Assembly: GCA_051061385.1 (NCBI GenBank)
Contig: JBPFDX010000094.1
Location: 7,252 to 71,251, forward strand
Reading direction: 5' to 3'
Length of the DNA: 64,000 nt
Origin: Methylocystis sp.
Lineage (GTDB): Bacteria; Pseudomonadota; Alphaproteobacteria; Rhizobiales; Beijerinckiaceae
In this document: in pieces, positions 1 through 64,000 of the stretch
How the letters are laid out: the number at the start of each line of letters is the position of its first letter
Numbering within the stretch: position 1 is the first letter of the stretch
Made by a program: the position numbers and the translations under genes
The notes under the pieces: generated by a model
The model's input: only the letters and a program-made list of their open reading frames with translations
Told to the model about the DNA's origin: nothing
Database searches by the model: none

Positions 1-43
1 ATGAAAATCACGTCATCCGTCATCATTTCGAGCACGGCCGTAA

Positions 44-66
44 GGTCGCCAGTTTTGCTGGCGACC
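44..66. repeat. Palindromic hairpin GGTCGCCAG-TTTTG-CTGGCGACC within a degenerate REP-like stretch downstream of ugd
   Basis: Perfect 9-bp inverted repeat, flanked by GTCATCC-type motifs typical of rhizobial REP elements. Confidence 0.45.
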
Positions 67-137
67 ATCCATGCTTCGATCAGTTCGCGAATGGCGCTTT
101 CGTCGTTTGTCATCCTGCGCGCTCCGCGTCATCCATC

Positions 138-1442
138 TCAAACTCTTCCGACGCTCACATAGGTGAAGCCGCGCTTGCGCACGTCGCCGGGACGATAGAC
201 GTTGCGCAGATCGACGATGATCGGCTGCTTCAAGAGGCTCCTCACCCGATCGAGATCGAGCGCGCGGAAGGCGTCCCATTCAGTGACGATGGCAAGCGCG
301 TCGGCGCCTTCCAGCGCCGAATAGGCGTTGTCGTGGAAGGTGACCTCCGGCATCAGCGGACGCGCCTGCTCCATGCTCTCCGGGTCGTAGGCATGCACCT
401 GCGCGCCGTCGCCGGCCAGCGAGGCGACGATGGCGAGCGACGGCGCGTCGCGCATGTCGTCGGTGTTGGGCTTGAAGGCCAATCCCAGGAGCGCGATCTT
501 CTTGCCGCGCACCGAACCGCCGAGCGCATGGATGACCTTGCGCGCCATCGCGCGCTTGCGGGCGTCATTGACGGCGACGACGGTTTCGACGATGCGCAGC
601 GCAGCGCCTTCGTCCTGTCCCGTCTTGATCAGCGCCAGCGTGTCCTTTGGAAAGCAGGAGCCGCCGTAGCCGGGGCCGGCGTGCAGGAATTTCGCGCCGA
701 TGCGCTTGTCGAGGCCGATGCCGCGCGCGACCTCCTGCACATCCGCGCCGACTTTTTCGCACAGATCGGCGATCTCGTTGATGAAGGTGATCTTCGTCGC
801 GAGGAAGGCGTTCGCCGCATATTTGGTGAGCTCCGACGTGCGGCGCCCGACGAAGACGAGCGGCGGCGCGTTCAGGGACAGCGGCCGGTAGATCTCCTCC
901 ATCACCTCGCGGGCGCGCGCATCTTCGACTCCGATGACGACGCGGTCCGGACGCTTGAAATCCTCGATCGCGGCGCCTTCGCGCAGGAATTCAGGATTGG
1001 AAACCACCGAGAAATCGGCGTCCGGGTTCACTTCGCGAATGATGCGCTCGACCTCGTCGCCCGTGCCGACCGGGACCGTCGATTTGTTGACGACGACGGT
1101 GAATCCTTCGAGCGCAGCGGCGATGGTTTGCGCAGCGGCGTAGACGAAGGACAGGTCCGCATGGCCGTCGCCGCGCCGCGACGGCGTTCCGACCGCGATG
1201 AACACTGCGTCCGCGCCCCTGACCGCCGGTTCGAGCTCGGTGGTGAAAGAGAGGCGGTTCTGTTCGACGTTATTGGCGACGAGTTCGTCGAGGCCAGGCT
1301 CGTAGATCGGAATGACGCCGGCCTTCAGGCGCTCGATCTTGCTCGAGTCGGCGTCGACGCAAACGACGTTATGGCCGAAGTCCGCAAAGCAAGCGCCCGA
1401 AACGAGACCTACATAGCCCGAGCCAATCATTGTGATGTTCAT
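138..1442 (-). CDS. ugd: UDP-glucose 6-dehydrogenase
   Basis: GSGYVG Rossmann motif, SNPEFLREG, GYGGSCFPKD catalytic Cys; ATG at 1442 with GAGG RBS (track start 1445 is TTG). Confidence 0.95.
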   Translation of the reverse strand: MNITMIGSGYVGLVSGACFADFGHNVVCVDADSSKIERLKAGVIPIYEPGLDELVANNVEQNRLSFTTELEPAVRGADAVFIAVGTPSRRGDGHADLSFVYAAAQTIAAALEGFTVVVNKSTVPVGTGDEVERIIREVNPDADFSVVSNPEFLREGAAIEDFKRPDRVVIGVEDARAREVMEEIYRPLSLNAPPLVFVGRRTSELTKYAANAFLATKITFINEIADLCEKVGADVQEVARGIGLDKRIGAKFLHAGPGYGGSCFPKDTLALIKTGQDEGAALRIVETVVAVNDARKRAMARKVIHALGGSVRGKKIALLGLAFKPNTDDMRDAPSLAIVASLAGDGAQVHAYDPESMEQARPLMPEVTFHDNAYSALEGADALAIVTEWDAFRALDLDRVRSLLKQPIIVDLRNVYRPGDVRKRGFTYVSVGRV

Positions 1443-1614
1443 CAATCGCCTCTTTGCTATCGGACGCGCGCCGCGCCGATCATCCCATGCTCAGGAGCGC
1501 TGGGCGGCGATCAGAAGAAAGCGTCTGGCGCTTCGCCCCGCCGCTTCGAACCCCCCAAGGAACGAAATCGCCGCGGCGGCGCGCGAGCCACTTCATTCCC
1601 GACGCAAGAACGAA

Positions 1615-3909
1615 TCAGCCCCCGACGCCAAAGGCGGCGAGCGCCGCCATATTGACGATCTCCGTATCCGTCGCGCCGAGTTGGACGATTTGGATCGGTT
1701 TGTCGAGTCCGACGATCAGCGGCCCGAGCACGGTCGCGCCGCCCAGCTCCTGTAACATTTTTGTCGAAATAGCCGCCGAATGAAACGCCGGCATGACAAG
1801 GACGTTCGCGGTGTCGGTGAGGCGCGAAAACGGATAGGCGCTCATCAGCTCTTTGTTGAGCGCGATATCGGCGCCCATCTCGCCCTCATATTCGAAATCC
1901 ACCCGCCGCTGGTCCAGCACTCTGACTGCTTGATGCACGCGCGCCGTGCGTTCGCCCGGCGGATAGCCGAAGGTCGAGAAGGCCAGCATGGCGACGCGCG
2001 GCTCGAGGCCGATGCGACGCGCCACCCCCGCCGCTTCGATGGCGATCTCGGCCAGCTCTTCGGCGTCCGGCATTTCAGTGATCGCGGTGTCGGCGACGAC
2101 GACGACGCGGCCATTGGCGAGAATGAGCGAGGCGCCGATCACGCGGTGGCCGGGCTTCGCGTCGACGACGCGACGCACGTCCTCGAGCGCATGCGAGAAA
2201 TTGCGCGTCACGCCCGTCACCATCGCGTCGGCGTCCCCCTGCGCCACCATGGCGGCGGCGAAGTGATTGCGATCCTGATTGATCAGCCGCTGGCAGTCGC
2301 GCATCAGAAAACCCTTGCGCTGCAGGCGTTCAAACAGGAATTGCGCATAGACCGCGTTACGGATGGAGAGTTTGGCGTTGTGGATTTCGATCTCCGCCGG
2401 AAGCTCGAGGCCGGCGTTCGCGGCGGCTTCTCTGACGCGATCCTCCCGCCCGACGAGCACGGCGCGTCCGAATCCCTGATGCACGAACGAGAGCGCGGCG
2501 CGGATCACCTGTTCCTCTTCGCCCTCCGCGAAGACGACGCGCTTCGGATCACGGCGCACGCGTTCGTGAATCGTCTGCATCAGGCCGGCGATTGGATCGC
2601 GGCGCGCTGAAAGCTCGGCGCGGTAGCCCTTCATGTCGACGATCGGTCGCCGCGCGACCCCGGTGTCCATCGCCGCCAGCGCCACGGCGGGCGGAATGAT
2701 GGAGATGAGGCGCGGATCGAACGGCGCGGGGATGATATAGTCGCGGCCGAAACGCGGCCGCGCGCCGCGATAGGCGTTGGCGACTTCGTCCGGCACGTCC
2801 TCCCGCGCGAGTTCGGCGAGCGCCTGCGCCGCGGCGATCTTCATCTCCATGTTGATCGTGCGCGCGCGAACGTCGAGCGCGCCGCGAAAGATATAGGGAA
2901 AGCCGAGGACGTTGTTGACCTGGTTGGGATAGTCGGAACGCCCGGTCGCGATGATCACGTCGGAACGAGTGGCGCGCGCTTCTTCAGGCGTGATCTCGGG
3001 ATCGGGATTGGCCATGGCGAAGACGATCGGATCGTCGGCCATGCTGAGAAGCATTTTTGGCGACAGGGCACCCTTGACGGAGAGGCCGTAGAAGATGTCG
3101 GCGCCTTCAAGCGCCTCGGCGAGCGTGCGCGCCTTGGTGTCCACGGCGTGCGCGCCCTTCCACTGATTCATTCCCTCTTGGCGACCGCGGTAGACGACGC
3201 CCTTGGTGTCGCACAGGATGACGTTGCGCGGATCGAATCCGAGCGCCTTCGCCAGATCAAGGCAGGCGATGCCGGCTGCGCCAGCCCCGTTGCAGACGAG
3301 TTTCGCTTCACGGATATCACGACCGGTCAGCAGCAGCGCGTTGAGAATGCCGGCGGAAGAGATGATCGCCGTTCCGTGCTGGTCGTCGTGAAAGACCGGA
3401 ATGTCCATGAGGTCGCGCAGCCGCTCCTCAATGACGAAGCATTCGGGGGCCTTGATGTCTTCGAGATTTATTCCGCCGAATGACGGTCCGAGATAGCGCA
3501 CGGCGTTGACGAATGCGTCGACGTCCTTCGCGTCGATCTCGAGATCGATCGAATCGATGTCGGCGAAGCGCTTGAACAGCGCGGCTTTGCCCTCCATCAC
3601 CGGCTTCGCCGCAAGCGCGCCGAGATCGCCAAGCCCCAGGATCGCCGTGCCATTGGTGATGACGGCGACCATATTGCCGCGCGTCGTATAGTCGAAGGCC
3701 GCAGAAGGGTCTTTTGCGATGGCGAGCACCGGCACGGCGACGCCGGGCGAATAGGCGAGCGAAAGATCGCGCTGAGTCGCCATCGGTTTCGATGCGACGA
3801 CCGCCAGCTTGCCTGGCCGGCCGCGGGAATGAAACAGCAGCGCTTCCTTGTCTGAAATAGCCGCGCGCTGCTCTCCTTCCGCGCGGCTATTCGCCATGTC
3901 GTCGGCCAT
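1615..3909 (-). CDS. maeB: NADP-dependent malic enzyme with C-terminal phosphotransacetylase-like domain
   Basis: [42 protein letters not shown] motifs plus PTA domain; start moved to ATG 3909 (AGGA RBS). Confidence 0.95.
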
Positions 3910-4020
3910 ATCTGTCCTTTTGCAGGCGTCTCCTGCTGCGATGCAACAAAGCCGACAATAACCGGAGCGTGGCCGTGTCCACAAGCGTTTCGCCATGAAG
4001 CCTCCGGCGCAAAGCGTCGC

Positions 4021-4045
4021 GGAACAATGGCGAAGCGTCAGAGTT
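4021..4045 (+). promoter_or_regulatory. Putative EcfG/SigT general-stress promoter GGAAC-N17-GTT
   Basis: GGAAC at 4021-4025 and GTT at 4043-4045, about 70 nt upstream of the small ORF at 4117. Confidence 0.5.
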
Positions 4046-4116
4046 TTAGGGCATGCGCCGCCTTCCAAGCCGCGGCTCAGTTTAGGACTGTTCAAAGCGC
4101 TGGGACGGAGGTTTCA

Positions 4117-4191
4117 ATGAATGGCATCATCTATCTCGTCGGGCTTATCGTCGTCGTCATGGCGATTTTATCCTTTGTTGGCCTCCGTTGA
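4117..4191 (+). CDS. 24-aa single-TM small protein MNGIIYLVGLIVVVMAILSFVGLR (not in ORF track)
   Basis: GGAGG RBS, ATG, fully hydrophobic helix, 12 nt upstream of the next gene. Confidence 0.75.
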   Translation: MNGIIYLVGLIVVVMAILSFVGLR

Positions 4192-4203
4192 GGGAGACGG
4201 CAG

Positions 4204-5133
4204 ATGACCGACTTTGCTGAAAGAGGCGTTGACGTCAGGGCCTCGCGCGGAGAGACAGCATCTCTGGCCGGCGTTCGAGAGGCGTCCGCGCGCTCCACGA
4301 ATACCGATTGGGCGGCGATCCTCGCCGGCGCCGCGGTCGCAGGAGCGATCTCCTTCGTGATGAGCGCGTTCGGCACGGCCATCGGGCTCTCGCTGACGTC
4401 GCCCTATGAAGGGTCGTCTTTGGCCGTGCATCTTATCGCGCTCACCCTGTGGATGTTGTGGATCACGGTTTCGAGCTTCGCGCTCGGCGGCTACGTCACG
4501 GGTCGGCTGCGACGGCGCTCGGCGGACGCTACGCCAGAGGAGGTGGAGGTGCGCGACGGGGTCCATGGTCTGGTGCTTTGGGCCGCGGCGATGGTGGTGT
4601 TCGCGCTGATCACCGGCGTTTCAATTTTCCAGCTCGCGAAGACCGGCGTTTCCGCCGTGTTGTCGGACACGGGGAGAACCGAGGCGTCCACGCTCGCGCC
4701 CGCCGTCAATCCGGCCGAGGAGCGCGTCGACTTTCTGTTGCGGGGAGACGGCGACGTGAGCGCCAGAGGCGTGAACATGCCCATGCCCGCGGAATATCCT
4801 CGCGCAATCGTCAAGCGCATCGTTGAGCGCGGCATGGCGTCAGGCGAAATCTCCGGGGAAGATCGCGCTTATCTCGTCAATGTTCTCGCTTCTCGCACCG
4901 GCCTCGCGCCGCAGGACGCGGAAAGGCGCGTCGACGCAACAGCTGAACGCCTGCGCGAAGATAACGCCAAGGCGAAGGAGACCGCGGAGACGGCGCGCAA
5001 GACAGGCATCGTTCTCGCGTTCCTTTCCGCTGCGACAATGCTCATCGGCGGGGCGGCGGCCTGGGCCGGCGCCACCCTGGGCGGACGACACCGCGATGAA
5101 AACATCGGCGTCGCATCGCTCTCTCGCTTCTAA
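4204..5133 (+). CDS. Multi-pass membrane protein of unknown function
   Basis: GGAG RBS; several hydrophobic segments flanking a soluble helical region. Confidence 0.8.
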   Translation: MTDFAERGVDVRASRGETASLAGVREASARSTNTDWAAILAGAAVAGAISFVMSAFGTAIGLSLTSPYEGSSLAVHLIALTLWMLWITVSSFALGGYVTGRLRRRSADATPEEVEVRDGVHGLVLWAAAMVVFALITGVSIFQLAKTGVSAVLSDTGRTEASTLAPAVNPAEERVDFLLRGDGDVSARGVNMPMPAEYPRAIVKRIVERGMASGEISGEDRAYLVNVLASRTGLAPQDAERRVDATAERLREDNAKAKETAETARKTGIVLAFLSAATMLIGGAAAWAGATLGGRHRDENIGVASLSRF

Positions 5134-5145
5134 CAGGAGGTCAAA

Positions 5146-5220
5146 ATGTTCCGGTCTGTCTTGCTCTGGATGCTCGGCGTGCCAATACCGCTCATCATCC
5201 TGCTGGCGCTGTGGAACTAG
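5146..5220 (+). CDS. 24-aa single-TM small protein MFRSVLLWMLGVPIPLIILLALWN (not in ORF track)
   Basis: AGGAGG RBS right after the upstream stop; followed by a terminator. Confidence 0.75.
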   Translation: MFRSVLLWMLGVPIPLIILLALWN

Positions 5221-5238
5221 GCTAGCGCGCGACAGAAG

Positions 5239-5270
5239 AAGCCCCGGAAGATCGCCTTCCGGGGCTTTGT
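5239..5270. terminator. Intrinsic terminator, probably bidirectional
   Basis: 12-bp stem AAGCCCCGGAAG/CTTCCGGGGCTT with 5-nt loop between convergent genes. Confidence 0.8.
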
Positions 5271-6311
5271 TCATGGCTTGCGAGGAATGTCGAAGACCAG
5301 CGGCGCGCCGTCCTCTCCACCGTCGGAGAGGACGAGAAGACGGTAGCGCTCAGGAGTGAGGTCAAGCAGAGCAATCGCCTCCGGCTTGATGGGTTTGTTC
5401 TTCGCGTCTCGGGGCGCATTATCCAGACTGAGAACCGCGAGTTCGCTTGCCTGCGCGACGCCTTGACGAGGCTGATCAATGCGGAAAATCGAATAGCCCG
5501 ACGCCTTCTCGTCGTCGTCCGGACCCACGAGCGCGAGGAGCGCATCGCCGGCGACTGTCAGATCGCGAATGCCGCGCTTCTCTCCTACGCGAATGCGGGA
5601 AACGCTCGGCGCGGCGTCGCCGCCTTCGAACAGCGCTTTCGCGTCAACGCCGACGATCAACGCTTCGCCGTTTGTCGCGGGGCCGCGGAAGCCAAAATAA
5701 AGTCGTCCGTTCTTGGCCGCGACTCCTTCGATGTTGACGCCTTGTCTGCCTTTTAGATGTTTCGCATCTTTCGGCGGATCGTCGCCGAGACAGGCCTGCG
5801 GACCGGCGTGACCGGCGAATTCCGGCAACCGCTCAAAGATGTTCCAGAGCTGGTTTCTGGATTCGATCGCGCGAGGCAGTCGCTTCGCCTGATCGGCGCC
5901 GAAACGAAGCACAGTCCTGTTTGCGAGATGATCCTCGCAGCTCTTTCGCTTCACGGAGTGGGATCCGACAATATAGAAAAATTCGCCGTCTGCTGCGGCG
6001 CCTTCGGCGTCGAATTCGTCGGCTGCGATCGGCAATGAAAAAGGCGCGCCGGGCGTCAATTGCCCGTCCGTCAACCGCACGAAAGCCGCCTCATGTCCTT
6101 CGTCTGTGACGGCGAGGCAGAATTCCGGCGCGTTCGGCGCACAGACAAAGCCGCTGACGTTCGCCCGCTGCTTTGGCTGGGGAAAGACAGAGGGCGAAAC
6201 GCGCCACGGATTCGGCGATTCAGGCGCGACCCGCTCGGTGGCGAAAGCGGCGAAACAAAGCCCGCCGGCCGTCACAGCAATTGCGACAATGCGATTGATG
6301 ATGGAAATCAT
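5271..6311 (-). CDS. Secreted DUF3616-like protein
   Basis: Signal peptide MISIINRIVAIAVTAGGLCFAAFA; YIVGSHSxKR, NIEGVA and GFRGP motifs; only the 3' end of the 1004-aa track ORF is real. Confidence 0.7.
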   Translation of the reverse strand: MISIINRIVAIAVTAGGLCFAAFATERVAPESPNPWRVSPSVFPQPKQRANVSGFVCAPNAPEFCLAVTDEGHEAAFVRLTDGQLTPGAPFSLPIAADEFDAEGAAADGEFFYIVGSHSVKRKSCEDHLANRTVLRFGADQAKRLPRAIESRNQLWNIFERLPEFAGHAGPQACLGDDPPKDAKHLKGRQGVNIEGVAAKNGRLYFGFRGPATNGEALIVGVDAKALFEGGDAAPSVSRIRVGEKRGIRDLTVAGDALLALVGPDDDEKASGYSIFRIDQPRQGVAQASELAVLSLDNAPRDAKNKPIKPEAIALLDLTPERYRLLVLSDGGEDGAPLVFDIPRKP

Positions 6312-6434
6312 CGAAACCTCCAATAAAAATTTGGCAGAGCAACAGGCGAATCTAACCTCATGCAGGCGCGTCGTCCACATGCAAGAGGCCGCGCCGCGTG
6401 GCGCTCGCGCCGCGGGGCCGTTAAACTGGCGGAG

Positions 6435-9107
6435 ATGAAGCACGCCGCGCCCGCCTCCGCCGAAACGCCCCAGGACAGAGCGCTGACGCGCGCGACCCCG
6501 ATGATCGCGCAATATATCGAGATCAAGGCGGCGAACGCCGATTGCCTGCTCTTCTATCGCATGGGCGATTTTTACGAACTGTTTTTCGAAGACGCGCAGA
6601 CGGCGTCGCGCGCGCTCGGCATCATGCTCACCAAGCGCGGCAAGCATCTTGGCGAAGACATTCCGATGTGCGGCGTGCCGGTGGAGCGCGCCAACGACTA
6701 CCTGCAAAAGCTCATTGCGCTCGGCCATCGCGTCGCCGTCTGCGAGCAGATCGAAGATCCTGCGGAAGCAAAAAAGCGCGGCGCAAAATCTGTCGTGCGA
6801 CGCGACGTCGTGCGGCTCGTCACGCCTGGCACGATCACCGAGGACGCGCTGCTCGATCCGGCGAGGCCCAACGCCTTTCTGGCGATCGCGCGCCTGCGCG
6901 GGGAAGACAGCCGCTGGCGATACGGACTTGCCAGCGTCGATATATCGACAGGCGCCTTCACGGTCTGTGCGTGCGAAGAGACCGTGCTTAACGCCGAGAT
7001 CGCGCGGCTGGAGCCGCGCGAGATCGTCGCTGCTGACGCGCTCTGCAGGGACTCTTCGCTTTCGGCGATCTTCGAAGCGACGGGCGTTCCCGTCGCGCCG
7101 ATCGGCCGCGATATTGGCGACGGCGCCGACGCCGCGCGACGTCTCATGGATTTTTACGCCGTTGCGACTCTCGACGGCTTCGGCGCTCTCAGTGACTGCC
7201 AGCTTGCGGCGGCCGCGACGGCGATTCTCTACGTCGAGCGCACGCAAAAAGGACAGCGCCCGGCGCTTTCGCGTCCGACGAACCTGCGCGAGCTGACGAC
7301 GCTCGATATCGATGCGGCGACGCGCGCCAATCTCGAACTGACGCGGACGCTCTCCGGCGCGCGCGAGGGTTCGCTGTTGTCGGTGGTCGACCTCACGGTG
7401 ACGCCGGCCGGCGCCAGGCTGCTGGCGGAGCGGATTGCGGCCCCCCTGACGGACGCGCGAGCGATCGCGGCGCGGCTCGACGCGATCGCCTTCTTTTTCG
7501 AATGGCCTGATCTGCGGGGGGCGCTGCGCGCAAGGCTTGCGCGCGCGCCGGATCTCTCCCGCGCGCTGTCGCGGCTTTCTCTCGAGCGCGGCGGACCGCG
7601 CGATCTTGCAAGCGTCGGCGTCGCGCTGGAGGCCGCAACGGGTATCGCCGCTCTCTTTGCGCAATGTGATCCGCCATCGGAAATCGCGAATGAGATTCGC
7701 ACGCTGTCTCAGGCGGATGTCGCGCTCGCCGGCGAAATCGCCGCAAGCTTGAAAGACAATCTGCCGCTGGACAAGCGCAATGGCGATTTCATTCGCGAGG
7801 GCCGCGACTCGGAGTTGGACGACGCGCGGCGCCTTCGCGACGCAAGCCGGAAGGTGATCGCCGAGCTGCAGGGCCGCTATGCCGAGCTCACCGAAACAAG
7901 GCTCAAGATCAAACACAATAATTTCCTCGGCTTCTTTCTCGAAGTGTCGCTGGCGCATGGCGAGAAGCTGCTGCGGCCGCCGTTTGACGCGACTTTCACG
8001 CACCGCCAGACCATGGCCGATGCGATGCGCTTTTCGACGCGCGAACTCGTCGAGCTGGAAGCCAAGATCGCTTCCGCCGCCGACCGCGCCGTCGCGCGGG
8101 AATTGGCGATGTTCGACGCGCTGGTCGCCGAGGTTTGCGCGCGCGCCGAAGATTTGCAGCGGCTCGCCGAAGCTTTCGCGCGGCTCGATTTCTATAGCGC
8201 GCTTGCCGAAGTCGCGGAGAAGCGCGGCTGGACGCGCCCGGCGATCGACGCTTCGCTGGACTTCGAGATCATCGGCGGCCGACATCCGGTCGTCGAAGCC
8301 TCGCTACAGTCGCAGGGCAAAGCCTTCGCCGCGAATGACTGCGAGCTCGACGGCGGCCGGATCGCTGTCGTCACCGGGCCGAACATGGCCGGCAAGTCGA
8401 CCTATCTGCGCCAGAACGCGCTCATCGCCCTCCTCGCGCAGGCAGGCTCTTACGTGCCCGCCCAGTCGGCCCGCATCGGCGTCATCGACAGGCTGTTCTC
8501 TCGCGTCGGCGCCTCGGACGATCTCGCCCGCGGACGCTCGACCTTCATGGTCGAGATGGTCGAGACCGCGGCGATCCTGAACTGCGCGACGCCGCGCTCT
8601 CTCGTCATTCTCGACGAGATCGGTCGCGGCACGGCGACATTCGACGGCCTGTCGATCGCCTGGGCGACGATCGAACATCTGCATGAAATCAACCGCTCGC
8701 GCGCGATCTTCGCCACCCATTTCCACGAGTTGACCCAGCTTGCGAAGAGACTGCCGCGCCTCGTCAATTTGACGATGAAGGTGACGGATCACGCGGGCGA
8801 GGTGGTGTTTCTGCATGAGGTGATCAAAGGCGCCGCGGACCGTTCCTATGGCGTGCATGTCGCGCAGCTTGCCGGTTTGCCCGGAAGCGTCGTCGCGCGT
8901 GCGCACGCCATTCTCGCGGAGTTGGAAGCGGCCGATCGTCGCGCCCCTGTCGAGACATTGATCGATGATCTGCCGCTCTTTGCGCGCGTCGCCGACAAGC
9001 CGTCGCCGAAGGATGGCTTGCGCGACGCTCTTAAGGAAATCGATCCGGATCAAATGACGCCGCGTGAAGCGTTGGCGGCGCTCTATGAATTGAAGAAGAA
9101 ACTCTAG
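6435..9107 (+). CDS. mutS: DNA mismatch repair protein MutS
   Basis: [19 protein letters not shown], Walker [26 protein letters not shown]; GGAG RBS before ATG 6435. Confidence 0.97.
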
Positions 9108-9145
9108 CGGCGTCCTTTCTGCTCTGGAGCGACGCTTCGCAAGCC

Positions 9146-9158
9146 GTGACTAAGTCGC
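9146..9158. promoter_or_regulatory. Palindromic motif GTGAC-TAA-GTCGC (copy 1 of 4)
   Basis: Identical to the copy upstream of sqr (22105); intergenic, upstream of ORF 9348. Confidence 0.5.
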
Positions 9159-9347
9159 AGACCTTGTCGCGTTTGGCGCACACAATCCCGTCAATCGAGC
9201 CTCGTTGCGTTCTTGCGTCGACGCCAAGCGACGTCGAACGAAAACGCAAGAATCGGCTGTACGCCGTCGCCGTTTGCGGCATTTGCGAAGCATGTCGGTC
9301 TCTCATCCGGCGGCGCCAACAAACTCCTCTGACATCGGAGAAGGGTC

Positions 9348-9770
9348 ATGATTCTCGTGTTGATTTTCGTCGGCGTCGCCTTGGCGACAGTCGGCGTGCT
9401 TTCACTGCTCGACGTGCAGTTCAGAATAAGCAGAGTGACGGCCGTTGCGGCGTTCCTCGGCGGATTGGCGATGGTCGTCGGCGCCGAAGCGGGTTTGATC
9501 GGCTCCAGCTCGTCCTTCTACAAGGCGCAGCAGATTCAGACATCGGCCTGCGAGTTGGATGGTGAATCGGCATATCCGCAAAATCGTCGCCTGGATCCGG
9601 ATCGCCTGATTCGCAAATACATTACGGGCTGCATGGCGCAGGCGGGTTACGCCTGGACGACCGATCACGAGCACTGCAGGGAAGCGCCGCTCGCGACAAA
9701 TCCGCTATGCTATTTGCCCACGAGCCTGTTCGATCGCGCAGTGACGAAAGTTCAGGTCGCCTTCGAATAA
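9348..9770 (+). CDS. Hypothetical membrane protein: N-terminal TM hairpin plus 4-Cys exported domain
   Basis: AAGGG RBS; two hydrophobic helices, then CELD, GCMA, HCRE, LCYL. Confidence 0.75.
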   Translation: MILVLIFVGVALATVGVLSLLDVQFRISRVTAVAAFLGGLAMVVGAEAGLIGSSSSFYKAQQIQTSACELDGESAYPQNRRLDPDRLIRKYITGCMAQAGYAWTTDHEHCREAPLATNPLCYLPTSLFDRAVTKVQVAFE

Positions 9771-9796
9771 GGCGTGAAGCCGCGTTCTGACGAACG

Positions 9797-10354
9797 CTAG
9801 GCGGCGTAGCGCGCGAAGACGAATTGCGTGTCGCCGTAGCGGCGTTCGTCTTCGCGCAGCAGGGGCGGCGGCAAATCGATTTGCGCCTTCGCGTGCTCTT
9901 CGATGACGACGACGGCGCCCGGCGCAAGCCATCCACCTTCTACAAGCGCGGCAAGCGCGGGCGTCGCGAGATCCTTGCCATAGGGCGGATCGAGAAAGGC
10001 GAGCGAAAATTGTTCGCCGGGCGGCGCGGCGCCGAGCTTCGTCGCGTCCCGGCGGAAGACGCGGGTGACGCCGCCCAGTCCAAGCGCTTCGATATTGGCG
10101 CGCAGCAAGGCGCGGGCCTCAGCGCCGTCATCGACAAAAAGCGCGCGCGCGGCGCCGCGCGACAAGGCTTCTAGCCCGAGCGCGCCGGCCCCGGCGAAGA
10201 GATCGATGACATTGGCGCCCGAAGCCGGATCGCCAAAGCGATGCGCGAGAATGTCGAAGACGGATTCGCGCAGGCGCTCGGAGGTTGGCCGGATCGCCTG
10301 CGAGCGCGGCGCGGAAAGCGACCGACCGCGCAGGGCGCCGCCGACAATGCGCAT
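9797..10354 (-). CDS. rsmD: 16S rRNA (guanine966-N2) methyltransferase
   Basis: MRIVGG, IRPTSERLRESVF, DLFAGAGALGLEALSRGA, DPPY. Confidence 0.95.
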   Translation of the reverse strand: MRIVGGALRGRSLSAPRSQAIRPTSERLRESVFDILAHRFGDPASGANVIDLFAGAGALGLEALSRGAARALFVDDGAEARALLRANIEALGLGGVTRVFRRDATKLGAAPPGEQFSLAFLDPPYGKDLATPALAALVEGGWLAPGAVVVIEEHAKAQIDLPPPLLREDERRYGDTQFVFARYAA

Positions 10355-10357
10355 CGC

Positions 10358-12244
10358 TTATGCGCCGCGCGGCTTGCGCGGTCCCTTCGGCGGGCCCTTT
10401 CGCGGTCCCTTGCGCGGCGCGCCTCGGCCGCCAGCCGGACCTTTGCCTGGTCCACTGCGCGCGCCTTTGTGGGGGCCCTTATGCGTTCCGCCGCCTCGAG
10501 GGGGCCGCGCGTCTCCTGCGGCGCGCGGCCGATCGAATTTGCGCGCCCCGGACGGTCGGTCGCCGGGCCAGAATTCGCGCTCGCCGCGCGGCCTGTCGAA
10601 TTCCCGCGGCCGCTCCTGGCGCGTCGCGACCGCGCCGCGCGTATCGCGTCGCGCCTCGTCGCCGTCGCGGCGCGGCGGGCGCCTCTCGAAACGTGCGTCC
10701 TCACGATCGGGCGTTCGATAATTTTTGCGACTGCTCGCGCGGTCGTCCGGCCGTTGCTCGAATCTTTGCGTGTCGCGTGAACGTTCGTCGCGACTCTGCG
10801 GGCCGCGCGCGCCCGGCGCACGTGGGGCCCTCGCGCCGCTCTGTTCGTCGAAGCGCGGCGGCCGACGCGACCCGGTCGCAGCCCGCTCGCCGCGGGGCCT
10901 CTCGTCGCGAAGGAAACGCTCCCCGCGCGGCCTGCCTTCATCCGAGGGATGCTCGGACCGCGGGCTTCTCCGCGGCGCGCCATCCCCGCGCATCGATTCG
11001 AAGCGCCGAGCATTGCGCGATCGATTCTCCTCCTGCGCCGCCTTGCGTTGAACAGGCGTCACGCGCTCGACCGCGACCGCGCGACCCTTGCGGTCGGCGA
11101 CGGCGCCGCGCGTCACGCGCGCGCGCGGACCGGCGTCGCGACGCTCATCTCGCTCCTTGCGCAGCGTCGAGACATGTTTGCGCGCGCGCTTTTCGATGCG
11201 TTCCCGCATTTCCTGTTGTTCGGCTGGCGCCTTCTCGCGCAGCGGCGTCGCGAAATCCGCGCCGGCCAGTTCGGCGAGCGATTTGCCCAATTGTTCGCGC
11301 AGCGTTTTCAGACGAACTTCCTCGACCGCGCCTTCCGCAAGATCGCCGAGCTGGAACGGCCCGTAGGACACGCGGATCAGCCGCGTCACGTCGAGCCCGA
11401 GATGCGCCATGACGCGCTTGATCTCGCGGTTCTTGCCCTCGGTGAGGCTCATCGCGATCCAGGCGTTGGCGCCTTGCTCGCGCTCGAGTCGCGCTTCGAT
11501 CGGCGCATAATTGACGCCCTCGATCGTCACGCCGTTGCGCAGCGAATCGAGCTGCGCCTGATCGATGTCGCCGTGGGCCCGCACGCGGTAGCGCCGGGTC
11601 CAGCCGGTGGCCGGCAGTTCGAGCGTGCGCGCGAGGCCGCCGTCATTGGTGAGCAGCAGCAGCCCTTCGGTGTTGATGTCGAGCCGGCCGACGCTGACGA
11701 GACGCGGCAGATCGGGGTGGCGCTCCTCGAGAAAAGAGAACACCGTGGGGCGGCCTTCTTCGTCGCGCGCGGTGGTGACATAGCCCGCGGGCTTGTGGAA
11801 GAGAAAGAGCCGCGTGCGCTCGCGCGCCTGCATCGGCGCGCCGTCGATCGTGATCTTGTCGCTTTCCTGCACATTGAACGCGGGACTTGTCAGCACGCGG
11901 CCGTTGACGGCGACGCGGCCTTCCGCGATCCAGTGCTCTGCGTCGCGGCGCGAACAGACTCCCGCGCGCGCCATGACCTTGGCGATCCGCTCGCCCTCGA
12001 AGGCCTTTGCTTGCGGGGCGGGCGCAGGCTCGGCGCCGCGCTTCTTTACGGGTCGCTTGGCGCGCGCGCCTTCGGGGCCGTGCGAACCGGCTTTGTCGAA
12101 GCGCGGCTTGTCGAAGCGCGGCTTTGTTGGCCTTGCGTCTTTGCGCCCGACGGCGTTCGGCGCAGGCGCTTCCTTGGCGCGACGTCGCATGGGCCGGTCG
12201 CCGTCTTTTTGCGCCGGTCTTTCGTTGCGGTTCTTTTCTTTCAT
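10358..12244 (-). CDS. rluB: Ribosomal large-subunit pseudouridine synthase (RluB type) with S4 domain and long Arg-rich tails
   Basis: RIAKVMARAGVCSRR S4 domain, VGRLDINTEGLLL catalytic Asp; start at ATG 12244. Confidence 0.9.
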   Translation of the reverse strand: MKEKNRNERPAQKDGDRPMRRRAKEAPAPNAVGRKDARPTKPRFDKPRFDKAGSHGPEGARAKRPVKKRGAEPAPAPQAKAFEGERIAKVMARAGVCSRRDAEHWIAEGRVAVNGRVLTSPAFNVQESDKITIDGAPMQARERTRLFLFHKPAGYVTTARDEEGRPTVFSFLEERHPDLPRLVSVGRLDINTEGLLLLTNDGGLARTLELPATGWTRRYRVRAHGDIDQAQLDSLRNGVTIEGVNYAPIEARLEREQGANAWIAMSLTEGKNREIKRVMAHLGLDVTRLIRVSYGPFQLGDLAEGAVEEVRLKTLREQLGKSLAELAGADFATPLREKAPAEQQEMRERIEKRARKHVSTLRKERDERRDAGPRARVTRGAVADRKGRAVAVERVTPVQRKAAQEENRSRNARRFESMRGDGAPRRSPRSEHPSDEGRPRGERFLRDERPRGERAATGSRRPPRFDEQSGARAPRAPGARGPQSRDERSRDTQRFEQRPDDRASSRKNYRTPDREDARFERRPPRRDGDEARRDTRGAVATRQERPREFDRPRGEREFWPGDRPSGARKFDRPRAAGDARPPRGGGTHKGPHKGARSGPGKGPAGGRGAPRKGPRKGPPKGPRKPRGA

Positions 12245-12303
12245 GGGTTCTGATAGCAGGCGGGCAGCGCGCTTTGAAGCGCCATTGCGCAAGAGAGACG
12301 GGA

Positions 12304-12750
12304 ATGAACGGCAAGGATCCTTTCAGCGCCGCCTTCGACCAGGCGCGCGCCGCTGCGGCGGCGGGCGAAGTTCCGGTCGGCGCGGCGCTTATGCGCAACG
12401 GCGCCGTCATCGCCGCAGCAGGAAACCGAACGCTGCGCGACCGTGATCCGACCGCGCATGCTGAAATGCTCGTCATCCGCGAAGCCTGCGTCGCGATCGG
12501 CTCGGAGCGTCTCGTCGACTGCGATCTCTATGTGACGCTCGAGCCCTGCGCCATGTGCGCGGCCGCGATCAGCTTCGCGCGCTTCCGGCGGCTCTATTAC
12601 GCCGCGAGCGATCCGAAGGGGGGCGCGGTGGAGCACGGGCCGAGGTTCTTCGCGCAGCCGACCTGCCATCACCGGCCGGAAGTCTATGGCGGCATTCGCG
12701 AGAGCGAGGCCGCGGCGCTGCTGCGCGACTTCTTTCAGGCGCGGCGGTGA
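12304..12750 (+). CDS. tadA: tRNA adenosine deaminase / nucleoside deaminase
   Basis: GEVPVGA, HAEM, TLEPCAMC. Confidence 0.9.
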   Translation: MNGKDPFSAAFDQARAAAAAGEVPVGAALMRNGAVIAAAGNRTLRDRDPTAHAEMLVIREACVAIGSERLVDCDLYVTLEPCAMCAAAISFARFRRLYYAASDPKGGAVEHGPRFFAQPTCHHRPEVYGGIRESEAAALLRDFFQARR

Positions 12751-13595
12751 GCTTCCAGCCGTAGCGCGGCCTGCGCCAGCCCGTGACGCAGCGTATCGCG
12801 ACAGGCGTCTCCGGCGGCGAAGATGCGCGAGGCCTTGAAGAGGTCGAGCGCGAGATATTGATGCACCTCGGGCCGGATCAGGACGTCTGGCGGGCGCTCG
12901 GCGATCATGCGCGAGCTGATCGCGTTCATCATGATCTGGCTCGCGACGATCATCGTCTCGAAAGCGGACGGCGGCCCCTTGCCGGTCTCGACGCCGAAAT
13001 TGCCGGAGACGTCGACGGCGATGACGATGTCGGCAAGCCCCCAGAGGTGATCGTAGGGGAGCGGATTGACCAGGCCGCCATCGACGAAATAGCCGTGATC
13101 GCTCTGGGCGGCGCGCACGACGCCAGGGATCGCCATGGACCCCGCGACGGCCGGACGCAAGGGGCCTGTCGCGAAAACCGCCTCGACGCGTCGGCGAAAA
13201 TCCGTGGCGACGACCTGCAGCGGAATGCTCAATTCTTCGAAACGATCAGGCATGCCGTGGGGCCAAAAGGCCTGAAGAAAGCGTTCGCCGTCGAACAGCA
13301 GCGGATGCGCGACGCGGGAAAGAAGCCGCTTGCGTCCGCGCGCCCGCGCATGCAGCAGCCGGCGCGCGAGTCCGATGCGGTTCTTGAGGATGGCTTGCGT
13401 GTGGGCGCGCAGCTCCGCGCCGGAAAAGCCAGCCGCATAGGCGGCGCCGACGATGGCGCCGATCGAGGCGCCGGCGATGGCGACGGGCCGCACCCCCAGA
13501 TCGTCGAGTGCTTCAAGCACGCAAATATGCGCGAGTCCGCGGGCGCCGCCGCCGCCGAGCGCGAGCGCGACTGTTTTCCCGCGATAGAGGCTCAC
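12735..13595 (-). CDS. Patatin-like phospholipase
   Basis: GGGGARG, GASIG nucleophile, DGG motif; GTG start overlaps the upstream stop. Confidence 0.9.
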   Translation of the reverse strand: MSLYRGKTVALALGGGGARGLAHICVLEALDDLGVRPVAIAGASIGAIVGAAYAAGFSGAELRAHTQAILKNRIGLARRLLHARARGRKRLLSRVAHPLLFDGERFLQAFWPHGMPDRFEELSIPLQVVATDFRRRVEAVFATGPLRPAVAGSMAIPGVVRAAQSDHGYFVDGGLVNPLPYDHLWGLADIVIAVDVSGNFGVETGKGPPSAFETMIVASQIMMNAISSRMIAERPPDVLIRPEVHQYLALDLFKASRIFAAGDACRDTLRHGLAQAALRLEAHRRA

Positions 13596-14476
13596 AGGAA
13601 TTTCTCCAAGGCGGCGAGCGTCTCCGCCGGCGCCTCCTCCATTGGATAAAGTCCGGAGTCGACGCGCGCCTCGGCGATGTCGTCGCCCCATTCGCGCCAG
13701 GCGGCGACGAGGGAAGGGCCATTTGCGGGGAATGTCGCATCGCCCGCGACGATCAGCGTCGGCATCGCGAGTTTCCTGCCTTCGGCTTTGTCGGCGGCAA
13801 GCTGCTCGCGGTCGAAGGTCGCCCCGGCGCGAAAATCCTCGCAGAAAGCGTGGATACGCGCCGGATCGTTGAAGGCCTGACGATAGGCGGCGAGCGCGTC
13901 CGCGCAAAATACGTCCAGCGACTTCGCTTTCGTCGCGTTCATCAGCGCATCGTCGAGAAAGCCGACGGGATCGAGGCCGATCAGCTCTTCCGGCTTGGGC
14001 GCGTCAGCAGCGAGGAAGCGCGCGCGTCCGACGCGCTGCAGATCGCCATCGCCGAAATCATCGTCAACCGGCGCGATATTGATGAGCGCAATCTTGTCGA
14101 GCCGGCCGGGCTGGTCGAGCGCGAGGCGCTGGCCGACGCGCGCGCCCCTGTCGTGCCCGACGAGCGCGAAGCGCGCATGACCGAGCGATTCCATAACCAA
14201 CACGACGTCGGCGGCCATCTCCCGCTTCGTGTAATGCTCGCCCTTTTCGCTCGCGGGGACGGACGACCATCCGTAGCCGCGAAGATCCATTGCGACGACC
14301 GTGAACCGTTTCGCGAGCGTCGACGCGATCTTATGCCAGGCGACATGGGTTTCGCCGAACCCGTGTAACAGGATCACCGGCGAGCCCTCGCCACGGACGC
14401 GGGCGAATATTTTTCCAGCCGGCGCGTCGATCCAATGCGAAGCAAAACCCGGGAACAGATGCGCGTGATCGGACAT
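13592..14476 (-). CDS. Alpha/beta hydrolase of the fluoroacetate/haloacetate dehalogenase family with substituted catalytic residues
   Basis: LLHGF, DLRGYG, GHDRGARV retained; SGLY in place of SGHF. Confidence 0.85.
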   Translation of the reverse strand: MSDHAHLFPGFASHWIDAPAGKIFARVRGEGSPVILLHGFGETHVAWHKIASTLAKRFTVVAMDLRGYGWSSVPASEKGEHYTKREMAADVVLVMESLGHARFALVGHDRGARVGQRLALDQPGRLDKIALINIAPVDDDFGDGDLQRVGRARFLAADAPKPEELIGLDPVGFLDDALMNATKAKSLDVFCADALAAYRQAFNDPARIHAFCEDFRAGATFDREQLAADKAEGRKLAMPTLIVAGDATFPANGPSLVAAWREWGDDIAEARVDSGLYPMEEAPAETLAALEKFL

Positions 14477-14573
14477 TTTTTAAAACCATCTCCTACGGCG
14501 TGCGAGAGCGTTCGCGTGAATGTTATACAGTATCAGCTCCATCGCTCTCGAAATATATATCGCGGACCGTCAA

Positions 14574-14586
14574 GCGACTATGTCAC
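14574..14586. promoter_or_regulatory. Palindromic motif (reverse orientation) GTGAC-ATA-GTCGC (copy 2 of 4)
   Basis: Plus strand reads GCGACTATGTCAC, in the divergent promoter region between the hydrolase and the carbonic anhydrase. Confidence 0.55.
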
Positions 14587-14689
14587 GAAGATCGCGCTGT
14601 TCCTCTGCTTGAAAAGCAAGCTGAAGCGCTTCAATGTTGAGGCAGGTCAAAAAAATTTAGAAGCAACGAACGCAACAAGGGAGAGAGAG

Positions 14690-15274
14690 ATGGCTAGCCA
14701 GATCGTCAACGAAGTTGTCTCCGCAAACAACGCTTACGCCGCCGATTTCGGTAAGAAGAGCGAACTCGCGCTGCCGCCGGCGCGCGGGTTCGCAATCCTG
14801 ACCTGCATGGACGCGCGTCTTGATCCGGCAAAATACGCCGGCCTTTCGGAAGGCGACGCGCATGTGATCCGCAACGCCGGCGGTCGCGCGTCGGACGACG
14901 CGATTCGCTCGCTGGTGATTTCTCACAAGCTGCTCGGCACCAAGGAGTGGTTCGTCATTCACCACACCAATTGCGGCATGGAGCTCTTCTGCGACGAGAT
15001 CATGAGCGACCTGCTGGACGACAGCCTCGCCACGGCGAGTTTCGACGGCAAGAACTGGTCGAACCCGCAACATGGCGGCGGCTGCGCGGCCGGCCACTTC
15101 ATCAAACGGCACACGATCAAGAATCAGGAGGAGAGCGTCGCGCAGGACGTCGCGCGCATCCGTTCGCATCCGCTGGTGCCGAAGAACATCCCGATCTACG
15201 GCTACGTCTATGATGTGAAGACCGGCAAGATCAACGAGGTCTCGGAAGCGACCAAGGTCGGCAAGGCGGCGTAG
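14690..15274 (+). CDS. Beta-class carbonic anhydrase, clade D (COS/CS2-hydrolase-like)
   Basis: TCMDARL, HVIRNAGG and HHTNCG Zn ligands; start ATG 14690 after GGGAG. Confidence 0.9.
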   Translation: MASQIVNEVVSANNAYAADFGKKSELALPPARGFAILTCMDARLDPAKYAGLSEGDAHVIRNAGGRASDDAIRSLVISHKLLGTKEWFVIHHTNCGMELFCDEIMSDLLDDSLATASFDGKNWSNPQHGGGCAAGHFIKRHTIKNQEESVAQDVARIRSHPLVPKNIPIYGYVYDVKTGKINEVSEATKVGKAA

Positions 15275-15319
15275 CGCTTCGCGACGCGAATGCGCGGTTC
15301 GTGATCAGCCGCGTTCAGG

Positions 15320-15344
15320 ATCCCCGACGCGCAGCGTCGGGGAT
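15320..15344. terminator. GC-rich hairpin between convergent genes
   Basis: ATCCCCGACGC-GCA-GCGTCGGGGAT, 11-bp stem. Confidence 0.55.
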
Positions 15345-15377
15345 GAGAGAGGTCTCTAAAACGCTCGGCGTGGCTTG

Positions 15378-15719
15378 TCACTCCACCGCGCCGCCGCGGG
15401 CGCGCCAGCCGCCGGTGCCCGGCGCATAATGGCGAATGTCGTTTCGGCCGACGTTTTGCGCCTGCGCAAGCGCCTTGGCCGATCGCCCGCCCGCCTGGCA
15501 GATCAGAACCACGTCGCCCTTCGGAAGCTTCGTCGGATCGAAGCTCGAGAGCGGCATGTTCTTGGCGCCCGGCACATGGCCGGCGCCATATTCGTGCGGC
15601 TCGCGCACGTCAACGACGGCGCAGGACTTGTCCGCCACGACGCGGCAGAAATCGTCATGCTCGATAGTCGGCGCCGAGCCGCCGCCGGCGAGTTTCGACA
15701 GGAGAGAGCCCAGAGTCAT
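15378..15719 (-). CDS. Single-domain rhodanese (sulfurtransferase)
   Basis: VVDVREPHEY, GHVPGA, active-site loop CQAGGRS, GGW. Confidence 0.9.
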   Translation of the reverse strand: MTLGSLLSKLAGGGSAPTIEHDDFCRVVADKSCAVVDVREPHEYGAGHVPGAKNMPLSSFDPTKLPKGDVVLICQAGGRSAKALAQAQNVGRNDIRHYAPGTGGWRARGGAVE

Positions 15720-15735
15720 TTTCGTTCCTTTCGTC

Positions 15736-16089
15736 TCAGGCTTGCTTTTCGGCGTCGAACTGGGAGAAGGCGGCGAGCGCATGGCTCGCATACATCACCG
15801 ACGGTCCGGCGCCCATGTAGATGCTCATGGCGAGCGTCTCCATCACCTCCTCGCGCGTGGCGCCGCGCTGCGACGCGGCTTTGGCGTGAAAGGCGATGCA
15901 ATCGTCGCAGCGCACTGCGACGCTGACCGCAAGCGCGATCAGTTCCTTTGTCTTGGCGTCGAGCGCGCCTTGCGCGCCCGCCGAGATCGCCATCGCCGAA
16001 AAGGCTTTCATCACCTCGGGCGAGCCGACCCGCAATTCGCGGATGTCGGCGGAAAGCTTCTTGGCGAGGGCCGCCCAGTCTTCGGTCAT
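15736..16089 (-). CDS. Carboxymuconolactone decarboxylase/AhpD-family protein
   Basis: GALDAKTKELIALAV, RCDDCIAFH (CxxC); ATGA overlap with the RND permease stop. Confidence 0.88.
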   Translation of the reverse strand: MTEDWAALAKKLSADIRELRVGSPEVMKAFSAMAISAGAQGALDAKTKELIALAVSVAVRCDDCIAFHAKAASQRGATREEVMETLAMSIYMGAGPSVMYASHALAAFSQFDAEKQA

Positions 16090-19000
16090 GAGGCGCTCCT
16101 TGGCGTTTCGTCGTCGCGCAGAACGACATAGATCGCGGGGATGACGAGCAGGGTGAGCGCCGTCGACGAGGCGAGGCCAAAGACGAGCGAAATGGCGAGA
16201 CCCTGAAAGATCGGATCGGTGAGAATAAAGGCCGCGCCGATGATCGCCGCGGCGGCGGTGAGAAAGATGGGCTTGAAGCGCACCGCGCCCGCCTCGATCA
16301 GCGCGGCGCGCAGCGTCATGCCGCGCGCCCGTAAATGCCGGATGAAGTCGACGAGCAGGATGGAATTGCGCACGACGATTCCGGCGAGCGCGATAAAGCC
16401 GATCATCGATGTCGCGGTGAAGGCGGCGTTGAACAAGATGTGGCCGATGACGATGCCGACGAGCGTCAGCGGCACCGGCGCCAGGATGACCAGCGGCAGT
16501 TTGAACGAGCCGAACTGCGCGACGACGAGAAGGTAGATGCCGAGCAGCGCCACCATGAAGGCTGCGCCCATGTCGCGGAAGGTGACATAGGTCACTTCCC
16601 ACTCGCCGTCCCAGAGCAGCGTCGGCTGCGAATCGTCGAGCGGCTGGCCGTGATATTTGATCGTCGGCGGTCCCGAAGGTCCCCAGTCCATCTTGTCGAT
16701 CGCGTCTTCGACCGCGAGCATGCCATAGATCGGCGCTTCCAAACGGCCGGCGACCTCGGCGCTGACCATTTCGGCGAAGCGGCCATTGTGACGGAAGATC
16801 GGGTAGGAGCCGAGTTCGCGCGTCGCCTTGACGACGTCGCCGAGTTCGACATTGGCGCCCTGGCGCTCGGTGCCGCCGGCGGGCAGCGGCGTTGACAGGA
16901 TTCCTTCGCCGGGCGTCATCGCCGAGCGCGGCAGCGCCACCGTTATGTCGACAGGCTTGGCGCCGCCGCCCTTTTGCGAAAAGCCGATCTTGACGCCGCC
17001 GACCAGGGCGCCGATCGTGTCGTAGACGGCGCGCTCCTCGACGCCGTGATACTCGAGCGCCTCCTGATCGATCTCGAAGCGCAGGCGCTCGGCGCGCTGA
17101 CCGTAGCTGTCGTCGGTGTCGACGACGAAATCGACGGCGTCGAAAGCCTTGCGCACCTTCGCTGCGAGATCGCGCCGCGATTGCGCGTCCGGACCATAGA
17201 CCTCGGCGAGCAGCGTCGACAGCACGGGCGGGCCCGGCGGCACTTCGACGACCTTGATCGCAGTGTGTTCGGGCGCCGGCAGTCCCTCGAGCTTCTTGCG
17301 AATATCGAGCGCAATCGCATGGCTCGCGCGGCTGCGCTCGCCTTTCGGCTGGAGATTGATCGCCAGATCGCCCATCTCGGGCGCGTTGCGCATGTAATAG
17401 TGCCGCACGAGGCCGTTGAAGTTGAAGGGCGCGGCGGCGCCCGCATAGGACTGAATGGAGGTCAGTTCCGGAATGTCCTTGAGGCGTTCCGCCGCCGCCG
17501 TCAGCACCCGGTCCGTTTCTTCGAGCGAAGCGCCGCGCGGCAGATCGACGACGACGGCGATCTCCGACTTGTTGTCGAAGGGCAGCAGTTTCACGCGCAC
17601 GGTCTTCGTTGCGAAGAGCGTCATTGAGAGAAGCGTCGCGAGGCCGACCGCCGTAAGAAACCACTGCGAGCGCTTGCGGCCTTTCAGCAACGGCGTCGCC
17701 ACGCGCACGTAGAAATTGCCCATGGCGCCGCGTTCATGCGCATGATCGACGCCGTCGCCGCGCTCCTGCGCGAAACGCTTGCCGGCGACCTTGAGCAGGA
17801 GCCAAGGCGTAATCGTCATGGCGACGAAGAAGGAGAAGATCATCGCAAGCGAAGCGTTCGCGGGAATGGGGCTCATATAGGGCCCCATCAGACCTGAGAC
17901 GAACATCATTGGCAGCAGGGCGGCGACGATCGTGAGCGTCGCGACGATCGTCGGATTGCCGACTTCCGCCACCGCCTCGACGGCCGTGTCGATCAGGCTG
18001 CGCGAGCCGCGCATATGCCAGTGGCGCACGATGTTCTCGACGACGACGATGGCGTCGTCGACGAGAATGCCGATCGAGAAGATAAGCGCGAAAAGGCTGA
18101 CGCGATTGATCGTATAGCCCATCAGCCAGGAGGCGAAGAGCGTGAGCAGAATCGTCGTCGGGATGATGACGAAGACGACGACGCCCTCGCGCCAGCCGAC
18201 CATCACGACGATGAGCGCCACGATCGAGACGGTCGCCAGCGCGAGATGGAACAGCAGCTCATTGGCCTTCTCGGTCGCCGTCTCGCCATAGTCGCGGGTC
18301 ACCGCGATCTCGATGTCGTCAGGAACGATGCGGCCTTTGACGGCCTCGAGCCGATGCATGATCTCATCGGCGACGACGACGGCGTTAGCGCCCTTGCGCT
18401 TGGCGATCGCGATGCTGACGGCGGGGCGCTTGTCGAGGCCGCCGGCGGCGTTGCGCGTCATGGTCCAGCTGCGCCGGTCGGGCTCGGCGGCGCCGACGCG
18501 CACCTCGGCCACGTCCTTCACATAGACCGGGCGGCCGTCTCTTGTGGTCAGCAGCAGCTGGCCGACGTCGGGGACGCCCTGCAGCGTCTGGCCGGCGACG
18601 ACAGGCACGGCGCGATTGCCCTCGCGGAACGCGCCGACGAGAAAGGAACGGTTGGCGTTGGTCAGCTTGTCGATCAGCTGATTGAGCGTCACGCCATATT
18701 GCGACAGGCGTTCGGGATCGGGCTCGACGCGGATCTGATTAGGGCTGCCGCCGACGATGTAGCTTAAGCCGACGTCATTGACCTTGGTGAGGTCGTGCTG
18801 CAATTCCTCGGCGACCTGATAGAGGCCATTGTCGGTCCAGCGATCGGCGCGCTCGGGCTTCGCCGAAAGCGTCAGCACGACGATCGCGACGTCGTCTATG
18901 CCGCGGCCAACGATCAGCGGCTCGGGAATGCCCTTCGGCAGATCGCTGATGTTGGCGCGCATCTTGTCGTGGATGCGCAGGACGGCGTTGTCCTGCGACG

Positions 19001-19322
19001 TGCCGACGTAAAAGCGCGCCGTGACCACCACATTGTCGTCGCGCGTCTGCGAATAGACGTGCTCGACGCCGTTGACGCCCTTGATGATGTCCTCGAGCGG
19101 GCGCGTGATGAGTTCGATCGCGTCTTCCGCCTTATAGCCATTGGCCGACACCATGATGTCGACCATCGGCACGGAGATCTGCGGCTCCTCCTCGCGCGGC
19201 AGCGAGCGCAGCGCGATCAGTCCGACAAGAATCGAAGCGAGCAGGAGGAGCGGCGTCAGCGGCGAATTGATGAAAGCGCGCGTCAGCGTGCCGGAAATGC
19301 CCGGACGAAATTCATCGCTCAT
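16086..19322 (-). CDS. RND efflux permease (AcrB/AcrD/AcrF family)
   Basis: PREEEPQI, GILVDDAIVVVENI, RNSILLVDF, RFKPIFLT; 1078 aa. Confidence 0.93.
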   Translation of the reverse strand: MSDEFRPGISGTLTRAFINSPLTPLLLLASILVGLIALRSLPREEEPQISVPMVDIMVSANGYKAEDAIELITRPLEDIIKGVNGVEHVYSQTRDDNVVVTARFYVGTSQDNAVLRIHDKMRANISDLPKGIPEPLIVGRGIDDVAIVVLTLSAKPERADRWTDNGLYQVAEELQHDLTKVNDVGLSYIVGGSPNQIRVEPDPERLSQYGVTLNQLIDKLTNANRSFLVGAFREGNRAVPVVAGQTLQGVPDVGQLLLTTRDGRPVYVKDVAEVRVGAAEPDRRSWTMTRNAAGGLDKRPAVSIAIAKRKGANAVVVADEIMHRLEAVKGRIVPDDIEIAVTRDYGETATEKANELLFHLALATVSIVALIVVMVGWREGVVVFVIIPTTILLTLFASWLMGYTINRVSLFALIFSIGILVDDAIVVVENIVRHWHMRGSRSLIDTAVEAVAEVGNPTIVATLTIVAALLPMMFVSGLMGPYMSPIPANASLAMIFSFFVAMTITPWLLLKVAGKRFAQERGDGVDHAHERGAMGNFYVRVATPLLKGRKRSQWFLTAVGLATLLSMTLFATKTVRVKLLPFDNKSEIAVVVDLPRGASLEETDRVLTAAAERLKDIPELTSIQSYAGAAAPFNFNGLVRHYYMRNAPEMGDLAINLQPKGERSRASHAIALDIRKKLEGLPAPEHTAIKVVEVPPGPPVLSTLLAEVYGPDAQSRRDLAAKVRKAFDAVDFVVDTDDSYGQRAERLRFEIDQEALEYHGVEERAVYDTIGALVGGVKIGFSQKGGGAKPVDITVALPRSAMTPGEGILSTPLPAGGTERQGANVELGDVVKATRELGSYPIFRHNGRFAEMVSAEVAGRLEAPIYGMLAVEDAIDKMDWGPSGPPTIKYHGQPLDDSQPTLLWDGEWEVTYVTFRDMGAAFMVALLGIYLLVVAQFGSFKLPLVILAPVPLTLVGIVIGHILFNAAFTATSMIGFIALAGIVVRNSILLVDFIRHLRARGMTLRAALIEAGAVRFKPIFLTAAAAIIGAAFILTDPIFQGLAISLVFGLASSTALTLLVIPAIYVVLRDDETPRSAS

Positions 19323-20308
19323 GGCGTCGACACCACGTCGCCGTCATGGAGACCGGAAAGAATTTCGACGCCGTCGCCATGCGCTTCGCCAGGCTGAACG
19401 ACGATCTCCTCGCCGGAGGCAAGGCGGACGAAATCCACGCCGGCGCGTCGATAGACGGCGGCGCGCGGGATGATGATCGTGTCGCGCTTGCCCGTCGTGA
19501 CGTAAACGCGGGCCCGTTCGCCGACGAAATAGTCGCCGAGCCCTACGACATCGACGTCGGCGATGACGCGGCCGCCCTGAATTTCGGGATAGACGATGCG
19601 CACGCGCCCCTGCTTGCGCTCACCGCCCGCTTCTTCGTGCAGGCCGCGCGCGCCGATCTCGACCTTGTCGCCGGCGCGCATGAACCGCGCGTGGCGCTCC
19701 GGCAGTTGCAGGCGCAGAATGTATTTGTCCTCGGCGATCGTCGCGATGGTTTCGCCGGGCATCACCACGCGGCCGACGGAGACAGGAATGGTGAGGATGC
19801 GTCCTGGCCCCGGCGCGCGCACCGAGCCCTCCGCCGCCTGTTGTTCGATCACGCTGCGATCCGAGCGCAGCGCGGCGAGGTTGCGGTCGGCGACGTCGAG
19901 CGCGGTCTTCGCGTGATCGAACAGCGCCTTCGTATAGACGCCGCGGCGGAAAAGCTCCTGCGCGCGGTCGAAGTCGGACTGCGCCTTGTCGCGCTGGGCC
20001 TGCTGCGAGCGGATGCGCTGGTCGAGCGCCTGCATCTGCAAAAACAGCTTCTGGTCGACGACCGAGGCGATCTCGGCGCCGCCGGCGACGTCGTCGCCCT
20101 CTTTAATCTTGAGCGCGCTCACCGTCCCGCCGATTCGTGCCCTAGCCGTCAGTTGATGCGCAGGCTCCACGGAAGCGACGACGGCCTTGAGGTCCTCGAC
20201 CGGGGCGACCCGGATCGTGACCTCTCCGGCCTTGGCGCCCAAGGAGAAGGCGAGCGCGGCGAGGAGCGCCGTCGTCGGCGAAAAATGGAGGCGGCGCATT
20301 TGTCTCAT
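19319..20308 (-). CDS. RND periplasmic adaptor (membrane fusion protein)
   Basis: Signal peptide, ARIGG lipoyl half-motifs flanking a coiled coil, C-terminal SGLHDGD. Confidence 0.9.
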   Translation of the reverse strand: MRQMRRLHFSPTTALLAALAFSLGAKAGEVTIRVAPVEDLKAVVASVEPAHQLTARARIGGTVSALKIKEGDDVAGGAEIASVVDQKLFLQMQALDQRIRSQQAQRDKAQSDFDRAQELFRRGVYTKALFDHAKTALDVADRNLAALRSDRSVIEQQAAEGSVRAPGPGRILTIPVSVGRVVMPGETIATIAEDKYILRLQLPERHARFMRAGDKVEIGARGLHEEAGGERKQGRVRIVYPEIQGGRVIADVDVVGLGDYFVGERARVYVTTGKRDTIIIPRAAVYRRAGVDFVRLASGEEIVVQPGEAHGDGVEILSGLHDGDVVSTP

Positions 20309-20321
20309 GCAGCCCAGTTAT

Positions 20322-20352
20322 ATGCAGAAAACGTAAATTAGCAATAGCGAAT
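20322..20352. promoter_or_regulatory. Putative SqrR/BigR tandem operator A
   Basis: ATGC-N8-TAAATTA-N8-GAAT, 13 bp upstream of the RND adaptor start. Confidence 0.65.
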
Positions 20353-20413
20353 TTAAGATCAGGAAAGGAAAGGACAGGGCGGCGCGGCGCCGCCCGACTT
20401 TCCTTCAGTGGCG

Positions 20414-20650
20414 TCAGCCCCAGAGATTGCACCAGCCGCGCGCGCTGACGGGCCCGCTCACCACGCCGCAGCCCGATGGCGGGTTGAACCAGGAGCAGTT
20501 GGCGCAGCTTTGCCGGCCGTTCGGCGCGCCGCGATAGTCGGCCGCCGATTTGCTCGACTTCGCTTGCGCCGTCGTCGCAGAAAGTCCAGCGGCGGCCGCG
20601 CCCAACAACAACATCAAGGAGCGGCGCGTCGGCGCGCGAAATTCCACCAT
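20414..20650 (-). CDS. High-potential iron-sulfur protein (HiPIP) with Tat signal
   Basis: TRRSLML twin-Arg motif; CANC-x8-C-x12-C with GWC; GGGAGG RBS. Confidence 0.88.
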   Translation of the reverse strand: MVEFRAPTRRSLMLLLGAAAAGLSATTAQAKSSKSAADYRGAPNGRQSCANCSWFNPPSGCGVVSGPVSARGWCNLWG

Positions 20651-20681
20651 TTCAACCTCCCTTGGCAATTCATCCGTTGCC

Positions 20682-20712
20682 GGACGATTCCATTAAATTA
20701 GATGAACGTAAT
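20682..20712. promoter_or_regulatory. Putative SqrR/BigR operator B (one good half)
   Basis: GGAC-N8-TAAATTA-N8-TAAT upstream of the HiPIP gene. Confidence 0.45.
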
Positions 20713-20774
20713 ATACCGTGTTCGCGCCGGCATGAATGCGACATAACGCTCTTTCACGCCTGCGATACGCTCGC

Positions 20775-20803
20775 TTGACAATTATATTCAATAATCATAA
20801 TTT
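20775..20803 (+). promoter_or_regulatory. Sigma70 promoter of the sqrR operon
   Basis: TTGACA-N17-TAATTT. Confidence 0.6.
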
Positions 20804-20816
20804 AGAAAACATGAAT
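20786..20816. promoter_or_regulatory. Putative SqrR/BigR tandem operator C (autoregulatory)
   Basis: ATTC-N8-TAATTTA-N8-GAAT covering the -10 box and start codon. Confidence 0.7.
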
Positions 20817-21170
20817 GTAAAAGCGATTGAGCTCGCGCCGAAAGCTGCGGAGGCCGAGAGCTTTCTAAAGGCTCTGGCCAACCGTCATCGGCTGATGGTG
20901 CTGTGCCAGCTCCACGCGGGCGAGCTGTCGGTGACAAAGCTGCAGGAGGCGATCGGGCTGAGCCAATCGTCGCTGTCGCAGCATCTCGCGCGGCTGCGCG
21001 AGGACAAGCTCGTCAAGACCCGCCGCGAATCCCAGACGATCTACTATTCCCTGGCCGACGGTAACGTCTCACGAATCATCGGACTGCTTTACGAGATGTT
21101 TTGCGCCGAGGAGTGCGGCAAGCCGGCCAAACCGCGCGCGCGCGCAAAATCAAAGGAACTCACGTCATGA
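20811..21170 (+). CDS. sqrR: ArsR-family persulfide-sensing repressor (SqrR/BigR type)
   Basis: LKALANRHRLMVLC (helix-2 Cys), SQSSLSQHLARLR, LYEMFC (helix-5 Cys). Confidence 0.85.
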   Translation: MNVKAIELAPKAAEAESFLKALANRHRLMVLCQLHAGELSVTKLQEAIGLSQSSLSQHLARLREDKLVKTRRESQTIYYSLADGNVSRIIGLLYEMFCAEECGKPAKPRARAKSKELTS

Positions 21171-21367
21171 GCATTGATCGCATCGTTATGGCCTTCGCAG
21201 GCGCCATGATCCTTTTGAGCCTGCTCCTGGCGCAGTTGTTCAGCCCATGGTGGCTCTTGCTTACGGCTTTCGTCGGCGTCAATCTGCTGCAGGCGGCGTT
21301 TACCGGACTCTGCCCGTTAGCGATGGCGCTGAAACGGTTCGGCGCCAGATCAGGCGCCGCTTTCTAG
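21167..21367 (+). CDS. DUF2892 (YgaP-like) membrane protein
   Basis: FVGVNLLQAAFTGLCP motif; ATGA overlap with sqrR. Confidence 0.88.
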   Translation: MSIDRIVMAFAGAMILLSLLLAQLFSPWWLLLTAFVGVNLLQAAFTGLCPLAMALKRFGARSGAAF

Positions 21368-21443
21368 GATTCATCAGCGTGTGCGCACAGGGCGCAGCGC
21401 GCACTTGGCTGGGCCTTTGATCGTTAGCGACGAAGAGCAGACG

Positions 21444-22112
21444 ATGCCTTTCGATTGGGTCGACGAAACGCCGTCCTTGCGCAGCCTCGACGCCGCGACG
21501 AAGACCCTTCTGCGCGACTCCGCCGTTCGCAAGCAAATCCCGCGCGGCGCCGTGCTGTTTCGGCCGGGCGACCAATGCGCGCAGTTCCCGCTGATCGTCT
21601 CGGGCACTGTGCGCGTGCAGCGGGTGACCGAGTCGGGCAGGGAAATCGTGCTCTATCGAGTCGGCGAGAATGAAACCTGCATTCTGACCACGGCGTCGCT
21701 GCTTTCGGACGACGCCTACGCCGCTGAAGGCGTCGCCGAGACTGACGTGATCGCCTATGTCGTCCCCGCCGATCGTTTCAACGCGCTGATGAATGCTTCC
21801 GAAAGCTTTCGCGCGCTGGTGTTCAACGGCTACAGCAAGCGTCTCGCGACCTTGATGTCGCGCATCGAGGAAATCGTCTGCACGCGCATCAATGTTCGTT
21901 TGGCGGAACGCCTTCTCGCGCTGCGCGACGCCGGCGACAAGATCGCCGCCACGCAGCAGGCGCTCGCCGCGGATCTCGGCACGGCGCGCGAAGTCGTCGG
22001 CCGCACGCTGAAAGCGTTCGAGCGTTCTGGCTGGGTAAAATTGTCGCGCGGCGGCGCCGAGATCGTCAATCCCGCGGCGTTGCGTTCGCTGTGCGCCGCA
22101 CAGCGTGACTAA
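21444..22112 (+). CDS. Crp/Fnr-family transcriptional regulator
   Basis: cNMP-like domain (GREIVLYRV, GETCILT) and HTH (TQQALAADLGTAREVVGRTL). Confidence 0.92.
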   Translation: MPFDWVDETPSLRSLDAATKTLLRDSAVRKQIPRGAVLFRPGDQCAQFPLIVSGTVRVQRVTESGREIVLYRVGENETCILTTASLLSDDAYAAEGVAETDVIAYVVPADRFNALMNASESFRALVFNGYSKRLATLMSRIEEIVCTRINVRLAERLLALRDAGDKIAATQQALAADLGTAREVVGRTLKAFERSGWVKLSRGGAEIVNPAALRSLCAAQRD

Positions 22113-22117
22113 GTCGC
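22105..22117. promoter_or_regulatory. Palindromic motif GTGAC-TAA-GTCGC (copy 3 of 4)
   Basis: Centred on the Crp/Fnr stop codon, 90 nt upstream of sqr. Confidence 0.6.
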
Positions 22118-22207
22118 GGACATGCGCGCGACAAGCGTGCATGTCGTGACAAAATGAGCGCAACCGTCAGCGCAAACTTTGTGCGCGCAAGCGCATGGGA
22201 GGATTGA

Positions 22208-23491
22208 ATGGCTCACATCGTTATCATGGGCGCCGGGATCGGCGGCGTCGCCGCCGCGATCGAAGTTCGCGAGGGACTCTCGAAGCAACATCAGGTCACG
22301 GTCGTCTCTGACCTTGAGAATTTTCAGTTCACGCCGTCCAATCCGTGGCTCGCGGTGCAATGGCGCAAGCCCGAGGAGCTCAAGGTTCCGCTCGCGCCGG
22401 TGTTCAAGAAGAAGAACATCGGCTTCATTCCGGTCGGCGCGAAGCGCGTTATGCCCGAAGAGAACCGCCTCGAGCTCGCGAATGGCGAGAGCGTCGCCTA
22501 CGACTATCTCGTCATCGCCACCGGACCGAAGCTCGCGTTCGAAGAATTGCCCGGACTTGGACCTCACGGCGGGCACACGCATTCGATCTGCACGCTGCAG
22601 CATGCCGAGATCGCGTCGAAGGCCTATGAGGAGTTCTGCAAGAATCCCGGCCCGATCATCATCGGCGCGGCGCCCGGCGTCTCATGCTTTGGTCCGGCGT
22701 ATGAATACGCCATGATTCTTTCCACCGATCTGCGTCGCCGCGGCATCCGCGACAAGGTGCCGATGACCTACATCACGTCCGAGCCCTATATTGGGCATCT
22801 TGGTTTGGGCGGCGTCGGCGACACCAAGGGTATGCTCGAATCGGCGTTCCGCGACCGCGACATCAAATGGATCGTCAACGCCAAGACGACCGCGATCGAA
22901 CCCGGGCTGCTCAAATGCGCCGAGCTCGACGACCAGGGGCAGGTCAAGAAGGAGCACGAAGTGCCCTTCAAATTCGCCATGGTGATGCCCGCCTTCAAAG
23001 GCGTCGATGCGCTGATGGGCGTCGAGGGGCTGGTCAATCCTCGCGGCTTCGTCATCATCGACAAGAATCAGCGCAATCCGAAATATCCGAATGTGTTCGG
23101 CGTCGGCGTCTGCGTCGCGATCCCGCCCGTCGAGGCGACGCCGGTGCCCACCGGCACGCCGAAGACCGGCTATATGATCGAGTCCATGGTGACCGCCACG
23201 GCGCATAACATCGCCGCGCTGATCGCCGGGCGTGAAGCCAAGGAAGAAGGCACGTGGAACGCGGTTTGCTTGGCGGATTTCGGCGACAAGGGCGTCGCCT
23301 TCGTCGCCAAACCGCAGATTCCGCCGCGTAACGTCAATTGGTCAAGCGAAGGGCGTTGGGTGCATCTCGCGAAGATCGCCTATGAGAAATACTTCCTTCG
23401 CAAGGTTCGTAAGGGGCAGAGCGAGCCTGTATATGAGCGGTACATCATGAAGCTGCTCGGCATCGAACGACTGCGCCGCGCTCTGTCATAA
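22208..23491 (+). CDS. sqr: Sulfide:quinone oxidoreductase, type I (SqrA-like)
   Basis: GAGIGG FAD motif, FTPSNPW, SICT, SCFGPAYE, CVAIPP...PKTGYMIESM, AVCLADFG (three conserved Cys). Confidence 0.93.
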   Translation: MAHIVIMGAGIGGVAAAIEVREGLSKQHQVTVVSDLENFQFTPSNPWLAVQWRKPEELKVPLAPVFKKKNIGFIPVGAKRVMPEENRLELANGESVAYDYLVIATGPKLAFEELPGLGPHGGHTHSICTLQHAEIASKAYEEFCKNPGPIIIGAAPGVSCFGPAYEYAMILSTDLRRRGIRDKVPMTYITSEPYIGHLGLGGVGDTKGMLESAFRDRDIKWIVNAKTTAIEPGLLKCAELDDQGQVKKEHEVPFKFAMVMPAFKGVDALMGVEGLVNPRGFVIIDKNQRNPKYPNVFGVGVCVAIPPVEATPVPTGTPKTGYMIESMVTATAHNIAALIAGREAKEEGTWNAVCLADFGDKGVAFVAKPQIPPRNVNWSSEGRWVHLAKIAYEKYFLRKVRKGQSEPVYERYIMKLLGIERLRRALS

Positions 23492-23528
23492 CAGGGCCCC
23501 GCCGCCATGCAATGCTGGAGGAGAGTCG

Positions 23529-23687
23529 ATGCGGACTAGGCCGTTAAGGCGCGAGATCCTCCTCGCGCTGGCGTTTAAATTGCTGGCGCTCATCGCGCTC
23601 TACGTCCTGTTTTTCGGCCCCGCGCATCGTATCAAGGTGACGCCGGCGCAGATGGCGGAAGCGCTTTCCGCCGCCGCGCCGCGCTGA
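23529..23687 (+). CDS. cydP: Cytochrome bd small subunit CydP-like, 52 aa (not in ORF track)
   Basis: MRTRPLRREILLALAFKLLALIALYVLFFGP; GGAGGAG RBS; directly precedes cydA. Confidence 0.75.
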   Translation: MRTRPLRREILLALAFKLLALIALYVLFFGPAHRIKVTPAQMAEALSAAAPR

Positions 23688-23720
23688 CGCCCGTCAGCTG
23701 ACTTCTGTCAGGAGCCCAAT

Positions 23721-25295
23721 ATGTTCGAACTCGACGTCGTCACCCTCTCGCGCCTGCAATTTGCGCTGACGGCGCTGTATCACTTCCTCTTCGTGCCGCT
23801 GACGCTGGGTCTCGCGCTGCTGCTCGCGATCATGGAAAGCGTCTATGTGATGACGGGTCGAACCGTCTGGCGCGATGCGACGCAGTTCTGGGGCACGCTG
23901 TTTGGCATCAACTTCGCCATGGGCGTCGCCACCGGCGTCACGATGGAGTTCCAGTTCGGCACCAACTGGGCCTATTACTCGCATTACGTCGGCGACATCT
24001 TCGGCGCGCCGCTCGCCATCGAGGGCCTGATGGCCTTCTTCCTCGAGGCGACCTTCGTCGGCCTGTTCTTCTTTGGCTGGAAACGACTGAGCAAGGTGCA
24101 GCATCTCGCTGTCACCTGGCTCGTCGCGCTCGGCGCCAATTTCTCGGCGCTGTGGATTCTCGTCGCGAACGCCTGGATGCAGAATCCGGTCGGCGCGGCG
24201 TTCAATCCACAGACGATGCGCATGGAGCTGACGTCCTTCACCGAGGTGCTGTTCAATCCCGTGGCGCAATCGAAATTCGTGCACACGGTGAGCGCCGGCT
24301 ATGTCACGGGCGCGATGTTCGTCATGTCGATTGGCGCCTATTTCCTTTTGAACCGCCGCCACGTCGACATCGCCCGCCGCTCGCTGACGGTGGCGGCGAG
24401 CTTCGGGCTCGCCTCAGCGCTTTCGGTCGTCGTGCTCGGCGATGAGAGCGGCTATACGGCGGGCGAGAACCAGAAGATGAAGATCGCCGCGATCGAGGCC
24501 ATGTGGGAGACGGAGCCGCCGCCCGCGTCTTTCACGCTCTTTGGTTTCCCCGATCTCAAGAGCGAAACGACGAAAGACGAGATCAGAATACCGTGGATCC
24601 TGGGGCTGATCGCCACACGCTCGCTCGATAAGCCCGTCGAAGGCGTGAAGGCGCTCGTCCAACGTTCCGAGGAGCGTATCCGCAACGGCATGGCCGGCTA
24701 TCAGTGGCTCGCGAAGGAAGGCGGCCATCCGAACGCCGTCGTTCCGCCGGAACTCGAGGCGTCGATGCGCGACGTCGGCCATTCGCTGCTCGTCAAGCGC
24801 ATCCGGCCGGACATCGAGAACGCCACCGACGCGCAGATCCACGAAGCGGCGATGTCGACGATCCCCGACGTGCCGGTGTTGTTCTGGTCGTTCCGAATCA
24901 TGGTGGCGCTGGGCTTCTATTTCATCGCGCTCTTCGCCATCGCGTTTTATCTGTCGAGCCGGCGACGCTGCGGCAGGCCCTGGTTCCTGCGCATGGTCAT
25001 GTATAGCCTGCCCTTGCCCTGGGTCGCCGCCGAACTCGGTTGGATCGTCGCTGAATACGGCCGGCAGCCGTGGATCATCGACGGAACGATGCCGACATTC
25101 CTCGGCGTCTCGAACATCCCTGCATCGAATGTCGCGGCGAGCCTCGCGGCCTTCGTGCTGTTCTACAGCGCGCTCGCCATTATCGATGTCGCGCTCATCG
25201 TCAAATATGTGCGCATCGGACCGCGTTCGGAGGCTGAGCCCCAGACCACCGGCGCGCCGGTGCTCCCCGCGCCTGCGCCGGCGCAAACGCGATAG
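23721..25295 (+). CDS. cydA: Cytochrome bd ubiquinol oxidase subunit I
   Basis: ALYHFLFVP heme His, FQFGTNW, QKMKIAAIEAMW Q-loop, EYGRQPW. Confidence 0.97.
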   Translation: MFELDVVTLSRLQFALTALYHFLFVPLTLGLALLLAIMESVYVMTGRTVWRDATQFWGTLFGINFAMGVATGVTMEFQFGTNWAYYSHYVGDIFGAPLAIEGLMAFFLEATFVGLFFFGWKRLSKVQHLAVTWLVALGANFSALWILVANAWMQNPVGAAFNPQTMRMELTSFTEVLFNPVAQSKFVHTVSAGYVTGAMFVMSIGAYFLLNRRHVDIARRSLTVAASFGLASALSVVVLGDESGYTAGENQKMKIAAIEAMWETEPPPASFTLFGFPDLKSETTKDEIRIPWILGLIATRSLDKPVEGVKALVQRSEERIRNGMAGYQWLAKEGGHPNAVVPPELEASMRDVGHSLLVKRIRPDIENATDAQIHEAAMSTIPDVPVLFWSFRIMVALGFYFIALFAIAFYLSSRRRCGRPWFLRMVMYSLPLPWVAAELGWIVAEYGRQPWIIDGTMPTFLGVSNIPASNVAASLAAFVLFYSALAIIDVALIVKYVRIGPRSEAEPQTTGAPVLPAPAPAQTR

Positions 25296-25309
25296 GAAAG
25301 GCGACAGCG

Positions 25310-26449
25310 ATGTTCGACTATATGACGCTTCGCCTCATCTGGTGGGCGCTGCTGGGCGTTCTGCTCGTAGGCTTCGCCGTCCTCGACGGTTTCGACATCG
25401 GCGTCGCCATGCTGCATCCCTTCGTCGCCCGCAACGACACGCAGCGGCGCGTGACGCTCAATACGATCGGCCCCGTGTGGGAAGGCAATCAGGTCTGGTT
25501 CATCCTCGGCGGCGGCGCCGCCTTCGCGGCCTGGCCGCCGCTTTACGCGGTGTCCTTCTCCGGCTTCTACCTCGCGATGCTGCTGGTGCTGATCGGCCTC
25601 ATTTTGCGGCCGGTGGCGATCACCTTCCGCGACAAAAGACCGGAGAGCGGCTGGCGCGAGACCTGGGACTGGCTCTTCTTCGCTTCGGGCGCCGTGCCCG
25701 CGCTGATCTTCGGCGTCGCCTTCGGCAATCTTCTGCAGGGCGTTCCCTTTCATTTCGATCAGCAGCTGCGCGCCACTTATGAGGGCGGCCTCCTCGGCCT
25801 GCTCAACCCCTTCGCCTTGCTCTGCGGCCTCGTCAGCGTGACGATGCTCGCGATGCAGGGCGCCGCCTGGCTGAGCGTGAAGAGCGAGGGCGAGGTCGCC
25901 GTCCGAGCCCGGCGATATGGCGCCGTCGCGGCGATCCTGCTGGTTCTGCTCATCTCCGGCGCCGGAATTTGGACGATGCTCGGGGTGGAGGGATTCCGGA
26001 TAGACGGCGTCATCGAACATGCCGGCCCGTCCAATCCGCTCGCCAAGACGGTGACGCGAGAAACTGGCGCCTGGTTCGATAATTACCGGGCCTACCCCTG
26101 GATGATCGCGGCCCCGGCCGCCGCCTACATCGGCGCTCTGATCGCGGCGCTGGCCCTCGCGCTTTCGGCGAGAAGGATCGCGCTTCTCGCCAGCAGCCTT
26201 TCGGTTGCGGGGGTTGCGACCATGGCGGGCTTCAGCATGTTCCCGTTCCTGCTGCCGTCGTCGACTCACCCGAGCCAGAGCCTGACGGTCTGGGACGCTT
26301 CGTCGAGCAAAGCGACGCTCTCGCTGATGCTCGTCGCGGTGATCGTCTTTCTGCCGATCGTTCTTACCTACACGAGCTGGGTCTACTACGTGCTGCGCGG
26401 CGCCGTCAGCGAGGCGGCGATCCGTCGCGGCGACGACTATTATTATTGA
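25310..26449 (+). CDS. cydB: Cytochrome bd ubiquinol oxidase subunit II
   Basis: LDGFDIG, IGPVWEGNQVW, SLTVWDASSS. Confidence 0.97.
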   Translation: MFDYMTLRLIWWALLGVLLVGFAVLDGFDIGVAMLHPFVARNDTQRRVTLNTIGPVWEGNQVWFILGGGAAFAAWPPLYAVSFSGFYLAMLLVLIGLILRPVAITFRDKRPESGWRETWDWLFFASGAVPALIFGVAFGNLLQGVPFHFDQQLRATYEGGLLGLLNPFALLCGLVSVTMLAMQGAAWLSVKSEGEVAVRARRYGAVAAILLVLLISGAGIWTMLGVEGFRIDGVIEHAGPSNPLAKTVTRETGAWFDNYRAYPWMIAAPAAAYIGALIAALALALSARRIALLASSLSVAGVATMAGFSMFPFLLPSSTHPSQSLTVWDASSSKATLSLMLVAVIVFLPIVLTYTSWVYYVLRGAVSEAAIRRGDDYYY

Positions 26450-26466
26450 GCGGGAGAACACGAAGC

Positions 26467-26574
26467 ATGTGGTATTTTTCCTGGATATTGGGTCTGGGGC
26501 TCGCCTGCGCCTTCGCCATTCTCAACGCCATGTGGCTTGAGCTAGATGACGACGACGAGCGGCGGAAGAAATAG
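26467..26574 (+). CDS. cydX: Cytochrome bd small subunit CydX, 35 aa (not in ORF track)
   Basis: MWYFSWILGLGLACAFAILNAMWLE. Confidence 0.92.
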   Translation: MWYFSWILGLGLACAFAILNAMWLELDDDDERRKK

Positions 26575-26588
26575 GCGGCTCCCGGAGC

Positions 26589-26601
26589 GAGACATAGTCG
26601 C
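26589..26601. promoter_or_regulatory. Palindromic motif GAGAC-ATA-GTCGC (copy 4 of 4)
   Basis: Intergenic, 61 nt upstream of the second DUF2892 gene. Confidence 0.5.
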
Positions 26602-26662
26602 TGAGCGATATTGCGCGACGCGATAGGCTCGCATCGTAACCCGTCGCGGGAAGGAGACAGTC

Positions 26663-26848
26663 ATGGAAGCCAATATTGGAAGGACCGATCGCATCATCCG
26701 GATCGTCGTCGGTCTCTTGTTGCTCAGTCTCGTTTTCATCGGGCCGCAGACCTTATGGGGGCTCGTCGGCCTTATCCCGCTGACGACGGCGTTCGTGAAC
26801 TTCTGCCCCGCCTATAAGCTGCTCGGCATGGATACGCTCGGCAAATAG
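26663..26848 (+). CDS. DUF2892 (YgaP-like) membrane protein
   Basis: NIGRTDRIIRIVVG...FCPAYKLLG; GGAG RBS. Confidence 0.88.
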   Translation: MEANIGRTDRIIRIVVGLLLLSLVFIGPQTLWGLVGLIPLTTAFVNFCPAYKLLGMDTLGK

Positions 26849-26936
26849 TCGGCGCGCGCGGGAATACGCAAAGACGGTCGACGCTTGGGGGCGCCGACCG
26901 CTGTAAGACGCTGAGCGGCGAAGCGTTCCACGTTAA

Positions 26937-28553
26937 ATGCACGAAACGGCGATCACCTTTCACGCCCGCGGCATGCATTGTCACGGCTGCGAACATGTCA
27001 TCGAAGCGGCGATCAAGAAGCTCGCCGGCGTGCGCAGCGTCTCGGCGAGCTATCCGACGGAAACGGTCGTCGTCGACTATGACGCTGACGCCACGAATTT
27101 CCGCGCGATCCGCGAAAGGGTCGAGCAGAACGGCTACCGCGTCGTTCTAACCGAGGAGGCGAAGCGCCGCCGTTCGCCGCTCGTGCGACTGGCGATCATC
27201 GTCGCGGCGCTCGCCGGGCTCGCCGGTTTGATTCTCTTCGATACGCGCTGGATCAGCGCCGAGGGCGAACCCGACATCGCCCAGCATATGAGTCTCGGCC
27301 TTCTGTTCCTGCTGGGGCTCCTGACAGGCTTCCACTGCGTCGGCATGTGCGGCGCTTTCGTCGTGAGCTATGCGGCGGCCGATGCGCGCGCCGGACGCTC
27401 GTCCTTCGTGTCGCACCTCGCCTATGGCGCCGGAAAGACGCTGTCCTACACGGCGATCGGCGCAGCCTTCGGCTGGCTCGGCGCTTTCATCGCCTTCACG
27501 CCGATGCTGCGCGGCGTCGCCGGAGTCGCCGCAGGCGCGTTCCTCATCATCTTCGGCCTCAACATGCTTGGGCTCTTCGCGCCGCTGCGCCGCTTCCGGC
27601 TCGGCCTGCCGGGGCCGCTGCAGAACTGGGTCAATCGCGAGGCCGGCGGCGCGCGCCATCGGCCGTTCGTGATCGGCCTTCTCAACGGGCTGATGATCGC
27701 CTGCGGTCCGTTGCAGGCGATGTATGTGATGGCGGCGGGGACAGGCAGCCCCATCGAAGGCGCGAAGACGCTCTTCGTCTTCGGCCTTGGAACCTTGCCG
27801 GTGATGCTCGCCTTCGGCGCGCTGACGACGGTGCTTTCGGGCGCCGTCACCCATCGATTGCTGACGGCCTCTGGCGTGATCGTCGTCGCGCTCGGCGCGG
27901 TGATGATCAATCGTGGTCTCATTCTCACGGGTTCAGGCGCCGATCTCGCGTCGGTGATGACCAGCTGGCGGCATTCGGCGCCCGTTGAACTTGCGCAGAC
28001 GTCGCAGGATGCGACTGTCGCGCCGCAAACGCAAACAATCGAGATGGAAGCCAATGGGCTGGGATTCACGCCGAGCCGCTTCACGCTTCTGCGCGGCGTG
28101 CCGGTCAAATGGGTGATCAACGCCACGGAAGTGACGACCTGCAACAATCGAATCGTCGTTCCATCGATGAACCTCGAATTCGACGTCAAACCGGGGCGGC
28201 AGACGATCGAGTTCACGCCCGAGAAAACCGGCGTCATTCCGTGGAGCTGCTGGATGGGCATGTTGCGCGGCGAGTTTGTCGTCGTAGACGCGAAGTCCGG
28301 GCAGGCCTCGCAGCCTGCACAGCCAGCCGCGCCCGCTTCGGACGTTCAGGCCACGCCTGGGGCGACGCCGAGCGCCCCGCCAGCCGCAAAGACCTACACG
28401 GCGCGCCGCGGCGACACGCTGCGTTCGATCGCGAAGCGACTCTATGGCGACGAAAAGCGCTGGCGCGACATTGCCGCCGCCAACCCTGCGCTGAATCCCA
28501 AGAAGCTGCGGCAAGGACAAATCATCAATTTGCCAGTCATCGCGCAGCCGTGA
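26937..28553 (+). CDS. Fusion protein: HMA domain + DsbD_2/TauE-like membrane domain + cupredoxin + LysM
   Basis: GMHCHGC; GFHCVGMCG and ACGPLQAMY; TCNNRI...WSCWMGM; YTARRGDTLRSIAKRLYG...ANP...LRQGQIINLP. Confidence 0.85.
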   Translation: MHETAITFHARGMHCHGCEHVIEAAIKKLAGVRSVSASYPTETVVVDYDADATNFRAIRERVEQNGYRVVLTEEAKRRRSPLVRLAIIVAALAGLAGLILFDTRWISAEGEPDIAQHMSLGLLFLLGLLTGFHCVGMCGAFVVSYAAADARAGRSSFVSHLAYGAGKTLSYTAIGAAFGWLGAFIAFTPMLRGVAGVAAGAFLIIFGLNMLGLFAPLRRFRLGLPGPLQNWVNREAGGARHRPFVIGLLNGLMIACGPLQAMYVMAAGTGSPIEGAKTLFVFGLGTLPVMLAFGALTTVLSGAVTHRLLTASGVIVVALGAVMINRGLILTGSGADLASVMTSWRHSAPVELAQTSQDATVAPQTQTIEMEANGLGFTPSRFTLLRGVPVKWVINATEVTTCNNRIVVPSMNLEFDVKPGRQTIEFTPEKTGVIPWSCWMGMLRGEFVVVDAKSGQASQPAQPAAPASDVQATPGATPSAPPAAKTYTARRGDTLRSIAKRLYGDEKRWRDIAAANPALNPKKLRQGQIINLPVIAQP

Positions 28554-28617
28554 CGATTCGTCTCGTTCGCGACGCCACGTTGCGCGCTACGCTAGTCTTG
28601 GAACAGAGGGGGAGGCC

Positions 28618-29166
28618 ATGATCAAAAAATTCCTGTTCGCCGCGGCTTGCGGGCTGTCGCTATTCGCCGGCGCCGCCGCCTTCGCCGAGGACGATGACGA
28701 TGATCAGGGCGAGCACATGATGCACGAGCAGCATATGAAGATGTCGCCGAAGATGGGCGACACGCGCCAGGAGGTCGATGTTCCATCGCCGATGCGCACG
28801 CAAATGCTCTCTCACATGCGCGGCCACGCCGAGGCGATCGCCGAGATCCTCGCCGCGCTCGGCAAGGGCGACGGCGCGGCGGCGGCCAAAGTCGCCGACG
28901 CGCGCCTCGGCATGGCGTCTTCGGGCGCAGCGGCGTGCAAGCCGAACGCCAAGAGCGGCGAACTCGGCGATATGCCGGCGATGATGGCGCGACACATGCC
29001 CGACGAGATGCGCGCGCTCGGTCTGACGATGCACGAACAGGCGAGCAAATTCGCCCAGGAGGCGGCCAAGATCGGGCCCGGCGGCGACATGCGTCCCGCG
29101 CTTGCCGAATTGTCGCAAGTCGTGCAAGCCTGCAACGCCTGTCACGCCGCCTATCGCCTCGATTAG
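28618..29166 (+). CDS. Periplasmic class II (c'-type) cytochrome c with acidic and His/Met-rich N-terminus
   Basis: Signal peptide; C-terminal CNACH; helical body. Confidence 0.8.
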   Translation: MIKKFLFAAACGLSLFAGAAAFAEDDDDDQGEHMMHEQHMKMSPKMGDTRQEVDVPSPMRTQMLSHMRGHAEAIAEILAALGKGDGAAAAKVADARLGMASSGAAACKPNAKSGELGDMPAMMARHMPDEMRALGLTMHEQASKFAQEAAKIGPGGDMRPALAELSQVVQACNACHAAYRLD

Positions 29167-29257
29167 CGCTCGCGTGCGGCGCTCTAAATTATGTGAACGA
29201 TCACGTCATCTGGATTTGGGCGATTCGCCCAAATCCAGCGTGATCTAGGAGCCGACC

Positions 29258-30043
29258 GTGCGCATCGCGACCTGGAACGTCAATTCCGTAAGGCAGCGTC
29301 TCGCGCCGCTTCTCGCCTTTCTGCGGGACGCTGCGCCTGACGCGCTCTGCCTGCAGGAAACCAAGTGCGAGGATCACGCTTTCCCGCGGCTTGAGATCGA
29401 AGACGCGGGATATAACGTCGCCGTCCACGGGCAGAAGGGGTTCAACGGCGTCGCGATCCTGTCGGAGTCGCCGCTGCAGGACGTCGTCCTCGGCCTGCCA
29501 GGCTTCGACGGCGAGGCGCAGTCGCGCTACATCGAGGCGGTTCTCGCCGACGGCGCCGGCGGCGTGATGCGCGTCGCGTCCATCTATGCGCCAAACGGCA
29601 ATCCGCCGGATACGCAGAAATACTCTTACAAACTCGCCTTCATGGAGGCGCTGACGCGACATGCCGACGCGCTGCTGCGTCTCGAAGAGCCGACGGTTCT
29701 CGCCGGCGACTACAACGTCATTCCCGATGCGCGCGACGTCTATGAAGCCTCGGCGTGGCTTGGCGACGCATTATTTTTGCCGCAGACTCGCGCGGCCTAT
29801 CAGCGCCTGATCAATCTCGGCTACGCCGATGCGCTGCGGGCGACGTCGGACGAAGGCGGGCTCTACACGTTCTGGGATTATCAGGCCGGCGCCTGGCAGA
29901 AGAACAAGGGCCTTCGCATCGACCACCTTCTGCTCTCGCCGCGCGCAGCGGATCGGCTGGCGCGCGTGGAGATCGTCAAGTCGATGCGCGCCGGCGACAA
30001 GCCCTCCGATCACGTCGCGATCTACGCCGATTTCGCTGCGTGA
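29258..30043 (+). CDS. xth: Exodeoxyribonuclease III
   Basis: IATWNVNS, LQETK, GDYN, RIDHLL, SDH; GTG start. Confidence 0.95.
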   Translation: MRIATWNVNSVRQRLAPLLAFLRDAAPDALCLQETKCEDHAFPRLEIEDAGYNVAVHGQKGFNGVAILSESPLQDVVLGLPGFDGEAQSRYIEAVLADGAGGVMRVASIYAPNGNPPDTQKYSYKLAFMEALTRHADALLRLEEPTVLAGDYNVIPDARDVYEASAWLGDALFLPQTRAAYQRLINLGYADALRATSDEGGLYTFWDYQAGAWQKNKGLRIDHLLLSPRAADRLARVEIVKSMRAGDKPSDHVAIYADFAA

Positions 30044-30837
30044 TCGAAAAGCCCAAGCGCGCCGCCGCTGCGCCAGAGCACATAGAGCGCCACCGCGAAG
30101 ACCACCGTGGCGAAGACGGCGCTCAGCGCGCCGCGCATTTTCGACAGTCGCCGCGCCACCGCGGCGCCGATCAGCCCGCCGAACGCGCCGCCGATCACCA
30201 GCGTTCCGGCAAGCTCCCATTCGACGAGGTCTGAATAGGCGTAGTTCGCCGCCGTCGTGACCGCAAAGGCGGCGACGGCGACGAGCGACGAGCCGATGGC
30301 GTTCAGGATCGGCATGTCGGAAGCGAACATCAGCCCGGGCACGATCAGGAAGCCGCCGCCGATCCCGAAGAAGCCGGAAAGCGCGCCCGCCGTCACGCCG
30401 GCGCCCGCGAGCCGCGGAAAATTCTCGCGGTTGAGTCTTACCGAGGGATATCCCAAGGAGCCCCGACGGCGCAGCATGAGATAGGACACGACGATCATCA
30501 GCAGCGCGAAGAGCGCGAGCAGCTTCTCGCCATTGATGATCTTGCCGAGCGTCGATCCTGCGAAGGCGCCGCCGATGCCGAAAAGCGCGAAAACGGAAGC
30601 GCAGCGCCATTTGATAGTGCGCGCGCGCGCATGATTGGCGAGACTCATCAGCGCATTGACCGCGACCGCCGCCGCGCTCGAGCCGATCGCGACATGCGGA
30701 TTCGGCACGCCAACGAAATAGACGAGAAGCGGCACGGCAAGCACCGAGCCGCCGCCGCCGACCAGGCCGAGCGTAAAGCCGACGAGGGCGCCGGAGATCA
30801 GGCCGAGCACGGCGTCGAGGGGAAGAGCCGTCAGCAT
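30022..30837 (-). CDS. TauE/SafE sulfite exporter
   Basis: GLVGGGGSVLAVP, GFFGIGGGFLIVP repeats. Confidence 0.9.
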   Translation of the reverse strand: MLTALPLDAVLGLISGALVGFTLGLVGGGGSVLAVPLLVYFVGVPNPHVAIGSSAAAVAVNALMSLANHARARTIKWRCASVFALFGIGGAFAGSTLGKIINGEKLLALFALLMIVVSYLMLRRRGSLGYPSVRLNRENFPRLAGAGVTAGALSGFFGIGGGFLIVPGLMFASDMPILNAIGSSLVAVAAFAVTTAANYAYSDLVEWELAGTLVIGGAFGGLIGAAVARRLSKMRGALSAVFATVVFAVALYVLWRSGGALGLFDHAAKSA

Positions 30838-30867
30838 GTCAGCATGTCGCTCCTTCGCGCGTGTAAT

Positions 30868-30898
30868 ATTAGCACTTGCTTATTTAGCTATAGCGCAT
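30868..30898. promoter_or_regulatory. Putative SqrR/BigR tandem operator D
   Basis: ATTA-N8-TTATTTA-N8-GCAT in the divergent tauE/pdo promoter region. Confidence 0.65.
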
Positions 30899-30977
30899 AT
30901 ATCTGACGGCGCAAGCACGAAAGGCGAAAGCACGAAGGAAGAGAAGCGCTTGAGCGCTGCACTTGAAGGAGAGATCG

Positions 30978-31865
30978 ATGTCGCAGGCGCCGTCAGTGAG
31001 GGCCTTCTTCGACGAGCCCACCAATACGATCACCTATATTGTCAGCGATCCCGCCACTAAGCGTGCGGCGATCGTCGACCCCGTGCTCGACTATGACCCG
31101 GCGAGCGGCGTCGCAGATTCGCATTCCGTCGACGCCATCCTCGCCGAGGCGGCGCGGGAGGGTTTGACAATCGACTGGGTGCTTGAGACCCACGCGCACG
31201 CCGACCACCTTTCCGCCGCCCAGATCGTCAAGGCGGCGACGGGGGCGAAGATCGGCATCGGCGAACACATCGACAAGGTCCAGAAGCTCTTCAAGCCGGT
31301 GTTCGGCGCTGACGACCTGAAGGCCGACGGCGGCTGCTTCGACCACCTCTTCAAGGACGGCGAGCGGTTCAAGATCGGCGAGATCGAGGCCGAAACGATC
31401 TACACGCCCGGCCACACGCCGGCCGACGTCGCCTACAGGATCGGCGATGCGGTGTTTGTCGGCGACACGCTGTTCATGCCTGACTATGGGACGGCGCGCG
31501 CGGATTTCCCGGGCGGCGACGCGCATGCGCTCTATCGGTCGATCCGGCGAATTCTCTCGCTGCCGCCGCAGACGCGGCTCTTCATGTGCCACGACTACAA
31601 GGCGCCGGGACGCGACGCCTACGCCTGGGAGACGACGGTCGCGGAGCAGCGCGCCAAGAACGTGCAGATCAGAGACGGCGTCAGCGAAGAGGAATTCGTG
31701 GCCCAGCGCCAGAAGCGGGACAAGGGGCTCGCCGCCCCGCGTCTGCTGCTGCCGTCGATTCAAGTGAACATTCGCGCCGGCAAGTTTCCGCCGCCGCAGG
31801 AGGGCGGCGCGCGCTTCCTCCGCATCCCGGTGAAGTTCACGGGCGCCGCGGCGCGCGCCGGCTGA
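30978..31865 (+). CDS. Persulfide dioxygenase (MBL fold, Blh/SdoA type)
   Basis: DPVLDYD, ETHAHADHLS, TPGHTPA, GDTLFMPDYGTARADFPGG, CHDY, LLLPSIQVN. Confidence 0.92.
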   Translation: MSQAPSVRAFFDEPTNTITYIVSDPATKRAAIVDPVLDYDPASGVADSHSVDAILAEAAREGLTIDWVLETHAHADHLSAAQIVKAATGAKIGIGEHIDKVQKLFKPVFGADDLKADGGCFDHLFKDGERFKIGEIEAETIYTPGHTPADVAYRIGDAVFVGDTLFMPDYGTARADFPGGDAHALYRSIRRILSLPPQTRLFMCHDYKAPGRDAYAWETTVAEQRAKNVQIRDGVSEEEFVAQRQKRDKGLAAPRLLLPSIQVNIRAGKFPPPQEGGARFLRIPVKFTGAAARAG

Positions 31866-31878
31866 CGCTCGAAATCGC

Positions 31879-32766
31879 TTAGTTGCGTTCGCGCAGATAG
31901 CCTTCGAGCATGGCGCCGGCGGCTCTGCGGTCGGCCTCGCTCGCGGAGCTCAGCGCTTCGGCGTGCAGATCGGCGATCCATTGATCGCGCGCCGCGCCGC
32001 CCGCCCCGTCGCGCGCCAGCGTCAGATACATCAGGCCGCGGGCGCGTTCCGGTTCGCCGCTCGCTTCGCCGGTGAACATCATCCGGCCGAGCATCGCCTG
32101 CGCCTGCGGATGGCCCTTGCGCGCCGCAAGCTCCAGCCAGTTCACGCCCTGGCGGACGTTCTTCTTCACGCCGGCGCCTTCGAGATACATGCGCGCCAGA
32201 TTGTATTGAGCGTCGGCGTTGCGGAAATAGGTCGCGGCGTAGCGGAACAGATCGAAGGCGCGATCGAGATCGGGCCGGATCTTTGCGCTTGGAACGCCGT
32301 CGCGCAGATAGATCCCCACCGCCACGAAGGCGCTCGCCGCCATCGACCGTTCGCGCGGATCCGGCTCGTCGTCGGCGTAATGGTCGACAATCTCCGAGAA
32401 ATATTCATACGCCTTGGCGTCGTCGCGCGCGACGCCGTCGCCTTCGGCATACATCCGGCCGAGCTTCCACTTCGCGAGCGGCTCGCCGCCTTCGGCGGCG
32501 TAGCGCAGTGCGGCGACTGACGTGGCGGGGTCGCCCGCGTGGTAGCTTTCGAGCCCGGCGCGCAAAGCGGCGCGCGGATCCTTGAACATCGGCAGCGGTT
32601 GCGTATCGGCGCGCGCCGATGTTCGCGGCGCGTCCAGCGCCGGCGCCGGCGCGACAAAGGCCGTCACGAGCATGCCCAGGCTCGTCGCGAAAAGGCAGAC
32701 CGGCAACGTCGCGCGCCTATTGCCCCTAACGGCGGGAGCCAAGCCCATCTGAACGCCTGCGACCAT
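31879..32766 (-). CDS. exoR: Sel1-repeat periplasmic protein, ExoR-like
   Basis: Sel1 repeats (WKLGRMYAEGDGV, AQYNLARMYLEG) resembling rhizobial ExoR; near xth; start uncertain. Confidence 0.7.
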   Translation of the reverse strand: MVAGVQMGLAPAVRGNRRATLPVCLFATSLGMLVTAFVAPAPALDAPRTSARADTQPLPMFKDPRAALRAGLESYHAGDPATSVAALRYAAEGGEPLAKWKLGRMYAEGDGVARDDAKAYEYFSEIVDHYADDEPDPRERSMAASAFVAVGIYLRDGVPSAKIRPDLDRAFDLFRYAATYFRNADAQYNLARMYLEGAGVKKNVRQGVNWLELAARKGHPQAQAMLGRMMFTGEASGEPERARGLMYLTLARDGAGGAARDQWIADLHAEALSSASEADRRAAGAMLEGYLRERN

Positions 32767-33149
32767 AATATTCCGACTTTCCTCACCTAGAAGACGCCCG
32801 ACGTCTTTAAGGCCATACGCCAGCCGTCACCGCCGATCAGCGAGAGGGAAAGAAGGAACCTGCGGCCGAAAGCGAAATCTTCCGGCGCATGTCTCCGCAT
32901 CTCGAATGAGCTTGTGACACGATCACCTTAGCGTAGGCTTTGTGTCTGAAAAGGGGCTTGGCAGGCGACAATAGTGGGCAAGATGCTAATCTGTTGAACT
33001 GTTGCAATTAGAACACAGAGCTGTTGCAGAAATGCCGCAACCACGCTTGGCGCCGGCTCAAAATCTCGCGCAAACGACCTGATATCCAGCGGCCCGCGCT
33101 TGTGCTTTCATGCGGGCGAATCGACGACCAGCGCTTGAAGGAAAACTAC

Positions 33150-33527
33150 ATGCAGTTTCGCCGCTTGATGCTCGCAACGTCCCTCGTCGGCGCGAGCACC
33201 GTATTCACAACCGCCGCCCTGGCGGCCGGCGACGCTCAGCGCGGGGCGATCATTGCGAAGCGTTGGTGCGCGTCCTGCCACGTGGTGACGTCGGACCAGG
33301 CCAGCGCCTCCGCCGACGTGCCGTCTTTCTTCGACATCGCCGGGCGGCGGACGGACAGGAAGAAGCTTGGCCATTTCCTGATGGATCCGCATCCGCCGAT
33401 GCCCGACATGCACCTCTCGCGCAAGGAGATCGACGACATCGTCTCCTATATCCGCAGCCTCGATCCGCGCCCGCAGCCCCCGCCGGAGCCCGACGGAAAG
33501 GACAAGGAGCTGCCGAAGAACGGGTAA
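33150..33527 (+). CDS. Monoheme class I cytochrome c
   Basis: Signal peptide, CASCH, HPPMP distal Met. Confidence 0.88.
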   Translation: MQFRRLMLATSLVGASTVFTTAALAAGDAQRGAIIAKRWCASCHVVTSDQASASADVPSFFDIAGRRTDRKKLGHFLMDPHPPMPDMHLSRKEIDDIVSYIRSLDPRPQPPPEPDGKDKELPKNG

Positions 33528-33572
33528 GCCAGTCCCGCTTTACGCCGCAGGGCGTCCGCGCTAGAGCGGGCA

Positions 33573-34205
33573 ATGGCCTACATCGTCAAGGAAGCCTTCA
33601 AAACGCTGCAGGGCGAGGGCGTTAACGCGGGTCGCGCCGCGGTGTTCTGCCGCTTCGCCGGGTGCAATCTGTGGAGTGGGCGCGAAGAGGATCGCGCCGC
33701 CGCGCAGTGCCAGTTTTGCGACACGGACTTCGTCGGCTTCGAGGGCGAAGGCGGCGGCAAGTTCTCGGACGCGACGGCGCTTGCCGGACATCTGGCGCGG
33801 CTCTGGGGGGAGGCCCCTGAGCGGCGCTTCGCCGTGCTGACCGGCGGCGAGCCGATGCTGCAGATCGATGAGGCGCTGATCGCGGCGCTTCACGCGCAGG
33901 GGTTCGAGATCGCCATCGAGACCAAGGGCACACTGCCGGTCCCCTCCGGGATCGACTGGATCTGCGTGTCGCCCAAGGGCGGCGCGCCGCTCGTCCAGAC
34001 CCGCGGCGCGGAATTGAAGCTGGTCTTCCCGCAGCAGGGGGTCGACCCCGCCGCCTATGAGGGCCTCGACTTTCAGCATTTTCTGCTGCAGCCCATGGAC
34101 GGCCCGGATGTTTCGCGCAATACGGAGGCCGCGGTCAGCTACTGCCTGGCGCATCCGCGCTGGCGTCTGTCCCTGCAGACCCACAAGGCGATCGGGGTGA
34201 AGTAA
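33573..34205 (+). CDS. queE: 7-carboxy-7-deazaguanine synthase (Cx14CxxC radical SAM)
   Basis: TLQGEG, FCRFAGCNLW...CQFCDTDF, TGGEP, SLQTHK. Confidence 0.95.
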   Translation: MAYIVKEAFKTLQGEGVNAGRAAVFCRFAGCNLWSGREEDRAAAQCQFCDTDFVGFEGEGGGKFSDATALAGHLARLWGEAPERRFAVLTGGEPMLQIDEALIAALHAQGFEIAIETKGTLPVPSGIDWICVSPKGGAPLVQTRGAELKLVFPQQGVDPAAYEGLDFQHFLLQPMDGPDVSRNTEAAVSYCLAHPRWRLSLQTHKAIGVK

Positions 34206-34208
34206 GAC

Positions 34209-34583
34209 GTGTCGACGTTCGAGGTCTTTCGCGAATTCTATTTCGAGGCGGCGCACGCCCTTTATGACCCGGAGGCTCCAGAGGGCGGCAAATACCGCAA
34301 TCTGCACGGGCATTCCTTTCGCGTGCGCGTCACCCTGCGTGGCGAGCGCCGCGTCGAAGAGCAGTGGGTGATCGACCTCGGCAAGCTTGGCCGCAGGCTC
34401 GCCGAGCTGCGCGAAACTCTCGACCACTCTTTTCTCAATGATCTCGAAGGGCTGGGAAAGCCGACGCTCGAAAATCTGTGCGCCTATATCTGGCGCGACC
34501 TCTCGCCGACGCTGCCCGGCCTCGCCGAAGTTGGGGTCTTTCGCGACAGCTGTTTCGAGGGCTGCGTCTACCGCGGCGACTGA
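34209..34583 (+). CDS. queD: 6-carboxytetrahydropterin synthase
   Basis: FEAAH, LHGHSF, LDHSFLN, PTLEN; GTG start. Confidence 0.9.
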   Translation: MSTFEVFREFYFEAAHALYDPEAPEGGKYRNLHGHSFRVRVTLRGERRVEEQWVIDLGKLGRRLAELRETLDHSFLNDLEGLGKPTLENLCAYIWRDLSPTLPGLAEVGVFRDSCFEGCVYRGD

Positions 34584-34760
34584 CCGCCATTCTCCAGCGC
34601 GTTTGCGGGGTTTGCGGCCGGTCTGCGGCGCAAAGCCGCTATTGCGCAAGGGCGGCGCGGTCTCTACGGTTGAGCGCTCATTTTGTGCAGAACGCCCACC
34701 AGCGCGGCGACGTCAACGGCCCGTAGGGAGAAGAGTGGGGAGCGAGGGCACCCTGAGGAC

Positions 34761-36722
34761 ATGGCGAACAACAAAGTCATTACCGCCGACGAGGCGATTG
34801 CGCTCATTCGCGACAATGACGTCGTAACCACCACGGGCTTCGTCCAGAGCTGTATCCCCGAAGCCTTGCACGCCGCCTTGGAAAAGCGCTTCGTCGAGAC
34901 TCAGCATCCGCGCGACCTCACGCTGATCATGACCGCGGGCGCCGGCGACTCCAAGGGCCTCGGCACCGGGCGTTTCCATCACGAAGGATTGTTGCGCCGG
35001 GTCATCGCGGCGAACTTCGGCCGCATGCCGAAGGTCGCCCAGGCCGCGCAGGAAAATAAAATCTGCGGCTACAATCTCCCGCAGGGCGTCATCTCGCAGC
35101 TCTATCGCGCCTGCGCCTCGGGCCAGCCGGGGCTCTTCTCCAAAGTCGGCCTCTACACCTATGTCGATCCGCGCTTTGGCGGCGGCAAGGTGAATGACCG
35201 CACCAAGGAGGACATGGTCAAATACCACAACATCATGGGCGAGGAGTGGCTCTTCTACATCGCCACGAAGATCGACGTCGCCTTCATCCGCGGCACCTCG
35301 GCCGACCCCTCCGGCAATATTTCAATGGAGCGCGAGGCGCTCGTGCTCGACAACCTCGCTCAGGCGATGGCCGCGCATAACAATGGCGGGCTCGTCATCG
35401 CGCAGGTCGAGCGCATCGTCGAGCAGGGGTCGATCAAGCCGAAGGACGTGCATGTGCCGGGCATTCTCGTCTCGGCCGTCGTCGTCGCCGATCCGCCGGA
35501 AATGCACCGGATGAATTACGGCGTGATCCATAATCCCGCGCTTGCGGGCGAGATCCGCGTGCCGGTCGAGAAGTTCGCCAAGATGCCGCTCGACGAGCGC
35601 AAGGTCATCGCCCGTCGCGCCAGCTTCGAGCTGCCGCCGAACGGCGTCGTCAATCTCGGCGTCGGCGCGCCGGAAGGCATCGCCGCGGTCGCCAATGAAG
35701 AAAAGATGACGCCCTACATCACGCTGACGACGGAAGCCGGCGCGATCGGCGGCGTGCTGGCGTCCGGTTCGAGCTTCGGCGCGGCGACCAACGCCGACGC
35801 AATCATCCAGCAGAACCAGCAGTTCGACTTCTATGACGGCGGCGGTCTCGACATGACCTGTCTCGGCATGGCCGAATGCGATCTGCAGGGCAACGTCAAC
35901 ACGTCGAAATTCGGCGGACGGCTCAACGGCTGCGGCGGCTTCATCAATATCAGCCAGAATGCGCGGCTCGTCGTTTACGCCGGCACTTTCACCAATGGCG
36001 GGCTGCGCGTCGAGATCGCCGACGGGAAGGTGAATATCCTGCAGGAAGGCCGGAACAAGAAGTTCCTGAACGCCGTCGAGCAGATCACCTTCTCGGGCAA
36101 ATTCGCGCTAAAGCGCAAGCAGCCAGTCTATTACGTGACCGAGCGCTGCGTGTTCAAACTCGCCGACAAGGGGCTCGAACTGATCGAGGTCGCGCCTGGC
36201 GTCGATATCGACCGGGACATCCTGGCGCATATGGAATTCAAGCCGATCGTCGATCATCCCGAATTGATGGATAAGCGCATCTTCATCGACGAACCGATGG
36301 GGCTGCTCGCGGATCTCATCAACCTCAACATGTCGGATCGCGTCACCTATGACGCCGACCGCAACATCCTGTTCGTCAATCTCGAAGGCTGGCACGCGCG
36401 CACGAAGAAGGACATCGACGATCTGCGCAAGACGCTGATCGAGGCGTCGGAAAAGGTCGGCAAGCGCGTCAACTCCGTCGTCAATCACGACGGCTGGAAG
36501 ATCAATGAGGCGCTCTACGACGATTACGCCGAAATGATCGACTATATGAGCCAGCACTACTATCTGACGACGACGCGCTATGCGACGAGCGCTTTCGCGC
36601 GGCTGAAGATGAAGGAGGCGCTCTCCAAGCGCGGTCTGCAGCCGCATGTGTTCGAGCGGCGCGAGGCGGCGGAGACCTTCCTCGAGGTCGTCAGCAAGGA
36701 AGAGGAGAAGGCGCCGGCGTAA
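34761..36722 (+). CDS. Acyl-CoA:acetate/propionate CoA-transferase (YdiF/Pct type) with extra C-terminal domain
   Basis: Fused alpha/beta CoA-transferase, VNLGVG, TTEAG catalytic Glu, VYYVTERCVF; ~120-aa extension. Confidence 0.88.
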   Translation: MANNKVITADEAIALIRDNDVVTTTGFVQSCIPEALHAALEKRFVETQHPRDLTLIMTAGAGDSKGLGTGRFHHEGLLRRVIAANFGRMPKVAQAAQENKICGYNLPQGVISQLYRACASGQPGLFSKVGLYTYVDPRFGGGKVNDRTKEDMVKYHNIMGEEWLFYIATKIDVAFIRGTSADPSGNISMEREALVLDNLAQAMAAHNNGGLVIAQVERIVEQGSIKPKDVHVPGILVSAVVVADPPEMHRMNYGVIHNPALAGEIRVPVEKFAKMPLDERKVIARRASFELPPNGVVNLGVGAPEGIAAVANEEKMTPYITLTTEAGAIGGVLASGSSFGAATNADAIIQQNQQFDFYDGGGLDMTCLGMAECDLQGNVNTSKFGGRLNGCGGFINISQNARLVVYAGTFTNGGLRVEIADGKVNILQEGRNKKFLNAVEQITFSGKFALKRKQPVYYVTERCVFKLADKGLELIEVAPGVDIDRDILAHMEFKPIVDHPELMDKRIFIDEPMGLLADLINLNMSDRVTYDADRNILFVNLEGWHARTKKDIDDLRKTLIEASEKVGKRVNSVVNHDGWKINEALYDDYAEMIDYMSQHYYLTTTRYATSAFARLKMKEALSKRGLQPHVFERREAAETFLEVVSKEEEKAPA

Positions 36723-36787
36723 GCCAGGCGGCGACTCGGATCCGGCGCTGCCGCACAGCGCCGGTCGTCCTTCAATCGGCTCGCAAT

Positions 36788-36830
36788 AAAACAGGCCCCG
36801 TGGCGCGGAAGCTCACGGGGCCTTTTGCTT
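36788..36830. terminator. Bidirectional intrinsic terminator
   Basis: AAAAC-AGGCCCCGTG...CACGGGGCCT-TTTG: 10-bp stem with T-runs on both strands. Confidence 0.85.
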
Positions 36831-37145
36831 CTCAGGTCGAAGCAAGCCTGGATTGTCCAGTCTGGGGTCGGGCGTCCGATGCTTGGCCTTTGCGTTCGGC
36901 CGCCCGGAAGGATGTCAAATGTCTTCAGAAGATGGACGGACCAAGCAGCTGTTCTTGACCGCCCAGTGACCGGAACGAAACGCCGGTCAAATGGAATGAC
37001 CCGGTGGCGTCATGCTCCTCTCGCAACTTAGTTGCCCGGTTCGGCCCACAACAGGGGTTTTGCAGGCCTTCCATAATCGCCTTCGCATCGAGGTCCCGCC
37101 CGAGCGAGCCTGCCGACCATGCTGCCAGATCGACAAGTGCGATGT
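36789..37145 (-). ncRNA. Candidate large structured ncRNA of unrecognised class
   Basis: Nested long-range helices closing 37121 onto 36833, many internal hairpins, upstream TTGACC-N17-CATCCT and downstream terminator; no credible ORF. Confidence 0.55.
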
Positions 37146-37152
37146 ATCGAAA

Positions 37153-37181
37153 AGGATGAACCCGGTTTCGGATTCGGTCAA
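37153..37181 (-). promoter_or_regulatory. Putative sigma70 promoter for the ncRNA candidate
   Basis: Minus strand TTGACC (37181-37176), 17 nt, CATCCT (37158-37153). Confidence 0.4.
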
Positions 37182-37230
37182 GAGCGTTCCGCTCTCAAAA
37201 AAGCGGCAAGCACGGTTGCGCACAGAGCAT

Positions 37231-37255
37231 TTGACGTATATAGATATCTTTATAT
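37231..37255 (+). promoter_or_regulatory. sahR promoter -35 (TTGACG) and SahR operator GTATATAG-ATAT-CTTTATAT
   Basis: 20-bp AT-rich near-palindrome (37236-37255) matching the recalled alphaproteobacterial SahR box, just upstream of sahR-metF-metH. Confidence 0.75.
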
Positions 37256-37277
37256 CTCACGGAGCAACCATAAGGCC

Positions 37278-38279
37278 GTGGCCAAATTGTCCCTCGAACC
37301 GACGCTCGCGGCCCTGAACGCCGCCGGAGAGGAGACGCGCCTGCGGCTCCTGGCGCTGCTCGCCCAATCGGAACTGACGGTGAGCGAGGTCGTGGCGATC
37401 CTGGGCCAGTCTCAGCCGCGTGTTTCACGGCATCTCAAACTCCTCTTCGAGGCGGGCCTCGTCGAGCGCCGCCGGGAGGGGGCCTGGGCCTTCTTTCGCC
37501 TGTCGCCCGCGGGGCCCGCCGGCGCGCTCGCGCGGGCGATCGTCGGCTGGCTCGAGGCTGACGACGCGCTGCTCGCCGGCGACCGCGCGCGGCTCGCGCA
37601 GGTGCGCCAGGCGCGCGCCGAGAACGCCGCCCGCTACTTCGCCGCCCATGCCGAGGAGTGGGATCACATCCGCGCGCTGCACGTCCCCGAGGAGCGCGTC
37701 GAAGACGCCATGCGCGAAGTCGTCGGCGACAAGCCGGTGCGCAGCCTGCTCGATCTTGGCGCCGGCGCCGGCCGTATGCTGGAGCTGTTCGCGCCTCTGG
37801 CTGAACGCGCCGTCGGCGTCGATCTGTCCTCCGCCATGCTCGGCGTCGCGCGCGGCCGTCTCGAAGAGACCGGCTTCGACAATGTGCAGCTGCGCCAGGG
37901 CGACATCTATGCCCTGCCGATCGAGCGCAACTCGATCGACCTCGCGATCATGCATCAGGTTCTGCACTTTCTCGACGATCCGGGACGCGCCCTGCGCGAG
38001 GCGGCCCGTGTGCTCGCGCCCGGCGGGCGGCTCCTCGTCGTCGACTTCGCGCCCCATCATGAAGAGGCGCTGCGCGACACGCATGCGCATCGCCGCCTCG
38101 GCTTCTCGGATGCTGAGGTCACCGGGCTGCTGACGCAGGCGGGGCTCGAAGTCGTCCAGCGCCGCGAACTCGCGCCTGACGCCAACGAAGGCGCCAAGCT
38201 CACCGTGTCCTTATGGCTTGCGCGCGATCCTCGCGTCATCGCCGATCCCATTCCCGCAACATCATATGAGACAGCCTGA
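37278..38279 (+). CDS. sahR: ArsR-HTH + SAM-methyltransferase-fold methionine-cycle regulator
   Basis: RLRLLALL...SQPRVSRHLKLL HTH, LDLGAGAG SAM motif; heads metF-metH; GTG start. Confidence 0.88.
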   Translation: MAKLSLEPTLAALNAAGEETRLRLLALLAQSELTVSEVVAILGQSQPRVSRHLKLLFEAGLVERRREGAWAFFRLSPAGPAGALARAIVGWLEADDALLAGDRARLAQVRQARAENAARYFAAHAEEWDHIRALHVPEERVEDAMREVVGDKPVRSLLDLGAGAGRMLELFAPLAERAVGVDLSSAMLGVARGRLEETGFDNVQLRQGDIYALPIERNSIDLAIMHQVLHFLDDPGRALREAARVLAPGGRLLVVDFAPHHEEALRDTHAHRRLGFSDAEVTGLLTQAGLEVVQRRELAPDANEGAKLTVSLWLARDPRVIADPIPATSYETA

Positions 38280-39178
38280 TGTTTAACGCTCTTCATCCCA
38301 CAGCTTCGCAGAATCAGTTTGCGATCTCCTATGAATTCTTCCCGCCCAAGACGCCGGAGATGGAGACGCAGCTCTGGCAGTCGATCAAACGGCTTGCGGC
38401 GCTTAAGCCGCATTTCGTCTCGGTCACCTATGGCGCGGGCGGCACCACCCGGGAGCGCACCCATTCGATCGTGGCGCGGATCGTGCGCGAGACGGACATG
38501 AAGCCCGCCGCGCATCTCACCTGCGTCTCCTCGCCGCGCGAGGAGATCGACTCCATTCTGCGCGACTATTGGGAGGCTGGCGTCCGCCATATTGTCGCGC
38601 TGCGCGGCGACCCGCCGACGGGCGTCGGCACGAGATTCGAGCCGCATCCCAAGGGCTACGCCACCTCGACGGATCTCGTGAGCGGCATTCGCCGGATCGG
38701 CGATTTCGAGATTTCGGTCTCGACCTATCCCGAAGGCCATCCCGAAAGCGCATCCATCGAACAGGACCTCGACGCGCTGCAGGCGAAGGTCGACGCCGGC
38801 GCGACGCGGGCGATCACCCAATTCTTCTTCGACAATGACATCTACTTCAGGTTCCTCGACAAGGCGCGAGGCCGGGGAATGACGATTCCGATTGTGCCCG
38901 GCATCATGCCGATCCGCAATTTCAAGCAGGTCGCGGGCTTCGCGCAAAAGGCGGGGGCGAGCGTGCCGCGCTGGCTCGCCGAGCGCTTCGACGGACTGGA
39001 CGAAGATCCCGAGACCCGCGCGCTCATCGCCGCGACGACCGCCGTGGAACAGGTGATGAGCCTGGCGCGCGCCGGCGTCAGTGAATTCCACTTCTACACC
39101 AACAATCGCGCCGATCTCGTCTTCGCCATTTGCCATCTGCTCGGCGTTCGTCCCCTGCGTGAAAAGGCCCTTGCATGA
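38279..39178 (+). CDS. metF: Methylenetetrahydrofolate reductase
   Basis: [37 protein letters not shown]. Confidence 0.96.
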
Positions 39179-42100
39179 CCTTTGCAACATCTCACGGCCC
39201 CAACATTTTGAAGGCTCTTGAAGAGGCGGCTTCGCGTCGCATCCTCATTCTCGACGGCGCCATGGGCACCATGATCCAGCGCCACAAGTTCGAGGAGGCG
39301 GATTTCCGCGGCGCGCGTTTCAAGGATCACGCCAAGGACCTGCGCGGCAACAACGACCTGCTGATCCTGACGCAGCCCGAAGCGATCAAGGCGATCCATG
39401 TCGCCTATCTCGAAGCCGGCGCCGACATCATCGAGACGAACACTTTTTCGTCGACGACGATCGCGCAAGCCGACTACGGGCTCGAGCATCTCGCTTTCGA
39501 ACTCAATCGCGAAGGCGCACGGCTGGCGCGCGCGGCGGCCGACGAAGTCGCGGCGAAGACCGGCGTGCGCAGATTCGTCGCGGGCTCGATGGGACCGACC
39601 AATCGCACCGCCTCGATCTCGCCCGACGTGTCGAATCCAGGTTTCCGCGCCGTCACCTTCGACGAGCTGCGCGCGGCCTATAAGGAAGCCGCGCTCGGCC
39701 TGATCGAAGGCGGCGCCGACATTCTGCTTGTTGAAACCATTTTCGACACGCTGAACGCCAAGGCGGCGCTTTACGCGCTCGAAGACGCCTTCGATGAGGT
39801 CGGGACCCGCTTCCCGATCATGATTTCCGGCACCATCACCGATCTTTCCGGCAGGACGCTCTCCGGTCAGACGGCCGTCGCCTTCTGGAATTCGCTCGCC
39901 CACGCGAAGCCTTTCTCGATCGGCTTCAACTGCGCGCTCGGCGCGCGGGAGATGCGTCAACACATCGCCGACATCGGCCGCGTCGCCGACACGCGCGTGT
40001 GCGCCTTCCCCAACGCCGGCCTGCCAAACGAATTCGGGCTCTATGACGAAAGCCCGGAATATATGGCCGAGCTCGTCGGCGAATTCGCGACCGCGGGCCT
40101 CGTCAATGTTCTCGGCGGCTGCTGCGGCACGACGCCCGATCATATCGCCGCGATCGCGGGCGCCGTGAAGGGCGTCGCGCCGCGTGCGATTCCGACGATC
40201 GAGCCGATGCTGCGTCTTTCCGGACTGGAGCCCTTCACGTTGACGAAGGATATACCCTTCGTCAACGTCGGCGAGCGCACCAACGTCACCGGTTCGGCGA
40301 AGTTTCGCAAGCTCATCACAAACGGCGATTACGCCGCGGCGCTCGACGTCGCGCGCGATCAGGTGGCGAACGGCGCGCAGGTGATCGACGTCAATATGGA
40401 CGAAGGCCTGCTCGATTCCGAGCGCGCCATGGTGGAGTTCCTTAATCTCGTCGCCGCCGAACCCGATATCGCGCGCGCGCCGATCATGGTCGACAGCTCC
40501 AAATTCGACGTGATCGAAGCGGGGCTCAAATGCCTGCAGGGCAAGGGCGTCGTTAATTCAATTTCTCTCAAGGAAGGCGAGGAGAAGTTCATCGCCGACG
40601 CCCGCAAGGTGCGCCGCTACGGCGCGGCCGTCGTGGTCATGGCCTTCGACGAAAAAGGCCAGGCCGACACTTTCGCCCGCAAGACGGAAATATGCGCCCG
40701 CGCCTATAAAATCCTGACCGAGATCGTCGGCTTCCCGCCGCAGGACATCATCTTCGATCCCAATATTTTTGCCGTCGCGACCGGCATCGAGGAACATGAG
40801 AATTACGGGGTCGATTTCATCGAGGCCGCGCGGGTCATCAAGCGCGATCTGCCGCATGTGCATGTGTCCGGCGGCGTCTCGAACCTTTCCTTCTCGTTCC
40901 GCGGCAACGAGCCGGTGCGCGAGGCGATGCATTCGGTGTTCCTCTATCACGCCATTCAGGCCGGGATGGACATGGGCATCGTCAACGCCGGACAGCTCGC
41001 GGTCTATGCCGAGATCAATCCCGAGCTGCGCGAGCTTTGCGAAGACGTGGTCTTGAACCGCCGCAAGGACGCCACGGAGCGGCTCGTCGAACTTGCGGAA
41101 AAGTTCAAGGGCGCCGCCGGCAAGACTCAGGAGAAGGACGCCGCCTGGCGTGAGAACACTGTCGAGAAGCGTCTCGAATATGCGCTTGTGAACGGCGTCA
41201 CCGACTATGTCGAAGCGGATGTGGAAGAAGCGCGCCAGCGCTCCACGCGCCCGCTCGACGTGATCGAAGGGCCGCTGATGGCCGGCATGAATGTCGTCGG
41301 CGATCTTTTCGGCTCGGGCAAGATGTTCCTGCCGCAGGTCGTCAAATCGGCGCGCGTGATGAAACAGGCCGTGGCCTATCTCATGCCGTTCATGGAGGCC
41401 GACAAGAGCGAACGCTCCACCGCCGGCAAGATCCTGCTGGCGACCGTGAAGGGCGACGTGCATGACATCGGCAAGAACATCGTCGGCGTCGTCCTCGGCT
41501 GCAATAATTTCGAGGTGATCGATCTCGGCGTGATGACGCCCGCGGCGAAGATTCTCGAAACCGCGAAGAAGGAGAAGGTCGATCTCATCGGGCTTTCGGG
41601 CCTCATCACCCCCTCGCTCGACGAGATGTGCTTCGTCGCCTCGGAACTCGAGCGCGAAGGCCTCGACACGCCGCTCCTCATCGGCGGCGCAACGACGAGC
41701 CGCGTGCACACCGCGGTGAAGATCAGTCCGAACTATCGGCGCGGCCAGGCGGTCTATGTCACCGACGCGAGCCGCGCGGTCGGCGTCGCGCAGGCGCTCG
41801 TCTCCGAAAAGACCCGCCCCGATTATGTCGCGCAGACCCGCGCCGAATATGAACGGGTCGCCGAAGCCCATGCGCGCGCGCAGGCCGACAAGCTGCGGGT
41901 GCCGCTGGCGCAGGCGCGCGCCAACGGCTTCAAGATCGACTGGGCGAGCTATGATCCCGTGCGTCCCTCCTTCGCCGGCGCGCGCGCCTTTGCGAGCTAC
42001 GACGTCGGAGAACTCGTTCCCTACATCGACTGGACGCCCTTCTTCCAGACCTGGGAATTCAGGGGGCGCTATCCGTCGCTGCTCGACGATCCCGAGCGCG

Positions 42101-42897
42101 GCGAAGCGGCGCGCACGCTTTATGAAGACGCCCGCGCGATGCTGAAGCGCATCGTCGAAGAGCGCTGGTTCACGCCGAAGGCCGTTATCGGCTTCTGGCC
42201 GGCGAATTCGATTGGCGACGACATCGCGCTTTACAGCGGCGAGTCGCGCAACGAGCGGATCGCGACCCTGCATACGCTGCGTCAGCAACTGCCGAAGCGC
42301 GACGGCAAGGCCAATCTCGCGCTCGCAGACTTCGTCGCGCCCGCGGAGAGCGGCATAGCCGATTACATCGGCGCCTTCGTCGTCACCGCCGGCGCGGAGG
42401 AAGAAAAGATCGCCGCGCGCTACGCCCGCGCCAATGACGACTATGGTTCGATCATGGTCAAGGCGCTCGCGGATCGCATCGCCGAGGCCTTCGCCGAGCG
42501 CATGCATGAACGCGCGCGCAAGGAATTCTGGGGCTATGCGCGTGAAGAGAATTTCACGCCGGAAGGGCTGGTCGGCGAGCCCTACGCCGGCATTCGCCCG
42601 GCGCCGGGCTATCCGGCGCAGCCCGATCACACCGAAAAGGCGACGATCTTCGAGCTGCTCAACGCCGAAAAGCGCACCGGCGTGAAGCTCACCGAAAGTT
42701 TCGCCATGACCCCGGCCGCTTCCGTCAGCGGACTGTATCTCGCGCATCCGAGCGCGCACTATTTCGGCGTCGCCAAGATCGAGCGCGATCAGATCGAGGA
42801 TTACGCGCGCCGCAAGGGCATCGACGCGCGCGACGCGGAACGCTGGCTCGCGCCGATCCTGAACTACGAGCCCGTCGCCGCGGAAGCGGCGGAGTGA
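39175..42897 (+). CDS. metH: Cobalamin-dependent methionine synthase
   Basis: LDGAMGT, GGCCGT, VGERTN, DVHDIG B12 motif, RPAPGYP. Confidence 0.98.
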
Positions 42898-43325
42898 CGC
42901 GAGAGGACGAAGATCCTTACGACCTCGACCGCTTCGTCGCGGCGCAGGCGCCGATCTATGCGCAGGCGGCCGCGGAGCTCGCCGCCGGGCGCAAGCGCAG
43001 CCACTGGATGTGGTTCGTCTTTCCGCAGATCGAAGGACTGGGCGCGAGCGCCATGGCGCAGCGCTACGCCATCGGCTCGCTTGCGGAGGCGCGCGCCTAT
43101 CTCGCGCATCCTCTCTTGGGCGCGCGGCTCAGGGAATGCGTCGGTCTTGTCAACAATGTCCAAGGCCGCAGCGCACATGAGATTTTCGGCTCTCCCGACG
43201 ATCTGAAGTTTCATTCGTCGATGACTCTCTTTGAGGCGGCTGCGCCCGAAGAGCCGCTGTTCGCCGAGGCGCTGCGCAAATATTTTGCCGGCCGCCGCGA
43301 TCCCTTGACCCTCGCAAAATTATAA
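42894..43325 (+). CDS. DUF1810 family protein
   Basis: [34 protein letters not shown]; GTGA overlap with metH. Confidence 0.88.
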
Positions 43326-43372
43326 GTTTCGTTGAGGCGCCGCGCGGAGAGGCGGCGTAATTCGGGGACCTT

Positions 43373-45466
43373 ATGTCGATCACAAACATTGACGGCAACC
43401 ATCGAACGCTGAGGCTGCTTCCCTGGGCGCTCGTGTTCGCCCTCGTGCTGTTCTCGCTCTACACGCTCGCGGTTTCGCGCGGCGAGCCGGTCAACGCGAT
43501 GTGGCTAGTGACCGCGGCGATCGGAACCTACGCCATCGGTTATCGCTTCTATTCGCGCTTCATCGCCGACCGGGTTCTGGGGCTCGACGCGCGCCGTCGC
43601 ACGCCGGCGCTTCGTCGCAACGACGGGCTCGACTATGTGCCGACCGACAAGTGGGTGCTGTTCGGCCATCATTTCGCGGCCATCGCCGGCGCGGGACCGC
43701 TGGTCGGCCCCGTGCTCGCGGCGCAGATGGGCTATCTGCCGGGGACATTGTGGCTGTTGACCGGCGTCATCTTCGCCGGCGCCGTGCAGGATTTTCTCGT
43801 CCTGTTCATTTCGACGCGGCGTGACGGGCGTTCGCTCGGCGATCTGATCAAGACCGAGATGGGGCGCGTGCCCGGCGTCATCGCCATGGTCGGCATTCTC
43901 ACGATCATGATCATTCTGCTGGCGGTGCTGGCGCTCGTCGTCGTCAAGGCGCTCGCCGACAGCCCCTGGGGCGCGTTCACGGTGTTCGCGACGCTGCCGA
44001 TCGCCGTCTTCATGGGCGTCTATGGCCGCTACCTGCGGCCCGGACGCATTGGCGAAATGTCGGCGATCGGCTTCGTTCTGCTGCTCGCAAGCATCGCTTT
44101 TGGGCGCACCGTGTCGGAGAGCGCGCTGCTGGCGCCGCTTTTCTCCTTCAAGGGCGAGACGCTCGCCTTCATGCTCATCGGATACGGCTTCGTCGCTTCG
44201 GTTCTGCCGGTGTGGCTGTTGCTTGCGCCGCGCGACTATCTATCGACCTTCCTCAAGATCGGGACGATCCTGTCGCTCGCGCTCGGCATTTTCATCGTCT
44301 GGCCCGATCTCCAGATGCCGGCGATCAGCCGTTTCATCGACGGCACGGGTCCGGTCTTCGCCGGCAGCGTCTTTCCGTTCCTGTTCATCACCATCGCCTG
44401 TGGCGCGGTGTCGGGCTTCCATGCGCTGGTTTCTTCCGGCACGACGCCGAAGATGATCGCCGACGAGACGCAGACGCGCTTCATCGGCTATGGCGCGATG
44501 CTGATGGAATCCTTCGTCGCCGTCATGGCGCTCATCGCCGCGAGCGTATTGGAGCCGGGCGTCTATTTCGCCATGAACAGCGCCCCCGCGCTGATCGGCG
44601 CGACGCCCGACGCCGCCGCCGCGGCGATCTCCTCATGGGGCTTTCCGGTCGCGCCGGAGACGCTCACGGGCGTCGCGGCCGAAGTTGGCGAGAAGACGAT
44701 TCTCTCGCGCACGGGCGGCGCGCCGACGCTCGCGGTCGGCATGGCGCATATTCTCTCCTCCGCCGTCGGCGGCTCGGCCATGCGCTCCTTCTGGTATCAC
44801 TTCGCCATTCTGTTCGAGGCGCTCTTCATCCTCACCACGATCGACGCGGGCACGCGCGTCGCACGCTTCATGATCCAGGATCTCTTCGGCGCCTTTTTCC
44901 CCGCCTTCGGCAACACGCGCGCCTGGGCGCCGAACCTCGCCGCGACAGCCATCGCGGTGAGCGGCTGGGGCTATTTCCTCTATCAGGGCGTCATCGATCC
45001 GCTCGGCGGCATCAATACGCTATGGCCCCTCTTCGGCATCGCCAATCAGATGCTCGCCGCGATCGCGCTGACGCTCTGCGTCGTCGTGCTCTATCGCATG
45101 AAGCGCGAGCGTTACGCCTTCGTCGCCATCGCGCCGACGGCGTGGCTCTATATCTGCACGCTGACGGCGGCGTTTGAGAAGATCTTTCACGAGGACCCGC
45201 GCATCGGCTTCCTCGCGCATGCGCGAAAATTCGCGGCCGCCGCCGCGAAGGATCAACTGCTCGCGCCGGCGAAGACGCTCGCCGAAATGCAGCGCGTCAT
45301 CTTCAACGACTATGTCGACGCGACGCTTTGCGCGATCTACGTCACGCTGGTTTTGGCGATGCTCGGCTTCGCCATCCGCGCCATTCGCGCCGCGCGCGCC
45401 GCCGAGCATGTCACCACGCGGGAGACCGAAGATGAATTGCACGATCTGCAGCCTGCCCGGGCTTGA
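43373..45466 (+). CDS. cstA: Carbon starvation protein CstA (peptide/pyruvate transporter family)
   Basis: GHHFAAIAGAGPLVGP, LAPRDYLS, ACGAVSGFH, IDAGTR. Confidence 0.95.
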   Translation: MSITNIDGNHRTLRLLPWALVFALVLFSLYTLAVSRGEPVNAMWLVTAAIGTYAIGYRFYSRFIADRVLGLDARRRTPALRRNDGLDYVPTDKWVLFGHHFAAIAGAGPLVGPVLAAQMGYLPGTLWLLTGVIFAGAVQDFLVLFISTRRDGRSLGDLIKTEMGRVPGVIAMVGILTIMIILLAVLALVVVKALADSPWGAFTVFATLPIAVFMGVYGRYLRPGRIGEMSAIGFVLLLASIAFGRTVSESALLAPLFSFKGETLAFMLIGYGFVASVLPVWLLLAPRDYLSTFLKIGTILSLALGIFIVWPDLQMPAISRFIDGTGPVFAGSVFPFLFITIACGAVSGFHALVSSGTTPKMIADETQTRFIGYGAMLMESFVAVMALIAASVLEPGVYFAMNSAPALIGATPDAAAAAISSWGFPVAPETLTGVAAEVGEKTILSRTGGAPTLAVGMAHILSSAVGGSAMRSFWYHFAILFEALFILTTIDAGTRVARFMIQDLFGAFFPAFGNTRAWAPNLAATAIAVSGWGYFLYQGVIDPLGGINTLWPLFGIANQMLAAIALTLCVVVLYRMKRERYAFVAIAPTAWLYICTLTAAFEKIFHEDPRIGFLAHARKFAAAAAKDQLLAPAKTLAEMQRVIFNDYVDATLCAIYVTLVLAMLGFAIRAIRAARAAEHVTTRETEDELHDLQPARA

Positions 45467-45659
45467 TCTCAATCGTCTCGCGCAGAAGCTCCGCGACGGC
45501 GCGAAGCTGATGGTCGGCCAGGGCGATTACGACGCCTATGTCGCGCATGTGCGCGCGCGGCACGACGGCGCGCCGGTCATGACGCGCGACGAGTTTTTCC
45601 GGGCGCGCGAGAATGCGCGGTTCGGCGCCGGCGGCGCGCGCGCCTTTCGCTGCTGCTGA
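45432..45659 (+). CDS. YbdD/YjiX (DUF466) family protein
   Basis: MVGQGDYDAYVAH, MTRDEFFR, C-terminal RCC; overlaps the cstA end. Confidence 0.88.
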   Translation: MNCTICSLPGLDLNRLAQKLRDGAKLMVGQGDYDAYVAHVRARHDGAPVMTRDEFFRARENARFGAGGARAFRCC

Positions 45660-45696
45660 TCGCCTCGCGCCATGACGGCTGTCGCCGGCTGCGGTA

Positions 45697-46548
45697 ATGT
45701 CGTTCATGGCTTCGCCTCCGACGACCCAAGAACGCGCCGCGCTTCTTGCGCTTCTCGACTGGTATGTCGAGAGCGGCGTCGATCTCGCGCTCGGCGAGGC
45801 GCCGCACGACCGCTACGCGGACAGCGCGCGCGCGACTGTTGAATCGCTTCCGCAGTTGACGGAGGCTGCGACGATTCAGGCGTCGCCGCAGCCGCCGGCC
45901 GCAGAGCGCCCGCGCCGCGCCGCGGCGCCGATCGTCGCGCCGGATGAAGCCATTCGCGCCGCGGAAGAGGCGGCGGCCGGCGCGCGCGATCTCGACGACC
46001 TCGCCGTGCGTCTCGGCGATTTTCCGCCCGCACCCTTTCGCGACATGGCGCAGCATTTTCTTTTCGGCGCCGGCGCCGCCGGCGCGCGACTCATCGCCTT
46101 CGACGCCGCGCCTGGCGTGACCGAGGAAACAAGCGGCGAAGCGTTCAGCGGACTTTCGGCGAAGCTCCTCGACAATATGCTCGCAGCGATCGGCCTCGAT
46201 CGCAAAAACGCTGCGCTGGCTTACGTCTCGCCTTGGCGGCCTCCCGGCGATCGCGCGCTGACGCCGCATGAGGCGGCGATCTTCGCGCCTTTCGCGCGTC
46301 GCCGCGTGGAGCTGACGCGGCCGGATATCCTGCTGCTTTTCGGCGAAGCGCCGGCGCGCGTGATGCTCGCGACGAATGAGCCTGTCGGAAAGCTGCGCGG
46401 CAAAATTCATGAGGCGTGCTGCGGCGCGCATGTTACGCGCGCCCTTGTTTTTTCGAGTCTGGAAGCGATGCTGAAAAGTTCGGCGCTGAAGCCAGCCGCT
46501 TGGCGGGATCTGCGACGGGCGGCGGAGGCGTTGCAAGAGCATTGCTAG
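45697..46548 (+). CDS. Uracil-DNA glycosylase family 4-like protein with degenerate catalytic motifs
   Basis: LLDNMLAAIGL, PWRPPG, AWRDL scaffold retained. Confidence 0.8.
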   Translation: MSFMASPPTTQERAALLALLDWYVESGVDLALGEAPHDRYADSARATVESLPQLTEAATIQASPQPPAAERPRRAAAPIVAPDEAIRAAEEAAAGARDLDDLAVRLGDFPPAPFRDMAQHFLFGAGAAGARLIAFDAAPGVTEETSGEAFSGLSAKLLDNMLAAIGLDRKNAALAYVSPWRPPGDRALTPHEAAIFAPFARRRVELTRPDILLLFGEAPARVMLATNEPVGKLRGKIHEACCGAHVTRALVFSSLEAMLKSSALKPAAWRDLRRAAEALQEHC

Positions 46549-46552
46549 TAGC

Positions 46553-46700
46553 GCCCCTCCCTGTCCCTCCCCCGCTTCGCGGGAGAGGGTACCCTAACGA
46601 TCCGCATTGCGCGAACAGGATCGCGCAGCCTTTTGCGAAACCGGGATGAAGGCGCGGCCTGCTCCCTCTCCCGCGAAGCGGGGGAGGGTTGGGGAGGGGG

Positions 46701-46701
<1 letters not shown>
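46553..46701. repeat. REP/RIME-like palindromic element
   Basis: Perfect 25-bp inverted repeats (46565-46589 and 46664-46688), each itself a hairpin, between convergent genes. Confidence 0.85.
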
Positions 46702-47999
<1,298 letters not shown>

Positions 48000-48083
48000 G
48001 GGTCGCTTCGGCGGTCGTTACGGACGCCGATAGGTCGCCCGTAACGGCCGCGAGGTCAAGCGCCGCTCGCCCCAAGGGTTGGG

Positions 48084-48485
48084 CTACGCGTGCGGCGTCA
48101 TCCAGGCGACCATGGCGCCGCCCGGCTCCTGCAGCACCGCCATGCGGCCGACGCCGGGGATGTCGAAGGCGTCCTTGCAGATCGTCGCGCCGGCGGCCTT
48201 GGCCTTCTTTAACCGCGCGTCGACGTCATCGACGCCGATGTAGGTCAGCCAGTGTTCCGCAACGCCCTCGAACTCCGGGCCTTTCATCTCGAACAGGCCG
48301 CCGACCCGCGCGCCTTCGGAGCTGATGAGCCAGTACGTGAAGCCTTGCATCGGCATGCCCTCGAAACTCCAGCCGAGGGATTGGCTGTAAAAGTTTTTCG
48401 CCCGCTCGACGTCGCGGACATTGAGCTCGTTCCAGCAAACCGCGCCATGCTTCGGCGGGGCGCCACAATCATCGGCGTTGGACAT
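48084..48485 (-). CDS. VOC/glyoxalase family protein
   Basis: CWNELNVRDVERAKNFY, WLTYIGVDDVD, DIPGVGRMAVLQEPGGA. Confidence 0.88.
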   Translation of the reverse strand: MSNADDCGAPPKHGAVCWNELNVRDVERAKNFYSQSLGWSFEGMPMQGFTYWLISSEGARVGGLFEMKGPEFEGVAEHWLTYIGVDDVDARLKKAKAAGATICKDAFDIPGVGRMAVLQEPGGAMVAWMTPHA

Positions 48486-48529
48486 CGCCTCCTCCTCTCA
48501 GCTCAACAGTATTTGGTTGAATCAACGTT

Positions 48530-49396
48530 TTACGACGCAGGCGGCTGTTTCGGCAGCAGTCGGAGCCGGCGCGCGGTCAGCCAGTCGATGAGCCGCGCCG
48601 GCAACAGGCTGCGCAGCGTGTAATCGGTGAGGCGATTCCTGACGACGGGAATGCGGACGGGCGGCCGCGGCGCGGTCACCGCCTGCAGCGCCGCCCTTGC
48701 GACCACCTCGGGCCCGGGCGCTTGGCGGCCCTCTTCGACAAGCCAATTCAGCATTCTCCGGCCCGGATCGGCATAAACCGTGCCTGCGAACATGCCGAGA
48801 TCGGTCTCCTCGGCCTTGTCCCAGATCGGCGTTGCGATCATTCCCGGCTCGATCAGGACGACGTCGACGCCATAGACCATCAGCTCGCGGCGCAGCGCGT
48901 CCGACATGCCCTCCAACCCGAATTTCGAGGCGTTGTAGGCGCCAAGGAAGGGCGCCGCGAAACGGCCCGCGACCGAACTCATGTTGACGATGCGGCCGGG
49001 CGGGCCTCGCCGCTCTTCGCCCGCGCCGAGCAGTGGCGCAAAGGCCTGAACGACCCGAAGCTGGCCGATAAGATTGATCTCGAGCTGGCGCCGGAAGTCG
49101 TCGATCGGCAGATGCAGCAGCGGGCCTGGGACGGCGACGCCGGCGTTGTTGACGAGGCCCGCGAGCGTTTGGCCGTCGAGACGCGCCTCGACCTCCCGCG
49201 CCGCGGCCAGGATGGCCTCGCCGTCGGTCACGTCGAAGAGGAGCGGCGCGACGGCGGCGCCGTAGCGCGCGACAAGCTCGGCGGCGTCGGACTCCTTGCG
49301 GACCGACGGGAAAACCAGAAAGCCCTTTTCCACCAAAAGGTCGACGCAGGCCGCGCCAATGCCGGTCGAAGCGCCGGTGACGACGACGGCCCTCAT
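48530..49396 (-). CDS. SDR-family oxidoreductase
   Basis: TGASTGIG, NNAG, YNASK. Confidence 0.92.
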   Translation of the reverse strand: MRAVVVTGASTGIGAACVDLLVEKGFLVFPSVRKESDAAELVARYGAAVAPLLFDVTDGEAILAAAREVEARLDGQTLAGLVNNAGVAVPGPLLHLPIDDFRRQLEINLIGQLRVVQAFAPLLGAGEERRGPPGRIVNMSSVAGRFAAPFLGAYNASKFGLEGMSDALRRELMVYGVDVVLIEPGMIATPIWDKAEETDLGMFAGTVYADPGRRMLNWLVEEGRQAPGPEVVARAALQAVTAPRPPVRIPVVRNRLTDYTLRSLLPARLIDWLTARRLRLLPKQPPAS

Positions 49397-50763
49397 ACGC
49401 GTTCTCCCAGCGCCGCGACAAGCTGGGCGAGCGCCACGCGCGTCTCGCCGTCGGCGCGGCCGTCGACCTTCGCGCGTCGGAAGTGGCGCTGAAACGCCTC
49501 GACCGCCAGGACCGTCTGCGCGTCATAGACGCCGGTCGCATCGACGCGATAGCCGTAGGCGGCGAGATCGCGCTGGAGGGAGGCGACCTTGGCGCCTTCG
49601 TCGCCGAGGGAGACCGTCGTCGCGCCGATGCCCGGGTTTTCCTCCGCGACCCGCCCGACGCCCCGCTGGGCGAGCTCGTCCCAGGGGAAGAATTCGCCGG
49701 GATCGCGCTTGCGGCCGGGCGCGATGTCGGAATGGGCCAGCACGCGTTCCGGCGGTATGGCGCGGCGCCGGGAGATGTCCCTGGCGAGCGCCGCCGTCGC
49801 CTCGATCTGCGCCGCCGGATAGGGCCGCGGGTCGTCGTGGCCAGGGTGAACGATTTCGACGCCGATCGAGGCGGAGTTCATGTCGGTTTCGCCCGCCCAG
49901 AAGCTCTTCCCGGCGTGCCATGCGCGGCGCGACTCCGGCACGAGCTGCAGCACGCGTCCGTCCTCCTCGACGAAATAATGCGCCGAAACCTCAGAGCGCG
50001 GATTGCAGAGCAGGGCGAGCGCCGATTCCGATGTTGGCATGCCCGTGTAATGCAGCACGAGAGACGAGATCGGCCGCAGGCGTTCGCCGTGATTGGGCGA
50101 GGGGCAGACCCTCGCCCCGGCGTAGTCCGGCTCGAAGAAACCCTGGCCGTTGCGCCAGGGCTGCGTCGCGGAAAGCCATTCCCGCGTGCGCGCCTCGGGC
50201 TCCGAGCTGCGCAAAATGTCGGTGACGACGCAGGCGCTGTCGGCGCCGGCGGCGAGCGCGGCGATCGCGCGCTCGGGCGTCAGCCCGCCGATCGCGACAA
50301 GCGGCGTCTCGCCGATCCGCGCCTTCCAGTCGCCGATCCGGGCGAGCCCCTGCGGCGCAAAAGCCATCTGTTTCAGCAGCGTCGGATAGATCGGCCCGAG
50401 CGCGACATAGTCGGCCGCAAGAGAGAGCGCCCGGTCGAATTCGGCCTGGTCGTGCGTCGAAACGCCGATCCTGACGCCGGCGCGGCGCAGCGCTGGAACA
50501 TCGGCCGAATCGAGATCGCCCTGACCGAGATGCACGAAGTCGCAGCCTTCTTCGATCGCGAGCCGCCAGTAGTCGTTGACGACGAGTTGCGCGCCATATC
50601 GCGCGCAGATATCCCGCGCGCTCGCGATCTGCGCGCGCACGTCAGTTTCGGCGCGATCCTTCACCCGCAGCTGCACGAGTTTGACGCCCTGCGGCAGCAG
50701 GCGGGACAGCCAGTCAGCGTCGTCGACGATGAGATAGAAGGGATCGAGCTTCAGCGCCGCCAT
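49393..50763 (-). CDS. thiE: Thiamine-phosphate synthase fused to Zn N-acetylmuramoyl-L-alanine amidase (Amidase_2) and PG-binding domain
   Basis: ThiE motifs QLRVK, VNDY, HLGQ, PTLLK, AIGG; then SPNHGER, LHYT, SAHY, AWHAG, GVEI, HSDIAPGRKRDPG, AFQRHFR. Confidence 0.9.
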   Translation of the reverse strand: MAALKLDPFYLIVDDADWLSRLLPQGVKLVQLRVKDRAETDVRAQIASARDICARYGAQLVVNDYWRLAIEEGCDFVHLGQGDLDSADVPALRRAGVRIGVSTHDQAEFDRALSLAADYVALGPIYPTLLKQMAFAPQGLARIGDWKARIGETPLVAIGGLTPERAIAALAAGADSACVVTDILRSSEPEARTREWLSATQPWRNGQGFFEPDYAGARVCPSPNHGERLRPISSLVLHYTGMPTSESALALLCNPRSEVSAHYFVEEDGRVLQLVPESRRAWHAGKSFWAGETDMNSASIGVEIVHPGHDDPRPYPAAQIEATAALARDISRRRAIPPERVLAHSDIAPGRKRDPGEFFPWDELAQRGVGRVAEENPGIGATTVSLGDEGAKVASLQRDLAAYGYRVDATGVYDAQTVLAVEAFQRHFRRAKVDGRADGETRVALAQLVAALGERV

Positions 50764-50767
50764 CGGC

Positions 50768-51556
50768 TCAGGCCAGCCTGTCGAAGGGCCGGCCGATCAC
50801 CGGCGTCGATGGCTCCGCCATGTCGCGCGGCGTCATCGGCTGGGCTCTGTACCCCGCGCGGCCCGCTTCGATCGCGAGGGCGAAGGCGCGCGCCATCAGC
50901 ACCGGGTCGCCGGCGCGCGAGACGGCGGTGTTGAGCAGCACAGCGTCGTAGCCCATCTCCATCACCAGCGCGGCGTGGGACGGCGCGCCGAGCCCGGCGT
51001 CGACGATGAGCGGCGTGTCGGGAAAATGCGCGCGCAGCGCTCTCAAGGCGAAGGCGTCGTTGACGCCGCGACCGGAGCCGATCGGCGCGGCCCAAGGCAT
51101 CAGCACGCGGCAGCCGGCGTCGAGCAGCTTCTCCGCCACCACGAGATCGTCCGTCGTATAGGGAAAGACTTTGAAACCGTCGTCCGCCAGCGCGCGGGCC
51201 GCTTCGACGAGCCCGAAAACGTCGGGCTGCAGCGTGTCCTCCTCGCCGATCACCTCGAGCTTGATCCAGTCGGTCGCGAAAACTTCGCGCGCCATCTGGG
51301 CGGTGGCGATCGCTTCCTTCGCCGTGCGGCAGCCGGCCGTGTTCGGCAGCACGCGCACGCCGATGTCGCGGATCAGGCTCCAGAAGCTCTCGCCCCCGCG
51401 CGCGCCGCCGGCTTCGCGGCGCAGCGATACGGTGACGATCTCGCAGCCTGACGCGCGAATCGCCTCGGCGAGAATGGCCGGCGACGGATAGCGCGCGGTG
51501 CCGAGCAGCAGCCGCGACGACAGCGCGACGTCGTAAAGCGTCACCCGATCATTCAT
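50768..51556 (-). CDS. thiG: Thiazole synthase
   Basis: [41 protein letters not shown]. Confidence 0.96.
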
Positions 51557-51568
51557 TCGCCAACTCGC

Positions 51569-51766
51569 TCACCCGCCCTGCCGCGGCGTCACGATCTCGA
51601 CCGCGTCGCCCTCGCGCAGCGGCGTCTCGGCGCGATCCTTGGCGCGCACGAACTCCTGGTTCAGAGCGGTGCCGACCGTCTTTTCGTCATATCCCAGTTC
51701 GAGCAGCAGCGTTTGCAACGTCGTCGCGCGGACATCCTGCGGGCGGCCGTTGATTTGAATCATCAT
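51569..51766 (-). CDS. thiS: Thiamine sulfur-carrier protein
   Basis: 65 aa ubiquitin-like fold ending PRQGG. Confidence 0.93.
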   Translation of the reverse strand: MMIQINGRPQDVRATTLQTLLLELGYDEKTVGTALNQEFVRAKDRAETPLREGDAVEIVTPRQGG

Positions 51767-52745
51767 CCATCACCTCTGGGAAATATGCGTCGCTCACGAC
51801 GACCTCCGCCGCGCGGCGCGCCAGCGCCGGCGCAAGCAGGAACCCGTGGCGGTAGAAGCCATTGATATAGAGTGTGCGACCGCGCTTCAAAAGGCGCGGC
51901 AGATTGTCCGCGAAGGCGGGTCGCAGGTCCGAGCCCATCTCGACGATCTCGGCTTCCGCGAAAGCCGGGTGGATCGCGAAGGCCGAATTGACGAGTTCGA
52001 CGACCGAGCGCGCTGTGACCCGCGCGCGCTCCTCATTCTCGATCATCGTCGCGCCGATCATGAACAGCCCGTCGCCGCGAGGCACGACATAAACCGGTCG
52101 TCGCGGATGCAGCATGCGCACCGGGCGCGCCAGGGAAATCTCCTCGCTGCGCAGGATCAGCATTTCGCCCTTCACGCCGCGCAAGCCGGGAAGCGCGTCG
52201 CGCGCCGCGAAGCCGCGGCAGTCGATGGTCCAGTCGGGGATCGTCGCCAGCGCCGCGGCGTCCTGCTGAAAATGCAGCGTCACATTCGGCGCCTTCGCGA
52301 GACGCTGCGTCAGCGCGGCAAGCGCCGCGCGTGGATCGAGATGCGCTTCTTGCGGGAAAAAAAGCGCCGCGTCGAAGCGCCCCGCCAGATCCGGCTCAAG
52401 CGCCGCGATTGCGTTGCCATCCAGCGCCTCGAAATGGCGCGTGCGCCGCGCGAAGTCGGCGAGTTCGGCGCGCTCGCGGGCGGGCGCGACGACGAGGCTG
52501 CCGGCGACCGTGGCGACGCTGAGCTCGCGCGACCAGAAGTCGAGCGCCTCTTCGCCGAGAGTCGCGACCAGCGGCTCGGCGCTTTCCAGTTCGCACCAGG
52601 GCGCGATCATGCCGCCGGCGAAGCGCGAGCAGCCGAGGCCGGCGGCCGGCTCGCGTTCGACGATCTCGACGTCGACGCCCTTTCGCGCGAGGGCGTCGGC
52701 CGCGCAAAGGCCGGCGACGCCGGCGCCGATTACGCGCGCCAGCAC
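51687..52745 (-). CDS. thiO: Glycine oxidase
   Basis: GAGVAG, AGGMIAP, RGVKGE, GATM, RPAFADNLP, NGFYRHG. Confidence 0.92.
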   Translation of the reverse strand: MLARVIGAGVAGLCAADALARKGVDVEIVEREPAAGLGCSRFAGGMIAPWCELESAEPLVATLGEEALDFWSRELSVATVAGSLVVAPARERAELADFARRTRHFEALDGNAIAALEPDLAGRFDAALFFPQEAHLDPRAALAALTQRLAKAPNVTLHFQQDAAALATIPDWTIDCRGFAARDALPGLRGVKGEMLILRSEEISLARPVRMLHPRRPVYVVPRGDGLFMIGATMIENEERARVTARSVVELVNSAFAIHPAFAEAEIVEMGSDLRPAFADNLPRLLKRGRTLYINGFYRHGFLLAPALARRAAEVVVSDAYFPEVMDDDSNQRPPAGCPRDDVANAAARTGI

Positions 52746-52775
52746 GAACGGCGCCTTTCTGCGATATGCGCTGAC

Positions 52776-52906
52776 ACCATCCCTCCGCCAGTCTCAACTG
52801 GATCAGGTTCGAAGGGTCGCCGCGCCCGCGCCTCGCGGCGCTTTCTGCGGCCTCTCAGCCCCTTGGCGGCGCATAGCGGCGCGCCTCCGGCAGGGCTCCC
52901 CCGGCC
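52776..52906 (-). promoter_or_regulatory. TPP riboswitch
   Basis: GGGGAGCCC...GGCTGAGA...GACCCTTCGAACCTGATCCAGTTGAGACTGGCGGAGGGA upstream of thiO. Confidence 0.95.
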
Positions 52907-53058
52907 CGCCTAGGCTCGCGCGAAAGAACGGCGCCAGTCAAGCGCGGCGCAGGGTTTTCCGCGCGCAAGGGAGCGCCGGGACTTGCCAGACATCAAGCGA
53001 TGGCTCAGTTTGCCATCAGAACAGTGCGCGAAAAGCGCGGTTTCCAGGGAGAGAAATC

Positions 53059-53616
53059 ATGGCCTTCATTCGCCGTGCGGCGAGCGTCCGCACGTTGCTC
53101 ATCGGCTCCGTTTTCGCCGCCGCGCTCGGCTGCGCAGGCTGGACGGCGCCAGCCGAGGCCGCGCCGCTCGGCCAATATTTCCCCATTCCGAATTCCTTGA
53201 CCCTCAGCGGCGTGGCGCGCGACTCGCTCATCAAAATTCAGACGAAATGGCTGCAGAACGGCCTCGACAATCTCAAGAAGGCGCGCGCCGAGGCGGAAAC
53301 GGCCGGCTCCGAGGAAAACGTAAAGAAGTTCGATGCGATGATCGCGGAGACTCAGGAAGAGCTGGCGCTATCGGAAAACAATGATTCGTCGCACGAGATT
53401 CAGCGCGAGCGCAAACGCAAGTTGATGCTCAACCTCAATCAATGGATCAACGAACTCAATCGCCTCGCCACCGAGCAGATGAAGATCGCGATCTTGAAGG
53501 ACGGCGCCGAGGCGATGGCGGCTCAAAACCGCAACTACCAACTGTCGGAACAGGCGGACAATCTCGAAAAGGCCAAGCGCGATCCGAGCATCGAGGACTG
53601 GGGCGAGACGAAGTAA
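53059..53616 (+). CDS. Secreted all-helical hypothetical protein
   Basis: Signal peptide ending AEA-A; GGGAG RBS; coiled-coil-like body; only the 3' end of the 400-aa track ORF. Confidence 0.8.
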   Translation: MAFIRRAASVRTLLIGSVFAAALGCAGWTAPAEAAPLGQYFPIPNSLTLSGVARDSLIKIQTKWLQNGLDNLKKARAEAETAGSEENVKKFDAMIAETQEELALSENNDSSHEIQRERKRKLMLNLNQWINELNRLATEQMKIAILKDGAEAMAAQNRNYQLSEQADNLEKAKRDPSIEDWGETK

Positions 53617-53631
53617 GACCGCGTTGACGGT

Positions 53632-54015
53632 CTAGAAAATCCCGTCCGGCGACGCGGCGGGCTGGGACAGCTCGCCGTTGAGCTTCACGATCCGGCGCGT
53701 GGCGTCCGCGAGCGCCTGGGCCGCGCGCGCCGACAGCGAGTCGTTCGCCTTGCGTGCGGCTTCGAGTTCGGCGCGCAGCGCAGCGATCTCGGCGTCCTTC
53801 GATATCGCTTTTGCGCGGGCCTCCTTCGCTTCGTCGGCGATGGTGAGCGCCGCCATGACGATGATGCGCTGCTCGCCGATCTCGCCGAAGCTCTCGCGCA
53901 TCGACTGAATCTTGCTTTCGACGAACTGGGCGAGCTCTTCGATGCGCTGCTCCTCGCCGTCGTCGCAAGACATGCGATAGGTGCGGCCGGCGATGGAGAC
54001 GACGACGGCGGCCAT
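53632..54015 (-). CDS. zapA: Cell division protein ZapA
   Basis: VSIAGRTYRMSCDDGEE, VMAALTIADE. Confidence 0.9.
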   Translation of the reverse strand: MAAVVVSIAGRTYRMSCDDGEEQRIEELAQFVESKIQSMRESFGEIGEQRIIVMAALTIADEAKEARAKAISKDAEIAALRAELEAARKANDSLSARAAQALADATRRIVKLNGELSQPAASPDGIF

Positions 54016-54016
54016 G

Positions 54017-54340
54017 TCAGTCCTCTTGAGTAGGGGCGACGCCCGCCGCGCCGAGGGCGGCGGCGACGCCTTCGCTCGCCGTTTCGAGGCGACGCAGCAC
54101 CTCGTCGCGGCTCTTTTCCAGCGCGTTCTGCCGCGTGAGCGCTGCATCCAGATCGAGCGCGAGGCGCGATCGGTCGTCCTGCATGATGGCGAGTTCTTCT
54201 TCGAGCTCGGCGCTGGAGACTTCGTCTTCGAGCTTTGCGGCGACGGTTCGCTCCAGCTGCGCGAGCGCTGTCTGCAGCTCGGCTACCGAGGCCTCCAGCC
54301 TCTTGGCGTTTTCGTCGTCGCGCTTATCTGAATGGTTCAT
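54017..54340 (-). CDS. DUF4164 coiled-coil protein
   Basis: EEELAIMQDDRSRLA; typical position upstream of zapA. Confidence 0.75.
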   Translation of the reverse strand: MNHSDKRDDENAKRLEASVAELQTALAQLERTVAAKLEDEVSSAELEEELAIMQDDRSRLALDLDAALTRQNALEKSRDEVLRRLETASEGVAAALGAAGVAPTQED

Positions 54341-54463
54341 CGCCGGTCGCGGGAGTTGCATGGCTTTCGGGCGCGGCGAACGCGCCGGGCGATTCGCTTG
54401 CCAGCCTGTTCCTAGCATGAATCGCGCAAATCCAAACCGCGCCAAATCGCGCGGCGGCCCGCG

Positions 54464-54491
54464 TTGACAGGGGGGCGCGAGGTGCTATCAC
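54464..54491 (+). promoter_or_regulatory. Sigma70 promoter of gap-pgk
   Basis: TTGACA-N16-TATCAC with extended TG. Confidence 0.5.
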
Positions 54492-54563
54492 ACGCTCGCA
54501 GCTAGGGCCGCAGGCTTGACGGGCGGGGGCCGACAATTCCGGCGCCGCAAGGAGATTTTCCAA

Positions 54564-55571
54564 ATGAGCGTGAGAGTGGCGATCAATGGGTTCGGGCGCA
54601 TCGGCCGGAACATCCTGCGCTATATCATCGAGACCGGACGCACGGACCTCGAAGTCGTCGCTATCAACGATCTGGGCCCTGTCGAGACCAATGCGCATCT
54701 TCTTCGCTATGATTCCGTGCATGGCCGCTTCCCGCATGAGGTGAAAGTCGCCGGCGACACGATCGACGTCGGCCGCGGGCCGATCAAAGTGACCGCCATC
54801 AAGAATCCGGCGGAGCTTCCTTACAAGGACCTCAATATCGACGTTGCGCTGGAATGCACCGGCCTTTTCACCGCGCGCGACAAGGCGAAGCTGCTGCTCG
54901 ATGCGGGCGCGAAGCGCGTGCTCGTCTCGGCGCCCGCGGACGGCGCCGACATTACGGTCGTCTACGGCGTCAATCACGACAAGATCACGAAGGACCATCT
55001 CGTCATCTCCAACGCGTCCTGCACGACGAACTGCCTCGCGCCGGTCGCCAAGGTGCTGCATGAAGCGATTGGCATCGAGAAGGGGATCATGACGACGATC
55101 CACTCCTATACGGGCGATCAGCCGACACTCGACACGATGCACAAGGATCTCTATCGCGCCCGCGCGGCGGCGCTGTCGATGATCCCGACGTCGACGGGCG
55201 CGGCGAAAGCCGTCGGACTCGTGCTGCCGGAGCTCAACGGCAAACTCGACGGCTACGCCATCCGCGTGCCGACTCCAAATGTCTCGGCCGTGGATCTGAA
55301 ATTCGTGGCCAAGCGCCCAACGACGAAGGACGAGGTGCACGCCGCGATCAAGGCGGCGGCCGACGGTCCGCTCAAGGGCGTGCTCGGCTATACGAACGAG
55401 AAGCTCGTTTCGATCGACTTCAACCACAACCCGCTGTCTTCCTGCTTCCATCTCGACCAGACCAAGGTCCTTGACGGCAATCTCGTGTCGATCCTGTCCT
55501 GGTACGACAATGAGTGGGGATTCTCCGGCCGCATGAGTGATGTGGCGAGCGTGATCGGAAAGCTCCTCTAA
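54564..55571 (+). CDS. gap: Glyceraldehyde-3-phosphate dehydrogenase
   Basis: [25 protein letters not shown]. Confidence 0.98.
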
Positions 55572-55644
55572 GCTCACCGCAATCATTGTGACGCGGGCCT
55601 CACGGTCCGCGTCTCTTTTTCAAGCTGTGATTGGAACGTCTGCT

Positions 55645-56850
55645 ATGACCGCCTTCCGCACACTCGACGACGCCGACGTCAGGGGCAAGCGCGTGCTGTT
55701 GCGCGTCGATCTCAACGTGCCGATGGAGGAAGGCCGCGTCACCGACGCGACGCGCATCGAGCGCGCGCTTCCGACGATCAATGAGATCGCGGAAAAAGGC
55801 GGCAGGATCATTCTGCTGTCGCATTTCGGGCGGCCGAAGGGACAGCGCGTCGACGAGGACTCGCTGCGCCATGTCGTCCCGGCCCTTGAACATTATCTCA
55901 AACGCAAGATCGCCTTCGCTGAAGATTGCGTTGGAGAGGACGCCGCGCGCATCGTCGGCGCGCTCAAGGACGGCGACGTCGCGCTGCTCGAGAACACGCG
56001 CTTTCATAAAGGCGAAGAAAAGAACGCCGAGGAATTCGCGCAGGCGCTCGCGAAGAATGGCGACATCTTCGTCAGCGACGCCTTTTCGGCGGCGCATCGC
56101 GCCCACGCCTCCACGGAGGGCATAACGCACAAACTGCCGGCCTTCGCCGGGCGCGCCATGCAGGCGGAGCTCGAAGCGCTGCAATCGGCGCTCGCCAGCC
56201 CGCAGCGGCCTGTAATGGCGATCGTTGGCGGCGCGAAAGTCTCGACGAAGCTCGAACTCCTGGGCAATCTCGTCGAGAAGGTCGATTACCTCGTCATTGG
56301 CGGCGGCATGGCGAACACCTTCCTCGCCGCGCAAGGCAAGGCCGTCGGCAAGTCGCTGTGCGAACATGATCTCGCCGGGGCCGCGCGCGACATACTCGCC
56401 AAGGCCGAGAAGGTGGGCTGCAAGATCGTTCTGCCGATCGACGCCACGGTGGCGCAGAAGTTCGAGGCGCACGCGCCCTCGCACATCGTCTCGGTCGATC
56501 ACGTCGGCGAAAACGACATGATCCTGGACGTGGGCCCGAAGTCGATCGCCCATGTCGAGTCGCTGCTCGCCAAGTGCAAGACGCTCGTTTGGAACGGTCC
56601 GTTCGGCGCGTTCGAACTGCCGCCCTTCGATGAGGGCACGAACGCCGTTGCGCAGACGGCGGCGCGGCTCACCGTTGAAGGCAAGCTGCTCTCGATCGCC
56701 GGCGGCGGCGACACGGTCGCGGCGCTCAATCAGGCGCATGCCGCGCAGGAATTTTCCTATGTGTCGACGGCCGGCGGCGCTTTCCTTGAATGGCTCGAGG
56801 GCAAGACGCTGCCTGGCGTCGCGGCGCTCACGCAATCTGCGCAACGCTGA
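55645..56850 (+). CDS. pgk: Phosphoglycerate kinase
   Basis: [39 protein letters not shown]. Confidence 0.98.
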
Positions 56851-56920
56851 GCCGGTCGCCGCGAAGAGAGGCCGCGGACGCGGACGCGCCAATAGGCGAA
56901 CGTCCGCGTCTCAGGGCGAG

Positions 56921-57406
56921 CTAGAGACGGGCGAGCGTCGCTTCGGCCGTGGACACCGTCGCCTCGCCTGAATTGTCCTCGACATTGATCCATTTGACGA
57001 CGCCGTCGTCGATCAGCGCCGAGTAGCGCTTGCCGCGCACGCCCAGTCCGGGCTCGGTGAGATCGAGTTCGAGCCCGAGCGCCTTGGCGAAGGTCGCCGA
57101 GCCGTCCGCGAGCGCGTCGATCTTGCCGCCGCCGCCAGACTCCTTGAGCCATGCGTCCAGCGCGAAGATGTCGTTGACCGCCGTGACCGCCACGGCGTCG
57201 ACGCCCTTCGATTTGATTTCATCCGCCTTGGCGATGAAGCCCGGCAGATGTTTCTTATGGCAGGTCGGCGTATAAGCTCCGGGAACGCTGAAGAGCGCCA
57301 CCCGGCGTCCGGCGAAATAGTCCTTTGTGTTAACCGACTCGGGCCCATTCTTGCCCATCACGGTCAGCTTTACGTCGGGAAGTCGGTCTCCAGCTTTAAT
57401 GGTCAT
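56921..57406 (-). CDS. Peroxiredoxin (Prx5/redoxin type)
   Basis: PGAYTPTC peroxidatic Cys, KRYSAL. Confidence 0.93.
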   Translation of the reverse strand: MTIKAGDRLPDVKLTVMGKNGPESVNTKDYFAGRRVALFSVPGAYTPTCHKKHLPGFIAKADEIKSKGVDAVAVTAVNDIFALDAWLKESGGGGKIDALADGSATFAKALGLELDLTEPGLGVRGKRYSALIDDGVVKWINVEDNSGEATVSTAEATLARL

Positions 57407-57571
57407 GCCAATCTCGCTCTCGATGAAGGTAAGGCTCAGTCTAGATAGCGCGCTTTTCGCGGCCGTGTCGCGTTGACCGACGTGTTTGCAACCGCACTTG
57501 TGAGGCTCGCGACCGCGAGTCAACATGACGCGAGCGGCTGGCGCAGACAATCGTCTTTGGAGGAGGGGCCA

Positions 57572-58099
57572 ATGTCGGATTCTCGAAATGATGGAAGCGG
57601 CGAGACGCCGCCCGCCGCGTGGGTATGGAGCCAGTATCGCGGCGTTAACCCGGATTCGCCTGGGCGCCGGCCGCCTCTCCTCACGAAGAAAAGCGTGCAG
57701 ACGCCGCCGCCCCGGCCCGCAGCCGATCCGCCACCGCCGCGGCGCGCCGGTGGAGGCGGCGGCGGCGGGGGCATCGCATTCCTGGTCGCGCTCGCGATCC
57801 TGACGCTGGCGGCCGCGTCATGGTGGCTCGCCGCCTCGCGCTCGCCGCCGCCCGCGCCGGACGCGCAGCCGGTCGAAGAGAGCGGTGCGCCGGGCGCGCC
57901 GCCGTCAGAACCTGAACCAACGGCGCCGCCGCCCCAATCAGACGCCGCGCCGCCGCCGCCGCAGGAAGCCGCCCCGCCCGCGCCGCCGCCAGCTGCGCCG
58001 GTCGCGACGCCCCCGTCCGATCAGCGCGCGACGCCCACCAGCAGGGCCACGGAGCCCCGCTCGACGCGGAAGAAGCAGAAGAAGCCGCGTCGCCAATAG
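57572..58099 (+). CDS. Proline-rich single-pass membrane protein
   Basis: GGAGGAGG RBS; TM helix IAFLVALAILTLAAASWWLA; Pro-rich tail. Confidence 0.7.
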   Translation: MSDSRNDGSGETPPAAWVWSQYRGVNPDSPGRRPPLLTKKSVQTPPPRPAADPPPPRRAGGGGGGGGIAFLVALAILTLAAASWWLAASRSPPPAPDAQPVEESGAPGAPPSEPEPTAPPPQSDAAPPPPQEAAPPAPPPAAPVATPPSDQRATPTSRATEPRSTRKKQKKPRRQ

Positions 58100-58106
58100 G
58101 CGCCGG

Positions 58107-58541
58107 TCAGGTGCGCCAGGGATGCTCAGGCAGGTCGCAGACCCCGAGCGTCTCGACGCCCGCCTGCGCGACCGCATGATCATTTTCCACTGAGGAGCCG
58201 CTGACCCCTATGGCGCCGATCATGACGCCGTCAGCGTCGACGATGGGGAGTCCGCCGGGGAAAGTGATGAGCCCGTCGTTCGAATGCTCGATGCCGTAGA
58301 GCGGGCCGCCGGGCTGCGAGAGCTTGCCGATCTGGCCGGTCGGCATGCCGAAGAAGACGGCGGTCTTCGCCTTTTTCATCGCGATGTCGATGCTGCCGAC
58401 CCAGGCGTCGTCCATCCGTTCGAAGGCTTTGAGAACGCCGCCGGAGTCGACGACGGCGATGCACATCTGGGTTTTCAGCTCGATCGCCTTCCGGCGCGCG
58501 GCGGCGATCGCTTTGTCCGCCTGGTCAATCGAAACATGCAT
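58107..58541 (-). CDS. Heme-binding GlcG/HbpS-family protein
   Basis: [30 protein letters not shown]. Confidence 0.9.
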
Positions 58542-58630
58542 TCGCCGATCTCCCCTTTTTTGAAAACAGCCGTATCGGCCTCCGCACGAAGCTAGAGCGC
58601 TAGCCCGCGGCGGGGATGCCGACGTGACGA

Positions 58631-59359
58631 TTAATTCGGAGCTGACTCCAGCGCGCGCGAGATCAGCGCCTTGGCCTCGGGACTGTCCCAGGCGGCGGGA
58701 CCGTTCATCAGCCCGATCTGGCACCCGTCAGGGCCGATCAGCAGCGTGGTCGGCAGGCCCAGGGCTTTGCCCGCCTGCTTCATCTCGAAGAAAATATTGG
58801 CCTTCGGATCGCCGTAAAAGGTCAGCGACTTGACGCCGGTCTCAGCGAGAAAAGCCTTCGGCCGTTCGAGGCGTGACGTGTCGACGTTCACCGCGACCAC
58901 TTGGAAGTTCTGACCGGCGAAGGCTTCCTGCAGCCGGTCGAGCGCCGGCATCTCGGCGCGGCAGGGCACGCACCAGGTGGCCCAGATGTTGAGGAGCGCC
59001 GTCTTGCCTTTGAACGAGCCGAGCGACACCGGCGCGCCGTCGGGCCCCTCGAAGGCGTAATCGGTCAGCGGCTGCGGCTTTGTGGCGATGGTCATCGCCG
59101 CGACTTCGCCCTTCGCAAGATCTTTCACATTGGCCGCGATCCTGGCCGATGTCGCGCAGGCGGCGCTGACGTCGGGCGCCGGAGCCGCGCTCTGATCGGC
59201 CGTTCCGGCGGGCGCGCCTTCCTTGATGGCGCTTGCAGGCGGTTTCTTGCCGCCCATGCTGCCGATCACGTATAGAAGCGCCACGCCCGCCGCCATGGTT
59301 ATCAAGGCCGCCTTCGCGACAAACAGGAACGATCGCTTCGGCGGCGGCGGTTTCGGCAT
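58631..59359 (-). CDS. tlpA: TlpA-type thiol:disulfide interchange protein
   Basis: [21 protein letters not shown]; N-terminal TM anchor; divergent from argH. Confidence 0.9.
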
Positions 59360-59383
59360 GAGGCGCAGGCTCCGGGGCTAAAA

Positions 59384-60769
59384 ATGACGAGCAAGATATG
59401 GGGCGGACGCTTCCAAAGCGCAACCGATGCGGTTCTGGAGGCGATCAACGTCTCAATCGACTTCGACAAGCGCCTCGGACTGCAGGACGTCCGCGGCTCG
59501 CTGGCGCATGTCGCGATGCTGGGCGAAACGGGAATCGTTTCGCGCGACGACGCGGCGAAGATCGCCGATGGACTGGAGCGGGTCAAAGCGGAAATCGAGA
59601 GCGAGCGCTTCGAATTTTCCCGCGCGCTCGAAGACATTCACATGAACGTCGAGTCGCGCCTTGCCGAACTCATCGGTCCGGCTGCCGGCCGTTTGCACAC
59701 CGCGCGCTCCCGTAACGACCAGGTCGCCACGGATTTCCGCCTTTACATCCGCGATCAGATTGACACGCTCGACCTCGAGCTCGCCGATCTGCAGCTGGCG
59801 CTTGCGACGCGCGCGCTGGAGGAGGCGGCGAGCGTTATGCCGGGCTTCACGCATCTGCAGTCGGCGCAGCCGGTGACGCTCGGCCATCATCTCCTCGCCT
59901 ATGTCGAAATGATCGCGCGCGACCGCGGGCGGCTGCACGACGCGCGCGCGCGCCTTAACGAATGTCCGCTCGGCGCCGCGGCGCTCGCCGGAACGAGCTT
60001 TCCGATCGATCGGGCGAAGACGGCGCAAGCGCTCGGCTTCGATAGACCGACCGCGAATTCGCTCGACAGCGTCTCGGATCGCGACTTCGTCCTGGAGACG
60101 CTGAGCGCGGCGGCGATCTGCGCCACGCATCTGTCGCGCTTCGCCGAAGAGATCGTGCTTTGGACCACGCCGCAATTCGGCTTCATCGCGCTCTCCGACA
60201 AATTCACCACCGGCTCGTCGATCATGCCGCAGAAGCGCAATCCCGACGCCGCCGAACTCGCGCGCGGCAAATCCGGCCGCGTCATCGGCGCGCTCGTCGC
60301 GCTGCTCGTCGTCATGAAGGGACTGCCGCTCGCCTATTCGAAGGACATGCAGGAAGACAAGGAAGGCGCCTTCGACGCGCTCGACACGCTGTCGATCTGC
60401 ATCGCCGCCGTCGCCGGCATGGTGCGCGACATGCGCGTCGATCGCGCGCGGATGAGGGCCGCCGCCGGCGCCGGCTACGCCACCGCGACCGATCTCGCCG
60501 ACTGGCTTGTGCGCGCGCTGTCGCTGCCGTTCCGCGAGGCGCACCATGTCACAGGGCGCATCGTCGCGCTCGCCGAAGCGCGCGGCGCAGGCCTCGAGGA
60601 TCTGTCGCTCGAAGAGATGCAGAGCGTCGAGCCGCGCATCAGCGCCGAGGTGTTCGAAGTGCTGGGGGTGGAGAATTCTGTGCAGAGCCGCAGGAGCTAC
60701 GGCGGCACGGCGCCGGACAATGTGCGCGCGGCCGCGCAAGCCTGGCTCGACAGGTTGAAGGACAAATGA
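59384..60769 (+). CDS. argH: Argininosuccinate lyase
   Basis: [33 protein letters not shown]. Confidence 0.98.
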
Positions 60770-61377
60770 ACGACATTTCTGCGCGACTCTACCTCGCGAC
60801 CCCGCTGCTTGCCGATGCGGCGGCCTTTGCGCCTGCGCTCGACGAGGCGCTCGGGGCCGGCGACGTCGCGAGCCTGCTCATTCGTTTCGCGGATGGCGAC
60901 GAACGCGGCCAGGAAGCGATCGTGCGCGCACTGGCGCCCGCCGCGCAAGAAAAAGGCGTCGCGGTGCTCGTCGCGGCGGCGCCCAATGTCGCGCTTCGGG
61001 CCGGGGCCGACGGGGCGCATGTCGCCGGCTCCGGCGAAGCGCTCGCCGACGCCATCAAGAAATTGTCGCCGCGCTATATCGTCGGCGCCGGCGATCTCGA
61101 CACGCGTGACGACGCCATGCGCGCTGGCGAGCTAAGCGCCGACTATGTGATGTTTTCGGATCTTGACCACGAAGCGCTCGTTGAGCGCGTCGCCTGGTGG
61201 GCGGAGCTTTTCAACACGCCCTGCGTCGCCCGCGCCGCGACGCTCGACGATGTGGCGACGCTCGCCGAAGCGGGCGCCGACTTCGTTCTGCTCGACGATG
61301 CGGTCTGGAGCGACGCGCGCGGACCTGCGGCCGCCGTGGCGGATGCGCAGAAGCGGCTTAAGGGAGGGCAGGAATGA
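60766..61377 (+). CDS. ThiE/TenI-like TIM-barrel paralogue
   Basis: [30 protein letters not shown]; lacks the canonical ND and HLGQ motifs. Confidence 0.75.
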
Positions 61378-62402
61378 TCGGCGGGCGATCGAGTGAAAGG
61401 CTTCCTCATCCTGAGGAGACCACGGAGGGGTCGTCTCGAAGGACGAGGAAGCCGCTCATTATTTTTGCTCAATTCGCCCTCGTCCTTCGAGGCTCGCTTC
61501 GCTCGCGCCTCAGGATGAGGGCGAAGACTGAACGCTTCCTCGCGACGCTCGCCATCATCGCCATTCTGGCGCCTGCCGCGCTCGCCGCCAATGCGCCGGC
61601 GCCCGATCTCGCCTTTGGCGCCTATCAGCGCGGCGACTATTCCGCCGCGATGAAGGAGGCGAGGAAGCGCATCGCCGCCAATCCCAAGGACGCGGCGGCG
61701 CTGACCCTGGTCGGCCAGCTTTATCTCGAAGGCGCCGGCGTGGGGCGCGATCTCTCCGCCGCGATGGAGTGGTTCAAGAAAGGCGCGGACGCCGGCGACA
61801 CGGAAGCGGCCTATCTCTACGGCGCCGCGGCGCTCAACGGCGCCGGCGCGCCGAAGAACCGCGTAACCGCCCGCGCCTATCTCGAAAAGGCGGCGGCGCA
61901 GGATCATCCCGCCGCTCTTCATCTCCTCGGCGAGCTTGCGCTAGAAAACGAGGGCGCGCCATCGGACTTCGGCAAAGCGGCGGACTATTTCCGCCGCGCG
62001 GGGGCGAAGGGCGACGCGGACTCGCTCTACGCGCTGGGCGTGCTCTTCAAGACTGGTCGAGGCGTTCCCAAGGACGAGCGCGAAGCCGCGGAGTGGTTCA
62101 AGCGCGCCGCCGAACTCGACTTCGCGCCGGCGATGGTCGAATACGCGGTTCTCCAGTTCAATGGCGTGGGGGTGACGCGCGATCCCGCCGCCGCCGTGCA
62201 ATGGTTTCGAAAGGCGGCGGCGAAGGGCAACGCCGTGGCGCAGAACCGTCTTGCGCATATTCTCGCCCAAGGGCTCGGTGTCGACGCCAATCCCACCGAG
62301 GCGCGGGAGTGGCGCGACAAGTCGCGGGAAGCGGGGCTGAACGATCCCTCGCTCGACTATCTCGGCGCATCCGAGTCGCCGAAGCCAGCCGCGGGCAAAT
62401 GA
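61374..62402 (+). CDS. Sel1-repeat secreted protein (start 61374 or 61515)
   Basis: Multiple Sel1 repeats (GQLYLEGAGV, LGVLFKTGRGV); signal peptide after M at 61515. Confidence 0.88.
   Translation: MIGGRSSERLPHPEETTEGSSRRTRKPLIIFAQFALVLRGSLRSRLRMRAKTERFLATLAIIAILAPAALAANAPAPDLAFGAYQRGDYSAAMKEARKRIAANPKDAAALTLVGQLYLEGAGVGRDLSAAMEWFKKGADAGDTEAAYLYGAAALNGAGAPKNRVTARAYLEKAAAQDHPAALHLLGELALENEGAPSDFGKAADYFRRAGAKGDADSLYALGVLFKTGRGVPKDEREAAEWFKRAAELDFAPAMVEYAVLQFNGVGVTRDPAAAVQWFRKAAAKGNAVAQNRLAHILAQGLGVDANPTEAREWRDKSREAGLNDPSLDYLGASESPKPAAGK
61404..61520. repeat. REP-like palindromic element (CCTCATCCTGAGG...TCGAAGGACGAGG / CCTCGTCCTTCGA...CCTCAGGATGAGG)
   Basis: Two pairs of 13-bp inverted repeats arranged as one long hairpin. 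Confidence 0.85.
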
Positions 62403-63298
62403 CCGGCGGCGCGAGCGCCGCGACGCGGCGGACAGCCGCATTCCTTCGCCGCTTCGTCAAGCCGCGAGTCCTGTCGCTGACGGCGCCGCTGCGCCGCCTC
62501 CAGTCGCTCGTCGAAGCGATCTCTCCCGAACGCCGCGCGCCTTTCGCGCCGCAGATTTCCGGCGACTGGCTGCCTTGCGCGGGGGCCTCAGCCGTCGCGA
62601 CTTTGTTCTATCTTCACGGCGGCGCCTTTCTCATCGGTTCGCCGCGGCTCTTTCGCTACGCCGCGCGAGAGTTCGCCCGCGCGGGATTCGACGTGTTCAC
62701 GCCGGCCTATCGGCTCGCGCCCGAACATGTCTTTCCCGCCGCGCTGGAGGACGTCCTGCGCGCCTATCGGAGCCTCATAGAGGCGCGGCCGGGGTCCGTC
62801 GTCATCGTCGGCGATTCCGCTGGCGGCGGCCTTGCGGTGTCGCTGATGCTGCGCATACGCGACGAAGGCTTGCGGCCGCCGGTCGCCGCGGCGCTGTCCT
62901 CGCCATGGGTCGATCTCGCCGCGACCGGCGCCTCGGCGCGCGAGAACGAAGAGCGCGACCCCCTATTTACGCGCAAGGACATTCTGCTCGGCGCCCGCGC
63001 GGCGCTCGGCCGGCAGAGCGCCAGAAATCCGCTCGCGTCGCCGATCTACGCGGACCTTTCCGGCCTGCCGCCGATGCTCGTTCACGTCGGCGCGGACGAG
63101 GCGCTGAGGGACGATTCGACGCGGCTCGTGGCGCGTGCGCGAGCGGCGGGGGTCGACGCGCGGCTCGAGACCTGGCCCTGCGTCCCTCACGCGTGGCAGC
63201 TGATGAGTTTTCTTCCCGAGGCGCGCCAGTCGCGAATGAAGGCGATCGAATTCCTGAAGGCGCGCGTCGCTCAGGCGGCTTCCAGCGCCGCCGGATGA
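62399..63298 (+). CDS. HSL-family alpha/beta esterase
   Basis: HGGAF, YRLAPEH, GDSAGG, SPWVD, D and HAW catalytic residues. Confidence 0.9.
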   Translation: MTGGASAATRRTAAFLRRFVKPRVLSLTAPLRRLQSLVEAISPERRAPFAPQISGDWLPCAGASAVATLFYLHGGAFLIGSPRLFRYAAREFARAGFDVFTPAYRLAPEHVFPAALEDVLRAYRSLIEARPGSVVIVGDSAGGGLAVSLMLRIRDEGLRPPVAAALSSPWVDLAATGASARENEERDPLFTRKDILLGARAALGRQSARNPLASPIYADLSGLPPMLVHVGADEALRDDSTRLVARARAAGVDARLETWPCVPHAWQLMSFLPEARQSRMKAIEFLKARVAQAASSAAG

Positions 63299-64000
63299 TC
63301 AGCGTCTTGCGCCCCACGGACCACGCGGCGGCCAGAGCGGCGTGCGTCCGTTCTTCGGCAGGAAGGACGCGTCAGCCGCGCGGGGGGCGTCGATCGCGAC
63401 GGGTTCTTCTCCAGCAAGCGACGCGACGGCAACGTCGCGGCCTCCGGCGAATTTGACGAGAGCCGCGACGCGCGCGTCGACGCTCGGATGGGTCGCGAGC
63501 CAGCCGGACGCGGGGTGGACCGCCGGCGACTCAATGAAGAAATATTGCATGCGCGATGGCATGGTGGGGATCGTCGCGCGCGCTTCGATCTTGCGCAAGG
63601 CGGAGATCATCGCGTCGGGGTTCTTGGTCAATTCGACGCTGCCGGCGTCGGCCAAAAATTCGCGCGAGCGCGACAGCGCGAAGCGGATCAGCACCGAGGC
63701 GCCCCAGCTCAGCGCGATGATGAAGAGCGCGATCAGAATGGCGAGCGCCGCGCCGCCATTGCCTCTCCGGCCGTCGTCCCGCTCAGGACGATGCGGCGAG
63801 AAGCCGAAAGGGAAATCCCAGCGGCGGATCGTCAGATCAGCGACGAAGGCGAAGATGCCGGCGAAGATCACGGCGATCACCAGCAATTGAACGTCGCGGT
63901 TGCGGATGTGAGTCAGTTCATGCGCGAGCACGGCCTCAAGCTCGGCGTCGGTCAGATATCGCGTCAGACCGCGGGTCACCGCGATCTTGTATTGTCCTTC
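63299..64000 (-). CDS. htpX: M48-family Zn metalloprotease HtpX (5' end outside window)
   Basis: VLAHELTH, SRSREFLAD, ALRKI, LATHPS. Confidence 0.9.
   Translation of the reverse strand, partial: EGQYKIAVTRGLTRYLTDAELEAVLAHELTHIRNRDVQLLVIAVIFAGIFAFVADLTIRRWDFPFGFSPHRPERDDGRRGNGGAALAILIALFIIALSWGASVLIRFALSRSREFLADAGSVELTKNPDAMISALRKIEARATIPTMPSRMQYFFIESPAVHPASGWLATHPSVDARVAALVKFAGGRDVAVASLAGEEPVAIDAPRAADASFLPKNGRTPLWPPRGPWGARR

What the first reader, a model, noticed from the sequence alone, without database searches (positions are those of the whole stretch)
36789..37181. Orphan ~290-355 nt highly structured RNA candidate with its own promoter and terminator
Seen on the minus strand of a 550-bp gap with no credible ORF. 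Nested long-range helices: P1 CA(U)GGUCG-GCAGGC (37121-37108) with GCUUGC-UU-CGACCUG (36847-36833); P2 UCGGGCG (37103-37097) with CGCCCGA (36874-36868); P3 UCGAUGC (37091-37085) with GCAUCGG (36882-36876); P4 UGGAAGG with CCUUCCG. Local hairpins: CUGGA/UCCAG, GGCC/GGCC, GCAAC/GUUGC, GGA-AUGAC/GUCAU-UCC, UGACCGG/CCGGUCA, UCUUC/GAAGA. G-U pairs favour the minus strand. TTGACC-N17-CATCCT lies upstream (TSS about 37145) and a bidirectional terminator lies directly downstream, so it cannot be a leader for any gene. It lacks the hallmark motifs of RNase P, two-piece tmRNA, SRP, 6S, cobalamin/SAM riboswitches and group I/II introns. Inference: an unclassified large ncRNA, divergent from the SahR-controlled methionine operon.
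Basis: partly seen in the sequence, partly recalled or inferred. Interest (0 to 1): 0.85.

Follow-up and report, generated by a model that had tools for sequence, protein, structure and literature searches.

The report
Abundant structured RNA with Pro-Pro mini-ORF
The gap holds a real, separately transcribed, very abundant RNA of about 355 bases, an undescribed family in methane-oxidising Methylocystis/Methylosinus and many Bradyrhizobium, and its most conserved part is a ribosome-binding site plus a tiny reading frame (Met-Thr-Pro-Pro-Gly), so it probably works by engaging ribosomes.

Summary
The finding is real. Window 37143..~36788 (minus strand) is a single-copy gene with a conserved TTGAC promoter and an intrinsic terminator. 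Metatranscriptomes contain it as a discrete, deep contig with no coverage of the flanks. In Methylosinus sporium and a Bradyrhizobium, the homologue's RNA starts exactly at the predicted start site. No Rfam 15 family matches. The genome's tmRNA, 6S and RNase P genes lie elsewhere.

I collected 135 distinct homologues. All come from a few Rhizobiales lineages, and their neighbouring genes differ. Covariation strongly supports about 11 local helices (59 of 85 pairs with compensatory changes; 22 of 22 in a 99-sequence model alignment).

The new result is that the near-invariant core is not a helix. It is GAGAGGAG (8-bp complement of the 16S 3' end), one base, then AUG ACG CCA CCG GGU. The two Pro codons vary only at third positions. 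The start codon is kept (GUG) or moved in frame. The next residue is Gly, Ala, Asp or Ser.

My best reading (an inference) is a leader-peptide-like, ribosome-engaging sRNA that reports Pro-Pro (EF-P-dependent) elongation. Its function is untested.

The parts
37176..37181 (-). -35 box TTGACC
   Evidence: Read from the sequence. TTGAC lies 153-177 nt upstream of the core in 71 of 74 homologues.
37153..37158 (-). -10-like hexamer CATCCT, 17 nt after the -35 box
   Evidence: Read from the sequence. The equivalent hexamers CACCAT (M. sporium) and CAGCAT (Bradyrhizobium) lie 6-7 nt before the observed RNA 5' ends. The generic sigma-70 scan did not score it.
36786..37143 (-). The RNA itself, about 355 nt. 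The 5' end (37143, possibly 37145) is inferred by homology. The 3' end is at the terminator U tract.
   Evidence: Discrete metatranscriptome contigs cover 36823..37128 at depth 375, 81 and 14 with zero flank coverage. Homologue 5' ends fall at the conserved A/G of AUCGC/GCUGC. It is single copy in the genome.
37076..37143 (-). 5' domain: P1 (AUCGC 37143..37139 with GCGAU 37080..37076) enclosing P2 (37137..37109) and P3 (37107..37083, loop CGGGAC within the block UCGRGCGGGACCUC)
   Evidence: P1 is 93% paired with 2 compensatory pairs, P2 has 9 of 10 pairs compensatory, and P3 is about 90% paired with 7 of 9 compensatory. The same topology appears with other sequences in Bradyrhizobium.
37023..37072 (-). 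P4 (37072..37038, variable hairpin) and P5 (GCAAC/GUUGC, 37035..37023)
   Evidence: P4 has 8 of 8 pairs with compensatory change. P5 has 4 of 4 in the 99-sequence alignment.
37015..37022 (-). Extended Shine-Dalgarno GAGAGGAG, one base before the AUG
   Evidence: GGAG is invariant or nearly so in 135 homologues. It is an 8-bp complement (one G-U) of the 16S 3' end ..CACCUCCUUUCU, read on own-genome contig C61.
36987..37013 (-). Mini-ORF AUG ACG CCA CCG GGU CAU UCC AUU UGA (MTPPGHSI*)
   Evidence: In 135 homologues the Pro codons show 0 changes at positions 1 and 2, and 6 and 2 sequences changed at position 3. AUG is replaced once by GUG and once moved one codon in frame. The residue after Pro-Pro is G 93, A 20, D 18, S 1. 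The ORF is 5-8 codons in 49 of the first 67.
36967..36989 (-). P6 hairpin UGACCGG/CCGGUCA; its 5' strand contains the mini-ORF stop codon
   Evidence: 89-91% paired with covarying inner pairs. Its UGACC can alternatively pair with GGUCA of the ORF (98% paired, no double changes).
36933..36965 (-). P7 hairpin with a palindromic loop (CAGCUG here, AGCGCU in many relatives)
   Evidence: 11 of 11 pairs show compensatory change. CAGCUG or AGCGCU lies within 130 nt downstream of the core in 99 of 132 homologues.
36869..36906 (-). P8 three-part stem with the conserved loop GC-AAAGGCCAA-GC
   Evidence: 9 of 9 outer and middle pairs are compensatory. The loop motif RAAGGCCAMG is present in 124 of 132.
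36827..36860 (-). P9 (CUGGA/UCCAG, 36860..36848) and P10 (GCUUC/GAAGC, 36843..36827)
   Evidence: P10 is 84% paired with 4 of 5 pairs compensatory. P9 is conserved as ACUGG..CCAG but poorly aligned by MAFFT.
36786..36822 (-). Intrinsic terminator GGCCCCGUG..CACGGGGCC plus UGUUUUAUU; also serves the convergent + strand gene
   Evidence: the 7 outer pairs are invariant. Kept in 131 of 132 homologues.

Best explanation
Window 37143..~36788 (minus strand) is a free-standing, single-copy gene for a very abundant, highly structured RNA of about 355 nt. It belongs to an undescribed family restricted to a few Rhizobiales lineages. A sigma-70-like promoter (TTGACC-N17-CATCCT) drives it and an intrinsic terminator ends it. 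This much is shown, and I am about 0.9 confident of it.

The functional heart of the RNA is an unpaired segment between helices P5 and P6. It consists of an extended Shine-Dalgarno sequence (GAGAGGAG), one base, and a mini-ORF AUG-ACG-CCA-CCG-GGU (M-T-P-P-G/A/D/S). This segment evolves like a translated sequence.

Inferred, about 0.55 confident: ribosomes load on this RNA, and what matters is the act of decoding Pro-Pro-Gly, not the 5-8 residue peptide. Pro-Pro-Gly is a canonical motif that needs EF-P for fast peptide-bond formation.

Inferred, about 0.3 confident: a ribosome paused on Pro-Pro, held in addition by the adjacent 8-bp SD:anti-SD duplex, covers the GGGUCA segment. That determines whether UGACC pairs upstream or closes P6, and so sets the fold, stability or activity of the conserved 3' domain (P6-P10). 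In that reading the RNA is an orphan leader-peptide-type sensor of translation-elongation capacity (EF-P or prolyl-tRNA) that acts in trans, not on a downstream gene.
For: Transcript. Discrete 303-313 nt contigs lie exactly on 36823..37128 in three metatranscriptomes at depth 375, 81 and 14, with no flank coverage. In M. sporium 5 two cDNA libraries give contigs starting exactly at the A of AUCGCG, 6 nt after the -10 box, at depth about 3400 and 2900 against about 16 nearby. In a Bradyrhizobium an adapter-flanked cDNA starts at the predicted start site.

Gene autonomy. The promoter and terminator sit at fixed distances from the core in 67+ loci. The flanking genes differ between lineages. The RNA is single copy.

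Structure. The MFE z-score is -4.37 on this strand only. In the local-helix model 77% of cells are paired against 35-45% in slid controls, 59 of 85 pairs show compensatory change, and 0 of 500 shuffles reach the observed values. In a 99-sequence alignment fitted to the covariance model, which leans towards the model's structure, 22 of 22 pairs are compensatory and the covariation score is 0.435 against at most 0.15 for slid partners.

Not a known family. Searches find no match. tmRNA, 6S and RNase P are found elsewhere in the genome.

Mini-ORF. GGAG and AUG are near-invariant. Positions 1 and 2 of both Pro codons never change in 135 homologues, while third positions do (CCA>CCG, CCG>CCU). ACG>ACU occurs, and all four Gly codons are seen. 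AUG>GUG and AUGACG>ACGAUG both keep an in-frame start. The residue after Pro-Pro is limited to G, A, D or S. The stop codon is the UGA of the conserved UGACC in most Methylocystaceae, and a 3-nt length difference between clades keeps it in frame. The SD is an 8-bp complement of the genome's own 16S 3' end.
Against: No ribosome profiling, toeprint or peptide evidence exists.

The SD lies only 1 nt from the AUG in almost all members. By established knowledge of SD spacing (optimum about 5-9 nt) this is too short for efficient initiation in the strong pairing register; a weaker GAGG register gives 3 nt.

The nucleotides of the core are far more conserved than a 5-codon peptide requires, so an RNA-level constraint (a binding site or a helix with the following segment) also acts and could by itself explain much of the conservation.

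The codon-position signal rests on few variable sites: three of the four variable sites in codons 2-4 are third positions, roughly p = 0.05 by simple counting. Half of the homologues were also gathered with an exact-core pattern, which biases towards invariance.

ORF length is not conserved (5-31 codons). The mutually exclusive GGUCA/UGACC versus P6 pairing holds in Methylocystaceae but not in Bradyrhizobium, where the two helices can coexist. No target, partner or phenotype is known.
Confidence: 0.55

Rival explanations
1. A purely non-coding structured RNA, either a component or sponge of an RNA-protein complex or a base-pairing sRNA. The invariant segment GAGAGGAGCAUGACGCCACCGGGU would be a binding site, for example for the 16S 3' end or 30S subunit, for a protein, or for a conserved target RNA. 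The AUG-Pro-Pro frame would be incidental.
For: The core is conserved at nearly every nucleotide, including most wobble positions. The SD-like element is an 8-bp match to the 16S 3' end but sits 1 nt from the AUG, which is poorly placed for initiation (spacing rule from established knowledge). The RNA is very abundant, like 6S RNA or other sponges. The large covarying architecture is typical of RNP RNAs. ORF length is variable.
Against: The few changes that do occur in the core fall on third codon positions or preserve a start codon, including a two-base AUGACG>ACGAUG swap and AUG>GUG. The residue after Pro-Pro stays within G, A, D and S. No partner is known.
Confidence: 0.3
2. A dual-function sRNA whose small peptide (MTPPG...) is itself the active product.
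For: It is an independent transcript with an SD, a start codon and an ORF. Dual-function sRNAs are an established class (review PMC12612679, listed).
Against: Only M-T-P-P plus one residue is conserved. The ORF is 5-8 codons in most Methylocystaceae and 17-25 unrelated codons in Bradyrhizobium. A 5-residue peptide with no conserved tail is an unlikely effector.
Confidence: 0.05
3. A cis-acting leader, riboswitch or attenuator for a downstream gene.
For: In some lineages a same-strand gene follows about 140 nt after the terminator, and M. sporium cDNA contigs run through the terminator into the next gene. The layout of a 5' structured domain followed by SD/AUG resembles a riboswitch platform.
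Against: In the window the next gene is convergent. The downstream genes are unrelated between lineages (BamA/TamA-like, thiE, nasT, a DsbA-like gene). The terminator is universal. The 5' domain sequence is not conserved between Methylocystaceae and Bradyrhizobium.
Confidence: 0.03
4. A divergent member of a known RNA family (tmRNA, RNase P, 6S, SRP, or a known alphaproteobacterial sRNA).
For: Its size and abundance resemble housekeeping RNAs.
Against: No Rfam 15 match at gathering threshold in the window or in 10 diverse homologues, and only chance-level matches at E<=10. ARAGORN is negative. tmRNA, 6S and RNase P are found elsewhere in the genome. The narrow, patchy distribution does not fit a universal RNA.
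Confidence: 0.02
5. A repeat element (MITE) or a decayed gene fragment that merely folds well.
For: None beyond its intergenic location.
Against: It is single copy. The second hit lies on a contaminating Bradyrhizobium contig. There is no protein homology. Compensatory substitutions maintain the helices, and it is transcribed as a discrete abundant RNA.
Confidence: 0.01

Closest known systems
Leader-peptide attenuator RNAs that also act as free sRNAs (rhizobial trpL / rnTrpL with peptide peTrpL; Salmonella mgtP Pro-Pro-Pro leader). Recalled from the literature, not tested here.
   Same: A short ORF with its own SD whose decoding of particular codons (here Pro-Pro) is the likely signal. It is followed by hairpins that can pair alternatively, and the transcript ends at an intrinsic terminator. 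By my recollection, trpL is reported as a free-standing gene in some rhizobia.
   Different: This RNA is three times larger, with about 11 conserved helices. The terminator lies 165 nt after the ORF and is not part of an obvious antiterminator/terminator pair. No regulated downstream gene exists. The SD is only 1 nt from the AUG. The alternative pairing is not universal in the family.
Dual-function sRNAs (SgrS/SgrT, RNAIII/hld, SR1/SR1P, Spot 42/SpfP)
   Same: An independent, abundant sRNA gene that carries an SD-led small ORF within a structured RNA.
   Different: The ORF is only 5-8 codons in most members and only M-T-P-P-x is conserved. No base-pairing seed or target has been identified.
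Large structured bacterial ncRNAs of unknown function found by comparative genomics (raiA, ROOL, GOLLD, OLE classes)
   Same: Length over 300 nt, many covarying helices, conserved loops, lineage-restricted distribution, high expression, and no assigned biochemical function.
   Different: No sequence or model similarity (Rfam negative). It occurs in other phyla and lineages, and it contains a conserved SD plus mini-ORF, which those classes are not known to have.
6S RNA (a sponge for RNA polymerase), as an analogy for an abundant RNA that mimics a substrate of the expression machinery
   Same: Very abundant, a stand-alone gene, and it presents a perfect mimic of a machinery-binding site (here an 8-bp SD plus start codon for the ribosome).
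   Different: The fold is different (multi-hairpin, not a rod with a bubble). A canonical 6S gene is present elsewhere in the genome. Ribosome binding is untested.

Membership tests
Any Rfam 15 family (RNase P, tmRNA, 6S, SRP, riboswitches, alphaproteobacterial sRNAs) | Covariance-model match at the family's gathering score | tested here: not met
   0 hits in the whole window. Only sub-threshold chance matches at E<=10. 0 hits in 10 diverse homologous loci. ARAGORN finds no tmRNA.
Housekeeping RNA replacement (tmRNA / 6S / RNase P) | The canonical gene is absent elsewhere in the genome | tested here: not met
   alpha_tmRNA on C65, 6S on C10 and RNase P on C72 are all found over the cut-off.
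Free-standing bacterial sRNA gene | Own promoter and a defined 5' end | tested here: met
   The TTGAC box is conserved at a fixed distance. RNA 5' ends in M. sporium and Bradyrhizobium homologues fall 6-7 nt after the -10 hexamer. In the window itself the start is inferred by homology.
Free-standing bacterial sRNA gene | Own intrinsic terminator and a discrete transcript not shared with neighbours | tested here: met
   Terminator. Discrete contigs on 36823..37128 with zero flank depth. Neighbouring genes are not conserved.
Structured RNA | Base pairs maintained by compensatory substitutions, above controls | tested here: met
   (0 of 500 shuffles reach the observed values; slid controls are far lower). 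The MFE z-score is -4.37.
Ribosome-dependent leader-peptide attenuator | SD-led short ORF with conserved regulatory codons | tested here: met
   SD, AUG and Pro-Pro are conserved, with third-position-only variation in the Pro codons.
Ribosome-dependent leader-peptide attenuator | Mutually exclusive helices overlapping the ORF end | tested here: inconclusive
   GGUCA/UGACC (98% paired, no double changes) competes with P6 in Methylocystaceae. In Bradyrhizobium the corresponding helices are adjacent and compatible.
Ribosome-dependent leader-peptide attenuator | The terminator controls a downstream structural gene of the sensed pathway | tested here: not met
   The next gene is convergent in the window, and downstream genes are unrelated between lineages.
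Ribosome-dependent leader-peptide attenuator / dual-function sRNA | The ORF is actually translated | not testable with these tools
   No ribosome-profiling or proteomic data could be reached. Only evolutionary evidence is available.
Dual-function sRNA | A conserved peptide product | tested here: not met
   Only M-T-P-P-x is conserved. ORF length is 5-31 codons and the tails are unrelated.
MITE / repeat element | Multiple dispersed copies | tested here: not met
   One copy by BLAST. The second covariance-model hit is on a contig about 85% identical, flanks included, to Bradyrhizobium, which indicates MAG contamination.

The most novel reading that the evidence does not exclude
An abundant 'ribosome-reporting' RNA. 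An extended SD placed directly against a Met-Thr-Pro-Pro-Gly mini-ORF would trap a ribosome at an EF-P-dependent stall. The occupancy of that one site would then switch the fold of a 350-nt RNA, which acts in trans or titrates ribosomes. This would be a stand-alone sensor of translation-elongation capacity, with no described equivalent among bacterial sRNAs.
Probability: 0.28. Interest if true: 0.85.

Novelty: new variant of a known kind. Interest (0 to 1): 0.72.

Why it matters
This RNA appears to be among the most abundant transcripts in type II methanotrophs (Methylocystis, Methylosinus) and is present in about a third of the sampled Bradyrhizobium species genomes. Both groups matter for methane cycling and for nitrogen fixation. 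It has no Rfam family, and the one genome-wide transcription-unit study of such an organism did not name it (PMC12403871).

It adds a large covarying RNA class with more than 130 distinct members. Its conserved centre is a ribosome-binding site plus a Pro-Pro mini-ORF. That makes a specific question testable with standard genetics and toeprinting: can a free sRNA read out elongation capacity (EF-P or proline)? The family model can also improve the annotation of metatranscriptomes, where this RNA appears as an unexplained deep contig.

Tried and rejected

2. Pairing between the internal SD and the CU-rich P7-P8 linker (self-sequestration) has a mean z of +0.15 against shuffled linkers, so there is no support.

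3. The idea of a universal GGUCA/UGACC versus P6 switch fails: the pairing is well kept but shows no double changes, and it is not exclusive in Bradyrhizobium.

4. The RNA is not a tmRNA, 6S or RNase P and matches no other Rfam family.

5. The second copy in the own genome (C6) lies on a contaminating Bradyrhizobium contig.

6. The class-level hit L175 is a false positive inside a coding region.

7. A second GGAGCATGACGCCGCCTGA site on contig C59 lies at a gene junction and is a chance match.

8. No link to SahR or methionine metabolism: the adjacency holds only in part of Methylocystis.

9. Searching the supplementary tables of PMC12403871 for this RNA's sequence found nothing. The BjsR1-10 sRNAs of PMC5082802 could not be mapped to it.

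10. Structure-aware MAFFT (Q-INS-i) was not installed. RNAalifold on the raw MAFFT alignment found only 27 pairs, so I built clade-wise consensus folds and tested a hand-built model.

11. Earlier scan notes held nothing on this element.
Full report
**What lies in the gap.** The + strand gene 34683..36722 encodes a 679-aa CoA-transferase and ends at 36722. The next + strand gene, an ArsR/SahR-like regulator with a methyltransferase domain, starts at about GTG 37272 and is followed by metF and metH. None of the six short ORFs in the 550-bp gap has a Pfam match at E<=1. On the minus strand I read TTGACC (37181..37176), a 17-nt spacer, CATCCT (37158..37153), the candidate RNA, and a GC-rich hairpin plus U tract (36822..36786). 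The 393-nt stretch folds much better than dinucleotide shuffles on the minus strand (z = -4.37, 0 of 100 shuffles as good) but not on the plus strand (z = -0.69).

**It matches no known family.** Rfam 15 gives no hit at gathering score in the whole window. At E<=10 on the gap it gives only chance-level matches. It gives no hit in ten diverse homologous loci. ARAGORN finds no tmRNA here. The genome has its alpha-type tmRNA, 6S RNA and RNase P RNA on other contigs.

**Copy number and distribution.**
- BLAST finds one copy in the genome.
- A covariance model later found a second copy on contig C6. That contig is about 85% identical over 3.1 kb, flanks included, to Bradyrhizobium loci and has a lower G+C content (0.60 against 0.65). 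It is therefore MAG contamination.
- By BLAST, 29 of the 37 same-genus genomes searched (the window's own included) have the element, and none of 24 other families of the order do.
- An exact scan for the invariant core found 67 loci in Methylocystis, Methylosinus, Methylocapsa aurea and several Bradyrhizobium species.
- With covariance model R1 (core plus P5-P7) the element occurs in 6 of 53 sampled genera of the family, in 65 of 201 species genomes of the Bradyrhizobium-like genus, and in one further family of the order.
- It was found nowhere else in a 401-genome sample of the class. The single marginal hit there is a false positive inside a coding region.
- In total I hold 135 distinct homologues.

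**It is a gene of its own.**
- TTGAC lies 153-177 nt upstream of the core and the terminator 194-222 nt downstream in essentially all loci. The terminator is kept in 131 of 132.
- The flanking genes are not conserved. They are SahR and CoA-transferase in the main Methylocystis clades, but elsewhere a BamA/TamA-like protein, thiE, nasT/nrtA, or a flavin monooxygenase and a DsbA-like protein.
- The link to the methionine genes is therefore incidental, and the RNA cannot be a conserved leader.

**It is transcribed, discrete and abundant.**
- Three metatranscriptomes each hold one contig of 303-313 nt that lies exactly, with no mismatch, on 36823..37128. Their depths are 375, 81 and 14, and the flanks have zero depth.
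- Pure-culture libraries that appear to come from Methylosinus sporium 5 (run names are coded, so this is inferred) give contigs beginning exactly at L069:1250. That base is the A of AUCGCG, 6 nt after the -10 hexamer. Depth there is about 3400 and 2900, against about 16 nearby. The RNA-seq contigs stop just before the terminator hairpin.
- The published transcription-unit map of that strain named intergenic RNAs only when Rfam matched them, and it does not mention this RNA (PMC12403871).
- In a rhizosphere metatranscriptome, an adapter-flanked cDNA of a Bradyrhizobium homologue starts at the predicted start site, 6-7 nt after CAGCAT.
- By homology, the window's RNA starts at 37143. It could instead start at 37145, which fits the -10 spacing slightly better.
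- Contigs carry no strand information. The orientation rests on the promoter, the terminator, the one-sided sharp 5' boundary and the fold asymmetry.

**Secondary structure.**
- Clade-wise consensus folds of six clades give the same architecture with different sequences.
- P1 (AUCGC/GCGAU) closes a 5' domain that holds P2 and P3.
- P4 and P5 follow, then an unpaired core, then P6, P7 (palindromic loop CAGCUG or AGCGCU) and a linker.
- After the linker come P8 (loop AAGGCCAA), P9, P10 and the terminator.
- I tested this model on a sequence-only MAFFT alignment of 50 sequences less than 93% identical (A1). In it 77.2% of cells are paired, against 35-45% when partners are slid. Compensatory changes occur in 59 of 85 pairs, and no shuffle out of 500 reaches any observed measure.
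- In a 99-sequence alignment made with the covariance model, all 22 pairs of P5-P7 show compensatory changes. The covariation score is 0.435 against at most 0.15 for slid partners. This alignment leans towards the model's structure, which is why I report the slid controls.

**The core is an SD plus a mini-ORF.** The only long invariant segment, GAGAGGAGCAUGACGCCACCGGGU, lies unpaired between P5 and P6.
- GAGAGGAG is an 8-bp complement (one G-U) of the genome's own 16S 3' end ...CACCUCCUUUCU.
- One base later comes AUG ACG CCA CCG GGU.
- Across 135 homologues GGAG is essentially invariant.
- The AUG is replaced once by GUG. Once AUGACG becomes ACGAUG, which moves the start one codon in frame.
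- The first two positions of both Pro codons never change, while their third positions do: CCA>CCG in 6 sequences and CCG>CCU in 2, the latter in separate lineages.
- ACG>ACU and ACG>AUG both occur.
- The fifth codon uses all four Gly codons, or encodes Ala, Asp or Ser.
- In 49 of the first 67 sequences the ORF is 5-8 codons and ends at a UGA. In the 7- and 8-codon versions this is the UGA of the conserved UGACC that opens P6, and a 3-nt length difference between clades keeps it in frame.
- After the fifth codon the peptide is not conserved. In Bradyrhizobium the ORF runs 17-25 codons.

**How I read this.** The pattern looks like a decoded sequence, and Pro-Pro-Gly/Asp is the classic motif at which ribosomes stall without EF-P (established knowledge; see for example PMC11611912 and PMC8129111, listed). 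Four cautions apply:
- The variable sites are few, giving roughly p = 0.05 by simple counting.
- Half of the sequences were collected with an exact-core pattern.
- The nucleotide conservation exceeds what a pentapeptide needs.
- The SD is 1 nt from the AUG, which is unfavourable for initiation in the strong pairing register. A weaker GAGG register leaves 3 nt.

**Mechanism.** Shown: a free-standing, abundant, structured RNA gene whose conserved centre has the features of a ribosome-binding site and a start codon followed by Pro-Pro. Inferred: ribosomes load there and pause on Pro-Pro. The strong SD could re-pair once the ribosome has moved one or two codons, which would prolong the pause. A paused ribosome would cover GGGUCA, which otherwise pairs with the UGACC that is also the 5' strand of P6 (98% paired). 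Ribosome occupancy would thereby set the fold of the conserved 3' domain. This resembles leader-peptide attenuators and the free trpL-type sRNAs of rhizobia, but there is no downstream gene, so the output must act in trans or through the RNA's own stability or ribosome binding. Two weak points remain: the exclusive pairing is not universal in the family, and a test for SD sequestration by the CU-rich linker was negative.

**Rivals.** The main rival is a purely non-coding RNA in which the core is a binding site, for example a 30S/16S mimic or a protein site. It explains the extreme nucleotide conservation and the odd SD spacing, but not the codon-like substitutions or the start-codon compensation. 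A functional micro-peptide, a cis leader, a divergent known family, and a repeat or gene remnant are each contradicted by specific tests (see the rival and membership tables).

**Novelty.** I found no description of this RNA in Rfam 15 or in the searchable literature. It is a new RNA family. The kind (a bacterial sRNA with a leader-like mini-ORF) is known, but three things together are unusual: its size, its abundance, and an SD-abutted Pro-Pro mini-ORF as the conserved centre.

Noticed in passing
Own genome contig C6:13935-14043 (locus L104): The MAG holds a second, Bradyrhizobium-type copy of this RNA. The contig is about 85% identical over 3.1 kb, flanks included, to Bradyrhizobium loci and has a lower G+C (0.60 against 0.65). 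It is most likely a contaminating contig in the bin.
   Followed up: yes
window 37158-37175 (minus strand), inside the promoter spacer: The inverted repeat GAAUCCG-AAA-CCGGGUUC lies between the -35 and -10 boxes and was flagged as 'terminator-like' by the scan. A looser GAA-N12-TTC is kept in several clades. In Bradyrhizobium the palindrome CTGCCGCAG sits at the same place. These are possible operators for an unknown repressor.
   Followed up: no
window 36738-36765: A strong GC hairpin (CCGGCGCUG-UGCG-GCAGCGCCGG on the minus-strand reading) lies between the stop of the CoA-transferase gene (36722) and the shared terminator. Its role is unknown.
   Followed up: no
window 36933-36965 (P7 loop) and 36869-36906 (P8 loop): The two most conserved hairpin loops contain palindromes: CAGCUG or AGCGCU in P7 and GGCC in P8. 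They could mediate loop-loop dimerisation of the RNA or bind a dimeric protein.
   Followed up: partly
window 48084-52906 (another first-reader note, e1-5259419): That note assumes a TPP riboswitch upstream of a ThiE fusion. The Rfam gathering-threshold scan of the whole window returned no family at all, so that riboswitch call needs checking.
   Followed up: no
L074 (NZ_LMRS01000037.1, 430-nt contig labelled Sphingomonas sp. Leaf339): This tiny contig carries a Methylocystis-type copy of the RNA, nearly identical to those of clade A. It is probably a foreign fragment in that assembly and not a Sphingomonas gene.
   Followed up: no
L127:301-335 in run X46: In a rhizosphere metatranscriptome the 31-32-nt words of the invariant core reach depths of 95-227, while the rest of the RNA is at about 17. 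Many co-existing strains evidently share the core but differ around it.
   Followed up: no
Own genome contig C59, about 49078 on the reverse strand: GGAGCATGACGCCGCCTGA (the same SD-AUG-ACG-CCG-CC as the core) occurs at the junction of two protein-coding genes. I judged it a chance match.
   Followed up: partly

Follow-up and report, generated by a model that had tools for sequence, protein, structure and literature searches.

An in-frame fusion of ThiE to a peptidoglycan amidase in one branch of Methylocystis

Introduction

The thiamine phosphate synthase ThiE of Bacillus subtilis (PDB 2tps) is the solved structure to which the protein described here can be compared over the full length of the enzyme. 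ThiE is also known as one module of bifunctional polypeptides, for instance in yeast THI6 (ThiE-ThiM, PDB 3nl2), in ThiD-ThiE (NF007070) and in Nudix-ThiE (NF006530). The partners of ThiE in THI6 and ThiD-ThiE are other enzymes of the thiamine pathway.

Peptidoglycan amidases with the Amidase_2 fold have been characterised in several bacteria. The canonical AmpD (Citrobacter freundii, PDB 1j3g) is a single-domain enzyme. Escherichia coli AmiD (PDB 2bh7, 3d2y) and Pseudomonas aeruginosa AmpDh2 (PDB 4bj4) are lipoproteins that are exported to the periplasm or outer membrane and also act on the sacculus. In the Alphaproteobacteria, AmiR of Caulobacter crescentus is a cytoplasmic, Zn-dependent AmpD homologue composed of Amidase_2 and PG_binding_1 domains (eLife 2026, PMC13046382). 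Moreover, the AmpD protein Atu2113 of Agrobacterium tumefaciens is a cytoplasmic amidase of peptidoglycan recycling (PMC9790009).

Here, we describe a gene of the methane-oxidising bacterium Methylocystis sp. in which a complete ThiE is followed, in the same reading frame, by an amidase of this kind. The preliminary description did not recognise this domain pairing as a described one, and our literature search likewise uncovered no description of ThiE combined with Amidase_2. The architecture is undescribed, yet it is present in the databases under the name "thiamine phosphate synthase". It falls outside the described class of ThiE fusions with ThiM, ThiD or Nudix partners, because the partner consists of Amidase_2 and PG_binding_1. 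Whereas the partners in THI6 and ThiD-ThiE belong to the thiamine pathway, the partner in Methylocystis belongs to cell-wall recycling and shares neither substrate nor pathway with ThiE.

Structure of the fusion gene

All coordinates refer to the window, that is, the whole stretch of 64,000 nt that was analysed. The fusion gene and its neighbours are located on the (-) strand. The fusion gene has the following parts:

49393..50763 (-): ThiE::amidase ORF, a single open frame of 456 codons (456 aa)
50149..50763 (-): ThiE module (aa 1-205), which runs to its natural C-terminus ...ATQPWRN and is complete according to profile and alignment
50137..50148 (-): junction or linker GQGF (aa 206-209), standing in place of the thiE stop codon and the amidase Met-Thr
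49396..50136 (-): amidase module (aa 210-456), Amidase_2 plus PG_binding_1, of the AmiR/AmiD/AmpDh2 type

The open frame and the Pfam domains of both halves bear out the fusion that had been proposed from the sequence. TMP-TENI (PF02581, cut-off 27) matches aa 15-183 with 160.1 bits, Amidase_2 (PF01510, cut-off 26) matches aa 230-357 with 134.4 bits and PG_binding_1 (PF01471, cut-off 23) matches aa 390-445 with 51.6 bits. The junction reads ...EWLSATQPWRN-GQGF-FEPDY..., as first reported. In sister species the unfused ThiE terminates with ...ATAPWR(G/N)*, and the stand-alone amidase orthologues begin with M(T/S)FAPDY. It had also been noted that the junction contains neither a stop codon nor a Met. 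Indeed, the next in-frame ATG, GTG or TTG is the GTG at V236, two residues before the Zn ligand His238, and a separate amidase product is therefore excluded by the start codons. The linker of the other fused subclade is three residues longer (xPELTRx). The predicted full-length fusion protein of ~49 kDa would yield the tryptic peptide NGQGFFEPDYAGAR.

The N-terminal half was identified as ThiE by the NCBIfam equivalog NF000734 (322.1 bits against a cut-off of 252; aa 5-204), which is covered from profile position 2 to 201 of 201, in agreement with the earlier statement that ThiE is complete, and by TIGR00693 (152.3 bits; cut-off 145.1). The TenI profile NF005819 gave only 59 bits against a cut-off of 251. 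The alignment with B. subtilis ThiE reaches the penultimate residue of that protein (chain position 226 of 227) at query residue 206, and the residues that bind pyrophosphate, Mg and thiazole phosphate are conserved. Across 18 fused and 11 unfused ThiE sequences, residues Q31, R33, K35, N63, D64, D83, S102, T128, K131 and G160 do not vary; we take the active site of the B. subtilis enzyme to consist of Q57, R59, K61, N92, D93, D112, S130, T156, K159 and G188 (2TPS numbering). The position of B. subtilis Thr158 is occupied by Leu in all 29 sequences (18 fused, 11 unfused). In contrast to the B. subtilis enzyme, the Methylocystis protein carries a C-terminal extension of 250 residues that is an unrelated enzyme. 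The source genome contains a single ThiE match, and ThiC is encoded elsewhere in it.

Among solved structures, the C-terminal half matches AmiD and AmpDh2 best (E 1e-43 and 1e-37), with 36-38% identity spanning Amidase_2 and the C-terminal peptidoglycan-binding domain. Residues H238, E303, H344, K352 and D354 align with conserved positions of both enzymes and are invariant in 84 amidase sequences and in the 18 fused genes. Following the literature on such amidases, H238, H344 and D354 are assigned to the Zn-binding triad and E303 and K352 to catalysis. Together with the ThiE ligand residues, this invariance in the fused genes agrees with the claim that both catalytic sets are intact. The lack of a signal peptide was confirmed by inspection: the N-terminus of the fusion is the first strand of ThiE, and the stand-alone orthologues (250-280 aa, start MTFAPDY) have no hydrophobic leader or lipobox. 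Unlike the exported AmiD and AmpDh2, the Methylocystis amidase module thus appears, by inspection, to be cytoplasmic, and the leaderless orthologues indicate that this was already so before the fusion. By their published descriptions, C. crescentus AmiR shares the two-domain architecture and the Zn chemistry, and Atu2113 is likewise a cytoplasmic recycling amidase of the Alphaproteobacteria. However, the fusion amidase differs from AmiR and Atu2113 in having no start codon of its own, since it forms the C-terminal 247 residues of a ThiE polypeptide encoded in a riboswitch-led operon. With the canonical AmpD it shares the Amidase_2 fold and a presumed pathway role; the AmpD equivalog NF008758 was rejected because it scored 108.3 bits against 143, matched partially (aa 258-367) and left an extra PG_binding_1 domain. 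AnmK was found in the source genome and AmpG was not; the latter is expected because Rhizobiales lack AmpG and use YejBEF-YepA instead (PMC9790009).

The AlphaFold2 (AF2) model of the fusion has a pTM of 0.81 and a mean pLDDT of 82 for residues 201-210 and of 93 for residues 211-220, and confidence is low in the amidase loops 289-293 and 345-355. The confidently modelled junction could reflect a fixed interdomain arrangement and hence some co-adaptation of the two halves. A structure search of the PDB returned no chain spanning both halves (top TM-score over the query 0.41).

Both halves are under purifying selection, as judged by dN/dS values of 0.11-0.19 for ThiE, 0.06-0.13 for Amidase_2 and 0.04-0.28 for PG_binding_1. 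Constraint is weakest in the interdomain segment (0.14-0.43). In three fused genomes, including the source genome, the fusion is the only ThiE and the only Amidase_2 gene. Thus, both halves look functional.

Operon and TPP riboswitch

The fusion is the fourth gene of an operon with the order thiO-thiS-thiG-fusion-SDR, and ORF positions and Pfam matches uphold the order given previously:

52763..52873 (-): TPP riboswitch aptamer, RF00059, model positions 1-105 of 105, a variant without the first optional hairpin
51687..52745 (-): thiO, glycine oxidase of the DAO family (PF01266, 162.6 bits)
51569..51766 (-): thiS, sulfur carrier (PF02597, 50.3 bits)
50768..51556 (-): thiG, thiazole synthase (PF05690, 339.7 bits)
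48530..49396 (-): SDR oxidoreductase (Pfam), which followed the amidase already in the ancestral arrangement
48084..48485 (-): VOC/glyoxalase-family gene, outside the ancestral block; the content of this site between SDR and ispG is variable
46701..47999 (-): ispG (gcpE; NF001540, 452 bits), the ancestral neighbour of amidase-SDR

The true start of thiS is uncertain because the listed start overlaps the end of thiO; in strain SC2 the thiS gene calls are shorter. The stop codon of thiG lies 4 nt upstream of the fusion ATG, and the ATG of the SDR gene overlaps the fusion TGA (ATGA).

A TPP riboswitch had been proposed to precede the operon, and an RF00059 match was indeed found at this site (48.7 bits, E 2.2e-8). 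Its score lies below the Rfam gathering score of 54.3, and it is not reported at that threshold. However, the elements at the same position before thiO in relatives score 61.2, 60.5, 59.5 and 59.2 bits, all above the gathering score, and the element in the window is therefore regarded as a divergent orthologue. The core motifs CUGAGA and ACCCUU..GAACCUGAUC..GGUU.A.ACC..GCG.AGGGA are intact. The 3' end of the element is located 18 nt upstream of the GTG start of thiO, and an SD-like GAAAGG stands in between. Among runs labelled as metatranscriptomic, only a single contig extends over thiG-fusion-SDR, which may reflect DNA carry-over, and true RNA runs contained only fragments of the fusion region.

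Distribution and origin

The ORF is open in the genomes of 18 Methylocystis species, down to ~63% identity. Moreover, metagenome contigs from four independent samples cross or cover positions 50137-50148 with no indel, and two sample contigs each span 49300-50900 in one piece. No stop or frameshift was seen at the junction in relatives or independent contigs, the check that the preliminary description had called for. Apparent internal stops in the fusion ORFs of relatives are terminal stops. Thus, the fusion is real, old and conserved in one branch of Methylocystis.

In a tree of ThiG plus ThiE, the 17 fused rows form one clade (support 96/97) that is sister to seven unfused Methylocystis (100/98), which fits a single origin and needs only one change. 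A second ThiE-amidase fusion was found neither in 52 other genera of the family nor in 400 sampled Alphaproteobacteria, nor among the best 150 hits of a search of 1.84 billion protein representatives, where the longer multi-stretch hits, as scanned, were other architectures.

A birth by deletion had been suggested as one of two options. A deletion between adjacent genes does not hold, because thiE and the amidase gene lie ~70-490 kb apart or on separate contigs in every outgroup as well as in the unfused sister clade. The unfused amidase locus has the order trpD-trpC-moaC-moeA-amidase-SDR-ispG-UDG-cstA-metH, so that moaC-moeA are the ancestral upstream and SDR-ispG the ancestral downstream neighbours; the amidase-SDR-ispG block is also present in the nearest genus. 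Downstream of the fusion the window is collinear with this locus, and upstream it is collinear with the unfused thi operons. The neighbouring ispG thus identifies the downstream side as the old amidase locus, and a rearrangement must have brought the 5' end of the amidase block up against the 3' end of the thi operon. The reciprocal junction beside moeA was not found in fused genomes.

Proposed explanation and alternatives

We consider it likely that the gene product is a bifunctional protein of the cytoplasm whose two activities are independent, and that the fusion arose by a single rearrangement, has been kept as sole copy and ties the amidase to the thi operon. The N-terminal TIM-barrel ThiE would form thiamine phosphate from HMP-PP and thiazole phosphate, and the C-terminal AmiR-type Zn amidase would remove peptide stems from imported (anhydro)muropeptides in cell-wall recycling. 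The fusion arose in a single event at the root of one of the two main lineages of Methylocystis, when riboswitch-thiO-thiS-thiG-thiE came to abut amidase-SDR-ispG. This event would have removed the thiE stop and the amidase start codon and left a linker of 4-7 residues, and the amidase can now be translated only by ribosomes starting at the thiE ATG. The fusion was probably retained because both functions are needed and neither is encoded by a second gene, and re-splitting would require a new start codon and a ribosome-binding site. We infer that the fusion itself is neutral; most likely, it was produced by a genome rearrangement and then tolerated, and does not amount to a new mechanism.

The alternative that the fusion or its placement behind the riboswitch was selected, be it for a link of muropeptide recycling to thiamine or central-carbon status, for mutual regulation of the domains or for 1:1 expression at a low level, appears unlikely. 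It would agree with the short, confidently modelled linker and with the absence of any reversal across a divergence that has taken synonymous sites to or near saturation. Furthermore, ThiG, which uses DXP, and ispG, a gene of the DXP-derived MEP pathway, now share a cluster, which is a speculative connection. However, the single origin, with no convergent fusion in ~550 other alphaproteobacterial genomes or the best 150 protein-search hits, argues against selection, as does the fact that two separate genes serve the sister clade and all outgroups well. The former operon partners of the amidase, the molybdopterin genes moaC-moeA, are equally unrelated to it, the linker length varies between the fused subclades and a biochemical link between ThiE and muropeptide amidases is not known, nor was one found in the literature. 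The earlier suggestion that a coupling of cell-wall turnover to cofactor status was selected is thus unsupported. In particular, we doubt that the fusion is a selected device making peptidoglycan recycling answer to thiamine status, which could rest on the TPP riboswitch together with obligatory co-translation, or on allosteric communication of the ThiE and amidase domains. If it were, thiamine supply would alter muropeptide turnover and beta-lactam tolerance in the fused, but not in the unfused, Methylocystis lineage.

Cleavage of the polypeptide at the linker into separate ThiE and amidase is very improbable. The weak constraint on the interdomain segment would permit it, but the linker comprises only 4-7 residues, has no cleavage motif conserved across the subclades and is modelled as ordered, and the operon has no dedicated protease gene. 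There is even less reason to assume that one half has lost its catalytic activity and acts merely as a scaffold or regulatory domain. The replacement of Thr158 by Leu and the poorly modelled amidase loops could be taken in favour of this; however, the former is common to all unfused relatives, the remaining residues for ligand binding and catalysis do not vary, both halves have low dN/dS and no further ThiE or Amidase_2 gene occurs in three fused genomes despite the presence of ThiC, ThiG, ThiO and AnmK. Finally, the idea that a stop was lost or the frame shifted through an error of assembly or sequencing, as might be suspected from a metagenome-derived draft of 108 contigs and from the amidase half standing alone in RefSeq WP_424363885.1 and in one JGI gene call, is refuted by the open ORF in relatives, including complete genomes of many species, by the indel-free contigs from independent samples and by the contig behind the short RefSeq call, on which the same ORF is open over 453 codons.

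Conclusions

The long retention of the fusion is compatible with neutrality and also with a benefit. The main consequence of the fusion would be regulatory. Since a TPP riboswitch heads the transcript and the fusion ATG lies 4 nt past the stop of thiG, the amidase would be dosed 1:1 with ThiE. A dependence of the amidase on expression of the thi operon would follow from this anatomy, and riboswitch control may extend to the amidase. To some degree, cell-wall recycling in this branch of Methylocystis may thereby be tied to thiamine status.

Architecture of the ThiE-amidase fusion

The 456-codon ORF in the thi operon of the window encodes a real, old and lineage-specific bifunctional fusion of the thiamine biosynthesis enzyme ThiE and a peptidoglycan amidase. 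The locus, which is transcribed from the minus strand, is organised as follows.

Features of the fusion locus (window coordinates)
52763-52873, minus strand: TPP riboswitch (RF00059, 48.7 bits, E = 2e-8)
51687-52745, minus strand: thiO
51569-51766, minus strand: thiS (start uncertain)
50768-51556, minus strand: thiG
49393-50763, minus strand: ThiE::amidase fusion ORF, 456 codons
48530-49396, minus strand: SDR oxidoreductase gene
48084-48485, minus strand: VOC/glyoxalase gene
46701-47999, minus strand: ispG

The ATG of the fusion lies 4 nt past the thiG stop codon, and the ATG of the SDR gene overlaps the TGA of the fusion as ATGA. The riboswitch retains all core motifs. Its score is below the Rfam gathering score of 54.3, which is why it was missed by the default search, and its counterparts at the equivalent position in relatives reach 59-61 bits. 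The TPP riboswitch that the preliminary description had placed ahead of the thi operon is confirmed. The GTG of thiO is located 18 nt 3' of the aptamer end, with the SD-like sequence GAAAGG in the gap, and translation of thiO is the probable target of riboswitch control. Scans for promoters and terminators yielded no signal above chance.

As listed, the thiS ORF shares 80 nt with the 3' end of thiO (51687-51766, minus strand). Since ThiS is called shorter (47-54 aa) in strain SC2, the true thiS start in the window probably lies further downstream than listed. The SDR could not be assigned to a particular family. What lies between its gene and ispG differs from genome to genome. In the window this slot is occupied by the VOC/glyoxalase-family gene, in Methylocystis sp. 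SC2 by a gene for a TacA1-type antitoxin on the opposite strand (L043 8268-8507), and in the unfused genome G173 by about 3.9 kb of different DNA (L041 7040-10958). In the unfused Methylocystis genome G020, the thi riboswitch is preceded, at a distance of about 2 kb, by an mmgR/suhB-family small RNA (RF00519, 69.5 bits versus a gathering score of 41; L013 1021-1096, plus strand).

Pfam domains of the fusion protein, all far above cut-off
aa 15-183: TMP-TENI
aa 230-357: Amidase_2
aa 390-445: PG_binding_1

The NCBI equivalog model for ThiE (NF000734) matches aa 5-204 over profile positions 2-201 of 201 with 322 bits (cut-off 252), and residue 206 pairs with the penultimate residue of B. subtilis ThiE (2TPS, chain position 226 of 227). 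The canonical AmpD equivalog of NCBI is missed, with 108 bits against a cut-off of 143, and the amidase half belongs with the AmiR/AmiD-type amidases. Unfused ThiE of the sister species ends in ...EW(L/V)xATAPWR(G/N)-stop, and the stand-alone amidase orthologues, which have no signal peptide, start with M-(T/S)-F-A-P-D-Y-P-A-A-R-V-x-P-S-P-N-H-G. The junction in the window reads ...EWLSATQPWRN-GQGF-FEPDYAGARVCPSPNHG. ThiE is thus complete, and after about four residues it runs into an amidase from which no more than the first two residues are missing. The in-frame join claimed from the sequence of the window holds: the ORF is open, and Amidase_2 and PG_binding_1 follow the linker. The other fused subclade has a linker with three additional residues (WRD-xPELTRx-FAPDY). 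The predicted linker-spanning tryptic peptide of the window organism is NGQGFFEPDYAGAR. There is no in-frame ATG, GTG or TTG between the junction and V236, and V236 precedes the first Zn ligand by two residues. Translation of a separate amidase from an internal start was therefore ruled out, and in the window organism the amidase can only be made within the ThiE polypeptide.

Integrity of the reading frame

When the junction was inspected in relatives and in independent samples, neither a stop codon nor an indel was found. Logan contigs from four independent environmental samples were compared with positions 49300-50900, and no insertions or deletions were reported; the contigs of samples X3 (2563 nt) and X4 (7299 nt) each span this region in one piece, and those of X1 and X2 are shorter and cross the junction. 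Moreover, 18 species-level Methylocystis genomes, including several complete chromosomes, carry the ORF uninterrupted at about 63-90% identity. Methylocystis sp. SC2 and M. parvus, which can both be grown in culture, have the fused gene. Together, these observations exclude an assembly artefact. The TGA and TAA flags reported as "inside" the ORF by the genome search were identified as terminal stops.

The RefSeq protein of M. parvus (WP_424363885.1, P0114, 257 aa) comprises only the amidase half and starts at a GTG within the ThiE tail. However, the same contig (4,148,822 bases) carries P0272, an ORF open over all 453 codons, and the apparent natural split is only a difference in annotation. 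A 298-aa call from a JGI metagenome contig of 4343 bases (P0103) is 97% identical to the window protein where covered; it retains the ThiE tail (EPEARAREWLSATQSWRDGQG), ahead of which lies unrelated Lys/Ala-rich sequence. This contig is probably frameshifted or chimeric, and it is the sole case of its kind among about 120 matches listed.

Functional state of both halves

Pairwise dN/dS values within the fused clade
ThiE: 0.11-0.19
Amidase_2: 0.06-0.13
PG_binding_1: 0.04-0.28
Linker and interdomain segments: 0.14-0.72

The ligand residues of ThiE, which in B. subtilis numbering are the equivalents of Q57, R59, K61, N92, D93, D112, S130, T156, K159 and G188, are invariant. The single difference in the ligand site, T158 to Leu, is common to all unfused relatives. 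In the amidase half, none of 84 sequences varies at H238, E303, H344, K352 or D354, and these residues match conserved positions of AmiD and AmpDh2. An AlphaFold2 model based on the 84 sequences has a mean pLDDT of 86 and a pTM of 0.81; over residues 201-210 the mean pLDDT is 82, and over residues 211-220 it is 93. The confidence falls below 50 in two amidase loops (aa 289-293 and 345-355), the latter of which includes K352 and D354. Open and closed forms of AmpD have mobile active-site loops, and by analogy the low-confidence loops of the fusion may reflect such mobility. In a fold search, no solved chain spanned both halves, and ThiE and AmiD/AmpDh2 were matched separately. Metatranscriptomes yielded only fragments and one spanning contig, for which an origin from RNA or DNA is uncertain.

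The fused gene is the sole ThiE and the sole Amidase_2 gene in the window's own genome (G000) and in the fused genomes G011 and G022. G000 also encodes ThiC and the anhydro-MurNAc kinase AnmK, and an AmpG-type permease (TIGR00901) was not detected in its whole genome. The presence of AnmK and the absence of AmpG are consistent with published work on Rhizobiales, which are reported to have no AmpG and to take up muropeptides via YejBEF-YepA (PMC9790009).

Distribution and origin of the fusion

In a maximum likelihood tree of ThiG and ThiE, which is a gene tree and not a species tree, the 17 fused genomes group together in a single clade (support 96/97) that is sister to a clade of seven unfused Methylocystis (100/98), and the nearest genus falls outside both; one change suffices to explain the trait on this tree. 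The fusion is absent from the 52 other genera of the family that were searched and from 400 evenly sampled alphaproteobacterial genomes. It is also absent from the best 150 of 1.84 billion representative proteins, among which the longer multi-stretch matches scanned have other architectures (duplicated amidases, PRC-amidase); these 150 representatives included no full-length fused protein, and weakly similar independent fusions could have been missed.

In the unfused relatives, thiE and the amidase gene are far apart, and the latter resides in the order trpD-trpC-moaC-moeA-amidase-SDR-ispG-UDG-cstA-metH. The amidase-SDR-ispG block is present in unfused Methylocystis and the nearest genus (L021, L024, L041, L045) and absent in seven more distant genera (L046-L052). 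The called amidase and SDR genes overlap by 17 nt in L024 and are overlapping or closely spaced in L021, L041 and L045. Downstream of the fusion, the window is collinear with the unfused amidase block, and upstream it is collinear with the unfused thi operons. Because the two flanks are collinear with loci that were distant in the ancestral arrangement, it was a rearrangement that brought the 3' end of the thi operon up to the 5' end of the amidase gene. A deletion-born fusion, as put forward in the preliminary description, is rejected: thiE and the amidase gene are not neighbours in any unfused genome, and the flanks match two separate loci.

A reciprocal inversion with its second breakpoint at moeA was also dismissed because the genes following thiE in the unfused G173 do not occur in the vicinity of moeA in the fused G000, G018 and G011. 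No reciprocal breakpoint was found around moeA in these three genomes, and moeA lies megabases away from the fusion in fused genomes. The gap between moaC and moeA is about 1.2 kb in the fused G018 and G000 (L037 1906-3102; L038 1837-3036), and the two genes are adjacent in unfused genomes.

Functional and evolutionary implications

AmiR of Caulobacter, which has been assayed on Slt-released anhydromuropeptides, cleaves the peptide stems off anhydromuropeptides and constitutes a bottleneck in recycling (PMC13046382); a related role is filled by AmpD (Atu2113) in Agrobacterium (PMC9790009). Like Caulobacter AmiR, the stand-alone orthologues are cytoplasmic Amidase_2 and PG_binding_1 proteins. 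The fusion is thus most probably one soluble protein composed of ThiE and a recycling amidase, each half doing its usual job. The amidase has moved out of an operon of molybdopterin genes and, by the anatomy of the locus, now relies on translation from the thiE ATG on a transcript headed by the TPP riboswitch; it is this anatomy that points to a regulatory change for the amidase.

A selected link between cofactor status and cell-wall turnover, which had been offered as a second explanation, is improbable: the fusion arose once and has no convergent counterpart, the sister clade is unfused, and the previous operon partners of the amidase were just as unrelated to it. Cleavage of the product into separate proteins is more improbable still. 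Retention of the bifunctional fusion is to be expected anyway, since both halves are sole copies and a split could not occur unless a new start codon and a new ribosome-binding site arose.

Known fusions join ThiE to ThiM (in THI6), ThiD or a Nudix hydrolase, whereas the partner here is a peptidoglycan amidase. No description of this pairing was found in the literature searched, in agreement with the preliminary description, which had not recognised it. The fused proteins are already in public databases, as "thiamine phosphate synthase" or "N-acetylmuramoyl-L-alanine amidase". Because PGAP labels the whole protein "thiamine phosphate synthase", genomes of the fused clade seem to be without a recycling amidase, which calls for caution in annotation and in "Rosetta-stone" inference of function. 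New chemistry is not expected, as both enzymes are well understood. The value of the fusion is rather that two single-copy enzymes with unrelated functions have become locked in one polypeptide, in a natural case that is clean and can be dated; with the unfused sister clade as a control, it suits asking whether a neutral ratchet or adaptation is at work and could serve as a natural test of what becomes of accidental fusions. Moreover, with an enzyme of cell-wall recycling placed downstream of a TPP riboswitch, amidase levels, muropeptide accumulation and beta-lactam sensitivity are predicted to depend on thiamine.
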